In this document: positions 1 through 64,000 of the stretch, piece by piece
How the letters are laid out: each line of letters starts with the position of its first letter
Position numbering within the stretch: the first letter of the stretch is position 1
NCBI GenBank assembly: GCA_963575745.1
Contig: CAUYUJ010000001.1
Coordinates: forward strand, 1,550,001-1,614,000
Length of the DNA: 64,000 nucleotides
DNA from: Prorocentrum cordatum
Taxonomy: Eukaryota
Direction: 5' to 3'
The notes under the pieces: model-generated
Seen by the model: the letters and a program-made list of their open reading frames with translations, nothing else
Database searches by the model: none
What the model was told of the DNA's origin: nothing
Position numbers and translations under genes: made by a program

Positions 1-1138
1 AGAGGACGGGGAGGAGGCGGAGGAGGAGAAGCTGCGCCGCGCCGCTTGGCCGACGCGCGGCCATCACCGCAGCCGCACCAGACCCGCGCTGCGCCGCAGC
101 CGCGCATCTCACCACTCCAGCGCCGCGCCTTGCGGCCGCAAACCCCACAGCCGCGCGGGATCAATGGCGCAGGAGCCGCGGCATACGAGGCGTTCCAGAG
201 AGGGCCTCGCCTTCGAGGTCGAAGCAGTTGCCATCCTTTTCCTCGGCGGAGGGCCAGCGGAAGGCAGCGGAAGGGCGTCGAAAGCCCGCGGAAGTGGAAC
301 GAGGCCTCCTCCTTCGGCGGAAGCCAGCGGAAGTATAAGATGCACCCCCTCACCTCGCCGTGTGTCTTTTGGGGGTACGTGACCTGTCTGTGAAATATGA
401 TGCAGCACTTCGGCGAAGAAGGCGAGGTCGATGCCCCACTGCACGATCCCTGACCCTATCCCTCTCCCATCGCTCCCACCTCCACCCCGAAAAGAGAGGA
501 ATATGACAATGTGTGGCAAGATATATGCCCCGCGCCTGCACACGCCCCTGCCGCCGCCGCTCCTGCTGCCGGTATTGAAAAACATCAGGGCGGCTCTCTG
601 TCATCGTTCCTCCCCAGACCTCCAACATATTTAAAACAACACGGCGGAGGTGTTTCGTCGTTTTTGGCGTTTGGGGGCCCTTGCGGGGCACCGGGGCTGG
701 TAACAAAACGATCGAGGACGAAAGTACGGGTCCCCGGGAAGTGGTCCAGGCCTCCGGGGACACCGTTCCGAAACAAATTAAGACGTCGGCGGTTTGGGCC
801 CTTCTCCCCTTCGCATTCGCTGATGGGCGTGGGCGGTATTTGTTTCAGGCGCTCCGCCGTCCGCTTTCCACTCGGCAGGCCGTGAGCGTGGTGACGCCTC
901 GTCGCTCGAGCGGAGGCGCGCGCTTCGGTGCGCTTCGGTCCTCACGCTCGTCGCCTTCGTCCTTTCTCTCTTTCCCCACAAACTCTTCGCTCCCCACCAA
1001 TGCTCTCATTATCACTCCCTCTCACACTTCCTTCTCGCCATATCTCTCATTTTTATTTTCTCTGTCTCTCTCTCTCTCACTTTGTCTGTATATAGATATG
1101 AATGTATATCAGAGGTTCGGGGGTGTGACTTGTCCCGC

Positions 1139-2882
1139 GGGTTGTCTTGATGGTTGTCTTGATGGTTGTCCCGATGGTTGTCCCGTTTGTTGTCCCGATG
1201 GTTGTCCCGATGGTTGTCCTGATGGTTGTCCCGATGGGTGTCCCGATGGTTGTCCCGACGGTTGTTCCGATGGATGTCCCGATGGTTGTCCTGATGGTTG
1301 TCCCGATGGGTGTCCCGATGGTTGTCCCGATGGTTGTCGTTGTTCCGATGGTTGTCCCGAGGGTTGTCCCGAGTGTTGTTTCGACGGGTGTCCCGATGGG
1401 TGTCCCGATGGTTGTCCCGATGGGTGTCCCGATGGTTGTCCCGATGGTTGTCCCGATGGTTGTCCCGATGGTTGTCCCGACGGTTTGTCCCGTTGGTTGT
1501 CCCGATGGTTGTCCCGATGGTTGTCCCGATGGTTGTCCCGATGGTTGTCCCGATGGTTGTCCCGATTGTTGTCCCGATGGTGTTGTCCCGATGGTGTTGT
1601 TCCGATGGTGTTGTCCCGATGGTGTTGTCCCGATGGTTGTCCCGATGGTTGTCCCGATGGTTGATGGTTGTCCCGATGGTTGTCCCGATGGTTGTCCCGA
1701 TGGTGTTGTCCCGATGGTGTTGTTCCGATGGTTGTCCCGATGGGTGTCCCGATGGTTGTCCCGATGGGTGTCCCGATGGCTGCCCCGATGGTTGTCCCGA
1801 CGGTTGGCCCCATGGTTGTCCTGACGGTTGTCCGGATTGTTGTCCCGATGGGTGTCCCGATGGTGTTCCCGACGGTTGTTCCGATGGATGTCCCGATGGT
1901 TGTCCTGATGGTTGTCCTGATGGTTGTCCCGATGGTTGTCCCGATGGTTGTCCCGATGGTTGTCCCGAGGGTTGTCCCGATGGTTGTTCCGATGGGTGTC
2001 CCGATGGGTGTCCCGATGGTTGCCCCGAAGGTTGCCCCGACGGTTGGCCCAACGGTTGTCCCGATGGTTGTCCCGATGGTTGTCCCGATTGGTGTCCCGA
2101 TGGTTGTCCCGATGGTTGTCCCGACGGTTGTTCCGATGGTTGTCCCGATTGTTGTCCCGATGGATGGTTGCCCCGATGGTTGTCCCGATGGTTGTCCCGA
2201 TGGTTGTTTCGACGGGTGTCCCGATGGTTATCCCGATGGTTGCCCCGATGGTTGCCCCGACAGTTGTCCCCATGGTTGTCCCGATGGTTGTCCCGGTGGT
2301 TGTCCCGACGGGTGTCCCGATGTGTGTCCCGATGGTTGTCATGATGGTTGTCCCGATGGTTGTGTCCCGACGGTTGTTCCGATGGTTGTGTCCCGATGGG
2401 TGCCCCGATGGTTGTCCCGATGGTTGTCCCGATGGTTGTGCCGATGTCTGTCCCGATGGTTGTCCCAACGGTTGGCCCCATGGTTGTCCCGATGGTTGTC
2501 CCGATGGTTGTCCCGATTGGTGTCCCGATTGGTTGTCCCGATGGTTGTCCCAATGGTTGTCCCGATGGTTGTCCTGATGGTTGTCCGATGGTTGTCCCGA
2601 TGGTTGTCCCGACGGTTTGTCCCGTTGGTTGTCCCGATGGTTGTCCCGATGGTTGTCCCGATGGTTGTCCCGATGGTTGTCCCGATGGTTGACCTGATGG
2701 TTGTCCCGATGGTTGTCCCGATTGTTGTCCCGATGGTGTTGTCCCGATGGTGTTGTTCCGATGTGTGTCCCGATTGGTGTCCCGATGGTTATCCCGATGG
2801 GTGTCCCGATGGCTGCCCCGATGGTTGCCCCGACGGTTGGCCCCATGGTTGTCCCGATGGTTGCCCCGATGGCTGTCCCGAC
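1139..2882. repeat. 12-bp satellite (GATGGTTGTCCC)n, ~1.7 kb
   Basis: Direct reading. It generates the GCPD/VVPM/LSRW pseudo-ORFs. Confidence 0.97.
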
Positions 2883-3920
2883 CTGCCCCCAGGATCGAGG
2901 GAAAGGAGTAGTAGATGTCCAGTACCCCAGCGGGAACAGGGTCTCGGAAGTGGGCAGCTCTCCTACTCGGGAGGCGCCAGCTGCGTACCAGTACCTACCG
3001 TGGCCACTCTACTCGGGGCCCAGATATGCGCCCTCCGTGGCATCATCCTGGCGAAGAAGTCTGAGGGCACTTCCCGGGGACCCCCTACAGTCCCCAGTCT
3101 GCCGCCCGCTGGAGCGAGAGCGGTGCCGCCACTGTCGCCGTCAAGCCAGGTCAGCGTGCTTCAGGCGCGCGAGATTATAGCCTTTTGCCCCCCCCGCTCC
3201 TCCAGCTCCTGCTTCCCCCTCCCTTCTCTCTCCTCTCCCTCCTAGCTAAACTCGGCACACTTACCAAGCATGCAGCGCCCATGGGTGCCCACCAACTGGG
3301 CACCAGGAGAAACCCTGAGTAGGAGCCTCCACGTGCGTGCCAGCTAGCATTGCGCTGGGAAATGTCATTGGGCCAGGCCGCTCCTGCCCTGGGCGCGACT
3401 TCGCCTGGCGCGGTGCCTGCCGGAGCCCACCTGCGTCTGGATCCGCGACTCGGTGGGCGTGGGGGGCGCCCGCCGTCCGTGGTCCCCGCGCAGCGCGCCC
3501 CGTCAGTCACCACAGGAGCTCCCCCAAGAGCTCCCACAGGAGGAGGAGGAGGAGGAGGAGGAGGAGGAGGACCAGTGTAAACCCAAGAGTCACCAACGAT
3601 GTTGGCATAAACCCTCCCTCCAAGCTTCCTCTTCACAGGCCCTTGCAAGGGTTATTTCCATTGAGGGAACTGCCTCGTTGGAAGACAATCGTTTGAAGAC
3701 CCTGAAGCATGCCAAATCATTGTTCTCGGGATTTCAACGCCACGGATCAACCGGACTGTTGCGTCTTGACGATCCTGAATGGTGCCAGGGCGCGATTCCT
3801 GGGATTTCAACACCGCGAATCAACGTAACTGCTGCGCCCGCGTAATCCTGAATCCTTCCAAACACTATTTCTGATACGCTGGTCATGGGAACCTGTAAAA
3901 CTCTTTCAAATGTTAAAAAC

Positions 3921-4252
3921 GAATGTGCGCGGCGCTAAGGCGAGAGCCATATTTTGAAAAGGAACCGCCCTCAATCCGTGAAGCTCTTGCGTTTTTTAGA
4001 GCGAATGTACGCGGCGCTAAGGCGAGAGCCACATTTTGCAAACGGGCCGCCCTCAATCCGTAAAGCTCTTGCGATTTAAAAACTCAGGTGCTTGGCGCTA
4101 AGGCGAGAGCCACATTTTGAAAAATGCCCGCCCTCAATACGTGAAACTTCTGCCAATGCTCAAGCTTCAGGGTTATAAATGGTGAAGAAGTCTCAGGCGA
4201 AACACCCGGCCCGCCCTAAAATCTGGCTTCAGGGTGCGACAGGGAGAAGTTT
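3921..4252 (+). repeat. ~83-bp tandem units (GCGCGGCGCTAAGGCGAGAGCCACATTTTG..) plus conserved end, copy 1
   Basis: Units near 3927, 4010 and 4094. Ends GGCCCGCCCTAAAA.CTGGC.TC.GGGTGCGACAGGGAG, as in copy 2. Confidence 0.85.
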
Positions 4253-4895
4253 CATTCTAAGGAAAGGAAGTGGAGGAGGATGAGGATAATGAGGAGAAGG
4301 AACAGGAGGAGTGCCTGCGGCTCCGCCTGCACGGACCTCCAGAGGAGGGAGGAGGGAGGTGAAGGAGGAGGAGGAGGAGGCACTGATGCCTCTGCGCGTC
4401 GGTCGTTCTGGCTGTTTCTTCGGGGGTTCCTGGGAGCCCTCGTCGTCACGGCCGGATACGTATTTGCTTAGAAATTTCTCGGCCAGACGGCAGCCCAAGA
4501 GAGCTCCTCCTCCTCCTTCTCCTCCTCCTCCTCCGCCTCCTCCTCCCCCTTGGAGCAGCAGAATTGGTATCTTCTTGTTCCCTCAGGCCTGTCAGGCCCC
4601 CGCCTCCGCTCCGCAAAGTGCCCCCCGCCCCGACGGGTATGGCAAAGCTGAGAAAGCAGGCGGCCCCGGGGCGAATCGGCCACGGAGTCTGCCTCCTCCG
4701 CCCATCGGCTTCGCGTGAGAGTGGCCTTCGCCGGAATGGCCGAATGGCCTTGTGCCTCCAGCACCGGCCTGAAGCGGCTTACTCCCTTGAGCTTGCCCCC
4801 CCCCCAAAGCCCCGCACAACAGGCCACTCTTTCCTAGGGTCGCTCTTACGTGTAGCCGAGTCCTTTCATTCGAAGTCTGCCTCCGCGCGCCGCAG

Positions 4896-4955
4896 GACAG
4901 CGCGGATGCCGGCCTCAGCCCCGACAGGCAGGCGCAGCTGGCGCTGTTCCAGGAG
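4896..4955 (+). CDS. FAF2: Exon of FAF2/UBXD8/PUX10-like UBX-domain protein (start of UBA-like domain)
   Basis: Acceptor cgcAG|G. Translates as DSADAGLSPDRQAQLALFQE, resembling helix 1 of UBA-like domains. GC donor. Joins in phase 0 to the 16047 exon. The start-codon exon was not identified. Confidence 0.7.
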
Positions 4956-5628
4956 GCTTTCCCGCCGCTCCAAGGCAGGAGGGGTGGAGGAGGGTGGGTC
5001 AGTGGAGCCAAAGCGGTCATGATAATGATATCTTCCCTGATTGCCAAGGTTTCCAACATTTCCAAGATTGCCTAGTGTTTCGCACGGGCTCCAGAAACGA
5101 GGGCCGCTAGACGTCCTGGAAATCCTGGAACGTATTCTCAGCTAGTACCTGTTATCATGACATCATGCTTGTCCGAAGGGGGGACGAAGAGGGCGACGGA
5201 GGAGCAGCAGGAGGAGGGAGGGTTGAAGAGGAGCAGAAGCAGCAGGAGCAGCAGGAGGAGGGCGAAGACCGGGAGACGTGTGGGGGAGGGGTAGAGGAGA
5301 ACGGGGAGGAGGTGGAGGGAGGACGGGGGATGACGGGAGAGACGTGCCCCCATCGCGCCCGCGCGCACGATTCTGCCGTGCAGGTCCTCGGCAGCCAGGG
5401 GGGAGGACCATTGCCGCCACAGGTGGGCTTTGCGACAACCGCGCTGTCGGGATGTGGCGTCCAGTGTCGGGTCTTGGAGCGTGCCTTGCCGCGTCGGCCA
5501 GGAAGGCCTCGGGGCAGGTCTCGAACGGATGGCGGCCAGCAGAAGATCTCGATGGACAGATTGCCCCTCCGCTTGCGCCGACGCGTGGGCCACAGCCAGC
5601 GCAATCAGCTCTTCCATGCGAAAACTCT

Positions 5629-5799
5629 GGCGCGGGGGCTTCTTCATCACCACAAGCCGGGGAATCGATCTTGGCGGGCCCAGGCAGGTGGCAGATGTGA
5701 ATCTTTTCTGGCCCTGGAGGGGCCAAGCATATCCATATCCACCGCCTGCCCAGGTCCCCGAAGATCGTTCCCCCCAGCGGTGGTTTGGTAAATCCCCGC
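5629..5799. mobile_element. Palindromic MITE-like element family A, copy 1
   Basis: Homologous to 15755-15930. Arms GGGGAATCGATCTT..GGCAGGTGG / CCGCCTGCC..AAGATCGTTCCCC. Confidence 0.65.
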
Positions 5800-6349
5800 C
5801 TCGCAGAAGACGCAGGAAACATGGCAATTGGAGAGGGAATTCCGAACAGGCCAGAGCACGCGGCGCCGCTCAGGGCTTCGGGCTAGGATCGGGCCCCGTG
5901 GCGGCCAGCAGAATCCCCAACGGCCTCGAGGCAAGGGCACGTGGCCACCTCAGCGGCTGCAGGCAAGGCACCGATAGAAGGGCCAACGTGGGCTCAGGAG
6001 GAGCTCCGGTATTCGGGGCGCTCCTCAGAGGCAGGCCGGGGGTTTTTGCTCGAAGCCGAGGCCGCCACGTGCAGGGAAGCTCCTCCGCTCCTGCTTCAGA
6101 GCTCCTCGTGGTAGCAAGATGGCCGTAGCAGCGGCCAGGGGAACCCATAACGACCCCAGGGGGCCAAGTGTCCACCTCGGGACCAGTCGGGGCCGGCGTG
6201 GTCCAGGGGAGTCCCGAGCCCGAGGGCGCAATCGGTCACCAGGCGTCGGACGGGGCCAGTGGCGGCCGATGGGATGCCCAGCGCGCCCAGGACCCCGTCA
6301 GACCAGAGAAAACCATCAGTGGATGGTTCGAAAGGTTCGAAAGTTAGTG

Positions 6350-6602
6350 ATATGGATATTGAGATTTACTGTGAGATCGATGGTGAGATCGATAGTTGAA
6401 TCGATAGTGAGGACGATAGTAGGTCGATCGTGTGACCGCAGGTGACGTCGATTCAGTGTGATCGATCGTGGGATCGCTCGTGCGATCTATGGTGAGATCG
6501 ATGGTGAGATCGATAATAAGATCGATTGTGAGATCTATAGTGGGATCGATAGTGACCTGGGTCATGAGATCGATGGTGAGACCAATCGATCAGGAGATCG
6601 AC
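6350..6602. repeat. Degenerate 12-bp satellite (GAGATCGATGGT)n
   Basis: Direct reading. Confidence 0.85.
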
Positions 6603-8014
6603 CAGGAACTCAGAAACCCGGAAACCCCGCCGCCCACCGAGATCGGCCCGGAACCAGCAACCTGGAGTCCGGGAACCCGGGACCAGGAACCCGGTAACCC
6701 GGCCGCCCAACGAATTTGGCCGGGAACTTTCGCCAAATATTTCAACATCCGCTAGGACCCCTTCAGTGCAAGCACTGATTGGGGAATTTCGGGGATCAAG
6801 CTTGCCTGAGATGGCTCGTGCAGCTTGCTCTCGGACATTTGGGGGAGCTGACGCGGTGCGAGTGGCCCTCGAAGCATGTGCTGGAGCGTCGCGTGGGGGG
6901 GCGCGATGCGCGAAGTTCCCGTCGACCTACGGTCGGGAACTTCTGGATAGCGCGTCGCTCCGCCGGTTCTGGCCCACCATGCTTCGGCGCGACACGCTAA
7001 ATTCATGTCTTGGTCCCCGAGCGTCCACCTTCCGAGCTGCTCCTGGCCTTCCGCCCGCAGAGCGGAGCGACACGCTGTCCGCTCGCATGGCGTAGCGTGC
7101 CGCCGCGGCCGCCGCCGCGACACGCTATCCAAAAACTCCTGACCTCTAGAGAGCTCCCCTCCTGATCGGTTCCCGTGGGCACCTTGGCTCCTAGCGGGCG
7201 CTGGCGCCAGGGGGCAGGGCGCGTAGCGTCAAGTCGGGCATGTCCCTCTGCAGGAGGAGCATTCGAGATCAGCTGTAAAATAGTCCGGCGACGACTTGTC
7301 GTGCTCTTCTGACCATCTTTTAAGGTGAGATTCGCAATGTGTATGTTTTTCTTCCAAGCTCCGCCTGTAGGAGGACATGCCCGACCGAAGCGTAGCCCGC
7401 GCGGCGCGGCCCGCCCGCCGCGCGGCCCCGCGGCGGTCCGGATCCACCGGACGACGCGGGCGCGGCGGCGGCACGCCGCGCCGCCCGAATTCGCAGGGGC
7501 GCGGGCCCGTGGCGGCAGCCCGCCACGTGCAGGGGCCACGCCATGCGGCGCGGCCCCCCGGGGAGGCAAGGGTACCTCGGGGGTGGACAGAGCCCCCAAC
7601 AGTGACACGTCGATTCGTGAATTGTCCGTCTTCGGTTCTCGAGGGGGCGCCGTGGCCGTTATCTTCCCAGGCTTGCGCCCGCCAGGTTTGGGCCTCAGGT
7701 CGGTTTCACTGAACCGCGTTTTACTAAAGGGGGGTCTGTCCATCCCGGGTACCGATTCGAGCAGGGCATCGACTGCAGGAGTGACTCACCCCGAGGTCAG
7801 GTTTCCCCCTCGAGTCTGCGACGAATGTTTGTTCCGTAGGTTCGGCGCGAAACTGGATTTCGGGGCAAGTCCATTCTGTAGTCGATACCTTACTCGACTG
7901 ATAATACCGCTGCCTCTCCCTCGTCTTCGCCTTCTTCGGCCTCCGGGGAGGCCTTCGTCGCCACGGCTGGATTCGCTTCGGAACCCCGGTCAGAAGGCAC
8001 CCTGGGAGAGGTCC

Positions 8015-8377
8015 ATGGAGCAGCGGTATTGGTACGTTTCGGCCCACCCAGGTCCGCACACTCCGCCGCTGAAGAGGAGGAAGTGCGCCTCGCCGCCCCC
8101 AGCGCGGCTCGAGAAGTGCGTCATCTGCCTCTCGCTGCGGAGGTGCGCCCACGTAAGGCGGCACGAGATGCGGGGGGGCTCGCAGCTGTGCGGCAGCCAC
8201 GCGATCTGCGTGCCGTGCAGCGACCAGATGGTGCAGAAGTTCCAGCCTGGCGCAGGGGCTGGCAACGGGCAGTTTCTGTGCCCGGTCTGTCTGGCCCCGC
8301 TCGGCCCTCGCCGGCGTGCCCTGGACGAGGGCACAGAGGCGATGCGGTGGAGCGTGGCACCAGAGACTCCCAGAGAG
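8015..8377 (+). CDS. RING-HC (C3HC4) finger exon of a nested putative E3 ligase / coiled-coil gene
   Basis: ATG at 8015. NLS-like PPLKRRK. CVIC-x20-CGSHAICVPC-x20-CPVC fits the C3HC4 consensus. Unspliced it would stop at 8389; a donor after 8377 (GA) or 8383 (GT) joins in phase to 8559. Confidence 0.7.
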
Positions 8378-8558
8378 GATCGGGTATAGGGACAGCTGGG
8401 TACGGAATCTAGTGCATGCAGCTGGTTTCGGCCTGCCGCATGGCGCTTTCCTCGATGCATGGTCGCCTTCGGCGCTCGGAGGCGCCGGTAAGACCAGCTG
8501 CATGGGCTGATTCGCTGACCCCCATCACTTACTACCCCCATCTTGTCTGACCCGAGAG

Positions 8559-10994
8559 GAGTGGCCAGTTGTCGCAGAGCACGCGACGCAGGCTGCTCTG
8601 CGCGACCGGGACAAGGAGAAGCTGCGGCGCCTCTGGGGGGAGCTGTCCTCGCAGGAAGGGCAAGCCGTCGCCCAGTGCGCGGGCGCCGCGTCCGCCACCC
8701 TCGGCACCAAGGAGGCCAGCCACGAGGGGAGCGGTGGCAAGGCTGCTGGCGGCTGCGCTTCGGCCCGAGACAGTGCCGACGGCCATGCCTCTGCGCGCCC
8801 GAGCGCCGGGCCTGCGCCAGCGTTGGACGCGGCGGCGGCGGCAGGCACCGCCTCGGCCCGAGGCAGTGCCGACGGCCATGCCTCTGCGCGCCCGAGCGCC
8901 GTGCCTGCGCCAGCGTTGGCCGCGGCGGCGGCGGCAGACAGCGCCAGTGGCAGTCACAAGAGCGTTGCCAGCCAATCGCGAGGAGGAATTGTCGGCTTCG
9001 TGGAGATGCTGGTGGGCAGGGCGCCGCGGGCGCAAGAGTTGCGCGGCTCGCTGGGAGAGACGCTTGCCCATCAGCGGCCGCAGGCGGCAGCAGCGGGAGA
9101 TGGCCAGGCCGCGGCCGAGCCATCTCGCGCGGGTGAGACGCGGCCTGCCCATAGGGCGCCAGGGCCGCCCGCCACCTTGGAAGAGCCTCCGGACGCAGCC
9201 CTGGAGCGCGCCGTGAGCCCAGCCGGGAGGAAGCGGCCTCGAAAGCCGGCGCGCGGGCCGCCCGTCCAGCGCGCGGCGGACGAGCCACCGCAGGCGCACC
9301 CGGCAAGGCCCGTGGCGTCGCCGTGCCGCAGCGCGCCGAGCGACCTGGCGGGGCCATGCGCGGGCGCCAGCCCCGCCGCATTGTGCTTGCCGTCGCTCAG
9401 CGCACTGTTCGCCCAGACGATCGCCGTGCCGCGGGCGGCACGGGCGCACGCTGGGCCGCCAGAGGGCCGTCGGGCCCGGCGGGGGCCCGCCGGTGCGCAG
9501 CGCGGGGCTGCCGAGGGAGCGTCGGCCAGCACTGCGGCGGAGGCCTGCGGGAGCGCTGCTGCGGCAGCAGGGCACGCAGGCGTGGAGGAGGTGTGGAGCG
9601 GGGCCGCGGATGGCGGGGATGAGGCGGAGGAGGCGAGAGGGCAGGAGGAGGGGGAGAAGCAGGAGCTCGGGGCTGCTGCGGAGGCAGGGCGCCGATCCGC
9701 GGAAGAGGTGGAGCGTGACGCCGCAGAGGAGGACAAGCGCGAGGCTGCACAGCAAGAAGCTGGGCGTAAGGCTGCGGAGGCAGCGAAGCGGAAGGCCGCT
9801 CTTGAGGCGGAGCGCAAGGCTGCGGAGGAGGCCTTGCGCAAGGCTACAGAAGACGCGTGGCGCAGCGCCGCGGTGGAGGCACGGCGCAAGGCTACAGAGG
9901 AGGAGAAGCGCGCCGCCATGGCCGTGGAGGCAGCGAAGCGGAAGACCGCCCTTCAGGCGGAGCGCAGGGCCGAGGAGGAGGCAGGGCGTAAGGCTGCTCT
10001 TGAGGCGGAGCGCAAGGCTGCGGAGGAGGCGAGCCGGATGGCCGCGAAGGAGGCGCAGCGCAAGGCGGCACATGAGGAGGCCGAGCGGAGGGCGGCAGAG
10101 GAGGCAGGGCGTCAAGCTGCTCTTGAGGCGGAGCGCCGAGCTGCGGAGGAACAACAGCGCAGAGTCGCTCAAGCGGCGAGCCGTAGGGCGGCGAGGGAGG
10201 CTCAGCGCAAGGCGGAAGAGGAGGAGGAGGAGGAGGAGGAGGAGGAAAAGGAGGGGGCGCAGCCCAAGGCAGCAGAAGAGGAGAAGGATGAAGCAGGGCG
10301 TAAGGCTGCTCTTGAAGCGGAGCGCCGGGCTGCGGAGGAACAACAGCGCAGAGTCGCTCAAGAGGCGAGTCGTAGTGCCGCGAAGCAGACGCAGCGCAAG
10401 GAGGCAGAGCAGGAGGAGGAGGAGGAGAAGGAGGAGGAGGAGGAGGAGGAGGAGGAGAAGGCGCAGCGCAAGGCGGCAGAGGAGGAGGAGGAGGAGGAGG
10501 AGGAGGAGGAGGAGGAGGCGGAGGAGGAGGAGGAGGCCGAGCGCAGGGCTGCGGAGGAGGCAGGGCGTAAGGCCGCTCTGGAAGCGGAGCGCCGAGCTGC
10601 AGAGGAGGAGCGACGCAGGGTCGCTCAGGAGGCGAGCCGGATGGCCGCGAAGGCGGCGCAGCGCAAGGCGGCGGAGGAGGAGGCTGACCGCAGGGGTGCA
10701 GAGGAGGCAGGGCGCAAGGTTGCTCTTGAGGCGGAGCGCATGGCTGCGGAGGAGGCACGGCGCAGGGTTGCTCGGGAGGCGAGCCGGAGAACCGCACAAG
10801 AGGCAACGCGTAAGTCCGCAGAGGAGGAGAAGCGCAGGGCTGCCCAGAGGGAGAAGGCGGAGGCAGAGCGTCAAGTTGCAGAGGAGGCAGACCCTGTGGC
10901 TACTCTTGAGGCGAAGTTGAGTGCCGCGGAGGAGGCAACGCGCAGGGCCGCCGTGGAAGCAGCTGAGCGCAGGGCTGCAAATGACGAGATGCAG
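8559..10994 (+). CDS. Exon 2 of nested RING gene: Ala-rich linker + long EAERRAAEE helical repeats
   Basis: The frame of ORF 8823..11408 is open from the acceptor gagAG|G at 8559 (EWPVVAEHATQAALRDRDKEKLRRLWGEL). It contains E/A/R/K tandem repeats of SAH/coiled-coil type. Donor cAG|GT at 10994. Confidence 0.55.
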
Positions 10995-12945
10995 GTTATG
11001 GAGGGGGCACAACAGTGGGCAGTCAGCACTGCCAGTCAACCACGAGTTCTAGATGCCAGAACCTTTCGCCAATGCGCAATGTGTGTGTGGCGCGTTCCAC
11101 ACATCGCCTCGTCTTCGGCGCGTCTGCGCCCTCGGCGACAGGGGGCGGAAGGCCAGCGGAAGCTGGCGGAAGTGAAACAGCGGCGGGTCCGCTGGCGGGA
11201 GGCCTGTGGGAGGCCGGCGGAAGGCGGCGGAAGTAGAGGCGAGGCGTCAACGTGTTTGGGCCTTAGGAGTTTCCAGAGTCGGCCATCTAGGGGCCTCTGG
11301 GCCTCTGCTTTCTCCAGCCACCGTGTCTGGGCGGCCCGCAGCGGGTCTCCGATGAGCCTCGGGAGGTCCCCAGTTGGCCTTGGGGGGGAGGCCTCCGGGA
11401 GCGCGTGAGGTCGCCGTGGGCTGGGAAAGCCTTGGGGGGACCTGGTCTGGCGCACCAGCGCACTCTCTGAGGCCAAACTTGTTGAAGCACCTGGTGACTC
11501 AAGTGGCTTGCGCCATTCTGCCGGCCCTTGAAGGGTGGACGAGGCCAGTGGGGTCCGAGGTGCACGGTCTGCCTGAGCAGGAGGAGGCGCAGGAGGACGA
11601 CGAACAGCGAGGCGATATCCCAGTGAGGTTGTGAGGCAAGGGGGCGGGGCAATTATTTGGACGTGCAAAGCGGGAGTCGCGATGGGCCCACAAGGGAGGT
11701 ATCAGCGTGCACATCTCCCAATGACTGAACTGAGCGTTGGATAAGCCAACGCGCAAGTCGTCACGACACGAATTTGCCGCATTCATGTTGAAGTGTAGTT
11801 CTAGGTGCCGTGGTGAGTTCTAGATGCTGTGGTGAGAGCTCTGGTGCTCTGGTGTGGCCACTTATCGGGCTTCAGCCCTTTGACGCAGCGGAAGGCCGTT
11901 GATTTCGGCATCCGCTGAAACTTGCGGGAACAGGAGACAGGGGAGCGAGCAGGGGGACGAAGAAGGAAAGAGGAGGAAGAGGAAGAGGTTCTGGAAGCCA
12001 CAGCTAGCTGTTGCTAGAGTCTGAGCAACCGAAGGAGAGGAGTAGGCATTGCATGTCGGCGTACACGTGTCTGTGCCGCCCTGCGTCGTGCACGCGGCCT
12101 CCATGTTGTCAAGATGCGTTATGGACTCTGTCCTTTCTTCCCCTTCCTCGTCCTTAAGGCATGCGGATACCCACTGCACGGACGTTGCCGCGCTTCTCTT
12201 TCCCACCCCCGCCCCAACACCCGTGACTTTCCCTGGGCGCGGGGGACGGCCTGTTCCCACAAACCACTTCTGAACATAGGCGCCCGAGTGAGCTGTCTTG
12301 GGCGTCCGTCGCGGCCTTTTGGGGGGCAGTCTTTGGGCTCTCTTGGGGCCTTCTTGGGGTTGTCTTCGGGCCGCTTGTGAAAGTGCGTGGGCCAGTTTGG
12401 GGCCGCCATGGGGCCCTCCTGAGCAGGCACTGATGCGGCAATCGTGTGCAGACAAGAAAGCCATACATGCGTGTATGTATATGTATTGTGTCTAAATGTG
12501 TGTTAGGTTTACACACAGACGTAGACATGCATACACACATACATGTTGGACTTATTTTGGCGGTCTGGGGCCTTGGGACCTTCTGGCGGCCTCGGAGGGC
12601 CCCCCTGGGCCATGTTGGAGCCTGGGGGCCTCCATGCGCTCCTTGGGGCTTCCTGCGCCCCCCTTCTGCCAAGTCGCGAAAATCCCCCCTTCCCTTCCGC
12701 GGGGAGGGGTTGGGGAGGGGCATGCGTTTCCCACGCCAGAGCCCAATCTCAGCGGCGCGGCCGGGGAGGAAGGAGGAGGGGGCCGGCCTTCTCAGAAGTT
12801 GGCGAGGCTTTGGAGCAGCCCCACCGCCTTCTGAGAAGGACGGCCCCCTCTGCCTTCCTACACAGGCCCGCTGCCGACAATCGATCGGTGAATTTCTTTG
12901 GGGCACCTCGGGTGCTTTCAAGAGCCCAGTTTCCATGGTTGTCAG

Positions 12946-15036
12946 GCCGCAAAGGCTCGGCGAGGCGCCGTGGAGGAGGAGGCCGATCGCAGGGCTGGTG
13001 GTGACGCTGCTGCTGCTGGAGAGGAGAGGGAGGATGGGTGCAGAGTGGCAGGCGATGCCGAGCAGGCTGCGGAGGAGGTCGAGCGCAGGGATGCGGAGGA
13101 GGTCGAACGCAGGCTTGCGCAGGAGGGAGTCCTGGAAGCGGCCGGGCACAGTGCAGCGGAGGAGGCGGAGCGGCGGGCGGAGCGAAGGAGTGCGGAGGAA
13201 GAGCGCCGCAGGGCCGTTCTGGAGGCGCTGCGCAGGGCTGCGCAGCAGGCGCAGCGGTCCGCGGAGGAGGCGGAGCGGGCCGCGGAGGAGGCGGAGCGCA
13301 GGGCCGCAGAGCAGGCGCAGCGCAAGGCCGCGAAGAAGGCCGAGCGTGAGGTCGTGGAGGCAGCTCGGCGCACGGCGGCGGAGGAAGCGGGGCAGAGGGC
13401 AGCAGAGCGGGCTCGGAAGGCTGCAGGGGAAGCGCGGCGCAAGGCAGCGGAGGAGGCCGAGCGCAGAGCCGCGGCAGACGAGCGCAGAGCCGCAAAGGAG
13501 GCACTGCACAAGGCCGCCCAGCAGGCCGAGCGCAGGGCCGCAGAGGAGAAACACAAGGAGGAGCGGGCGGCAGCGGAGGACGCGCGGCACAGGGCTGCGG
13601 AAGAGGCGGGGCGCAGGGCCGAGGAGGCCTGCCAGCGGGCCACCGAGGAAGCACGGCGGCAGGCCGCAGAGGTGGCGCGGCACGGCACGGTGGAGCAGTC
13701 AGGTCTCGAGGCCGTCGGGAGTGCCGAGCGCGGGGCTGGGCAGAGAGGCGCCGAGGAGGCGACCGAGCCCAGGGGCGCCTGGGGGGAGGCGCGCGCTGCC
13801 CCGCGGGAGGTCGCGCTCATCTCGCGCATCCGGGAGCGCCAGCGCGCGGCCGCGACGCCGCCCGCAGCGGCGGCAAGGCGCAGCCGCTCGCCTCGCCCGC
13901 TGGGCAGCGGGATGGCGCCCCCGGCCGCCACGACGCCCGCCAGGCGCATCGCAGAGCTGGAGAGGGAGGTGGCGCTCTGGCGGTCCAGGGCGCGGACGGC
14001 GGGCCCCTGCGCGGTCCCGGCACCTTGGGGCGGCAGGGCGCTGAGCGTGTCGGCCTCGGCAGCCACGGCGCAGTGTCTTGCCATTGCCCCTGGGGCCACA
14101 GACAAAGCAGTGTCCTCCGAGGAGGTCGTCCAGCGCTCGTCGCCCCAGGCGGCCGCCTCGACCCCGGCAGCCGCAGCCACGGCCCGGGGGCCCGCCACGC
14201 GGCTGTCCACCGTGAGGGACGAGACCGAGCAGGCGGCGCAGGCAGAGCGGCCTATCCGCGTCAGCCCGCAACCCTCATTGGCTGGAGCGGCCGAAGGCTT
14301 GACATCGCCCCCTGCAGCGGCCTGCAAGTCGGCGCTAGCAGCGGTGCTGTCGCCTCTTGCCATCGGGGTGGGCAAAGGGACCCTGACCACGCAGGCCTCA
14401 CCCGACACCCCGGAAGCCGGAGCCACGGCCACGGCTGAAGGGCCAGCCGTAGACCCCAGAGTGCCAGACAGAGTCGACGTGGCGCAGCCCTCGCCCGCTG
14501 GCCTGGACGTCGAATTCGCGGCCGAGGCTGAAGCCTTGGGTGAGGTTGCCGGAGTGGCAGACGGACTCGAGATCGGGCAGACCTCGCCCGCTGGCCTGGA
14601 CGCGGAAGCTGCCACCACGGCTGAAGCACAAACCGCGGCCGACCAGGTGGCGGACGCACCTGGGCAGGCCCCGCACGCAGCCCCGGACGTCGTGCAGGCC
14701 TCGGGCCTGGCCGAGGCCCCCGCCGCTGCCGCTCCCCGGGCCACGGGCCGAGCCGAGGCGGGCCAGCCCTCGCCCGCTGCCCGGGCCAGCACCGCCTTGG
14801 CCGTTCCCGCCCTGGCCGGCGCGGCCGGGGCTCGGCGGGCGGCCCCCCGTGCCGCCGCCGCGGGCGGCGCGGGCAGGCCTCCGCGGGCGACTGCGCCGAG
14901 CAGGGGCGCGCGTCGCCGCCCCGCGGCCTCGGCCGGCTCGCAGCCCGTCCTCCACCCGCCAGGCAGCCCCGCGTACGAGTCCACCGTGATCACCACGCTG
15001 TGGCTGCTGCACCAGGCCTACTTCTCCCCGCGTTGA
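12946..15036 (+). CDS. Terminal exon of nested RING/helical-repeat gene
   Basis: Acceptor gtcAG|G, phase 0. Same EAERRAAEE repeat style, then RIAELEREVALWRSRA, an A/P/T-rich tail and the non-repetitive end TVITTLWLLHQAYFSPR*. Confidence 0.55.
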   Translation, partial: AAKARRGAVEEEADRRAGGDAAAAGEEREDGCRVAGDAEQAAEEVERRDAEEVERRLAQEGVLEAAGHSAAEEAERRAERRSAEEERRRAVLEALRRAAQQAQRSAEEAERAAEEAERRAAEQAQRKAAKKAEREVVEAARRTAAEEAGQRAAERARKAAGEARRKAAEEAERRAAADERRAAKEALHKAAQQAERRAAEEKHKEERAAAEDARHRAAEEAGRRAEEACQRATEEARRQAAEVARHGTVEQSGLEAVGSAERGAGQRGAEEATEPRGAWGEARAAPREVALISRIRERQRAAATPPAAAARRSRSPRPLGSGMAPPAATTPARRIAELEREVALWRSRARTAGPCAVPAPWGGRALSVSASAATAQCLAIAPGATDKAVSSEEVVQRSSPQAAASTPAAAATARGPATRLSTVRDETEQAAQAERPIRVSPQPSLAGAAEGLTSPPAAACKSALAAVLSPLAIGVGKGTLTTQASPDTPEAGATATAEGPAVDPRVPDRVDVAQPSPAGLDVEFAAEAEALGEVAGVADGLEIGQTSPAGLDAEAATTAEAQTAADQVADAPGQAPHAAPDVVQASGLAEAPAAAAPRATGRAEAGQPSPAARASTALAVPALAGAAGARRAAPRAAAAGGAGRPPRATAPSRGARRRPAASAGSQPVLHPPGSPAYESTVITTLWLLHQAYFSPR

Positions 15037-15754
15037 GGCGCGCGCACGCGCGAGGGCCCGAGACTCGCCGACGCCCCCGTGGAATTCGCCCACTCGCATG
15101 ACCGACTAATAAGAATGATAATCATAATGATACGAGTAAGGAGCATAATACTACTACTACGAAGAAGAATAATACTAATAAGAATTCTAACACTAAGCAT
15201 AATATATATATATATATATATATGAGGAGTAACAACCATAATGATGATCATACTAGCAAGAACCGTAGTAATAAGAATACTAATAAGAAGAAGGGGGGCA
15301 TGCTACGGTCGGCTTCCACCAGCAGGACATCGGGTCTGTCCTCATCTTCCTGACGCTCTTGCCTTCTCCTCTTGGCACTCCCCCCCTCCAAGCAGAGTGT
15401 TGCATGGCAAGGTGGGAAGGTGATGGAGCATTGGGAAATGGTGTCAGTCAGGCGGGGTCGTAACTCGAGGATCGACCGAGGGCGGGTGGAGCATGTGACT
15501 GGTCGATTGTACGTGCCCGAACTGGTACCCGCCTGGATCAGCTGGACTTGATGGGGGCGGGCGGGCAGGCTGCCAGATGCATGCCATAACGACGGTCAGA
15601 GTGCGCGGTGGGAGGCAAGGTAGCAAGCTTGAGCGCGGGGAAGAGTAATGACGAGGAGGCGGAGGGTGAGCAGAAGGAGGGTGGAAGTGATGAGAAGAGT
15701 GATGAGGAGGACGGTTAAGGCCGAATGAGCCAATGCGTAATTGCACAATCCCGC

Positions 15755-15930
15755 GGCGGGGATTCATGCATAACAAAACCGCCTGGCGGGGATCGATATT
15801 CGGGGGTCTCGGCAGGCGTAGGACATTGATGTACCTGGCCCCAGGGGGGCCCGAAGCTGTCCACATCCAACGCCTGCCGAGGTCCCCGAAGGTCGATCTC
15901 CCAGGCGGTTTTTGTAGACAAATCCCCGCC
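15755..15930. mobile_element. Palindromic MITE-like element family A, copy 2
   Basis: GGCGGGGATT..AAAACCGCCTGG..GATCGA..TTCGGGG..CTCGGCAGGCGT pairs with ACGCCTGCCGAG..CCCCGAA..TCGATC..CCAGGCGGTTTT..AATCCCCGCC. Confidence 0.75.
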
Positions 15931-16046
15931 TCGCAGCAAAGGGACAGGAACGTGGTGAGCCGTGGAGAGCGTTGTGGTGATGCTGCGGAGGCTGCGGCGG
16001 CGAAATGCGGAGAGCGGCGACAGCAGCAGCATGGGTGTGCGCCGAG

Positions 16047-16093
16047 GTTACCGCAGAGACTCGAACTCTCGACAGCGCCGCACAGCTCCTTCG
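16047..16093 (+). CDS. FAF2: Exon of FAF2-like gene (UBA-like domain)
   Basis: Acceptor ccgAG|G. Translates as VTAETRTLDSAAQLL(R). GT donor, phase 2, completing R-SCNW with the 25767 exon. Confidence 0.75.
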
Positions 16094-17684
16094 GTCATGC
16101 TTCACCCATCTCTGCCGTCCTGCTCTCGCTGCGCGTATGTCAGAGGAGGGGGAGGTAGCGATACCGGAACCCCTGCCTCGGTTTCACCTTTCTGGGCCTC
16201 CTGGGAGGCTCTCGTCGATGGAGCTGGACTCGCCTCGAAATTTGGTCAGAACGCATCCTGGGAGAGGTCTGGGGAGTATCGGTATCGGTGTCGCTTGGTT
16301 TCCCAGGAGGACAGCGCACCGTTTGGATTTACTTTTGGGTTGGCGCCCAAGCCCCGCGCGCAGTCCGGGCATGCCAGGGAACCCAGGGGCCTGGCATGAG
16401 AGCGTTGGCGAGTCGACCCCCCACGGACCATGGACCAGTGTGCCCGGAAGTGTTGAGCCAGCACGTGTATCCGCGAGGCGTTTGTGTACCTTCGAATGCG
16501 TGATCACGCATTGGCTCGAGCCCACGCTCCCGTGGGGAAGATGGTGAATTTACGAATACTTGTTCGGTGCAACAGTGCTCATGCTCCAGACGTGGAAAAG
16601 AGCAACCCGATAATGGCACCGACATGTTCCATGAGGTTGTTTTGGGGGGGCCGCGGAGCATGCTGGAATTGAGGAACGGAGTCTGGTCCAAGGAACCCCG
16701 GAAGGTTGGCATCGTTTTATCGTTCTATTGACGCTCACTGTCTCTCTCGTGTGCTTCTCCACGGCACTGCTGGCAAGGCCGTGCTCTCACTGATTCGCTG
16801 GAAATGCGCTTCTTGCAGAGAATCGTTTGTATGGTACTGCCCAGCCATACTAAACAGTTCCAGCTGTAATCATTCATCGAGCTGAGCACCTGTGGCGTTT
16901 GGTTCGACACGTACGTATCTGGCTGCAGTGTTCCAGTTGCTTAAGTCCAGCCGTGTAGTGTTTGCATTTGCAGCGGCTCGCTCGCAAGGCACCGCTTACA
17001 AAGGCAAGGGATCGCTTACCTTCAGGAATTGCTTCTCGAGGGTCAGTTTTCAGGACACTGTTTCGAATGAGTAGTGCTGGCTGTTGTTTCCAAAGCTTGA
17101 GAGACATACTCCAGCATTCTTCGGATGACATGTTTGAGTTTTCGACAATGTGTGATGCCAGATTGAGCCATTGGTAAGCAGGGTCATCTACACTCGCCGC
17201 TGTTTTTCGCATGAAAGACGTGCTGCGCAGTTTGTGCTTCTTCCGCGAGCACGATGCGAAGGCTACTGCGTAGCCCGCATCCTGTTCAGTACTCTGTGGA
17301 GTGCGCGTGTTGCATCTGTGGTGCGGGGGCGTGCTATGCAAATCGGTGTTGCGGTTTTGGGCCATCGGCCGACGCTTCGCGTATCATCACTTGCCCATAC
17401 AGAAGCGATCCCCAGGCGAGTTGTCGTGACCAGGGACGTGTGTAGGCATACAGTGTCACAAAGAGGGGGTGCCGCCGCCGCATCACCTTCACGTTGCCAC
17501 TGTTTCTTCTGGCAGGTGTGTAGATGAGGCAACGTGTGTGTGTGTGTGTGCGGGTGCGTGCGTGTGTGTGCGTGCGTGCGTGCGTGCGTGTGTGTGTGTG
17601 TGTGTGTGCGCGTGAATCACGGCCGCATACCCCGACGACAAATTTCACCTTGGAAGGCAGAAGACTATACACAGCGCATTATAT

Positions 17685-18343
17685 TACGTAACACCCCGCA
17701 GTTGCGGATAAGAGTGAGGGGGGTGCGAGGACGTCCTCAGTCTGCGAGGCTCTGGAGAAGCCCGCCGCAGGCGCCTAGCTTTTACACATTATGTATTGGG
17801 CCCGCCGCAGGCGCCGATTTTTTCGTTAAAGCATTGTTGGTGAATCGCGGGGTGGGGCGCGGGTGGGTCGTGGGTGGGTTGCGGGTGGGTCGCGCATGGG
17901 TCGCGGGTGGGTTGCGGGTGGGTCGCGGGGTGGGTCGCGGGTGGGTCGCGGGTGGGTCGCGGGGTGGGTCGCGGGGTGTGTCGCGGGGTGGGTCGCGGGG
18001 TGGGTCGCCGGGTGGGTCGCGTGGTGGGTCGCAGGGTGGGTCGCGGGGTGGGTTGCAGGGTGGGTCGCGCGGTGGGTCGCGGGTGGGTTGCGGGTGGGTT
18101 GCGGGTGGGTCGCGCATGGGTCGCGGGTGGGTCGCGGGCTGGGTCGCGGAGTGGGTCAGGGGGTGGGTCGCGGGGTGGGTCGCGGGGTGGGCCGCGGGTG
18201 GGTCGCGGGGTGGGTAGCAGGGGGGACGACGGCAACAACAAACAACAACAATGCAACAAGCAGAATCCTCACCACGGATCCCCACTAGAGCCACGCACCC
18301 AGGGACAATGAATGACCGTTCGGCCCCCTCATTCTGACAATAT
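17685..18343 (+). mobile_element. Non-autonomous element with internal (GGGTCGCGGGGT)n satellite, copy 1
   Basis: The conserved head TACGTA.CAC.CCGCAGTTGCGGATAAGAGTGAGGGGG and tail AATCCTCACCACGGATCCCA..CCCCCTCA.TC.GACAATAT are shared with 35411-38112. Confidence 0.8.
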
Positions 18344-18344
18344 A

Positions 18345-19050
18345 TGTACGGGAGCGAGCACTACAGCACGAAATTCCGCACGGGAGACTTGATGGGAGAC
18401 CATATGGGAGGCCAAATACATATTATTGGAGATCACATGGAGGACCATATAACAGACCAAACAGGAGACGATGCGGAACCACTTACGGGAAACCATGCAG
18501 GAGACCGTACGGGAGACCATGTCGGAGACCATATTGGAGGCCATACAACATGCGGGAGGCCGCATGGGAGGCCATATATGATAGCATACGGGAGACCATA
18601 AGGGAGGCCATAATGCACACGAGAGCACACTGGAGACAATATGGGAGACCGTACAAGAGACCACACAGGAGAAGATACGGAAGACCTCACGGGTGACAAT
18701 GCAGAAAGCCATACGGGAGACCATGCGCGAGACCGTGTGGGAGACCGCACAGGAGACCATGAAGGATATCATATTTGACACCGAGATTATGTGCGAGAGA
18801 CCGTGCGGGAGACGACGAGGTAGAGCATACGGCAGACCACGGGAGACCGTCTCTGGAGACAGCGTAATGATATCATAAGGACCGCACAGGCGACCATGCG
18901 AGAGATCATGCGGGCGACCCCGCGGGACACCCTGCGGGAGACCATGCGGGAGATCGCACGGGAGATCACACGGGAGATCATACGGGAACACACTAGATAC
19001 CATACAGGAGACCATGCGGGAGACCGCAAGACCATGCGGGAGACCACAGA
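18345..19050. repeat. Degenerate 12-bp satellite (GGGAGACCATGC)n
   Basis: Direct reading. Confidence 0.85.
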
Positions 19051-19264
19051 TTTCCGATCTCAGACTTTGGGAGCACGCTCCTCTGCTTGCCTTAGACTGC
19101 GATTCTTGGGCAGCGTGGGCCCCGATCCGTGTGGTTTGGGTGATTTTTATGTGGTGCCATCTATGTGATGCAGTCCACTTTGACCGTCTTGAAGCTGTCC
19201 TCTCCACTGCTCGTGCAAACATCCCACCCACCCACCCGCAACTTGGTTTGCAAAACCTCTCAAG

Positions 19265-19790
19265 ACCGACTACGACGACACCGACGACAACGACTAGGAC
19301 GACACCGACGACGTTTCCGACGACTTCGACGACGACAACGACGCCGACGACGACGAAGACGACGACGACGACGCCAACGAAGGCGACGACGAGGGAGGAG
19401 GAAGGACGACGCCGGCGACAACGACGACAACGACGACAACGACGAGGGAGGAGGGAGGACGGCGACGACGCGAACGACGACGAAGGAGGAAGGACGGCGA
19501 CGCCGACGACGACAACGACGAGGGAGGAGGGAAGACGACGACGACAACGACGACGACGACGGCGACGAAATAGGAGGGACGACGACGAGACGCCGACGAC
19601 GGACGACGACGACGATGTGGGAGGAGGAGGACGGACGACCACGGCGACAACGACGACGGAAACGACCACGACGCCAAAGAGGACGACGACAACGAACACG
19701 AGAAAAGACAGAGGACGACGTAGGCGACGACGACGACGACGACGACGACGCGGGAGGAGGGAGGACGGCGACGACGACGACGACGCAAGA
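19265..19790. repeat. (GAC)n-rich microsatellite with higher-order units
   Basis: Direct reading. Confidence 0.9.
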
Positions 19791-20682
19791 GCGCGCGCGC
19801 ACGCTTTTGTTGAAAATCCGTGTTGCGAAACCCTGGGTTGTTGTAGGTTTTTTGGACGCACGATTTGAAATCCTTCCGAAACCGATGGGTTTTGAAGGTT
19901 TCCGGCGTACGCCCGCGACGACGCGCGCGTTTGCACTTCGTCCAATTTTTTGCAGAGGATTCTCGCGACGGCACACGCGCAAGTGCGTTCGACAGATTTC
20001 GACATGCGCGCGGGAAGCCCTTTTGGTAGCATTTTGTGAAAATCTTGAAAAACCGATGGTTTTCTTAAGATTTCGCAAGAGCTCGCGCGGAAGCTTTTTT
20101 AGCAAACCAGTGTTGCGAAACCATCTGTTTCTGTATGTTTTTGGGGAACTCGATTGCGAAATCCTTCCGGCACCGAAGGTTTTAGAAGGATTTCGGCATG
20201 CGCGCGCGACGACGCGCGCGTGCGCACTTCATCTTATTTTTTGCAAGGGATTCGTGGAAAAGTGCTATGTTAGAGCAAACAGTGTCACCGCATAGTGTTT
20301 TTTTAACAAGGGAACCTCGGGGGGGGAACCCGGCCTAGCTGGGATGGTATGATTTCATATTTAGGATGGACGAGTGTGCAGAAAATATATGAAATCATAC
20401 TATCCCAGGGAGGGCCGATAAGTCCAGGGGGGGGGTAGAGTTTATTCTCTTTTTAGAAAAAGAGAATCCATGTGGTGCAATTGACCGCACTGCACCGCGC
20501 GTGACCACCTCCCATGCTCGTGCAGACATCCCACCCTTCCACCCGCAGCTTGGCTGGCAGAACTCAAACTGAGGCAACGCCTGCAGGCCCGATGAGCCCC
20601 CAACTGCTCGGCCGCGCCGCGCTGAAGGAGCTCATGCTTCGAGACGTGCGGGTGAGATCCTGGCGGCCCCGAAACGACCCCT

Positions 20683-20836
20683 GGGCGATAGGGTTATAGG
20701 ACTAGAGGGCTATAGGGCTATCAGGGCGATTGGGTTATGGGGTTATAGGAAGACAGGGCTACAGGGCTATTCGGGCGATTGGGCTATAGGGTTATAGGGC
20801 TATAGGGCTCTTAGGGCTATGGGGCTATAGGGCTAT
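20683..20836. repeat. 9-bp satellite (GGGCTATAG/GGGTTATAG)n
   Basis: Direct reading. Confidence 0.85.
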
Positions 20837-21321
20837 TGAGCTCATGCCCCCAGCCTCCTCATGCACTCCTCCGGAGCTCCAGTGAGGCGCCTGCGAGGCG
20901 CCCCAGACGCTGAGGGCCAGCTCCCGACGGGCTCGGGGCACGGCAGGACGGGCTCCTGGAGTGCAAGCACTGCCTTGGGAGTGCGGGCTATTCACGAGAC
21001 CTCGGGTACGGACACCTGGCTCCTGAAGGCCCCCGCGAACCACGGAACGGAGCTCTGGAGAGGCTTGCCCCCCCCCCTCCGTCCGAGGAAGGCGGAGCGC
21101 TTGAAGGTTGTTGTTCAACGAGGGGCTTGGGGTTCACCGTGCTCCGTCCTTGAAGGCCTGGGACGGGCGGTGCGTATACCGCTTACGCCACCGTCCCGTC
21201 CTCAAGAGAAAAAAAAGCAGGCACCCCCTCTTGAGGCAAAAAGGACCCTCGCAGGATGCCTGTGCCTCCTGAACTCCAGGGGGCTCTTCCGGCGTGCTCG
21301 GCAGCGCGTGGAGGAGTGAGG

Positions 21322-21490
21322 ATTGGGAGTCCCGCAACGGTGCGGTGACAGACCGTGCGGTGACCCTCGGGGTCGTTCTTCGAGGACGTCTCGGGCGACT
21401 GGGGCCTCCGGGGTCCCAAAACCGCGCGGTGACCCCGAATCCCCACCGACTCGCCGCACGGTGTGGTCACCACCCCGTTTGAGGGCCCCC
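21322..21490. mobile_element. MITE-like family C, related to 51655-51867
   Basis: ATTGGG.GTCCC..CGGTGCGGTGACAGACCGTGCGGTGACC recurs inverted at ~51825-51867. The shared core CTCGGGCG.CTGGGGCCTCCGGGGTC.CAAAACC occurs in both. Confidence 0.6.
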
Positions 21491-21794
21491 GGGAGGAGGG
21501 AGGAGGCTTCCCTGCGCGTGGCGAGGAAGCCGCGCGGGGTGGCCGCGCGGTGCCGAGCGCCGGCGCGGCGCCCGCCGCGCCTCGCCGGCCCTGGCGGGGC
21601 GCCTTCCGCCGGCCTCCGCGCGGGCGTCGCAGAGTGGAGCTGCGAGGGGAGAGGAGGGAAGTCAAGCAGTGGCGAAGCGTCCTGGCGTGCCGATGGGCCT
21701 ACCAAGCAATGCTCTAGGAATTGTTTGTGGTTTCGGCGAAATGTTCTTAGGGCATTTCTGGCTGGAGCTGTCTTGTTTCAACACATCGGATCAC

Positions 21795-21938
21795 CGAGCG
21801 CGTTCCACTACTCGCAAAGTGCCTACTCGCAAACGTCAGAAAAAAGTCTGCTTTGATGTATGTAATTTGCCGTAGATCCCCCGCGGGAGATCCAAGCCAC
21901 TTGCGAGTAGATACTTTGCGAGTAGTGGAACGCGCTCG
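21795..21938. mobile_element. 144-bp MITE-like element with 38-bp near-perfect TIRs
   Basis: CGAGCGCGTTCCACTACTCGCAAAGTGCCTACTCGCAA ... TTGCGAGTAGATACTTTGCGAGTAGTGGAACGCGCTCG (2 mismatches). Confidence 0.8.
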
Positions 21939-22984
21939 TCTAGAGGAGGGAAGGGAACGACAGCAGAGAAGGGATGAGGGAGGAAGGGAGGAAGGGAGGA
22001 ACGGAGAGCCACGCGGAGGGAGAGAGGGCGAGGGCAAGAAGAGGCTAAGCGAGAGAGAGAGAGAGAAGAGGGAGCAGGAATGGACTTGGAAAGGGGCAGG
22101 GAGACAGAAGGGAGGACGGAGGATGAAATAGGATTCAAACAGGAGGGAAAGGAAGGAAGGGAGCTACAGCGGAGAAGGGAGGAGGGAGGAGGCTGGAACG
22201 CGCAGGGGGAAGAGGAGAGAGGCGTCAGGATCAGAAGGGTGGCCCCTCAATTCCCCGCAGGGGAGTGGCGCGCAAGGAACAAAGGAGTTCCCCCTCAACT
22301 CCCCACAGGGGAGTGACGCGCATGCGGCCCGCATGGTATTTTGGGATCAGGCTTCGTCCCAGAGGCTCCTCCTTCGAGCCCCGCATGCGCGCCGAGTGGT
22401 ATTGCTCGACAGGGGCTCGCGCCACAAGCTCATCATCGATTAACGCATGTGCCCCGCATGGTATTATTCGACAAGGACCATGCCTCTGGCAAGCGGCGAG
22501 TGTGTTGGAATAAATTCGACGTGGGCGCGAAGGCCTGAGTGAACAGGAAAGTTGAACAAATATTGATCTTCGTCTGAATCCCCAAGAGCGCGGGGGATAA
22601 ACATTTGAACGCTTGTTGGGAAAACTATTGGGTTTTTGATGTTTGTATGTTGAGCTCGCTACGAACACAACGGTTTTGGACGGGCTTCGTTTTGCGCGCG
22701 TGCATGTGGTTCGCATGGCATTGTTTGATTGGGAACCGTGCCGCGAGCTCATCTTAGATCAACTCGTGGTCACCGCACGGTCTAAGTTTGACTGTTATGA
22801 CGGGGGGATCGAGACAGGTTTGGCTGGGATGGTATGAGTCGGGGTTGTATGAATTCATGTGTAAAATGAACGAGGAGACATGATCATGTGTAAACAGCAA
22901 TACCCCAGGGGGCGGTGATACGTCAGGGGGGGTGATGGGGGTAGTTTTTTTTTCAAGGAGAGATAGTTCATTGCGAAAAACGTG

Positions 22985-24830
22985 GGGTTGTCAATTCCAC
23001 TGCTCGCGCAGTCATCCCACCCGCCCATCCGCAACTAGGTTTGCAAAACCCATGCGGTGGCGATTGCGATGACTGCTGGGTTACCAAGCATTGGTATTGG
23101 GTGATGCATCTCTGCGGCCGCGCTCGCCCGCGCATGTTCGCGAGAACCGCGGCCAGCTAGTTTGGCGCGACCGACGCGTCCGCGGTGGCGCTGACCGCTT
23201 GGGCAGGCGCGGTATCGTGGCGACGACGACACGGTAGACACGATGATGATTGTAGCGGTGATACTGCCGATGATTTCGTTGACGACAATAAGGCTAATGA
23301 CGGCGCCGATGTTGCTCACTCTGGTGACGATTACGGTGTCCCCGCGTGGGAAATTAAGGTTTTGGAAGGAGTTCGACATGCGCGCGAGGCCGAGGCGCGC
23401 GAGTGGCCCGTATGGTTTTATTTTGTAGGTTTCGTACCCCCTCCGGCACGCGCGCAAGGACGTTGTAGTGATTTTGCCATGCGGCGCGGGGGGGGGCGCT
23501 TGGTTGAATGTGATGACAATTCAGAAATAACTTATGGTTATGTGCAGAATTCGCAAACACGCGCGCAGGAATTTGTTGGAACACTGAAGCTTCAAATCCC
23601 GGTGTGTTTCACATGTCATCGGGACGCTCGAATTTTACGAAACTTAGGGTTTTGAAGGATTCCGGCATGCGCGCGTGACGACGCGCGCGTGTGCACGTCG
23701 TCTTTTTTTTTGGGTTCAAGGGATGGGATTCTTGCGACAGCACGCGCGCAAGGGCGTTCGAATGATTGCGACATGCGCGCGCGAAAGGCATTTTTGGTAG
23801 TTTTTGATGATGATGTTGAGAAGCTCTCGTTTTTATAGGAATTCGCAAGAACGCGAGCGCAGACTTGTTTGGAAACTCTTGTGGCGAAACCAGATTTGTC
23901 TATAACAGAACAGGGCACTCACATTTGAATCTCCTGCGAAGCCTAAGGTGTTTGAAGATTTTCGGTATGCGCGCGCAACGACGCCCGCGCGTGCACTTGA
24001 TTCCGTTGTTTGAAAGGGGCGCCTGGAAATTAATGGTCTTTGATAAATGAGAGTGTGCGTACTATTTGTGGAGGGGGTGGAAGGGGGGGGGGACTAAGGG
24101 ACTTCCTGGGATGGTACGGTTTGATTTTTGGAACGGACGATGTGACAGCACCACATGGCAAATGCAATGCAAAAAGGCGCACCGGGGTAAATCCTCATAC
24201 CGTGAGAAGCGGGAATCCATGTTGATCAGTTTTTGTGGTGCAATTCTTGCGGTGCAGAGTCAGTTGTGCAATCCTTTTTGTCCTGCCTACGATATGCCGT
24301 GTAGGCTGTGTACTCTATGCGGTGCAAGCAACGTAGTGCAATCTATGCGGTGCGAATAATTTTGGGGAGCTGGGTGTTGTCAATTCCACTTTTCGCGCAA
24401 TCATCCACCCACTCATTTGTGAGGTGGTTTGCAAAACCTGTGCGGCGGTGATTGATGAGTGCTTGGTGGTAGTGCGCAACTGCGGCCACGCTAGTCCGCG
24501 CGCGCTCGCGCGCACAGCGGCCAGTTTGTTTGGCGCGGCCGACGCGTCCGCGGTGGCGCTGGCCGCTGGGCATTTCTCCGCGGTCATGCATTCCACTGCA
24601 AGTCGGTGACTTGGGCGTGCGCGGTATCGTGGCGACGTCAACAACGAGAGACGCGACGCTAATAGTAGCGATCGTGGTTGCGAGGATGTCGCTGACGACT
24701 GCAATTCCAATGACGGCACCGATGCTGCTCACGCCGATGACGATGACGGTGTCCCCGCGTGGGTCAGAACAAATGTTTTGGACGGAGTTCGACATGCGCG
24801 CGCGGCCGACGCGCGAGAGTAGCCCGCACT
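22985..24830 (+). repeat. Diverged ~430-bp direct duplication (22985-23420 vs 24375-24830) in a compound repeat family also seen at 19170-20570
   Basis: Shared GTTGTCAATTCCAC..GGTTTGCAAAACC..GACGCGTCCGCGGTGGCGCTG..GGTGTCCCCGCGTGGG..GGAGTTCGACATGCGCGCG. Confidence 0.8.
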
Positions 24831-25080
24831 GTCTTGTTTGACACGGAGTGTGCCCTCTCAAACGGGGGTCAGCCAGGGCACAGGATCCTGCAGGATCCTG
24901 CGAAGACTCTCTCTGGCTGACCCGGGTTAGCGAACGAGGCGGCCGCGCATATTGGTTGACCCGGGTTTGCGAAGACCTGCGTTGCAGTTTTTTGTCCTGC
25001 GTTGCAGCTTTTCGGTTTCCTGCTGACCCGGGTCTGGATTGATTCGTGTCAGAAGATCCCCGATTGCGATGATTTCGACA

Positions 25081-25451
25081 CGCGACGCTAAGGCGAGAGC
25101 TACATTTTGAAAACGACCCGCCGTCAACCCGTTAAACTCTTGCAGATGTTGAGAACGAAAGCGCGCGGCGCAATGGCGAGAGCCACATTTTGAAAACCAC
25201 CCGACCTCAATCCGCTAAACGCTTGCAAATTTTGAAAACGAAAGCGTGCGGGGCAAAGGCGAGAGCCACATTTTGAAAACCGCCCGCCCAGAATCCGTGA
25301 AACTCTGGCAAATCTTGAAAGCGAATGTGCGCGGCGCTAAGGCGAGAGCCACATTTTGTGAACGACCCGCCGTCAATCCGAGAAACTCTCGCAAATGTTG
25401 AGCCTGGCCCGCCCTAAAAACTGGCCTCGGGGTGCGACAGGGAGGAGTTAT
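25081..25451 (+). repeat. ~83-bp tandem units plus conserved end, copy 2
   Basis: Four units near 25081, 25163, 25247 and 25329, with the same terminal block as 4206-4252. Confidence 0.85.
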
Positions 25452-25555
25452 CTACAATGAGAAGGAATGGAGAGGAGGAGGAGGAGAGCAGTAGGAGGAG
25501 GAGGAGGAGGAGGAGGAGGAGGAGGAGGAGAAGGAGGAGAAGGAGGAGGAGGAGG

Positions 25556-25600
<45 letters not shown>

Positions 25601-25766
25601 TGCAGGAGCAGGCGCAGGAGGAGGAGGAGCAGGAGGAGGAGGAGGAGGAGGAGGAGGAGGAACAAGGCCGTACCACCCTCGATTTCCTTCACCCGCTCCT
25701 CCTGCCTCGATCGTTTGGCCCCCTTCCCCTCACGCCACCTGCCCGCTGCGGCCCGCGCGCCCCGAG

Positions 25767-25821
25767 GTCCTGCAACTGGAACCTCGAGCAGGCCGTGCAG
25801 CTGCACATGGCCTCCGAGGAG
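25767..25821 (+). CDS. FAF2: Exon of FAF2-like gene (UBA-like NWNLEQAV motif)
   Basis: Acceptor ccgAG|G. Translates as (R)SCNWNLEQAVQLHMASEE, with the typical UBA-like NWxLExA motif. Probable GA donor; the exact 3' end is uncertain. Confidence 0.75.
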
Positions 25822-26189
25822 GACCCTGCCTCTGCCCCTGCCTCCGCGGCAGCCGCCCGCGGATCCCCCCCTCGTGCCACTCCCAGGGCTCCTTTCGACT
25901 CCTCCGACTCCATTCGGTTCGGTTCCGATGGCTTCGATCCCGATTCGAATTCGGGATTCCGGTCTGGGCTCCGATCTCTTATCGGAGGCGTGCTAGCCTG
26001 CCGATTGACGCCGATTCGGCTTCTCCCAACTCGGCTGCCGATTTCCGCCGATCCGATTCATTGCGATCGCCGATCCGACTTGTCGATTCGATTCTGGGCT
26101 CTCCTGTCCCTCCTGACGTGCCCTCCGCCTCCTGCTTCCCTACCCCGGCTGCTCTTATCTGAGGTGTTCCTGAGAGTAAAGGAAACAAA

Positions 26190-26367
26190 GGAACTGCATG
26201 GCCATAAACTTTCGGAGGTCCGCGCGGATTTCGTGGATCCGCGCTGGGTCCCCCTAGCGGCGCCTCCGGCGCCGCCTCTGGCTCGCGGAGCGCGGCTGGG
26301 AGGGGGCCCAGCGCCGATCCAAGAAAATCCGGACGGACCTCCCAAATTGGGTATGTTCATTCATTCC
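26190..26367. mobile_element. Palindromic MITE-like family B, copy 1
   Basis: GGAGGTCCGCGCGGATTTCGTGGATCCGCGCTGGG / CCCAGCGCCGATCCAAGAAAATCCGGACGGACCTCC. Confidence 0.75.
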
Positions 26368-27625
26368 GTTTCTGATAGTCTAGAAAAGAACTCGGTGGCG
26401 GAACGCCGGCGGAAGCGGGTAAGGCGGCAGAAATAAACGTGAGACGTGAACAGATTGTGTTTCAGGGTTTGGGCAATCGCTCCTCGTGTTCTGCTCTGGC
26501 TCATCCCCCCCAGCCCCTCTTGGTTTCTCTTGGGGCCATCGACTGGGTCCGCAGGCGGCATCCTGGAAAGAGAGATGGGCGGTGGCGGACATTGCGGCCT
26601 CAAGGTTATCACACTACGGACAGCTGAACGCGCGCAGCCAGTACGGCATTGGAGCAGCGGTGTGCCATACGTATGCGCCTTCCACTGTACAGAGCAGGAT
26701 TCACAGTCTCAGCACCAGGGTGTTACGAGAATCAGCCGCTCTGCGGGCGATCGGGAGTTTGTGACGATACTGCGCCCCTGTGTCCAGCTCTCCCCCCTCC
26801 TTCCCCCCTTTTTCCCTCTCACCCCTCCCTGCTCCCTGTGGCACCACAAGTACCTTCGTTGTCTGCTTGCTTCGAGCACCTGCACCACCACCCTCGTGCA
26901 ATGGCCGCCGCCATTGCCGATTCGTCATAAGTTATCTCTATCCATGTTGGCCTTAAAAAAACCGCGCAGGATCCTTCCTGGATGCGCGCGTTCGTAGGGT
27001 AGCTTGCCTTGTGTGCCAACGGCGACGTGCTGCTTACAGGGATCAGAACGCAGAGGCCGAGAGAGACCGAGGGCTCCGTTATTCATTTGGCTCGAGCCAG
27101 TTGCCGTGGATGGAGCGCGAGGGCCGCTGACGCAATTTGTCACGAAGGATTGCCACAACTCGCGCTGGCTGACCGCACCCTGAGTTGTCCTTGAGGGGGG
27201 CAGACCTTGCCGACAGTAACCGCGCCAGCGGTGGGCGTTCCGAGGCCTCTGGCACGGCCCCTGGGGCCGCGCGAGGATGCTGCTGTGTAAGGAGTGCGGC
27301 CTCGGAATTCGTCCCCGTCCTCCGCTGCTGTGTCTCGCCCTCCTCCTCCGCCTCCTCCTCCGCCTCCTCCTCCGCCTCCGTTTCCTCCTCCTCCTCCTCC
27401 GCCTCCTCCTCCTCCTCTCCTCCTCCTCCTCGGACCCCTGCCTGGCCTTCTGGCGTCCCCTTCAGATGCCACGACGTACGGAGCACGTGCGTGGCGGCGT
27501 CGGTTCAGGCGCTCGCTCCCTCGGCGTCACCTCAGTCCTCTCTCCCGCCTCCTCCTGCTTCTCGCCCTCCTCGTCTTCTCCCCTCGCCTCCTCCGCCCCG
27601 CTTGTCCTCCCCGTGTCCTAGCCAG

Positions 27626-27860
27626 GTCGCCCAAGTCCCCTCGCAGAGGCGCGGAGGGCGGGGGTGAACTGCGGGTGGCTCGGAAGGAGCGGGAGCCGGA
27701 GCAACTCCCCGATGACCTCATCGAGCTCCGCCGGTGCCGCGAGAAGGAGCTGGAGCGGATACACCACCTCGAGCGCTCCAACGCGGAGATCCTCGAGGCA
27801 CTGGAGGCGGAGGACGACCAGGAGCTCAGGGAGGCTGTGCGTGAGAACGAGCAGGTCATC
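27626..27860 (+). CDS. TMA17/Adc17-like small coiled-coil protein, 5' part
   Basis: Translates as ...ERIHHLERSNAEILEALEAEDDQELREAVRENEQVI, resembling the HLxxSNxEL...D...EAIxENxxVI pattern I recall for the TMA17 family. Preceded by a pyrimidine tract and ccAG|G. No start codon identified. Confidence 0.5.
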
Positions 27861-27861
27861 G

Positions 27862-28187
27862 TAGGGCGACGAGATTTGTGCACATCCACAGCCTCTGGCC
27901 AGGCCCATCCTGGGCCCACGATCGGCGTATACTCCCCATAGGCTCAATGAACTAGACAAGCAGGTGGATACATGCAGTTTCGGGTGATGGTTGTAATTTT
28001 GGCGGCTTTCTTAAAAGATGCGAACGTCTGTATTGTTTAGGTGAAGCGTGGTTGTGTTGATGTTTTTAGGCATGCGTCACGAGGGATCCCTCCTGGCTGC
28101 GGGCTTGGAGGGGCGCATCCCCGCCGCTCTGGGCTCCAGCATGGGCATGGCCAGGGGCGGCACACGTGTGCAGAACTCGTGGCCCCA
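27862..28187. mobile_element. Introner/MITE-like insertion with ~60-bp imperfect TIRs and 5-bp TSD (CATCG)
   Basis: CATCG at 27857-61 and 28188-92. Left end TAGGGCGACGAG..TGCACA..CTGGCCAGGCCCATCCTGG versus reverse complement of the right end TGGGGCCACGAG..TGCACA..CTGGCCATGCCCATGCTGG. Confidence 0.75.
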
Positions 28188-28188
28188 C

Positions 28189-28323
28189 ATCGCCCAGAAG
28201 CACGAGAAGATACGCGAGATCGACGCCTGGGTTCGCCAGATCACGGAAGCCCGGGCCAGCCTCTTCCCCTCGGCGCGGGCCGCTGCCGCTCCGGCGCCGC
28301 TCCCGGAGGGCCTGGACCTGTGA
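28189..28323 (+). CDS. TMA17/Adc17-like protein, 3' part
   Basis: Translates as IAQKHEKIREIDAWVRQITEARASLFPSARAAAAPAPLPEGLDL*. It continues the helix once 27862-28187 is removed. The terminal EGLDL resembles the family's EGxxL end. Confidence 0.5.
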   Translation: MAQKHEKIREIDAWVRQITEARASLFPSARAAAAPAPLPEGLDL

Positions 28324-28490
28324 GGGCCGGGGCGGGCGGACTGCTGCCTTCTGGAGCTCCTGTACGTGTCGGCCTCCGTTGGCACGCCGTCGGTCGGCGC
28401 GACCGGCGTTCCTCCGAAGTGGGGTGTGCCTTCGCAGAGAACGCGCAAATCTCACCGTCCCCATCGTCCCACGCTCGAAGCAAACAGCGC

Positions 28491-28662
28491 CATGAACACG
28501 AATTGTTGACGCTCCGCGCGGATTTCTTGGATCCGCGCTGGGCCCCCTCCCCTGGCGGCGCCTCTGGCGCCGCCCCTGGCGCGCCCGCCCCGCGCGCCAG
28601 GGAGGGGGGTCCCGCGCAGATCCAAGAAATCCACGCGGAGCGCCAGCAGTTTATGTTAACAT
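28491..28662. mobile_element. Palindromic MITE-like family B, copy 2
   Basis: CGCTCCGCGCGGATTTCTTGGATCCGCGCTGGG / CCCGCGCAGATCCAAGAAATCCACGCGGAGCG. Confidence 0.75.
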
Positions 28663-29158
28663 TTTAGTCGGCTTGGTCCTGGGCGCAAGCAGGGCTAATC
28701 CGATTCAGTGGCCCTGAATCGGGCCTAATAGCCTTTGCATGTATCTTACGAAGGCCTCCCAGAAGTTGGTCGAAAACCGGCCTAATCCGACACAATCTGG
28801 TTCAATCCAGCGTTTCCCAATTCTTTTGCATGAATCGGGCAATCTGGGTTAACCTTGCTCAATGACCCTTGAGTCTGGCCTGCTGCCTCGACTTCTCTTT
28901 CGATGACCTCCCACTAGCTGCCTCCTAAGCCTGGTCGGCGCACGCCGGCTGCCCCTTCTTGCGGCCGCCGCCCGGAAAGGGCACACGGCCCTTCGGAGCT
29001 GCCCCCCCCCCCCCCCCCCCGGGAACAGCCCTCAGATGGCCCCTGCATCGAGCCTTGCAGCCCTTGAGCGTTGCCCCCCAAGCTTGACCAGCCGACCTCG
29101 GCTGCCCCGCTGCCCCGCCGCGTCTGGGCCGCCCCCTCTGCGGCCGCCGCTGCGGCAG

Positions 29159-29228
29159 GACGGGGCGCAGCTGGCGGGCTCCAGCTCCGCGGCGGCGGGC
29201 AGCGGCCTCGGCGCCCCGCTGCTCGGAG
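29159..29228 (+). CDS. FAF2: Exon of FAF2-like gene (low-complexity linker)
   Basis: Acceptor gcAG|G. Translates as DGAQLAGSSSAAAGSGLGAPLLG. AG|GC donor, phase 1, compatible with both neighbours. Confidence 0.55.
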
Positions 29229-30051
29229 GCCACCCGCGCAGGGGAGGGGCAGGGGTCGCCGGTCTCCTCGGGTCCTCGAGCCTCGCCCCCCCTCCTCGGC
29301 CCTCCCCACCAAGCCGCAGCGTGCGGGGCTCGGTCGGCCACCTCCCCGACGATCCCGACGGCCCCTCCCCACGACTACGAGCGACCTCCGCCCCCCCTCG
29401 ACGCCCACCGCCCACTCCACCGCTGCGCCTGCGCCGCCCGGTCCCTGGCGCTGCCGCGGGGTCCGTAGCCTCGTCCCAGGTGGCCCTTCTCTCCCGGCCT
29501 CTAGCCTGGCCTGTTTGCTTGCGTTTGCTTCCCCTCTCCTCCTTTTCCGTGCCTCCCTCCCTCCCCCTAGGGCAGCACAGCCTGCCCGGGACCAACGTGG
29601 CGGCGCGCAGGGCTCTATCGGCGCACCACATAGTTTGGCCGAGAATCTCGCGGGGGCCTAACAGCCCCGCTCGGCTCACCTCTCGCACCGGGTGCGCGGT
29701 GGGCGCGGCGTCCTCGATCCCGCACGGCCGCGTTCCTCCTCGATCCTCCTCCAGCCGTTTTGGCCGCGCTGCACGGCCCGTCGGCGGCGCCGGGGGGCCA
29801 GCGGGAGAGGGCCCTCCCCGCCGTCTCGCCTCCTCGTTGGTTGTCCTCCTCCTCCTCCTCCTCCTCCTCCTCCTCCTCCTCCTCCTCTCCTCCTCCTCCT
29901 CCTCCTCCTCCTCCTCCTCCTCCTCCTCCTCCTCCTCCTCCTGCGCTGTGGCCAGGCAGCGCGAAGGCGGCAGGGAACGATTAGCAGAGGCTCGTTCCCC
30001 CTTCGGTCTGGGTCACGGGCAGCGGGCCGCAGGCCAGAGGAGGGTATACAC

Positions 30052-30094
<43 letters not shown>

Positions 30095-30117
30095 ATATTA
30101 TATATTATTTATATACA

Positions 30118-30139
30118 TCCGTAGCCATTTTGGCTCAAG
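30118..30139 (+). other. Dinoflagellate spliced leader (DinoSL), perfect genomic copy
   Basis: TCCGTAGCCATTTTGGCTCAAG is a 22/22 match to DCCGTAGCCATTTTGGCTCAAG. It is followed by GCCATG and retrotransposon ORFs, not by an SL-RNA intron. Confidence 0.97.
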
Positions 30140-30142
30140 GCC

Positions 30143-33100
30143 ATGAACCGTCCCGACGACAGCGAGTCTTTCGGGGCGACGTCTGAGCGCGAGGGAGGTT
30201 CCGCTTTGAGGCCGCTCTCCATTTCGATTCGCCTGTGTCTGTGTTTCGGTTTCGTGCACATCTACTTCTTACATCCCCTACGGGGGCAATTGAGGTTTCA
30301 TCCCTCACATCTTTGCCAGGGCTCTGTACATCCACGTCGATGCTTGATGGCGCTGGAGACTCTTCTCAGCACAGTGGTGCAAGTGGCTGCCGTCTGGGTG
30401 GTGGGAAGGGCGGCGGTCGAGGCAGTGCAGGTGCGGCCTCAGCGTCGAAGCTCAGGCACCACTTCATCGGCGACCAGACGGAGGAGCCGAGCAGCAAAGC
30501 CAGTCGTGTGGATGCACTCATCGAGGCTGGCCCGTGGCGCCAGGCTGGCAGCGCAGCGGCAGGCTCCCCTCGGGCGGGTGGGGCCGCTGCGGCGGCTGAG
30601 GCTGGGACTCCTTCTACTGGCACTGGCTCTCCTGGGCCTACTCCTGGTACGCCTGTTGCCCAAGACGTGCGGGTGCTGCGACGCTGCGACCTGGATGACA
30701 TCCTCAGCACCCTGCGCGCCGACATCACCCAGTCGGTCCATGCCTCGGTCGCCGAGGCCATCACCAAGATGGAGCACAACATACATGAGGGCACGGCCAA
30801 AGCGGTTCGTGCACTGGCTGTTCGACAGGAAGCTTTCAATGAGGAGATGGGGCTCCGAGTCCGCGACCTCGACTCGCGGCAGGATGTCTTGGAGCGTTCA
30901 CACAGAGACATGCGTGAGGAGGTCAGGCGGCTCCAGCAGATCGTTCACCAATGTGAGCAGGCGGTGCCTGCCATTCACGACATCGCGGAGAATGCGAGTT
31001 TCACCAGGGAGCCGAACCACACTATCTACACGGCCACCACGCAGGAACCCGCTGCAAAGGAGGAGGCCCGTGCCAGCGTTCTGGAGTGGCTCGAGGCGGG
31101 AGGCTTCGCGGAGGACCAGTGGGAGACTCGAGGCGATGGACCAGGAAGGCGATTCATTGTACAATTCAAGGGCGCCGAGGGCCTCGCTGCCCGACGCGTT
31201 CAGCATGCCTTCAAGAAGCTCAGGCTGGACAACGGGGCTTGGGGGCGCTTCGAGACTGCAACTCCTGCTGGCGCTCGGACTTCCCTGTTTATCAGTCTGG
31301 ACAAGAATGCGCAGATGGTGCGCCGTGAAATTCAATCGAAGAAGCTCCTCGAGATCATCAAGCGCGACGGCGTGCCTGGGCGGTGGCGTGCGAACAGAGC
31401 ACAGGGAGTCATATATCACGGCTCCTCTCCGGTGGTCAGGGTCGTCATTCCAGACGAGGCGAGCCAAGCGACGAGCCTGGAATGGAACTATCGCATGGTC
31501 ACTGATCTTGGCGTGGACAAGTCTGCTGTCAAGGATGCCTTCGAGGAATTATTCGGCGAGGTGGAGCGAGTCCAGTGGTTTATTTAATGATCGACTCGCG
31601 TGCTGGAGGCCTCCATCTGCCTCTTCGGCACCGCTGACGATGGGCACGTGGAATACGCGCGCCCTTCTCCATCATGACCGACGCGTGGGAGGTGTTCGAG
31701 AGCACAAGCTTCAACATCTTGCACAGCACCTGAGGCGCGGCGCCATCATGGCGCTTCAGGAGGTCCACTCGACCGAGGCGGAGCTACGGCAAGCGCTTCA
31801 TCGGCTACACATTCCTCACCGTGCCTTCTGTTCCTTTCTGCCTCAGGCCGATGCGGGAGGGGTGGCTCTTGTCATTCCCTGTGATGCTGGCGTCGAGAGG
31901 CGAGCTCGCTTCTTGCGTGAGGTCCTCGCCCGTGGGAGGGTGCAGCGTGTGCGGATTTCGGGAATCCTTGCCAGCTCCTCGGCTCATGCTTGCAGCGCGG
32001 TCATCTACAATGTGCGCAATTTCAATTTGACGGATGGCGAGAGGGAGGTACTGCAGGCGCAGTTATCTGCGGATCTCACTGTGGCCGACATGGCCCCAGA
32101 GCGGGTCACAGTGTTTCTGTTGGGCGACTTCAATATCTACAAGCAGTTACCGATGTATCCGAGGGCTCCTGAGATTGACCGTCGAAGAAGTCCTGGAGAC
32201 ACGGCGCGCAGGCCGCGCGAGCAGTTCTGGAAGGAGCTCTTCAATCGAATGATGGAAATAGACAACGAGCTGCCCGCGCACTACGTGACCAACGAGTGGC
32301 AGCCCAAGCTCACGCATATAGATCGGGCCTTCGTTTCGCTGCCGAGCTGGCAGACGCTCCAGCACCACATTTGCGCGGCCACTCCTGAGTATCCCGAGCT
32401 GTTACATGATCGTGGACTGAGTGATCGCGCTCCTGTCACCACAAGCATTGAGGTGCGGAGCAGGGCTGCAGCGTCGGAGCAGAGGGCGCCCACGCATTTC
32501 TTCAAGGACCCAGAGTTCAAGCAGCAGCACGAGCGCCTCAGACTCTTGGTGGGTTGGTTTCGTTTGTCGGCGCGTGGCGGACGCAACAAGCACAAGGAGC
32601 TGATGTTCGAGGCTGCCAGGCGCGTGCGCAACCTGAGGCTGCAGCGCCCGCTCGGCGAAACCAAGCTGATGGTATTCAGGTCGATGTCGAGGGCTGTCTG
32701 GCGAGACGACGTGGCCCTTGGACGACGGCCCCTTCGCTCCTGTGAGTTCGCCCGTGCATATCTCGATGTGACTGAGACGGAGGTGAACCTGATTCGCCCC
32801 CCGACCTTCGCCAGGGACTTCGCTCAGGAGCAGCAGGCGCACTTCGAAGCGCGCATGGCGGCACTTGGCGACAGGGGGAAAAAGGCATTCGACAGCTCAT
32901 CATTTAGGGCGGTCAGCGCTCTTCGCAGGAAGCTCAATCGTCGGGCAGCTTTGTGGGCGCCCTTCGGGCGCTCGCTGAAGCTTCAGGGAATCGCGGTGCC
33001 TGCGGAGGGTGGCGGGGTCCAGGTGCTGCACGGCCAGGAGGACATGTTGGGTGCGCTGCGTGTGCATTGGGCCCCCATTTTCCAGGCCAAGGCGCAGATT

Positions 33101-34459
33101 GATGACTGGGAGAGGTTGGCCGAGCGCTACATGAAGGAGCACGCTCCGAGGCTAGCGGTGGCGGGCATCTTGCCGCCTGACAAGCGATCCCTGCTTCTGG
33201 CAGCGGCGAGGGCCAAGGAGTCCGCCCCTGGCCCAGACGGGCTGCCGTACCTGGCATGGCGGGCGTGCCCAGCGGCGGTGGCCTCCATCGAAGATGTGGT
33301 GCTTGACATAGCGGCAGGGCCACCGCCGCCCGTCGACTGGAACGATCACCTGGTGGCCTTCCTACCCAAGGGGTCTCTCGAGGAGGACCTCCCCGACGGC
33401 CTCTATCGGTCGCCAGGGTCCACTCGGGCGATTGCGCTCGAGAATTCAGATTGCAAGCTGGTGGCTGCGGCAGTCAACTTCAGCATCAAGGGTGCGGTGG
33501 AACGCGCCTCGCCCGCTCCGCTGCGAGGATTTCTGCGAGGACGGAATTTCCTTGACAACATCACGCTCTTGGACACGAAGGCTCGCGCTGCGGGCTACCA
33601 GGGCGATGTGGCCGTCGTCAAGCCTGTGCTGGCGCTGTGCGACTTTGGCGACGCGTCCCCGTCGCTGAGGGTCGAGTGGCTCTCTGCGATGATGGTCTTC
33701 TCAGGCTTCGAGGGGGATCTGCTCTTTACGCTTGCTGCGCTGTGCTGGCTGCCCACGGCGTATATTCAGATCGCTGGCATGATGGTTCACTTTGCATGCA
33801 TCACTTGCGGGCTGGCACAGGGTTGCCCGTCGTCAGGCTCACTATGGGCGATCATCATGGGCCCGTTCATTCACCACATGCAGAAGTACACGGACAGGAG
33901 TGAGTACTCGGCCCTGGGCGTGTGCGCGGACGATGTGGGAGCAGTGTTACGATCGAGGCGTCTCCTCCTTGGCATGAGGCGGGCGTTCGAGGCGCCCCGA
34001 GTGCTGGCAGGGCTTCGACTGAAGTTGGCCAAGTGCGTGCTCATCCCCCTGGACGGCCCCGTAACGGAGGAGTCCAAGTCGGAGCTCGTGAAGTGGCTGC
34101 AGGACTGGCTCCCGAGCTGGGCCACCATGTCGGTTAAGGACTGCGCCGGGTACTTGGGGTACATGATTGGGCCAGGAGCATCGGAGCTTGACGTATGGAG
34201 GAAGGCAGCCGCGAAGTGGCAGGCTCGTGTCCTCGACCTGGCCCAGTGCGGGGCGCGTGCCTCGCTCTCGGCCAAGCTCTACAACCAAAGGATCCTTCCC
34301 GTGCTGGGGCACCTCCAGCAGCTGGCGCGGGTGCCCAAGGAACTGCTGGAGCGGGAGGCGTGGGCGATCACGAAGATTTGGCACATGCCGCCGCAGAGCT
34401 TGTCCAGAGACGACTTACGCAGTCTAGGGCAGTGGGCTCCCTCCTCGAGGATCAGGTGA
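30143..34459 (+). CDS. LINE ORF2: AP-like endonuclease + reverse transcriptase (domains begin ~31630)
   Basis: APE motifs: GTWNTR, ALQEVH, GGVAL, LLGDFN, IDRAF, SDRAPV (catalytic H replaced by R). RT motifs: SAPGPDGLPY, FLPKG, RAIALENSDCK, GFLRGR, DFGDASPSL, GLAQGCPSSG, CADD (33923-34), GLRLKLAKC, YLGY. Confidence 0.92.
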   Translation: MNRPDDSESFGATSEREGGSALRPLSISIRLCLCFGFVHIYFLHPLRGQLRFHPSHLCQGSVHPRRCLMALETLLSTVVQVAAVWVVGRAAVEAVQVRPQRRSSGTTSSATRRRSRAAKPVVWMHSSRLARGARLAAQRQAPLGRVGPLRRLRLGLLLLALALLGLLLVRLLPKTCGCCDAATWMTSSAPCAPTSPSRSMPRSPRPSPRWSTTYMRARPKRFVHWLFDRKLSMRRWGSESATSTRGRMSWSVHTETCVRRSGGSSRSFTNVSRRCLPFTTSRRMRVSPGSRTTLSTRPPRRNPLQRRRPVPAFWSGSRREASRRTSGRLEAMDQEGDSLYNSRAPRASLPDAFSMPSRSSGWTTGLGGASRLQLLLALGLPCLSVWTRMRRWCAVKFNRRSSSRSSSATACLGGGVRTEHRESYITAPLRWSGSSFQTRRAKRRAWNGTIAWSLILAWTSLLSRMPSRNYSARWSESSGLFNDRLACWRPPSASSAPLTMGTWNTRALLHHDRRVGGVREHKLQHLAQHLRRGAIMALQEVHSTEAELRQALHRLHIPHRAFCSFLPQADAGGVALVIPCDAGVERRARFLREVLARGRVQRVRISGILASSSAHACSAVIYNVRNFNLTDGEREVLQAQLSADLTVADMAPERVTVFLLGDFNIYKQLPMYPRAPEIDRRRSPGDTARRPREQFWKELFNRMMEIDNELPAHYVTNEWQPKLTHIDRAFVSLPSWQTLQHHICAATPEYPELLHDRGLSDRAPVTTSIEVRSRAAASEQRAPTHFFKDPEFKQQHERLRLLVGWFRLSARGGRNKHKELMFEAARRVRNLRLQRPLGETKLMVFRSMSRAVWRDDVALGRRPLRSCEFARAYLDVTETEVNLIRPPTFARDFAQEQQAHFEARMAALGDRGKKAFDSSSFRAVSALRRKLNRRAALWAPFGRSLKLQGIAVPAEGGGVQVLHGQEDMLGALRVHWAPIFQAKAQIDDWERLAERYMKEHAPRLAVAGILPPDKRSLLLAAARAKESAPGPDGLPYLAWRACPAAVASIEDVVLDIAAGPPPPVDWNDHLVAFLPKGSLEEDLPDGLYRSPGSTRAIALENSDCKLVAAAVNFSIKGAVERASPAPLRGFLRGRNFLDNITLLDTKARAAGYQGDVAVVKPVLALCDFGDASPSLRVEWLSAMMVFSGFEGDLLFTLAALCWLPTAYIQIAGMMVHFACITCGLAQGCPSSGSLWAIIMGPFIHHMQKYTDRSEYSALGVCADDVGAVLRSRRLLLGMRRAFEAPRVLAGLRLKLAKCVLIPLDGPVTEESKSELVKWLQDWLPSWATMSVKDCAGYLGYMIGPGASELDVWRKAAAKWQARVLDLAQCGARASLSAKLYNQRILPVLGHLQQLARVPKELLEREAWAITKIWHMPPQSLSRDDLRSLGQWAPSSRIR
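30340..31587 (+). CDS. LINE ORF1 protein (G/A-rich N-terminus, coiled coil, RRM-like C-terminal part)
   Basis: Part of open frame 30235..31587, first ATG at 30340. Heptad segment LRVRDLDSRQDVLERSHRDMREEVRRLQQIV. Positioned directly upstream of the APE domain. Confidence 0.8.
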   Translation: MLDGAGDSSQHSGASGCRLGGGKGGGRGSAGAASASKLRHHFIGDQTEEPSSKASRVDALIEAGPWRQAGSAAAGSPRAGGAAAAAEAGTPSTGTGSPGPTPGTPVAQDVRVLRRCDLDDILSTLRADITQSVHASVAEAITKMEHNIHEGTAKAVRALAVRQEAFNEEMGLRVRDLDSRQDVLERSHRDMREEVRRLQQIVHQCEQAVPAIHDIAENASFTREPNHTIYTATTQEPAAKEEARASVLEWLEAGGFAEDQWETRGDGPGRRFIVQFKGAEGLAARRVQHAFKKLRLDNGAWGRFETATPAGARTSLFISLDKNAQMVRREIQSKKLLEIIKRDGVPGRWRANRAQGVIYHGSSPVVRVVIPDEASQATSLEWNYRMVTDLGVDKSAVKDAFEELFGEVERVQWFI

Positions 34460-35302
34460 ATGCTCGCCACGGGGCTCGCGTCACTCATGAGAGCGGCTGC
34501 CTCCGCGGTCACCAACTGGCAGAGCCTCCACGTATGGCTGGAGGAGCAGACGGTGGACCACGGCTCCCTCCTGGCTATCGGCCAGGCGCGTCGCGCGCCA
34601 GTCCACTGGAGGACGCAGCCAGCGGTTGCGGGCCTGGCTGCCGCCTCCGAGGGCTTCGTGAATGAGGGCAGGATCGCGCACCATGCCGCCCTGGCGTGGC
34701 GTGCTCTGGCCGAGGAGCGCGCCGCTGCCGAGCAGCGGGCAGCGCGCGTGCGGATCCAGAAAACGATTTCTCGTTCCCTGCACTCCTCCCTCTTTCCTGA
34801 CGTCCTTCCCGTGGTGCTGGCGCGGCGTCTGAAGTCATGGGGCCTCGAGGTTGTCCGCCACTCCTGGCCTCCTCTCCGTGCTATCCTTGAGCAGGTCAGC
34901 CCGGCCTGGCAGAGTGCTGTTCTGAAGACAATAGCAGGGGCTTGGCTAACATCGGCCAGGCTTCATACCGCTGGCGGAGTACAGTCATGTAAATTCGGCT
35001 GTCGTGAGCCCCCGTTGATTCCAGCCCCTGATGTCTTTGCCCATTATATGCGGTGCGATGCTTTATGGGGTCTGGCCTACGCTAGGGACCGTGGCCCCCC
35101 GAATTGTGCGCTGACTAGGATTGGGCTGGATGGTGCCCCGACTCTTGAAACTGTGGAGGCCATAATCATGGCGTTCCACATGTATAACACCGCACGTGTT
35201 TCCCTTCCGCCGTCGCCCCACCAAGAGGAGTGGACTGGCCATCTGTGCGAAATTCGACGGGCTGCTGTGGCGCTCGTGGAGTTGACTAGAGTGCCCGCGT
35301 AG
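34460..35302 (+). pseudogene. C-terminal remainder of LINE ORF2 after a single in-frame TGA
   Basis: Same frame as 30143..34459. Contains WLTSARLH..CKFGC..DVFAHYMRCDALW, a CCHC-type zinc-binding motif typical of ORF2 ends. Confidence 0.82.
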
Positions 35303-35350
35303 GCCTCGGAAGGACCCCTGTGGCGCCTCTCATGTACGAGCGATATATAT

Positions 35351-35393
<43 letters not shown>

Positions 35394-35410
35394 ATATATA
35401 TACACAAACA

Positions 35411-35620
35411 TACGTAGCACACCGCAGTTGCGGATAAGAGTGAGGGGGCTACGAGGACGTCGTCAATCGGGCGAGGCTCTGAAGAAGCCCGCCGCAGGCG
35501 CCGTTTTTTTAATTTTGAAATATAATTTATGCATTGTGTAAATATGATTATATATATATATTATGCATTGAACAATAATTTATGCATTCAAGTATATAAT
35601 TTACTAATTATACATGTGAG

Positions 35621-35666
<46 letters not shown>

Positions 35667-36675
35667 TAAAAAGACAATGTATGCGTTGAACCCGCCTCAG
35701 GCGCCGATTTTTTCGTTAAAGCAATGTGGGTGGATCGCGGGGTGGGTCGCTGGTGGGTCGCGGGCCGGGTCGCGGGTGGGTCGCGGGCCGGGTCGCGGGC
35801 TGGGTCGCGGGGGGTCGCGTATGGGTCGCGCATCGCGGGTGGGTCGCGGGGTGGGTCGCGGGTGGGTCGCGGGCTGGGTCGCGGGCTGGGTCGCGGGGTG
35901 GGTCGCGGGGTAGGTCGCGGGTGGGTCGCGGGGTGGGTCGAAGGGTGGGTCCGGGGTGTGTCGCGGGCGGGTCACGGGGTGGGTCGCGGGCGGGTCACGG
36001 GGTGGGTCGCGGGTGGGTCGCGGATGGGTCGCGGGCTGGGTCTCGGGGTGGATCGCGGGGTGGGTCGCGGGGTGGGTCGCGGGGTGGGTCGCAGGGGGGA
36101 CGACGACAACAACGACACCACCACCAACAGCAACAAACAAACAAACAATCAAACACATCAACAGACAAACAAACAACAACACCAGCAACAACAGCAACAA
36201 CGACAATAACAGCAACAACCACAACAGCAACAACAACAACAACAACAACAGTAACAATCACACTCACAATCAACAACAACAACAACAACACTAACAGCAA
36301 CACACAACAACAACACCACCACCACCAACAACAACTACACCAACACCAACACCAACGCCAACATCAACAACAACACTCATTTTAAGACTGTTTGCCCTTC
36401 TCTGATCGGGTGTCCAATAACGCGTATTTCCCAAACCCTCGATACCCGCCCTCTTCGTCTTCGATCGAACCCCTTTTGGGGGGTATACCTTTCTTCCCTG
36501 CAGGCCGGGTCCCGGCAAGCGGCGGGGCGGCCGCGGACCGTCGGCCTGGCCAGCAGCGGCGCTGATCGGCGGGGCGGCCGCGGACCGTCGACCCGACCCC
36601 AAGAGGGACGGGCAGGCGACCGACCACGACGACGACGACGTCGACGGCGGCGACGACGACGTCGACGACGACGGC

Positions 36676-36707
<32 letters not shown>

Positions 36708-38112
36708 GCGAAAGAGAGCGCGAGAGAGAACGACAGCAGGGCCGCAAGGACACGAAGTAGGCCACGAAGGGCGACAGCGGGGCCACGAAGGACATGCATA
36801 TGGGGCCACCACGGGCGCGAACGAGCGGGGGCCACGAAGGGCATACGTATACTGGGCCGCGGAAAGCAAGGACGGGGCCACTGAGGGCAGCAACGGGGCC
36901 ACGAAAGGCAGCGAGGGGGCCATGAAGGGCGACAGCGGGGCCACGAAGGGCATGCGCATGGGGCCACGACGGGCGCGAAAGATCGGGGGCCACGAAGGGC
37001 AGATCATGCGGGGCCACAGAAGGCACCGACGGGGCCATTGAAGGTAGCAGCTGGGCCACGTAGGAGAGTGAGGAGGCCACAAACGGCGACAGCGGGGCCA
37101 CGAATGGCATGCACATGGGACCACAACGGGCGCGAACGAACGGGGGCCACGAAGGGCATACGTATACTGGGCCGCGGAGGGCAAGGACGGGGCCACTGAG
37201 GGCAGCAACGGGGCCACGAAGGGCAGCGAGGGGGCCACGAAGGGCGACAGCGGGGCCACGAAGGACATGCATATGGGGCCACCACGGGCGCGAACGATCG
37301 GGGGCCACGAAGGGCATACATATATGGGGCCACGAAAAGCAGCGAGGGGGCCACGAAGGGCAGTGAGGGGGCCGCGAAGGGCTGCAACGGGGCCACGAAG
37401 GGCTGCGACGTGGCCACGAAGGGCAGCGAGGGGGCCACGAAGGGCTACAACGGGGCCGCGAAACAAAGCGATAGGGGGCCACGAAGGGCTGCAAGGGGGC
37501 CACGAAGGGCAGCGAGGAGGCCACGAGGGGCTGCAACGGGTCCGCGACCCGATTCTTCGGTAATCTGTGAGTGAGTCCTAATCGTGAGCGCGACTCCTGG
37601 GTGCCTGGGTGTCCGGAGCGCGGTGCTTGAATACATTGCAAGAGTGTCCAACGCGAGGACGCTATTCTTCAGTAGATTGCAAGCGAGTCTCCAGCGAGTG
37701 TGACTCCAGAGCGCCGGGAGAGAGATTCCTGAATAAATTGTAAGGAAGTCCCAAGCGAGAACGCGATTCCTGAATCAAACGCAAGGAAGTCTCGGGCGGG
37801 AGCGGGGGTCCTGGGTAAATCGTGAGGAAGTCTTGGGCGGGAGCCGTTGTTGTTGTAACCTGGGGGCCAACGACACAGTTTGACGCTCAAGACTTTCCCT
37901 GATAAAAAACAGGGTGCGAGCCCCAGGAAGGGCACTTCAGTAGAGAAAAAACAATGTGCACTAGACGGGGGGATCAACAATACTTATTCTTCTGGAGTGA
38001 GAGATCAAAAACAACAACAACAATGCAACAAACATAATCCTCACCACGGATCCCAACTAGCGCCACGCACCCAGGGACAACAATGACCGATCGCCCCCCT
38101 CACTCGGACAAT
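35411..38112 (+). mobile_element. Same element, copy 2, with AT-rich expansion and a ~1.6-kb insertion in its (CAA)n tract
   Basis: Same head and tail as 17685-18343. The extra segment ~36381-38008 contains the 21-bp satellite. Confidence 0.75.
36740..37540. repeat. 21-bp satellite (GGGGCCACGAAGGGCAGCGAG-type)
   Basis: Direct reading. Confidence 0.9.
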
Positions 38113-39549
38113 ATTTATTTATATTTATATGTATATTTGCATACGTGCACGTGTGTACACACGTATATACGCATACACCTAAACCCATACATATTTATGT
38201 ATATACCACAATATATAATATAGTGATACATATATATATACATAGATGTTTATACATAGTGTTGTATTTAATTGATAAGTTTGCGATGCTGTGCAGGCGC
38301 CGATAGTTTGGTCAAAGCAGCGCTGGTGGATCGCCAGTGGGTCGTGAGTGGTTCGCAGGGTGGGTCGTGGGGTGGGTCGCGGGGTGGTCGCCGGGGTGGG
38401 TGCGGAGCGGGCCGCGGGCGAGGACGATTACCACCATAATAATTCTAAGACTGTTCGCTCTTACTTGTTCGCGTGCTATTCACCACGTATATCCCAAATC
38501 CTCGATACCCTCCCTCTTCATCCCCGATCGTGCCCCATTGGGGGTATATCTTCTGTGCATGTTACGTGTAATTGGTGCAGCCCCTAAAACAGGGGAAGAC
38601 AAGACGGATGGAAGGGGAGGGACAAGGATGGAGCACGAGAGAGATTCGCAGGAGGGGAGCTAGGAGCACAAAACACTTTGCAGACCCACACGGGCTGATC
38701 GGGCGGGTAGACCCTAACGAGCGGTTCGGGACAGCGAGCCCAGGCGGCCAGGTCGAGCAGGCGGGTTGCTGAAGCGTGAGTCCTGCTTGAATCGCGGGGA
38801 GGTTTCGAGTGATCGCGCGATTCCCAAGTAAATCGTGAGAATAACCAGAGCGAGAGCGCGATTCCTGAGCGTCGAGGGCGCGGCGTCTGAGTAAATTGTA
38901 AGGAAGTCCCACGCGAAAGCGCGATTCCTGCATGAGCGCGATTTTGAAACAAATTGTAAGAAAATATTAGGCGGGAGCCGGTTTGGCGGAGCACACGAAG
39001 TGTGGGGAGTAACAACCAGTCGAAGGAGTCTTGATTTGTGCTGGGTCGGAGGGGGGGTCTTGTCCGCCTCCCCAGGGCCCCGCAGCGGCCCATGTCCAGG
39101 GGGGGCTCGAAGTGCCGCGACACCTGCTGCCCGCGTCTGCCCCTCGCCGGGGTCCGTGGCCAGTAGTGCCCAAGACGCGATTCGTTGGCAGCCACCCCCG
39201 TCAGCTGCTTCATCGATCCATCGCGTTCGGGCCGGAAGCGCGTGCGAGCCACGCGCGATGTACCTTCTCCCGGCAGCGAGGCCTCGGACTTCACGGAAGA
39301 CCGTTTTGCCGTGGCACGGGCGGGCCTGCTTGCGCCGGCATGGGCTGGGCTCGAGGCCGCCCTCGGCTCGGGGGTGACCTCCCGCATCCTGGTGTCCCTG
39401 CCGCTGGACGCTGTCGTGTCAAGCAGGCGGTGCAGAAGGCGGCGACCGTCGTCGGGGCCGAGGGGCAGGCACCGCGCCCCTCTCCTTGGCCGCACGCGGG
39501 GTCGCGTGTTTTTTGCACCGTGCCCTGCGCGTGCGCTTTGGGCTACCAG

Positions 39550-41065
39550 ACTCCGATCCTGGTGTCCAGCACCCTGGACCCGCTCGAAGAGGCCGAGGTC
39601 GAGCTGCCGAGCCGCGAGGTCGTCGACCGGCACTGCGCGATCCTGCAGAAGAGCCGCGGCGGAGAGGTGCGCGAGGCGTGCGAGTGCACGGACGACCAGA
39701 TCAGAGCCATGCGCACGCGCCTCTTGGTCAGCAACGTGGGCCCGCACGCCGAGTTCAGCATCTTGGCGCCATGCGGTCGGCGGCTGCAGCGGCAGTTGAT
39801 GACGTTGGACGTGGATCATGACGCCTGGCAGCAATGGGGGCGCAACTGGAGGTGCCAGGCTCCGACAGCTTCGCTGCGTGGTGGTGCTGCTGGAAGGTTT
39901 ACGAGATCCTCTCGCAGGGCTTCGAGCCAGAGGGCACGGAGGGCTCGCTAGCCGTGAACACGTTCGATCACGCGGCGCTGGAGGCGTACTACGATCACGT
40001 GAAGGCGCTGGCGATAGATTTCGACGGCCTTTGGGGGCTCATCTGCCGTGCCGAGGACCGCCGATGGTTAGAACACTTCCTCAGGCTTCGGCGCCAGTGC
40101 GAAAAGTTACGGAGGGAGGGTACATGCCCCGACTTTGACCGCATCGCCCCTGGGACTATGTGTTATTCGCCGACGTCGCGTACGAGACGTTCTGAAGCCA
40201 GCACTCAGGATCATCGCGCAGGGCCTCGTGAGTTTGGGCGCTGCCGAGCGCGCGGCGGATCGCCATTCTGGCGTCGTTCTCGCAGTGCCCAAGCCCCAAG
40301 CGCCCACGCGCGTTGGGCACAGCAGCCGCGGAGCGCGAGATCAAGCGGTTGAGGGGGCACGCCACCGCAGGCCAGGAGGTGGCAGTGCAGCTGGCCTCGG
40401 CAGCCGCTGGGCTGGGCGCCGCGGCGGCGGCGGTGGCAGTAGAGGTGGCGACGTCCCGCTCCCTCCAGTGGCCGTGATGGCGGCGGCAACATCAGGGGTG
40501 ACGGACGTCTGCCATCCTGCCATCCTCGCAAGCGTGGTGGGCGCCACGTCACGGCGCATGAAGGCACCAACATGTGCCCGGAATTCCAGCGTGGAAGAAG
40601 CGAGAGCGTGCCCCCGGGGCATGGCGCACCTGTGCCAGAAGTGCCTGCGGCCGCACCACACTGCGGAGTTCGGCGGCCCCCAGAAGAAAGGCAAGGGCAA
40701 AGGCGGGGGCCGCAAGTGAGGCGCCGAGGCGGCGCTGGCAGCAGATGCTCAGGCCGCGGACGCCGCCGGTGAGGCGGGCGCTGGCTTCGAGCCCCCCGCG
40801 GGCGGCGGCCGCCTTGGCGCGCCCGCACCGCGCATGTCGATTCAGACGGTGGATGCCGAGTCGGCGGCACGCGTCGTCGCGCCACCCGTGTCTTTGGTTG
40901 CGCCGCGCAACGCAGGCGACCCAGGGTTTCTGAAAATCTTCGCAGGCGCTGCAGTCGTGACGAGGGCGATGGTCTTGAACGCGCCCGTCGCCAGCGTTGT
41001 GCCAGCGGCGGGCATCACGGCTGGGGACCTCGCAGAGCCTGCGACTTCACTCTGCAGGATCTTGA
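39550..41065 (+). mobile_element. Degenerate DIRS-like retroelement fragment: Gag-like ORF with zinc knuckle, then a methyltransferase-motif-I-like start
   Basis: Frameshifted pieces: ECTDDQIRAM..PHAEFSILAPCGRRLQ / EVPGSDSFAAWWCCWKVYE..LEAYYDHV..WGLICRAEDR..EHFLRLRR..FD / CPRGMAHLCQKCLRPH + GKGKGGGRK*. Then FLKIFAGAAVVT at 40927. Assigned from memory of dinoflagellate elements. Confidence 0.5.
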
Positions 41066-41114
41066 GGTCGAAGGTGACCATCGACAGACACGGGAGATGT
41101 CGTCATCGTTTCGT

Positions 41115-41139
41115 CCTCCCCCTCCTCCTCCTCCTCCTC

Positions 41140-41171
<32 letters not shown>

Positions 41172-41990
41172 TCCTCCCCCTCCCCCCCCCTCCTCCTCCT
41201 CCTCCTCCTCCTCCTCCTCCTCCTCCTCCTCCTCCTCCTCCTCCTCCTCCTCCTCCTCCTCTCCTCCTCCTCCTCCTCAAGGTACGTTCACTCCTCCTCC
41301 TCCTCCTCCTCCTCCCCCCCTTCTCCTCCTCCTCCTCCTCCTCCTCCTCCTCCTCCTCCCTCCTCCTCCTCCTCCTCCTCCTCCTTCTCCCCCCCTTCTT
41401 CTCCTCCTCCTCCTCCTCCTCCTCCTCCTCTCCTCCTCCTCCTCCTCCTCCTCCTCCTCCTCCTCCTCCTCCTCCTCCTCCTCCTCCTCCCCTCCTCCTC
41501 CCCTCCCTTCCTCCCTCCTCCTCCTCCTCCTCCTCCTCCTCCTCCTCCTCCTCCTCCTCCTCCTCCTCCTCCTCCTCCTCTCCTCCTCCTCCTCCTCCTC
41601 CTCCTCCCTCCTCCTCCTCCTCCTCCTCCTCTCCTCCTCCTCCTCCTCCTCCTCCTCCTCCTCCTCCTCCTCCTCCTCCTCCTCCACACCCTCCCTCGAA
41701 CTTCCTCTTCCTCCGCCTCCTCCTCCTCCTCGGGGTCCGGAGGGCCAGTGGCCCGGAATCGGCCGCCAGTTGGCCGAGATCGGCCGTAGACGAGCAATGC
41801 GCGCTGTCGCAAGGGCACAAAGCCTGAAAGATTGAGCGATCCTCCTCCTCCTCCCTCCTCCTCCTCCTCCTCCTCCTCCTCCACACCCTCCTCCTCCTCC
41901 TCCTCCTCCTCCTCCTCCCTCCTCCTCCTCTCCTCCTCCTCCTCCTCCTCCTCCTCCTCCTCCTCCTCCTCCACACCCTCCCTCCCTCCG
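41115..41990. repeat. Large (CCT)n expansion
   Basis: Direct reading. Other (GGA/CCT)n tracts lie near 3540, 10220-10535, 25470-25660, 27340-27430, 29845-29940 and 53290-53420. Confidence 0.95.
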
Positions 41991-44519
41991 CAATGCGCGC
42001 TGTCGCAAGGGCACAAAGCCTGAAAGATTGAGCGATCCACGCGGTGTCGGAGACCAGCGCCAACGCCGTCGCGACACGACCCTGCTGGGCGGTCGCCGTG
42101 GAGAAAGTGGACTCCGAGGGCAGCGGGCCCGAGATCCCTTGGCTTTTCTGCAGAACCAGCAGCCCGGCCCGTTTTGACCGTCCTCGGGCCCGCGGAAGGC
42201 TCCGTGGGGCCGAACTCTTGGAACAATGTCCAGGATCCATGTGTTTCGACACCGGCTTGATGTCATTACGCTAGTGCGGAAATGTGGAGTAACGAGGGGG
42301 GGATAGGTCGCCAATTGCGCATCACCTCCGAAGGGGTGCCAATGACATGTGCGATGTATTTGCAGATGCATGGCATGACGAACTGAACTGAGCCCGTTTG
42401 TCAAGATGTTTCTTACTCTCTTGGCTATGTGCGCCTCCTTCAATCGATCGGGGCAACATCGTTTAATCAGTCGGGACACCCATCTCGACATCATCTTTCG
42501 ATCAATCGCGGCGCCATCCGGACAGCGTCGAAATCTGTCGCCACGCCATTGGGACACGACCGAAATATGAATACGCACGCCCATCGGGACACCCTGAGAG
42601 GCACCATCGTGACACCAGCGGTAAATCAACGGACAGTTCGCCCCCATGCCCCCCCCGCTAGGCCAACGCCAAGAGACAAACACACACACACACACATATA
42701 CAGTTACAGCGCCGCGGCAAAATTGGTGACGTGTCTGGGACCACGACTGTCCATGATGATGGTGATGATCGTGAGGGCGCCAGATGTCCTCGCGAATATC
42801 CCGACCCGTGCGCCTAGACTTGCAACACGAATATATTCAATCACCCGCTTGAAACTGACATGCAGGTGCAGGAGCTGCCTCACCCGAACCACCCCAATAT
42901 CCACATCCACCCGTCCTAGATTGCCACCTCAATATCGTCACTCACTCACTGGCCAGAATGTTACTCCCACCTACCTCCAGAATCCCGATGCCTTCACCCA
43001 CCCGCTCAACATTAGAACCCAAAGCCTTCACGCACCCGCCTGAAATTCACAGCCAAACATGTCCCCACTTCAAACAGTGCCACGCAAGATGCAAGATCCT
43101 CATCCACTCAGTTGAAACCGTCGCCAGCATATGTTAGCTCATCAGCCTAAACGTGTCACCTAATACAAGTGTCACTTTGAAGCTGCCGCTCCAATATCTC
43201 CACTCACCCTCATCACGTTGGCACTCGCGTATCCCCCGCACCCCTGCCTCAAGCTGAAACCCAACACAACGCCGACCTAAGACCACCACCCCAAGACCCC
43301 TCCCACCTGCGCCAGCGTGCCACTACGATTTCTGCTCTCAGCCGCCTGAACATGAAAGTTAACAAACCGACTAGCAAATCTGCCACCTCAAAGTCATGAC
43401 CCACCAGCCTAGAACGACAACCTAAAGTCATGATCACCCCAAAATTGCCACCGCCGTATCCTCACCCACCCGCCCAAAGCGTTCACTCACATCTTCTTAC
43501 ACAAGGGGACAACTTTCTAATGGCCCTAGCGAGTTCAGTCTGTCCGTCAGTATGGCAATCAGCTGTTCCTCCTAACGCTTGGAAGAGCAACGGACGATAC
43601 CTCATCTCGTCCCCCCTTCTCCCCTCCCCATCTCCCCCCTCCCTCTCCCTTCGGAGCAACCTCTGGGAAGCTAAGCATTCAGCATCGGCGCTGGTATATC
43701 GGCGACCAAGAACTAGCCCCTCCGGCTTATCCCGCTGAATCTGGTTTGATCACGCTTCATTCGGCGTAATCCCAGGCGTAGTCTATCCTAGTCTGGGCCC
43801 GTTATTCGGGAATAGCCCCGAATCGTTTTTGCGGACATTTCCGAACAGTTGTTTGCTGACCTACCGCCTCCCACCTCTCCCCCTCTCTTCCCCCCCTCTC
43901 CCATCGCGGGGGCTTTCTCAGCATCGATTGGGGAGACAGCGAGAGACATCCCTTCTCGCCACCCCATCTCCCCTCCCTACCTCCCCCACCTGTCCCGAGA
44001 TCCACCGACCACCGATTCACCGCCGGTCCACCGAGCACCTCCCAGCTTCCCCCCCTCCCCCCCCAGTGCCCCGAAGCCCACCGGTCGCCTCCGGAGGCTC
44101 CTGCTCGTGCGAGCGGCCCGTGCGCCCCACATCTTTTCTGCAGAAGTGCGCACGTGGCCGCCGCTCACCACGGATCCTGGGGCAGGGGGCTCCAGCATGG
44201 CTTTTTTTTTTACTATACTTAGCTCGTTGCAAGTTAGCTTGAGCGCAGCGGCCAACAGGACTGGCACAGGCTGCACACGAGAAGCCCGAGAGCATGGACG
44301 CTGAGCTGCTTCCGCTCTCGTCCCGAAAACTGTCAGGAGAGAGGTATTGGCGCTGAGGGAGGGGAGGAGAGGAATCATAACGAAGGAGGAGGAGATTGCA
44401 GCGCCGAGCATGGCAGAGAGGAGGGAAAACAACCCCCCCCCCTCTCCCCTCCCGAAAGCCAGCGATCACACTCAGAAAAGTACCCCCCCCCCGCCGCCCC
44501 TCCCGAGCGGGCGCCGCAG

Positions 44520-44591
44520 GCGGCGACGCGGCCACGGGGCAGCCAGCCGCCGCGGGCGGTGGCAGCGGCGGAGCGGGCCCGACGGCGGGAG
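44520..44591 (+). CDS. FAF2: Exon of FAF2-like gene (linker)
   Basis: Acceptor cgcAG|G. Translates as GGDAATGQPAAAGGGSGGAGPTAG. AG|GA donor. Phase 1-1 fits the 29228 and 52311 junctions. Confidence 0.55.
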
Positions 44592-47585
44592 GACGCCCCC
44601 AGCCCCCTCCGGCCTGGCCTCCCCTGGGTCCGATGATCCCCAGGACGGCGTGATGTGTGTCTACCGCACTCAGTTCCACCGGTAGTACGCCGCCTGTGCC
44701 GGCCGTCATTACACCGCCTGTGTGGTATCGAAGGGCTTCCCTGGACAAGCACACGATGGCGTTATCACACGTTCTGAGGACCACCGACCGATACGACCGG
44801 AATGGGTACGCAAAGAATGGGGACGAATACCAATGGCAGTTTTTGACAACGCTTATGATTGGGCATCGTGTTTAATGTTATTTATGTTCTCTTTACGGTG
44901 TTCTTCCCCACCCGACAGGTTGGGGTGGGATTTCAAGGGAGGGAACGCCCGTCTGCCCACCCTGCATACCGCGGTCGCCAGACCCCACAGTGTCCCGCCT
45001 CGCGTCCTCGACGAAGGACAATACCATATCGCGGTCACCAGACACCACAGGATCCCAGGGGTCATTGATTGAGCGGCCCGCCTCGCCTCCTCGACGAATG
45101 ACGGAATCCCGCATACCAGGCAGCCCTGAGTGGGAGGCGTCACGGCGCCACGCCGTCCAGGCGTCACGAGACATTAGCAAAGAATCAGGAGGAAAATATA
45201 TCCAAAACACAACGCAAGCATTGGCACACTTCATAGTTGACATGTTACGAAAACGCTTAGCAGAACCCATTCTATCATAGCAGCACGCGATAAAACGAAT
45301 CGAGCATAGTCAATCCCCGTCCAACATACCACACTGTAGCATAACAGTGTGCATCATTGCATCGTGGGCCATACCATCGCGTACCATATCCTAGCACAAT
45401 TCAGCAAACCATAGCATGGCATAGCGGACCATGAACCTATTACCACGCAACGCATCATCACACCATCTAGCATACGTGTTCTCTTAGTGCGACCAATCTA
45501 CGAACGCGTGAAATACAGCATAGAGGACGCATCACAATTGACTATGAATTTAGTCTCATGGAATAATGACCCATACTTGAATGAACAGTTCATAACGCGT
45601 GACAGCATACCACACCATAGCATACCACATCATACAATGTCAACGACCACCCCGACCAGGTCTGGGCAGTCGGACCAAGGAGCCTAGGTCCACCATCAAA
45701 GTGCATGGCGATGAGCGCATGGGCGGTACGGTGGTGCAGGAGGTGATCGTCAGCTGGCTCGGGAAGACCCTCTGGGGATACAGGGCTGTGGTGGGGTTGC
45801 AATCCACCCTCGCCCTTCCGTGGGCCAAGATGCTGGATATCACGTCCCCGACTGCATGTTTTCTTTTCGGGCACCTGGTCCACAGCTGCATCACTGTCTA
45901 ATCGAAGCTGGCCGTTGTGGAAACCCACCGCTCCAATTAGGCAGACCACATAACGCGTGTCTGGGAGCAGGACCCCACCAAAGCTGCGATCGAATTGCGG
46001 TTGCTCTACCCCGACCTCGCCAGGACGAAGAAATGCGGTGATGTACACAGGCACGGATATCAACCGATTGAGCCAGACACCCGCAAACCGGAGGCTCTAC
46101 GAGCCACTTTGGATCTCCCAGTCCCCGTCGAGGCGCAGTTGGATTCTTGGCTGAGCTCCCTCATTAAGCAGGTCAGCATCGCGTCCGAGGTGCCCCTAAC
46201 GCAGCAGACCTTGTCAGAGGGGATGGAGCTTGGCACGTGGCAGGCCATCAACAACTGACAAGGGGGCTGGATCGGGAAAGGACGCATCCAGTGCCGTTCC
46301 AAGATGGAGCTGTACAAGCTGCACCACGCCACACACGAGAAGGGCGCCCGCATCCAGGGACACGTCACGGCCACTCTACGTTGACATCGGGGACTACCTT
46401 GACGGCGACACGGGGGTCGACGAATTTGTTACGATCGGAGCCATAATTACAATTACCCCTCATGCTCTTATCCATAATTTTCCCCCACCCCCGTGCACAA
46501 CTGTGTCTGATCTCACGCTGACAGACGGTCCAGACCATCAGCCATCCTCCGACAGCGATGGACGAATTGACGGAAGACTGTTCAAAATTCCGTTCGCAAT
46601 AGTGCGAACAAGCGCATTCGTGACACGGAGGGCCACGGACAGAAACGGGTTCGTTGTGCGACATCTCGTCCAGCCTCCAGCATCCGACACCCCACTTCCA
46701 CCTTCCCCTATCGACCTCCAACCTCCACCAGCTTCTCACTGCGACCTCCATACTCCACCAACCGAAGTCTCACCTCCAACTAAGCCTACCGACCTCTGGC
46801 CGCCACCAACAGCGCATCCCGACCTCCAGCCTCCAGCACCCGACAGATCACTTTCACCTCCACAGGTCGAACTCCAGCGTCCGCCAACTCAATTCCTGCA
46901 TCCAGCTATCCGCTTCCGCCCTTACAGCCTCCACTCGCTCAGCATGTCGCCGCCCGCTTCCACGTCCACATATCGACCTCCAGCCTCTACCAGTTCAGCT
47001 TGGGTCAGCTTACTCCAGCCTCCGAGCAGGACAGCGCCCTCAGGGAGGCGCCCGCGCGGTGCCGCCAGAACCGCGGGGCGGAGCATGTCCTCGAGAAGAT
47101 GTGAAGGGAGGTCCCCAAGATGGCAACGACGGGCCCACAGAGCATCCACAAGCGCACCATGGCTGATCTGAGGCACCGTGGGTGCACTGTGCCGGTCTTC
47201 CTCGAGACGGCGTTAAAGGCGCTGGGCGACGCGGCCGCTGAGAAGGGCGGGCAGAAGCAAGGGGCGCCGGGCAAGAAGGAGTCCATCAGGACAAGGCGTA
47301 AGACCAGAAGGTGGACCAGGAGCAGTCCAAGCAGGACAAGACGAAAGACCAGGAGGAGTCCAATCGGGATAAGAAGAAGGAACACCAGGAGGAGTCCAAG
47401 CAGGACGAGAGAGGCCAGATGGATAGCCACCAGAAGGCCCAGCAGGACAACCAAGGCGAGATGACGGCCAAACCCCGAAGACGGGCCTTGGTGCGTGGCC
47501 AATCCTGGGCAGGCCCCAGGCCGCCGAGGCCCGTCGCCCCTCGCCCCCCGCCCCCCGCCCCCCGCCGCCCCGCCCCGCCCCCAAC

Positions 47586-47825
47586 ACGCCCATGGGACCA
47601 CCGCGCGCCTAGCCCACGGGGTCACGTGCCAAGGGCTCCTCCGCGAACTGGACCGCGGAGGGGCCGTGGGACCCATGGGCCCACGATGGTCGGTCCATGG
47701 GCCCATGGGCCCAGGCCAACGGCCATTGGGCGATGGCCCATCGCCCGTTGGGCGTTGGCCCATGATGGCCCATGGGCCCCGACCACCATTGGTCATGGGC
47801 CCATCGCCGATGGGCCCATGGGCTG
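47586..47825. repeat. Palindrome-rich satellite (GGGCCCAT/CCATGG units)
   Basis: Direct reading. Confidence 0.8.
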
Positions 47826-49379
47826 AGCAGAGGGCCGCGCGTTCCCCCTTCGCCACCCACTGCCGCCCAGTGCTGGCCGAAACGCAAGGCCGCCGCAGTA
47901 GAGGACGAGAGGGAGACGGCACAGAAGCGGAAGCTGGAGGATGAGAACAGGGGGATGCATTCTCGGAGCCGCCGTTCGGCGCAAGCTGAGGTTTGAACCG
48001 AGGTCTGGCGCCGTGGATCATTCTGAGGTTTGGCGCGAGCTGTCGCGAGGGCTCCTCGGGCCCGCCTTCGTCGTCGGTCGCGGGGCCTGCTCGGGAGTTG
48101 GCGGCGCGTCGCCAAGGGCCGCGAGATCGAAGGGGTCGCTGCTGAAGGAGAGCGCAATCGCCCAGATGACACCGCGGGATCGAGGGGGGCTGCAGCAGAA
48201 GGCCCGCATTGCAAGAATGGGCAACCATCCCAACGGCACCCTTGCATCATTGCCTCGTCGGCCCATCCCTGGCCGCATTCGTTGGTCGCGTCCCGCTCGA
48301 GAAGCTTTGGCGCGGGCATCCAAGGCCCTTGCGCCCTTATCGCGCGCCCTTACGACGCGGGCCGACTGTGTCGACGGCCTTCGCCGTTCCGTGACCCCCA
48401 TCCGTCCAGAGCTGTGTAGTTGTTATAATGTATTTCGCAGTTCCGCGGCCCCACCCACTTGGCTTCGCCGCTCCCGCTCGCCCCGCTCGCCCCGCCGATG
48501 CGAGATCGTCATATGCTGGCGCCCAGCATGATGCAACAGCTTGTGTTAATTATAGTTCTTGGGGCACGAGTAAATGATATGCATGCTCCCCCAATGTGGG
48601 ATCTTGATTGGCGTGCGACCAGGTGGTGAACTTTGCCTGCGTCGGACGCTGCCCCCCTGGCCCATTGTGGCGCAGTGCGCGTTCGATTCACTTCTTTTAG
48701 ATTTTGAACCCGCGTCCAGACGCAGGTTTTGGGGGGCAGTTCGGTCCGAGGAGGAAAGAGATGCATCCGCGTTGTCCGGGGCCCGCGCGCGCGGTAAGTC
48801 GATGGGGGCGCGCGGGACAGTGCAGGGCACATCCTGGGAAATTGATGACCGAACCCCCTCCCTCGTAGAATCTTACCGCGGGCTGGTGCCAGGGTCCGTG
48901 GATCAGATTTCTTCGGGCTTCCCGTATTATTTTTAATGACCTATCAATTCCGAACAGGGTAGAAATCGGATCAGCCGTAGGAGATAAGACCAGACGCGGA
49001 CCCGGAAAATCCGAGATCGGATTCGCGCGGACGGAAATCGGATCCACCGGAACAGAAACCAACATCAACATTGGATTTGCGCGAACGTCAATGGATCCGA
49101 CGGTGGTTATCCCACGCGCGATTGCTCAAGACATCAAACCGTCGTTCTGGGCCCAAGAGGAAAACGCTTTCGCTTTGGGGGCGCATGGCCTCAGGGCCCC
49201 CGAGAACATCTGATGCCCTCCAGGCGGCGGCAACCAGGGCCCTTTTCGCCCCCCCCCCCCCTCGCGGACTTCAACGACTCGCGCTAGGAAGCAGAGCGCA
49301 TAATTGCAACATCGGAGATTGGAAATTGGACATGGAGCAGGAAGCAGCAAGCGGAGCTCGATGGCCCGGCAAGGGGGCC

Positions 49380-49720
49380 GGCGGATCTTGAAGAGGGAAG
49401 AGCTCAAGGACGAGTTCGACGCGCTCATTTCTGCAGATGACAATTCCTTGGGTTCAGTGCCCCTTCATTGCAGATGCAAGATCTTGAGATCTACAGCAGC
49501 TTGCGACTCTCTCCACATGGTCCTCGATGGCGACCCAGACCCGCTCGGGGCCCGGCGTGCCTTTGCGCGTTAGGCTGCCAGGGCTATTCGGAGACAGGAT
49601 GCGTCACTTGCTATCGAGGTGCGTTACTCGCCAAGTGTTGTTCACGAGCGCATCGACATCGCCGACGGGAGAATGCGCGGGTTGATCCTGCTGCTTTCCA
49701 GGCGTGGTCAGAGAGCCCTC
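49380..49720 (+). mobile_element. Degenerate LINE ORF2 fragment (APE-RT linker), related to the 30-35 kb element
   Basis: FAR*AARAIRRQDASLA..HERIDIADG../VDPAAF aligns by eye to FRSMSRAVWRDDVALG..YLDVTETEV..IRPPTF of ORF2. Contains a stop and a frameshift. Confidence 0.45.
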
Positions 49721-50140
49721 GTCGCGCGGCGACCGCGGCGGACACTTCTGACGGCCTCGCCGTTGCAGTCACTGGTGGTTCGGGAGAGTGCTTCGACGCT
49801 GACAATCCAGGACTCCACCACGTTCTCGCCCCGCGCGGGCCGCGGGCGGTTCCGTCGGCGTTGCGCTGCTTTGCGTATCAGGGTCCCCGTTGGTGGCGTG
49901 AGCTCCTCCTCGTTCTCCTCCCCTTCCTCGGTCCCTCGATCCTTTGCTCGCGTCTCCCCTGCCAATCTCCAGGGTGTCCAAGCCTGCTGCATCGGCCTGC
50001 GCTGCCGTGGGAAAACATCTCCCCACCCCATATTCCCTCCTCGTCCTGCCGGGCACAGTTCGCCGAAGCGATACCCTCGAGGGTGCCAGGCACTCCGCGT
50101 GGTAGATGGGGACTTCCCCCTGAATTTAATCGCTTCGCTC

Positions 50141-51084
50141 ATTCCGCCGGCCCGTATTGTGCCATCGCAGGCGTTTGCTTGCGCGTTCGTGGCCTCTTGG
50201 AGCCTCGGTGGGGCCGTTTGGGGCCTCTTGGCGCCTCTTTTTAGGCATCTTGGAGAACTCGGGAGGCCTCCAGGGGGCCTCCTGAGCTCTCGTGACGGTC
50301 TCTTGGGGGGCTTTCGGCGGGCTCTTGGCGGTATTTGTTGGTCCTCTTGGGGCCTGGGGCCTGACGTTGTTGGTCCTCTTGGGGCCTCACGGGAGCTTAT
50401 TGGGGCGTCTTGGGGGTGTCTTGGAGAGTCTCTTGGGGCCTCTTTCGGGGTCCTGGGCGCCTTCTGGGGCGGAGGGCTCGATTTTTCAGTTCTCGGTTCC
50501 CTTCTTGAGCCCCTCTTGGGCCCGTCTTGGGGCCTCTTGGTCCGCCTTGGGCAGCACTTGGGCCGTCTGGGGGGCGCTCTTGGGCCGCTCCGGGGCCGTC
50601 TTGGGAGCCTCGTGGGCCGTCTTGGAGCAGTCTTGAAGGCCTCTTGGGCCCTCTTGGAGCGTCCGGAAGCGAAAAGGCCAGAACGCAAAAAAAACATCGA
50701 ACAAAACAATGAAAATCAACGATTTTGGCAACTTGGGGCCCTCTTCGGAGGCCTCTTGGAAGGCCCTTGGAGCGTCTTGGAGGCCTCTTGGGCTGTCTTG
50801 GGGCCATCTGGGGCGTCTTCGGGCGATCTTTGGCCGTCTCGGGCCTCTCTTGGACCGTCTAGAAAGCTTCTCGGGGCCCTCTTGGACCGATCTGGAGCCC
50901 TCTTGGACTCCGAAACAGAACTCCGGCATCTCTGACCCGACCTTGCCGGGGACTTGCCGGGGACCTTGCCGGGGTACTTTTCGCCCGGGGACCCCCAGGG
51001 GCCGCCCCGCGCGCGCGAACTAGAAATACTGTTAACCAGGTACCGGAGATCTTAGCACGCCCTGGCCCGTTGGGCCGGCGAATT
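50141..51084 (+). mobile_element. Element with internal ~11-bp (GGGCCTCTTGG)-type satellite, short inverted repeats and 3' hairpin
   Basis: ATTCCGCCGGCCC (50141-53) / GGGCCGGCGAAT (51072-83). Hairpin GGCCC-GTT-GGGCC. Confidence 0.6.
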
Positions 51085-52310
51085 GTCTGCTCAGCCCTCT
51101 CTCTCAATCTGTGCGCGAATCAGCCTCGCCGACGCTGAACCCTGCTTGGGGCTCGGACCCAAACCGCCTTGTCGACAGGAAACCTAACAACCAGCGAGAC
51201 CTGGATGAGACAACCTTCGTCCCTCGGGGCCACTGCGCCGACGCCGCGATGGAGCGCCCTGCCTGTGCGAGGCGCAGTGCCAGCGCTCTGTTGCAGCAGG
51301 CGCGGGCCCAGTGCAGAAGGCGTGGCCCCCCTCCACGTCGCGCCCCGCCCACGAACGCCCCGTCCTTGCGCAGCGCATGCTAGTGCCATGATGGCCCTCC
51401 CCTCTGAGCTCGCCCCTGCGGGGCGGTTCAGTGTCCGACTCGATCCGATCCGATCCCCAGACTTGGATCGCGATCTCGGTCAGATCCGACACGAACCGAT
51501 CCCCTCTATTGGTGCAGAGGCCGAGCCTAATCGGCGATCCCAAACGACCCGACCCCAGTCCGATTCCCCGCCGAATCGGGTGCGATCCGCTTCCGTTTCC
51601 GATCCGACTCCGCGATCCAATCCAAGCCGGGCTTGCCCAGGCCACAGGAAACCGAAGGCCCCCAATGGTGCGGCGACCACGCCATGTGGAGGTGGGGATG
51701 CGGGTTCAATGCACGGTTGTAGGACTTGGCTCGTTGTCGGAGGAAGACCTCGGGCGGCTGGGGCCTCCGGGGTCGCAAAACCATTCGGTGACGGACCGTG
51801 CGTGGATGTCTTCGGGGGTTACAAGGTCACCACACGGTCTGCCACCGCACCGCGTTGGGACCCCAATGCCTCCCGTGCGAACAGGAAATAAATTCGGATA
51901 AGCTGGGCCGATGGCGTTTCGAACTGCGCCCGCAGCTAAAGCCGAAGCCAAACCGGAAGCGCACAGGGAAAGAAAGCGCCCACCCTGCAGACTCGGTCAA
52001 CAGCACGTCACGGAGCCGTGCTGCATCCTCCCCCGAGCAGTGGCCCCAAGTCGGGTTTGTTAGGGTGCAATCCCTGAGAGGATGAAATTCAGCAGCGGCG
52101 CGCGTATATATCGTTTCGAACGCCAGCCGGATCCAGCTTAATCCCGTCGCATTCGGCGCAATCGGGCTTACTCCTGGGCTTCGTCCAGGCTGGTCAGGCC
52201 GAGTCGTTTTTCTGTTGACCCACTCCCCCCTAGTCCTCGCCACGAAGACACCTCCGGAGTTGCTTGCTTCGCTGAGCACCGGCCCGAAACTGGGCGGGCC
52301 CCAGCCGCAG

Positions 52311-52432
52311 GAGGCGCGGAGAGAAGAAGCGCTTTCCCCATCGTGGGCTGGTTTGTGCGCGAGATTCGGCGCCTGGGCGTGTCGATCTTCGGCGTCATCA
52401 CCACGTTCATCTTCGGGCCCGGCGGCCTGCAG
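52311..52432 (+). CDS. FAF2: Exon of FAF2-like gene (amphipathic/hydrophobic hairpin region)
   Basis: Acceptor cgcAG|G. Translates as GGAERRSAFPIVGWFVREIRRLGVSIFGVITTFIFGPGGLQ. GC donor. Its position between UBA and UAS matches the membrane/lipid-droplet hairpin of UBXD8/PUX10. Confidence 0.7.
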
Positions 52433-52734
52433 GCCTGCTCCGCCGCCGGCGGAGGAAGGCAGGAAGAGATGGGAACAGGGGGAGGGGGGGGCAGGTGGGA
52501 GCAGGGGGGGGGTAGGGGAGGAGGCGGAGGAGGAGGAGGAGGAGGAGGAAACGGAAGAGGAGGCGGAGGAGGCGGAGAAGGAGGGGGAGGAGGAGGAGGA
52601 GGAGGACAAGCTAGGTGCGCGCGCGTCATATCTGACGTCCTACCCCTCCCTCCCATCCCTTACCATGGCGCTGATTTTCTCTATCCGCGGACGCGTGTCG
52701 TAGCGGACCTGTGGCTCCGCGCGCGCGTGCGTAG

Positions 52735-52955
52735 TGGGTGGTGGTGCACGTGCGTGCGTGCGTGCGTGCGTGTGTGCGTGGTTGTGGTGGTGGTGGTGGT
52801 GGGTGGTGGTGGTGGTGGTGGTGGTGGTGGTGGTGGTGGTGGTGGTGGTGGTGAGGTGGTGGTGGTGGTGGTGGTGAGGTGGTGGTGGTGGTGGTGGTGG
52901 TGGTGGTGGTGGTGGTGGTGGTGGTGGTGGTGGTGGTGGTGGTGGTGGTGCGGTG
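52735..52955. repeat. (GCGT)n + (GGT)n microsatellite
   Basis: Direct reading. Confidence 0.92.
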
Positions 52956-54946
52956 CGGCGGTGGTGGCGGGCGGATGGGCGCGCGAGAAAAAGGCCCGCG
53001 CTGGGGCAAGAACGCCATCCTGAACGACGGAGGCCAAACACCGATCCGAAAACGAGGCCCACGCTGCAGCGGGAGCACGATTCGGAACGATTCGGGAGCA
53101 GAAATGAGGCCGGCGCCTGAACGAGAGCAGCATTTAAGGAAAAAATGACGCCGTCGCCTTAGCGAGAGTCGTTTCCCGGGATTTCCCGGGGATCCTGTGT
53201 GTAAAAAAACAGTACGCGGAAGGTGCGCGGCCATCACCCGGACGCCATCAGAGGAAGAGGGAGAGTATTTTCATATTGAGTAATTGTGGAGGAGGAGGAG
53301 GAGAAGGAGGAGGAGAAGGAGGAGGAGGAGGAGGAAGAGGAGCAGGAGGATGGGGAGGAGGAGGAGGAGGAGGAGGAGGAGGAGGAGGAGGACGAGGACG
53401 AGGACGAGGACGAGGAAGAGGAGGCGGAGATGGTAGCGTAGTCCCGCGCAGTCCCATTCTACATAATGGCGGTAAGCGTCTGGTGTCCTTTGGATTTCAG
53501 CGAGGGCGCGCGCAGAAACTTTTTGGGGGACTGAACGAACACATGATCGTTCTTGGTGTTTCAATCGCTGTTTCGTGAAATTGTTAGTGCTGCTATGCTT
53601 TTCGAACATGGTTTTATCATGCGCGCTGATGCGCTCGCATGTGATCAGCATAGTTTTATTCGATTTGTGGAAGCGCGCTCATATCAACGCATGTGCACCG
53701 CAGTGTACCTGTTGCAAGATCAGGCGGAGGGGAGGCCGATATTGGCCTTGCTGTGATGGTACTTTATCTTATTAGGATGATCGGTCGTATGTTATACACC
53801 ATGTGAAAATACAGCACACGGTGGGATACGACATGTCCAGTGTCGGCCTAGGGATACAGTTCAGCTCTTGATGGGGGAACGAGTAAATGCGTTGCAAGTT
53901 ACGTGGTGCAAGTTATGTGGTGCAGCCTACGTGCTGCAAGCTGTGGAGTGCAGTCCGTGTGGCACACGCTGTGTGGTGCAACCCGTGTGGTGGGTGCTAC
54001 TTGGCAATCCGTGTCGGGCAATCGTTGCCGTGCACGGTATGGTGTGCAAGATGTGTGGTGCGGCTAGTCTGCATGGTGCTACGTGCGCGTGCACCCGGGA
54101 ACGCCGGCTAGCCACCCAGGGCGGCCATGAGGCGGCCACGGGCGCACACCTGGCGAAACCCGACGATGCCAGCCAGCTCACGGAGAGGCTACGAGGAGCG
54201 GGCGCCTGCCGGGCGAACTCCCAGAAACGTTGGCCCTGTGCTTGGGAATCGAGTCAAGAGCCCCTGGTGCAAGCCTTGCTTAGGGAAGGACCAGGCAGCG
54301 GGAGCCAAACAGGAAGAGATTGGCGGAGCCCCGCGGAAGCGAAATCGCTCTCCCTGGAATCGCCTGTGTGGATAGTCAACAGTTCCCAGAGTCGGCCATA
54401 CACCAGGCAGGCCTAGGATAAAGATGAATCGCTCCAGTGCGTTCTGGAACGCTCTCAGAGCCTTCCCGAGTGCTCTGAAACGGCCACGGCGCCCGTTGCA
54501 TTATCCAGGCCTGCCAGGATTCAGATAATCCCGATGTGACTCGATCCGAACTTATCTTCTTCCTGCCTGCATCCTTCATCGACCATACAGACAACATCTG
54601 AGCATAAGGACCACTGTTGGTGTCCAGAGGGGCCCGAGGTTCCGTCGGTCCTTCCTCGGGTTCTCCTTTGGCGCTCCTCGTGAATCTTGGCGCTGCCAGG
54701 GTCAAGTGATGCGTCCTTCCGTGCCCAAGGTTCCGTATGGCAGAACTTCGGCTTTACAACACCCCCTGAGATCCGATGTTGCGAAACCATGGCGACTTTA
54801 CGAAAAGTCACGGCTGGAGCCCTCGACCCCATATTTTCTACCGGCTCTCTCCGGACGGATCGACATGTTCTGGCCCCGGGGGCTGGTGGCGACGACGCCC
54901 CGTGTGGAACATTTGCAGCGCCCGGACCTCCGGGCCGCGCGCACAG

Positions 54947-55075
54947 GCGGGCGCGAACAGCGTCTCCGGCCCCGCATTCACCCGCGCGCTCACTGCGGCC
55001 TACGGCGCCGACCTGCAGCTCCCGCAGTTCTTCGAGGGCACCTTCGCGCAGGCGCTCCAGGCGGCACGCCAGCAG
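54947..55075 (+). CDS. FAF2: Exon of FAF2-like gene (start of UAS domain)
   Basis: Acceptor cacAG|G. Translates as AGANSVSGPAFTRALTAAYGADLQLPQFFEGTFAQALQAARQQ, matching the F...YG...PxFFxGSFxxALxxA opening of FAF-type UAS domains. GC donor. The rest of the gene lies beyond the window. Confidence 0.78.
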
Positions 55076-55929
55076 GCGGGGCCGCGGGGGGGGGGGCCGG
55101 GGCCCGCGTGCCTGGCCGTGGGGGTCCATGCCCTGTCCGGAGGGGAAAAGAACACACAGACACGAGTGACCGTCGATCCCCACGAGTGACCGTCGATCCC
55201 CAGGAAGTGGGGGGGAAGACAAAAACCCAGAAAATATGGGGAAAAATGGGGAATCCTGCAATTTGTGTCTATTTCTTTGTGTGTCCCAGGGCCCCTTCAC
55301 CCTGGGGATCTCGTGAGTCCCGAGGTCTCCGGCGACCTGTTCTCTCTTCCTGCCGGGAGGCGTTCCTCGAGGTCGGCCCCCGGGGCCCGTCATCGGGCCA
55401 CGGGGCCATCACGAACGGACCCGGGGCGCGGCGGGGGCCTCTAGTCGGAGGTTGATAGACCTCCTACCCTGGCACGTCGATTAGCGAATTGGCCGTTTTC
55501 GGTTCAAGAGAGGGCGTCGCGGCCGTCATTTTTGCGGGTGCATGTCCGTCGGTTTCGGTCCCAGGCCGTTTTCATTAAGGGGAGGTGTACTAAAGGGAGG
55601 TTAGTCCACCGCCGACCTAGGGCCGCGGATGGAACCATAACGCCAGATCGGCCGCTGTCTTGGTCTGTTCCTGGCCAAGCACGAGTTTCGGCGAAATGGG
55701 GAGGGAACCCAAGAAGAACTCACCCCTTGCAGCCAGACGCTGAACAGCAGCGCCGCGTGACGGGGACGCACATGGTGAGTCAGCGCCAAAGGGGGCGTGC
55801 CTGGTGCACGAGCAATTCATCTGCTCGCCGGAAGCATGGGAACAAAAACGCCTGATTCATAGATTCGCCGAGAAAGCCAATGCTGGGGCAGCAAGTCTGT
55901 AGTCGACCCCCTACTCGAGGTGTGGGTGG

Positions 55930-56548
55930 CCAGTGCCGCGGGACACCGAGCACGGCACGGCGCGCGCGCGCGGGCACGGCGCGGCGCGGCACGGCACGGC
56001 ACGGCCGTCGCATGTCTGGAGCTTCGGCACGGCCCGGCACGCGGGCACAGCACGGCACGCCCTTCGCGCTCGAGAGGCCTTGGCGCGGCATGGCTCGCGG
56101 GCGCGGCACCTCTTCCGCCTTCTGGAACCTTGGCGCGGGGCACGCCCGCACAGCACAGCAGGGGCCGTGCGGACCTTCCAGGCAGAGCCTGGGCGCGGCG
56201 CGGCACGGCTCGATGTGCAGGCACAGCGCCGCGCGCGCGCGCCAGGGGCGCCACGCGCGCGTGCCAGCGGCGCCGCACGTGCGTGCCAGCGGCGACGCCC
56301 GCGCGTGCCAGCGGGGCCACGTGCGCGCGCCAGCGGGGCCACGCGCGCAGCGGGGCCACGCGTGCGCGCCAGCGGGCGCGTGCTCCGCATTCTGGAGCCT
56401 GGGCACGGTGCGGCACACGGGCACGGCACGGTATTCTCTCGGAGTCTGGAACCTGGGCGCGGCATGGCAAGCGGGCACGGCCTGCGGGCACACCACTTGT
56501 TTCGCCTTCTGGAACCTGGGCGCGAGGCACGCTGGCACGGCACGGCAG
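55930..56548. repeat. (GGCAC)n-based satellite punctuated by TTCTGGAACCTGGGCGC
   Basis: Direct reading. Confidence 0.8.
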
Positions 56549-56573
56549 GTTGTCCAGCGTCCTTCGGCCCGTG

Positions 56574-57351
56574 CCGCCACCGTGCGTGGGTTGCGGGTCA
56601 GAGTTCTCAGGGATGCTTCCTCGTGTTTCTTCGGGGCACTCTCGGGGGTCTCTCGGGAGCAGTCTGGGGGGGCCTCTTGGGGGCCTTCGGGGGGCCTGTT
56701 GGAGCTTGTTGGGGGCCTCGTGGGGCCTCCTGGGGGCCGCTCGGGGCCGAGGGCTCGAACTGTCCCTTCGGGTTCCCCGTCTTGGCCCCCTCTGAGGAGC
56801 TGTCCTTGGGCCCTCTTGGACCGTCTTGGGGCCCTCTTGGGCCATCTTGGGGCTCTCTTGGGGGCCTCTGGGGCTGTCGTGGGACGATGTTGGGGGCCTC
56901 GCGGGCCGTCGTTGAGCGTCGGGAAACCTCAAAGGCGAGAACGCCAAAATCTTGTAAACAACGCCTAGGTAAATACATGGTATCTGCCTCTTGGGGCCCT
57001 CTCGGGAGGCCTCTTGGAGGCCTCTTTGGACGTCTTGGAGGCCTCTTGGGTCATCTTTGGGCCATCTCGGCCGTCTTGGACCGATCGTTCGGCGACTCGG
57101 GGCCCTCTTGGGCCGTCTTGGGAGCCTCTTGGGGCCCTCTGGGCCCATCTTGGGGCCTTCTTGGGGCCCGAAAGAGTCGCGAGTTGACGCGACCAGCCAT
57201 CGACGAGACGCACTAAGCCCTGGCAGGTTTGGCAATGTTGGGCCTGGGCCTCTTGAAGATTCAATCCTCAGGAGCGAGGATTGCGGACTAGAGGATAGGG
57301 CCCAGGACCTGAGGACGCGCCCACTCCGTGCCCAGCGACACGGTGGCGGAT
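56574..57351 (+). mobile_element. Related element with (GGGCCTCTTGG)-type satellite, 11-bp IR and 3' hairpin
   Basis: CCGCCACCGTG (56574-84) / CACGGTGGCGG (57339-49). Hairpin CCGTG-n8-CACGG. Confidence 0.6.
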
Positions 57352-59137
57352 GACGGGAGGCGCCTCTGGCGTGCACCGCTCTGGGGTATCATAGAATGTA
57401 CAGGGTGCACCGGGCAACCCGCTGGCGGATGACGGGAAGCATCTTCGAAAGGCCCAGGCTCGAGCGATATTGGGCGACACAGAGTCGCCAGCGGGGTCGC
57501 AATCCCTCGCGCAGCATGCAAGTGCGATGGCATGGCATCGATGTTTCGTCGTTTGCCTTCTTTCGCATGCCGTCGCTGAGCTGAATACTACGCGCTGGTG
57601 GGCCGAGCGCTGGACGGCGGCACGACCGTCCTGGAGTCTCTCGAAATTATTGACCATGATTGACAGAGACGAGCAAGTGCACAGCACGAGGAGTTACCAC
57701 CGAGCCTGCCGCACCATCCTCGCCAGAGGGCGAGTGTGGCATAAGGGCGACCTCTACGAGGGCCAGGACGCAGTGGCGAAGCTATGCAGAATGGCGGCAC
57801 TCAACGGTGCTGGAGGATCACCGTTTTCGAGCGATCTGGTTCATAAGTTTCTTGAGCGCGCGATCTTACAGTGGTGCAGTCTTCCGCCTTCGTGCACATT
57901 ACTGGTGTGGCTGGGTTCCTGTCCTTCTTCGACATGCTCCGTCCCAGGTCGGAGGTTGGGATTGGAGGTGCCGCACGGTTAAAGCCTTACTCCCTCCGTC
58001 CTGGGCGTACCACCACCCATATTCGGTTGTCGTCATACGCTTTTCTCTGTATCAGTGCCACGGGTCCAGATATGCACGCTTCTTTTGTTCTCAATGTATG
58101 ATGCATTGCTGGAGGTTCGTCGCTGGAGTTTGTAGCGGTGTCACTTTGATTCAATGTACACTTGTCTGCTTTTCTCACGTGCGCAATTGGCAATATCAGA
58201 GGTTCGTGGCTCGTCCCGTTTTCCTCGGCATGCTGTATGATGGGTTCAGAAGTCGCTATTTCGTTCTTGGCCCCGCGGTGTTCTGAAGGCGGCAGGCCCT
58301 CCCGGCTCGCCGTTGCGCGTCTGGAGGCCAGTCGTGGCAGAGCCGTCTGGGCAATGCCCTGGGCGCGCCGCGATAGGGGCACCTATTGTGCGATGACGTT
58401 CAGTGCCGTTTTCTAGCTTGTCACCAGTCCTACGGTCAGAGGGCCGCAGACTGACGTGCGAAGCTGCCCACCAGTGGGTGGGTGCCTCGTGCGTTGCGTC
58501 CGTGCACGCACATGCGCGCAGGCCTCCCTTTCGGCAGGCCTTGTGGAGGCTCGCGAGACCTCATAGGTTGGGGTTGCGTTGTCAAAAAAGCATCTTCGAG
58601 GAACTCGAAGCGAGAGCTGGACGTTCTGGCCGAATGTGTATCATATCCTATTAAGATATCTCACAGTATAGGGTGGCGGGTTCTACAGGATCGATGGTTG
58701 GATGACGGGAAGCGCGCTTAGACTCGAAGAGTCGCGCGACGGATGTATGTAGCCCAGAGGGTTCATCAGCTGGGGAGGTCGAGAAGGGGAATGGATCGCG
58801 TTCGTCGAAAACCCGTAGCTGTCGGATTTGGAAACATGTAGCGTTTCGCCTGAGACATCCTCGCCAATTCGCGAAGTTTTGAGGTCGCTTCTTAAGAGAC
58901 GTCTCATGCTAAACATGACCGTTTCGCATGAGACATCCCTGGAACATGGGTACGTTGAAATCGTTGGTCTAATCTTCAGAACTTCAAAACTGCTTGAGAC
59001 ATCGTCAAATTCATGAGATGTTTAAGAGGGCTGTTTTGAGACATCGTTTCTGAGTGCTCTTGGGTGGCCTGCAAGATGGCGCAAGGAGCAACATCAGTGA
59101 AACAACATGATGTTCCAACACTCTTGTTCAAAAGTAA

Positions 59138-59174
59138 TACATTGCCATGTTGGCTCAAGTCACTGTGGCTCAGG
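59138..59174 (+). other. Tandem relict spliced leaders
   Basis: TACATTGCCATGTTGGCTCAAG (18/22 to DinoSL) is immediately followed by TCACTGTGGCTCAGG (11/15 to the relict CCATTTTGGCTCAAG). Confidence 0.75.
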
Positions 59175-59265
59175 GCAGGTTTTCTGGTCAGGGCGCGGCC
59201 TCGAAAGGCCGCGCCATTCTAAGACCCGTCGCGAGGAGCAGCGCCAACGAGCACGCCAACGCGCG

Positions 59266-62200
59266 ATGTCGGCGCGCGTTGCCCCTCGCCTCCTCTTGCG
59301 GCTGCTGGTGCTAGGCTCTCCCCTCGTGGCCCTCTGGGTCAAGCCATGCGTGCGCACCTGAAGGCGGCCGCTGCTGCGGATCTGGCCGAGGAAACCCTGG
59401 ATCTGGCCGAGGAAACCCTGGATCTCTATGCCGTCGCCGCCTAGGCGGCTCAGTTGTGCCCCCTTCTGGTGTCGAGGTGGTGGAGGCCACGCTGGGCGAC
59501 GAGAGTCGAGCATCAGTGTTGAGCTCGAGGTCCAGCAGCAGCCTGCCGGCGGCAACAAGTCCGCTCATGCGCTCCACGAGTTTTATAACGTCCCTGAGCT
59601 GTTCAGGATGAGGTATTTCGAAGTCACCTACAAGCTGGTGTCTGCTGCGTCCTCCGCGCCGTCACCCCAGAGACCACCTGGGGTGACCGTGCTGGTCCAG
59701 ATTGGCAGCGCGAAGGGGAGCAAATGGGCAGACGTGAAGATGTGCCTGTCGGAGGTGCCGTTGGCTATGGAGGAGGAGGGGCATGGATACTCGGTGTCCC
59801 TTGCCTTCCAGGACCGCGCGGGTGGATAACAGGGGAACCGACATCGGGCCCTGCCTCCGCCAACTGCAGGTCTTGAGCGGGGGGGGCCCCCGGGCCGTGG
59901 AGGTCCTGAATGCTCCTGCAGATCCGCAGGAAGAGCGAATTTCGCGCCCGCAGGGTTGCGAAGACCCCAGAGGTCTTCGTCACGATCCTGAAGATTCGCA
60001 CCAAGAGCGACGACCTCAAGAGGCACAACTGGTTGAAGGGCCTCTGTGGAGATGTGAGCGCAGCGCAGAAAATCTACAACGAACTCAAGAGGCCCAGGTC
60101 GCTGGGCATAGTTGGCGCGACAGGGGAGGTTCTGTAATATCCTTCGAGGACGAAGGAATTTGTAGTCTGCGGCCAGGACGATTTAGATGCAATGAAGAGG
60201 ACGTGGAAATCGATGCAGCCCTGCGTGCCGTTTGACATCCCCGTGAGGGAGGCGCGCATCATTACAGGCCCATTTAATTGGGCCCGTTCGGATGCCGCGA
60301 TGTGTGAGGTCATCCTGCGTTCCGCAGACAAGTTGCTGAGGTCGATGCCGTCCGGGCACAAGACTGGGGCGACGGCCGAGTCTTCGCGTGCGCTCGAGCG
60401 CTTAATGCCGACGATGGCCGTCGCTGTCCGAGGGCTCGACGTCGCTTCTGTGGACGAGCTGGCGTCCAAGCGGCTGGCCCAGAGGGGCGGCAGCCCAGCG
60501 ACTGGCCCCGCGGACGCGCCAAGGGCCAGCCAGACGATCACCCAGGCAAAGACCAGGCCAATGACCAGCCAGGCGGCCAGACCGAATGCCATGCCGCCGG
60601 CCAGCCAGGCGGCCACCCCAGCGGGTTGGCCAGCGGCCAGCCGGACGGCCATCCCAACGCCCAGCCCTGCGTCCAGCTGCACGGCCAGCGAGGTGGCCGT
60701 GCAGGGCAGCAACGACAACGCGGACTTCCATGCCGTCTCGGTCAGTGAACTGCACTCAGTTGTGCTCCCTTCTGGTATCGAGGTGGTGGAAGCCACGCTG
60801 CGCGACGAGAGTGGGGCGAGCATCAGTGCGAAGCACAAGGTTCAGTTGCAACTTGCCAGCGGCGACGCGTCCGTCCACGCGCCGCGCGATCTTCATAACG
60901 TCCCTGAGCTGTTCAGGATGAGGTACCCCGAAGTCACCTACAGGCATGTGCATGTTCCAACCTCGGCGCGTCCACCCCAGAGACCACCATGGGTGACCGT
61001 GCTGGCTCAGATTGGCAGCACGTCCGCGGCCAGATGGCGCGATCTGAAGATGAGCATGGCAAACGGGTCGCTGGCTATGGAAGAGGAAGGACATGGATTC
61101 TCGGTGTTCCGTGCCTTCAAGGAAGAGATTGATCGAATAGACGTCCTTAATATCGAAGGGGATGCCCTGGCCGCGTTTGGCATCGGCGCTGTCAGGAGCA
61201 TCCGGGCGGAGAACAGGGGGGGCGACATGGGGCCCTACCTCCGCCAACTGCAGGTCTCGAACGGGGGGGCCCCGCGGGCCGTGGAGATCCTGAGCGTTCT
61301 GGAAGAGTCGCAGGGAGAGCGAATTTTGCGGCCGCAGGCTGTGAGGAGCCCCGAAGTCTTCGACGCGCCCCTGAAGATCCCCACCAAGGAAGGCCATTCC
61401 GAGAGACGGAGATGATTGGGTGAACTTTGCGGGGGCTCGAGGGCGCCCCAGAAAGTCCACGAAGATTTCATGAGTTCCAGGCCGCTGGGCATGGCTGGCG
61501 CAACAAAGGCGACCGCGACGTACCCCAAGCGGGCGAAGGAGCTGGTAGCCGGGAGCCAGGCGATGTAGATGAAATGAGGAAGATGTGGAAGATGATGCAA
61601 CTCTGCGTGCCGTTTGACATCCCGGTGAGGGAGGCGCGCATCATTGCAGGCTCTTTCTATTGGGCCCGCGCAGATGCCGTGCAGCACCGGGCATTGCTGC
61701 GTTCAGCGGAGGGTCCGACATGGTCGACGCCGCCTGGGCAGAAGACCATGAGGTCGACAGGCAAGACTTCAGATGCGCTTGAACGACTGATTCCGACAAT
61801 GGCTGTTGCTGTCCGAGGGTTGGACGTCGTTTCTGTAAGCAAATGGGCCTCCTGGACGAGGATGCCTAGGCGCCCGGCTAGCCAGGCGGCCCCCCCAAAG
61901 ATCAGCCAGGCGACCAACCCCACGGCGAGACCAACGTCTAGCCAGGCGGCCACTCCGACAGCCAGGCCGTGGACCAGCCAGACGGCCGCCCCCGCGGCAA
62001 GGCCAGCGACCAGCTGGGTGGCCACCCCCAGGGCCAGCCAGGCGCTCAGCCAGGTGACAAAACCGACGACCAACGAGGTGGCCTCGCAGAGTGGCAGCAG
62101 CGGCTCGGGCATCCCTGTTGGCAAGACCACGCGGCGACGACGTCCGCCTGAGCTCCCTGCCGGCATCGGGGTGTTGGACGCCGAGTTGCGCGACGGGTGT

Positions 62201-63200
62201 GGGGCGGGCATCAGTGCGACCTCCAGGTGCAGGAGCCATTTGCCAGCGGCGTCACATCTGTCTATGTACGGGGCGATATCTATGACCTTCCCGAGTAGTT
62301 TGGTAACGTCAAGGCTCTCGAAGTAACCTACATGCATATGCAAGATCCGACCGCGCTGCCGCCCAAGAGACCACCAGGGGTGACCGTGCTGGTTCTGACT
62401 GACAGCACCTCCGTGGGCAGATCGGACGATTTGAAACTTTGCATTGGCGAACGTTTCGCTGGCAATGAATCAGGGCGGGCGCGCTTTCTCGGTTTTCCTT
62501 GCCTTGCAGGAAGATGTGGTTCAAAACAGCATCGACGCGATCGAAGGGCGTGCCGCGCGCGCGTTTGGAGCTGGCGCTGTCACGAGCATTCGCGCAGAGA
62601 ACTGGGGGGCCGACATCGGGCCTTACCTCCGCCAGCGGAAGGTCATGAGCGGGGAGGCCCCGCGGGCCTTGGAAATCCCGAGCGCTCCTGCAGATGCGCG
62701 TGAAGAGCAACCTTCGGGGCCGTAGGCTGCGAAGAGCCCAGCGGTCTTCGGCGCGCCCCTGGGGGTTCACGCCGAGAGCGACGATCTCAAGAGGCAAATC
62801 TGGTTGAATAAATCACGTGGGGACGTGGTGCAAATCCAGATCACCCGCAAATGAGTCGAGAAGTTCTTGTCGCTGGGCATGGCTGGCGCACCAGACCAGG
62901 TTTTTTTTTCGGATCTCCGCGAGACTATCCGGTCTTTGGCCAGGCAGATCTCTGTGCTGCGAAGAGGACGTGGATACTGATTCAGCCCCGCGTGCCGCTT
63001 GACATCCCGCTGGGGTCGGCGCGCATCATTGCAGGCTCGTTATTGGGCCTGCCTGGGTGCCGCGCTGCGCCCCGTGCTGCTGCGTGCCGTGGAGATGTTG
63101 ATCCGGGCGATGCCGCGTGGGTACAAGACCAACGCTATGGGCCAGACTTCGCGCGCGCTCGAGCGACTGGTGCCGACGACGGCGGTTGCTGTCTGGGGCC
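59266..63200 (+). pseudogene. Intronless retro-pseudogene: N-terminal signal/anchor + three tandem RgpF-like (rhamnan synthesis F) glycosyltransferase domains
   Basis: Starts MSARVAPRLLLRLLVLGSPLVALW. Each of three units (~59490-60440, 60770-61830, 62150-63200) carries (D/E)N(R/W)GxD(I/M)GP(Y/C)LRQ, II(A/T)G...WA and ALERLxPT; LKIxTK and LG(I/M)(V/A)GA are clear in units 1-2. These match the RgpF pattern NRGRD/KlHtK/aGtmFWaR/HAlER. Many stops and frameshifts; P/T/S/A linkers between units. Confidence 0.72.
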
Positions 63201-63541
63201 AACGCGAACTGGGCGGACGCGAGCCACTACGACGCTCACCGGCGGTTGCTCCAACCCGCCCGTAGCCATGTTGGTTAAAGGCCGTGGCGCCCCGAGGGTC
63301 TCGACTAGGCGCATTGTCTCTGAGGGAGGTGCTTGGCAAAGCTAAAATCTACGCAGACGAACGGCTTCCCGACCCGACGCGCGCTCGCGTCGGCGCGTGG
63401 AGCGCGCGGATGGCGGGCGACGGCAGCGGCTGGCAGCCGGTGGCAGGCGGCAAGGGCAAGAAGCTCGCGTTCGGCAGCGGGCGCGGGGGCGCAGTGGCCC
63501 AAGCCGGGCGAGGCAGCCCAGTGGACGCGCGGCGCCTGCGG

Positions 63542-64000
63542 CACGGCCGCGTTGCGGAGTCGGCGGCGTGGGAGGCGTTAGCGGCACGTGACGCGGTCGA
63601 CCCGCACTCCGAGGATCCTGATCTCGATGCGGTGGTCACGGCCATGTTGGACTTGATCAAGGCCTTTGAGAATTTGTCCTTGGTCAAGCTGTTTCAGGCG
63701 GGCCTCCGCTGGGGTTTCTCGCCGCCCATCCTCGCTGTGGTTATGTCCATCTTCGCGATGGCCAGGGCCCTAGTCGTCGACGGCTGCTTCGAAGACGAGG
63801 CGGGGGCCCAGACGGCCATTGTGGTCGGCAGCAAGTGCTCCGTGGCCTTGCTTCGCATGTTGTTGAGGGAGGGAATGGATTGCCTGGTCGCGCGCTACCC
63901 GTGCGTCGACTGGAAGCTGTCCGCGGACGACCTTTGTGCGCAACAGCGAGTGGCGGAGGCCTCCATGACCGATTTTGCCAAGGTTGATCTGGCCTTTTCG
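63542..64000 (+). mobile_element. Non-LTR retrotransposon RT fragment (second family), running off the window
   Basis: My translation: GRVAESAAWEALA..MLDLIKAFENL..WGFSPPIL..AIVVGSKCSV..WKLSADDL, corresponding to RT motifs 3-5. Confidence 0.8.

What the first reader, a model, noticed from the sequence alone, without database searches (positions are those of the whole stretch)
30045..35402. LINE retrotransposon whose 5' end is an intact spliced leader: possible promoter-less, trans-splicing-dependent life cycle
Seen: a 22/22 DinoSL is the first non-(TA) sequence of a near-complete ORF1/APE-RT element, and the element lies sense-oriented inside a 15-kb host intron. Known: DinoSL is added to mRNAs by trans-splicing, and SL relics mark retrocopied genes. 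SLACS/CZAR/CRE and NeSL elements instead insert into SL-RNA genes, which is not the case here because no SL-RNA intron or array is present. Inference: this copy was reverse-transcribed from the element's own SL-capped mRNA right up to the cap. The embedded SL supplies AG acceptors (30123-24, 30138-39), so each new copy could be cut out of host read-through pre-mRNA by trans-splicing without needing an internal promoter.
Basis: partly seen in the sequence, partly recalled or inferred. Interest (0 to 1): 0.85.

Follow-up and report, generated by a model that had tools for sequence, protein, structure and literature searches.

The report
LINE retrotransposon headed by spliced leader
A jumping gene in a dinoflagellate genome starts with the exact 22-letter leader that these cells splice onto their messenger RNAs, and three distant relatives from other samples do the same, so this group of elements appears to copy itself from leader-capped RNA.

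Summary
An exact 22/22 DinoSL (30118-30139, +) lies between a TA-rich repeat (30045-30117) and a nearly intact LINE. The LINE has an L1-ORF1p-like ORF1 (30340-31587) and an APE-RT-CCHC ORF2 (31640-35302) with one in-frame TGA, then a 40-nt 3'UTR and (AT)n.

It is not a one-off. I fetched 80 metagenome loci by ORF2 similarity alone. Four carry a complete ORF1 homologue, and three of those (L001, L004, L005; ORF2 only 27-30% identical to the window's) have an exact DinoSL on the coding strand. It lies 87-223 nt upstream of ORF1 and directly follows TA-rich simple sequence. L004 also carries a stacked 15-nt relic, the mark of repeated trans-splicing and retroposition.

So an L1-like clade of dinoflagellate LINEs transposes from SL-trans-spliced mRNA that is reverse-transcribed to its first nucleotide.

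The "promoter-less, read-through-dependent" step is a reasonable inference but untested, because no RNA run was listed. The 15-kb host-intron claim could not be checked.

For this copy alone, a template switch onto free SL RNA is not excluded.

I found no description of SL-headed LINEs in five literature searches. Separately, the ORF2 frame has no stop codon across the whole of ORF1 in four elements.

The parts
30045..30117 (.). TA-rich simple repeat directly upstream of the SL; target-site sequence and possibly the upstream copy of a long target-site duplication
   Evidence: TRF period 2, 33.5 copies; 97% A+T in the 40 nt before the SL against 38% for the window
30118..30139 (+). complete dinoflagellate spliced leader (22/22), the 5' end of the element; AG at 30123-24 and 30138-39
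   Evidence: consensus from PMC7245778
30140..30339 (+). 200-nt 5'UTR; the first AUG, at 30143-30145, is in the ORF2 frame and opens 1,438 codons
30340..31587 (+). ORF1, 415 aa: disordered N-terminus, long coiled-coil helix, then alpha/beta domains; L1 ORF1p-like fold
   Evidence: model; Foldseek top 9 hits are all human L1 ORF1p chains, E 5e-5 to 2e-3
31640..35302 (+). ORF2, about 1,220 codons, interrupted by one in-frame TGA
31646..32353 (+). apurinic/apyrimidinic-type endonuclease domain of ORF2
   Evidence: Pfam Exo_endo_phos E 4.7e-8; family profile against PDB hits exonuclease III and L1 endonuclease
33413..34099 (+). reverse transcriptase domain of ORF2
   Evidence: Pfam RVT_1 E 7.7e-9; family profile against PDB: human L1 ORF2p E 9.3e-39, R2 E 1e-27
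34457..34459 (+). in-frame TGA inside ORF2, at an alignment column that holds Ser or Ala in relatives; this copy is probably inactive
34988..35056 (+). C-terminal Cys-X3-Cys...His-X3-Cys motif of ORF2, conserved in relatives
35303..35342 (+). short 3'UTR
35343..35402 (.). (AT)n at the 3' end: microsatellite tail and/or the downstream copy of the target repeat
35408..35419 (+). ACATACGTAGCA in the 3' flank, 10 of 12 identical to the 5' junction ACATCCGTAGCC; possible end of a long target-site duplication or junction microhomology (found after the fact, weak)
   Evidence: read directly; no formal test was run

Best explanation
This is a nearly intact member of an L1-like clade of dinoflagellate LINEs. 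ORF1 is of the coiled-coil/RRM type. ORF2 has APE, RT and CCHC parts, and there is no poly(A) tail. The transposition intermediate of this clade is the element's own mRNA after DinoSL trans-splicing. Target-primed reverse transcription at a TA-rich microsatellite ran to the first nucleotide of the leader, so the new DNA copy begins with a complete SL placed against the target. Shown: the anatomy; the exact SL at the precise 5' boundary in 4 of 5 full-length elements that are only 27-32% identical in ORF2; a stacked relic in one of them; and TA-rich repeats at the 5' junction. Inferred: the element carries only what lies downstream of the trans-splice site plus the SL, so a daughter copy can regenerate the same mRNA only in one way. 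Transcription must enter from upstream (host read-through, or a start in or before the SL), and a new SL must be joined at an AG. That AG is either the last one of the embedded SL (30138-39, giving no stacking) or the internal one (30123-24, giving SL plus relic as in L004). Trans-splicing would then do for this LINE what an internal promoter does in L1Tc, or a 5' ribozyme in L1Tc and R2.
For: The exact SL at 30118-30139 sits between the TA repeat and the LINE. Pfam finds APE and RT. The ORF1 fold matches L1 ORF1p. The family profile scores best against L1 ORF2p, 136 bits, versus 99.6 for R2. Loci were fetched by ORF2 similarity only: 605 stretches matched a pattern, 146 were relatives, and 80 were kept. 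tblastn finds a complete ORF1 in 4 of those 80 (L001, L004, L005, L008) and a remnant in L028. In all 340,905 bases of the 80 loci, both strands, the 21-mer occurs exactly 3 times. All three are on the coding strand, in L001, L004 and L005, and lie 87, 223 and 178 nt upstream of the ORF1 ATG. L004 has SL plus a perfect 15-nt relic (0 of 2000 shuffles reach that score). ORF1s are mutually 24-32% identical and ORF2s 27-32%, so these are separate lineages and not copies of one insertion. A (TA)5-or-longer run lies within 25 nt upstream of the SL in the window, L004 and L005. The 40 nt upstream in L001 are 88% A+T. Only 0.16% of locus positions and 0.63% of window positions lie that close to such a run. 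In the same run, 427 contigs at 80-100% identity lie on the stretch, so the family is multicopy in the source organism.
Against: There is no RNA evidence at all; no RNA holder was listed. Trans-splicing of this element, the acceptor used and read-through transcription are therefore all inferred. L008 has a complete ORF1 and 330 nt upstream of it, with no SL within the contig. The window copy and L001 have no relic, so there is no sign that their progenitors were themselves SL-headed copies spliced at the internal AG. A master copy without an SL head would give the same picture. Almost all dinoflagellate mRNAs are trans-spliced, so an SL head may be a passive tag with no role in the next cycle. 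For the window copy, the SL is followed by GC, and summed word depth is 418 at 30161, 97.6 at 30181 and 9.5 at 30231. The high-depth stretch may thus be about as long as the 50-60-nt SL RNA cited in PMC5029490. Only four SL-headed elements were seen. I could not establish whether the metagenome records come from DNA or RNA.
Confidence: 0.7

Rival explanations
1. The SL is a passive tag, or itself a promoter. It was acquired because every mRNA is trans-spliced, but daughter copies are transcribed from a start at or near SL nucleotide 1. That start would be driven by an internal promoter in the 5'UTR, or by the SL acting as an intragenic promoter element. The latter is reported for a nematode SL RNA gene, which I recall and did not check. 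No read-through and no new trans-splicing would be needed.
For: Two of 4 SL-headed elements (the window and L001) have a single SL and no relic, as expected if the head is simply copied each cycle. TA-rich sequence directly upstream could help initiation.
Against: The stacked relic in L004, and relic-like remains in L005 (114 of 2000 shuffles reach their score), show that at least some SL-headed copies were trans-spliced again. The 5'UTRs share no detectable similarity across the four elements (sequences printed, read by eye; no alignment of them was run), so there is no sign of a conserved promoter. The SL is exact in all four while everything else has diverged, which fits renewal from SL RNA at each cycle.
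Confidence: 0.2
2. Template-switch chimera, for this copy only. At the end of reverse transcription the enzyme jumped from the LINE RNA onto a free SL RNA (exon plus short intron). In that case 30118 to about 30175 is an SL RNA retrocopy fused to the LINE, analogous to U6/L1 chimeras (recalled).
For: GC follows the SL, and SL-gene introns in Fugacium start with GU or GC (PMC6616646 section 3.3). Summed word depth is 418 at 30161, where all 8 contigs carry C against the window's A, then 97.6 at 30181 and 9.5 at 30231; the next bin, inside ORF1, has 5.7. In a second organism of the same study, six high-depth 31-mers share the exact 27 nt at 30116-30142.
Against: In L001, L004 and L005 the SL is followed by TT, CC and CT, which are not intron starts. 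None of the Fugacium SL-gene sequences in the supplement holds GGCTCAAGGCC. Word depth of contigs is not a copy number (tool note). The stretch folds no better than shuffles (z 0.29). A shared 5' leader of related LINEs or of non-autonomous elements would give the same depth picture.
Confidence: 0.08
3. Site-specific insertion into an SL RNA gene (SLACS/CZAR/CRE/NeSL type), or chance juxtaposition of a LINE with the SL relic of an unrelated retrogene.
For: None beyond the presence of an SL next to a LINE.
Against: The endonuclease is an N-terminal APE, not a C-terminal restriction-like one. The SL is whole and lies on one side only. There is no array; only one exact SL occurs in 64 kb. The flank is a TA repeat. 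The same arrangement recurs in 3 unrelated contigs, which rules out chance.
Confidence: 0.01

Closest known systems
L1/Tx1-group LINEs (APE-type, two ORFs)
   Same: ORF1 has a coiled coil plus an RRM/CTD-like fold. ORF2 has an N-terminal APE, an RT and a C-terminal Cys/His motif. An inter-ORF spacer of about 50 nt is present. Insertion at simple repeats recalls the microsatellite-specific Tx1-group elements (recalled, not checked).
   Different: There is no poly(A); the 3' end abuts (AT)n. The 5' end is the host's spliced leader, not an internal promoter. The ORF2 frame is open across the whole of ORF1. Pfam Transposase_22 was not detected. Clade placement by RT phylogeny was not done.
DinoSL-tagged retrogenes ('recycled cDNAs' of dinoflagellates; Slamovits and Keeling 2008, as cited in PMC6050394 and PMC12014239)
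   Same: An SL or relic is encoded in DNA at the 5' end of a retroposed unit. The stacked relic CCATTTTGGCTCAAG in L004 is the same signature.
   Different: Here the retroposed RNA is the retrotransposon's own bicistronic mRNA, in several deep lineages. That makes the tag part of the replication cycle of the machinery itself.
SLACS, CZAR, CRE (trypanosomatids) and NeSL-1 (nematodes)
   Same: These are LINEs physically associated with spliced-leader sequence.
   Different: Those elements insert into SL RNA genes and use a restriction-like endonuclease (recalled). This one has an APE, a whole SL on its 5' side only, a TA-repeat target and no SL array.
L1Tc/ingi (Pr77 promoter plus HDV-like ribozyme) and R2 (5' ribozyme)
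   Same: They face the same problem of making a defined 5' end for a LINE RNA in a genome with polycistronic or co-transcription. L1Tc lives in another organism that trans-splices all its mRNAs (abstracts of PMC3383444, PMC1874656 and PMC3185411, search listing).
   Different: By those abstracts, L1Tc makes unspliced transcripts from an internal promoter and cuts its 5' end with a ribozyme. Here the 5' end is the SL itself.
Symbiodinium LINEs described by de Mendoza et al. 2018 (SymbioLINE-Dnmt and LINEs without DNMT)
   Same: They are abundant two-ORF LINEs of Symbiodiniaceae, with many old and active subfamilies (passages read).
   Different: That paper's main text does not contain 'spliced leader' (0 occurrences). 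ORF1 here is L1-ORF1p-like, not a DNMT.

Membership tests
APE-type LINE, L1-like group | N-terminal apurinic/apyrimidinic-like endonuclease in ORF2 | tested here: met
   Pfam Exo_endo_phos 33.5 bits against cut-off 24.5; family profile hits exonuclease III and L1 endonuclease chains
APE-type LINE, L1-like group | LINE-type reverse transcriptase | tested here: met
   Pfam RVT_1 36 bits against cut-off 29.6; family profile against human L1 ORF2p E 9.3e-39; 3,811 relatives at E 1e-3 or better
APE-type LINE, L1-like group | ORF1 of the coiled-coil + RRM + CTD type | tested here: met
   Model: helix 115-207, alpha/beta 229-414, mean pLDDT 67.8. Foldseek top 9 hits are all human L1 ORF1p chains, E 5e-5 to 2e-3, but TM-scores are only 0.21-0.41. 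No Pfam Transposase_22 hit.
APE-type LINE, L1-like group | RT phylogeny places it inside the L1 clade | not tested
   No reference set of LINE clades was available. The only indication is a better score to L1 ORF2p (136 bits) than to R2 (99.6 bits).
APE-type LINE, L1-like group | poly(A) 3' tail | tested here: not met
   The 3'UTR is followed by (AT)n, not by an A run
SL-gene-specific LINEs (SLACS/CZAR/CRE/NeSL) | restriction-like endonuclease downstream of RT (feature recalled) | tested here: not met
   The endonuclease is an N-terminal APE. The C-terminus has only a Cys/His motif.
SL-gene-specific LINEs (SLACS/CZAR/CRE/NeSL) | insertion inside an SL RNA gene or array, with SL gene sequence on both sides (feature recalled) | tested here: not met
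   One exact SL in 64 kb. The upstream flank is a TA repeat. The 3' flank holds only a 6-nt CGTAGC.
DinoSL-tagged retrocopies | SL or relic encoded in DNA at the 5' end of the retroposed unit | tested here: met
   22/22 in the window; exact in L001, L004 and L005
DinoSL-tagged retrocopies | stacked relics after repeated rounds | tested here: inconclusive
   Perfect relic in L004 and relic-like remains in L005 (114 of 2000 shuffles reach the score). None in the window or L001, where 1183 and 1444 of 2000 shuffles reach the score.
small-RNA/LINE template-switch chimeras (U6/L1 type) | a whole small RNA, including its part 3' of the SL exon, fused to the LINE 5' end | tested here: inconclusive
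   GC follows the SL, and word depth is high over 30140 to about 30180 in run X1. There is no match to the Fugacium SL genes, and this species' SL RNA gene is not known to me.

The most novel reading that the evidence does not exclude
A whole clade of dinoflagellate L1-like LINEs has given up a promoter of its own. Each copy is transcribed only as part of longer host transcripts. It is cut out and capped by DinoSL trans-splicing at an AG supplied by the SL that the previous cycle left in the DNA, and is then copied back to the cap. The same enzymes, shown here to copy SL-capped RNA to its first nucleotide, would be the long-sought source of the SL-tagged retrogenes that make up about a fifth of dinoflagellate genes. 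The stop-free ORF2 frame over ORF1 would be part of the same adaptation to translation from an SL-capped bicistronic RNA.
Probability: 0.4. Interest if true: 0.85.

Novelty: new variant of a known kind. Interest (0 to 1): 0.7.

Why it matters
LINEs must rebuild their 5' end at every cycle. The known solutions are internal promoters and 5' ribozymes. A clade whose full-length copies start with the host's spliced leader would add a third solution: the 5' end and cap come from trans-splicing.

It also bears on an open question in dinoflagellate biology. A 2018 review states that it is unknown which retroelement type mediates the massive retroposition of SL-tagged genes, and it favours LTR elements (PMC6050394, passage read). 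Here LINE-encoded machinery is caught with SL-capped RNA copied to its first nucleotide and integrated, in four independent lineages. The question becomes directly testable. One can compare the junctions of SL-tagged retrogenes with those of these LINEs, looking for TA-rich targets, long target-site duplications and microsatellite tails.

Finally, the SL head is a simple marker for finding full-length, recently active LINEs in dinoflagellate assemblies.

Tried and rejected
- **No whole genome.** None is held for the window, so a census of copies in the source genome was impossible. There is no second copy in the window.
- **Protein look-ups that gave nothing.** The protein atlas gave only generic APE/RT clusters for ORF2 and unnamed clusters for ORF1.
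- **Sequencing runs.** No RNA holder was listed; 3 runs of one study were listed and one holds the stretch.
- **Read laying.** No contig joins across the element, so no empty site was seen. Several bins have little or no cover. The contig sequences themselves are not shown, so 5' ends of other copies in the source organism could not be tabulated.
- **Exact 21-mer of 30140-30160.** 0 matches in viral contigs and 0 in metagenome contigs.
- **Relatives in other collections.** None in viral contigs or in prokaryote genome contigs.
- **Fugacium SL-gene supplement.** GGCTCAAGGCC occurs 0 times.
- **RNA fold of 30118-30230.** Not more stable than shuffles (z 0.29).
- **Similarity of the two SL-downstream stretches (30140- and 63281-).** Marginal: 23 of 2000 shuffles and 4 of 458 genomic windows reach the score, so I rejected it as evidence.
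- **ORF at 63410-64000.** BLASTP E 5e-4 to the RT region of P0137, but hhalign against the family profile gave probability 0.35%. It is not established as RT.
- **Target-site duplications.** Short candidate matches in L001 (11 of 12), L004 (10 of 11) and L005 are not significant on their own by my rough estimate; no test was run.
- **N-terminal extensions read in the ORF2 frame.** Not conserved as protein (best E 0.009).
- **SL-encoded peptides.** Absent from the 150 listed relatives.
- **Host-gene search.** Pfam on 148 ORFs outside the element gave only low-complexity hits.
- **Earlier findings of this scan.** Nothing was found.
- **Zhang et al. 2007 (PMC1838650).** Not held.

Full report
**Observation.**
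- The window reads ...TATATACA TCCGTAGCCATTTTGGCTCAAG GCCATGAACC... with the 22-nt leader at 30118-30139 on the + strand.
- The 21-mer without the variable first letter occurs exactly once in the window. A second site at 63260-63280 has 3 mismatches. 0.01 matches are expected from 100 dinucleotide shuffles.
- The sequence fits the published consensus DCCGTAGCCATTTTGGCTCAAG with D = T (passage read in PMC7245778).
- Upstream lies a TA-rich simple repeat at 30045-30117.

**Anatomy of the element.**
- A 200-nt 5'UTR follows the SL.
- ORF1 runs from ATG 30340 to TAA 31587 (415 aa). A spacer of about 50 nt follows. ORF2 runs from ATG 31640 to TAG 35302.
- ORF2 carries Pfam Exo_endo_phos and RVT_1, both above their curated cut-offs.
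- ORF2 has one in-frame TGA at 34457-59. The 280 codons after it are colinear with residues 912-1149 of a full-length relative (E 3e-12). They contain the family's Cys-X3-Cys...His-X3-Cys motif. The TGA therefore interrupts a conserved ORF, and this copy is probably dead.
- After the stop come 40 nt of 3'UTR and then (AT)n at 35343-35402. There is no poly(A).
- ORF1 has no Pfam family above cut-off.
- A model built on an alignment of five ORF1s shows a disordered N-terminus (1-113), one long helix (115-207) and alpha/beta domains (229-414). Mean pLDDT is 67.8.
- Its nine best Foldseek matches in PDB are all chains of human LINE-1 ORF1p: eight of the trimer and one of the RRM-CTD solution structure. 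E-values run from 5e-5 to 2e-3, though TM-scores are low at 0.21-0.41.
- A profile of 18 ORF2 relatives scores best against human L1 ORF2p (E 9.3e-39, 136 bits), ahead of R2 proteins (E 1e-27, 99.6 bits).
- I therefore call the element L1-like. A proper RT phylogeny was not possible without reference clades.

- No genome is held for the window and the window has no second copy.
- The exhaustive protein search found 3,811 ORF2 relatives at E 1e-3 or better. The best full-length ones are about 30% identical.
- With an alignment of the window's ORF2 and five of these relatives, I fetched loci from metagenome contigs. 605 stretches matched a peptide pattern, 146 encode a relative, and the best 80 were kept. 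The selection used ORF2 only and was blind to the 5' end.
- tblastn with the ORF1s shows that 4 of the 80 loci hold a complete ORF1 (L001, L004, L005, L008). One more (L028) holds a remnant.
- In all 340,905 bases of the 80 loci, on both strands, the exact 21-mer occurs three times. Allowing up to 5 mismatches adds only the relic overlap in L004 and one 5-mismatch site on the opposite strand of L047.
- The three exact sites are in L001, L004 and L005, on the coding strand. They lie 87, 223 and 178 nt upstream of the ORF1 ATG.
- Each SL is directly preceded by sequence that is not SL, so it is encoded in a contiguous template and not added to an RNA end.
- L004 reads GCCGTAGCCATTTTGGCTCAAG followed at once by CCATTTTGGCTCAAG. 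That is the relic produced when a DNA-encoded SL is trans-spliced at its internal AG and retroposed again (0 of 2000 shuffles reach the score; relic definition from PMC12014239).
- L005 has relic-like remains (114 of 2000 shuffles reach the score). The window and L001 have none.
- L008 has 330 nt upstream of ORF1 without an SL. The contig may end inside the 5'UTR, or the copy may lack a head.
- Counting the window, 4 of 5 elements with a complete ORF1 are SL-headed.
- They are not recent copies of each other. ORF1s are 24-32% identical and ORF2s 27-32%, and G+C of ORF1 ranges from 0.50 to 0.62.

**Target.**
- A (TA)5-or-longer run lies within 25 nt upstream of the SL in the window, L004 and L005. 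The 40 nt upstream in L001 are 88% A+T.
- Only 0.16% of positions in the loci and 0.63% in the window lie that close to such a run.
- L055 is a 5'-truncated relative without an SL. It is bracketed by direct repeats of about 50 nt that include (AT)n and the words AAGCATGAT. This suggests long target-site duplications at TA microsatellites.
- In the window, both flanks are TA blocks of about 76 nt. The 3' flank contains ACATACGTAGCA at 35408-35419, which is 10 of 12 identical to the 5' junction ACATCCGTAGCC. That may be the end of a long duplication or a junction microhomology. I noticed it after the fact and give it little weight.

**Mechanism.**
- *What is shown.* Full-length DNA copies in several deep lineages begin with nucleotide 1 of the host leader, set against target DNA, and at least one lineage went through two SL additions. 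The simplest reading is that the transposition intermediate is the element's own trans-spliced mRNA, reverse-transcribed to its end.
- *What is inferred.* The element can carry to a new site only what lies 3' of its trans-splice site, plus the SL. A daughter copy can therefore regenerate the same mRNA only if transcription starts upstream of the acceptor. That means in the flank (host read-through) or at the very start of the embedded SL.
- If the last AG of the embedded SL (30138-39) is used, the product is identical and nothing stacks. If the internal AG (30123-24) is used, a relic stacks, as in L004.
- No RNA data could be obtained. The promoter-less step stays an inference, and I put it near 0.4-0.5.
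- The main rival is that the SL head is a passive tag and copies start transcription at or near SL nucleotide 1.

**An unexplained point about this copy.**
- In the one run that holds the locus, summed word depth is 418 at 30161. All 8 contigs there read C where the window has A. Depth is 97.6 at 30181, 9.5 at 30231 and 5.7 in the next bin. The ORF2 body has 7-45.
- In another organism of the same study, six 31-mers of high depth share the exact 27 nt at 30116-30142.
- The tool warns that word depth is not a copy number. Still, the first 40-60 nt behind the SL seem to belong to something much more abundant than the LINE.
- One candidate is the SL RNA itself. It is 50-60 nt long according to PMC5029490, and introns of Fugacium SL genes start with GU or GC (PMC6616646). 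The window has GC there. That would make this copy a template-switch chimera.
- The other candidate is a 5' leader shared with other LINE subfamilies or non-autonomous elements.
- Against the chimera reading: the other three SL heads are followed by TT, CC and CT, which are not intron starts. The Fugacium supplement has no GGCTCAAGGCC. The stretch has no special fold.
- I give the chimera reading about 0.08, and only for this copy.

**Host context.** I could not check the claim of a 15-kb host intron. Of the 176 ORFs of 90 aa or more that lie outside the element and pass a low-complexity filter (386 listed in all), I scanned 148 against Pfam and found only low-complexity hits. There are no transcripts.

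**Literature.**
- Five full-text searches turned up no description of LINEs headed by a spliced leader. Nor did passages read in PMC12014239, PMC3229502, PMC7245778, PMC8045281, PMC6616646, PMC6050394, PMC10235124, PMC3942190, PMC11453091, PMC5890265 and PMC5029490.
- The paper that describes Symbiodinium LINEs does not contain 'spliced leader' in its main text.
- The 2018 retrogene review says the retroelement type behind dinoflagellate retroposition is unknown and favours LTR elements.
- Subscription-journal papers and bioRxiv supplements were not searchable, so prior description elsewhere cannot be excluded.

**Seen in passing.**
- In the window element and in L001, L005 and L008, the ORF2 reading frame (+1 relative to ORF1) has no stop codon over the whole of ORF1 (996-1287 nt). 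Codon-order shuffles expect 5.6-10.4 stops, and at most 1 of 2000 shuffles per element has none. The +2 frame has 9-24 stops.
- In the window, the first AUG of the mRNA (30143, 3 nt behind the SL) is in that frame and opens 1,438 codons. In L001 the second AUG does the same, opening 1,585 codons.
- The peptide read in that frame is not conserved between elements. What is kept is the absence of stops.

**Verdict.**
- The promoter-less cycle is plausible but untested.
- The host-intron context is unknown.
- I rate the finding a new variant of known kinds (L1-like LINE plus SL-tagged retroposition), with interest 0.7.

Noticed in passing
window 30143-31639 (ORF2 frame over ORF1); L001 158-1267; L005 250-1341; L008 2-1663: The ORF2 reading frame has zero stop codons across the entire ORF1 in four elements that are 24-32% identical. 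Shuffles expect 5.6-10.4 stops, and at most 1 of 2000 per element has none. The other frame has 9-24 stops. In the window the first AUG after the SL (30143) opens this frame for 1,438 codons. The peptide in that frame is not conserved. This suggests ORF2 is translated as a giant ORF that overlaps ORF1, or by frameshifting at no fixed site.
   Followed up: partly
window 63259-63280 and 63410-64000: A second, decayed SL-like site has 3 mismatches to the 21-mer. About 130 nt downstream an ORF starts and runs off the window. That ORF has a weak BLASTP hit to the RT region of one ORF2 relative (E 5e-4), but hhalign against the family profile is not significant. It is possibly an older SL-headed retroelement or retrogene.
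   Followed up: partly
window 30140-30200: In run X1, summed word depth just behind the SL is 418 at 30161, where all 8 contigs read C against the window's A. It falls to 97.6 at 30181 and 9.5 at 30231. The cause is unexplained: SL RNA gene sequence, or a 5' leader shared with other elements.
   Followed up: partly
window 35441-35512 and 35691-35713: A stretch about 100 nt downstream of the LINE has very high word depth in run X1 (885 in its bin). Many contigs there carry other letters between two arms. The motif CCCGCCNCAGGCGCCGNTTTTTT occurs twice, 203 nt apart and 91% alike, each time after a TA repeat. It may be an abundant short repeat ending in a hairpin and a T run.
   Followed up: partly
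L055 9540-9590 and 12720-12773: A 5'-truncated relative of the LINE, with no SL, is bracketed by direct repeats of about 50 nt containing (AT)n followed by AAGCATGAT. This is a likely long target-site duplication at a TA microsatellite.
   Followed up: partly
L008 5318-5527; L028 6574-6700: Other relatives abut microsatellites: a run of ATC/CAT-type triplets follows the L008 ORF2, and (TA)n plus a TCATA-type 5-nt repeat cuts into L028. Tails or targets made of simple repeats may be general in this clade.
   Followed up: no
window 41114-41731, 36760-37531, 25081-25401, 35728-36099: The surroundings are dense in tandem repeats. These are (TCC) in about 208 copies, a 158-nt unit in 4.2 copies built of 21-mers, an 83-nt unit in 3.9 copies, and a 12-nt GGGTGGGTCGCG array in 31 copies.
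   Followed up: no
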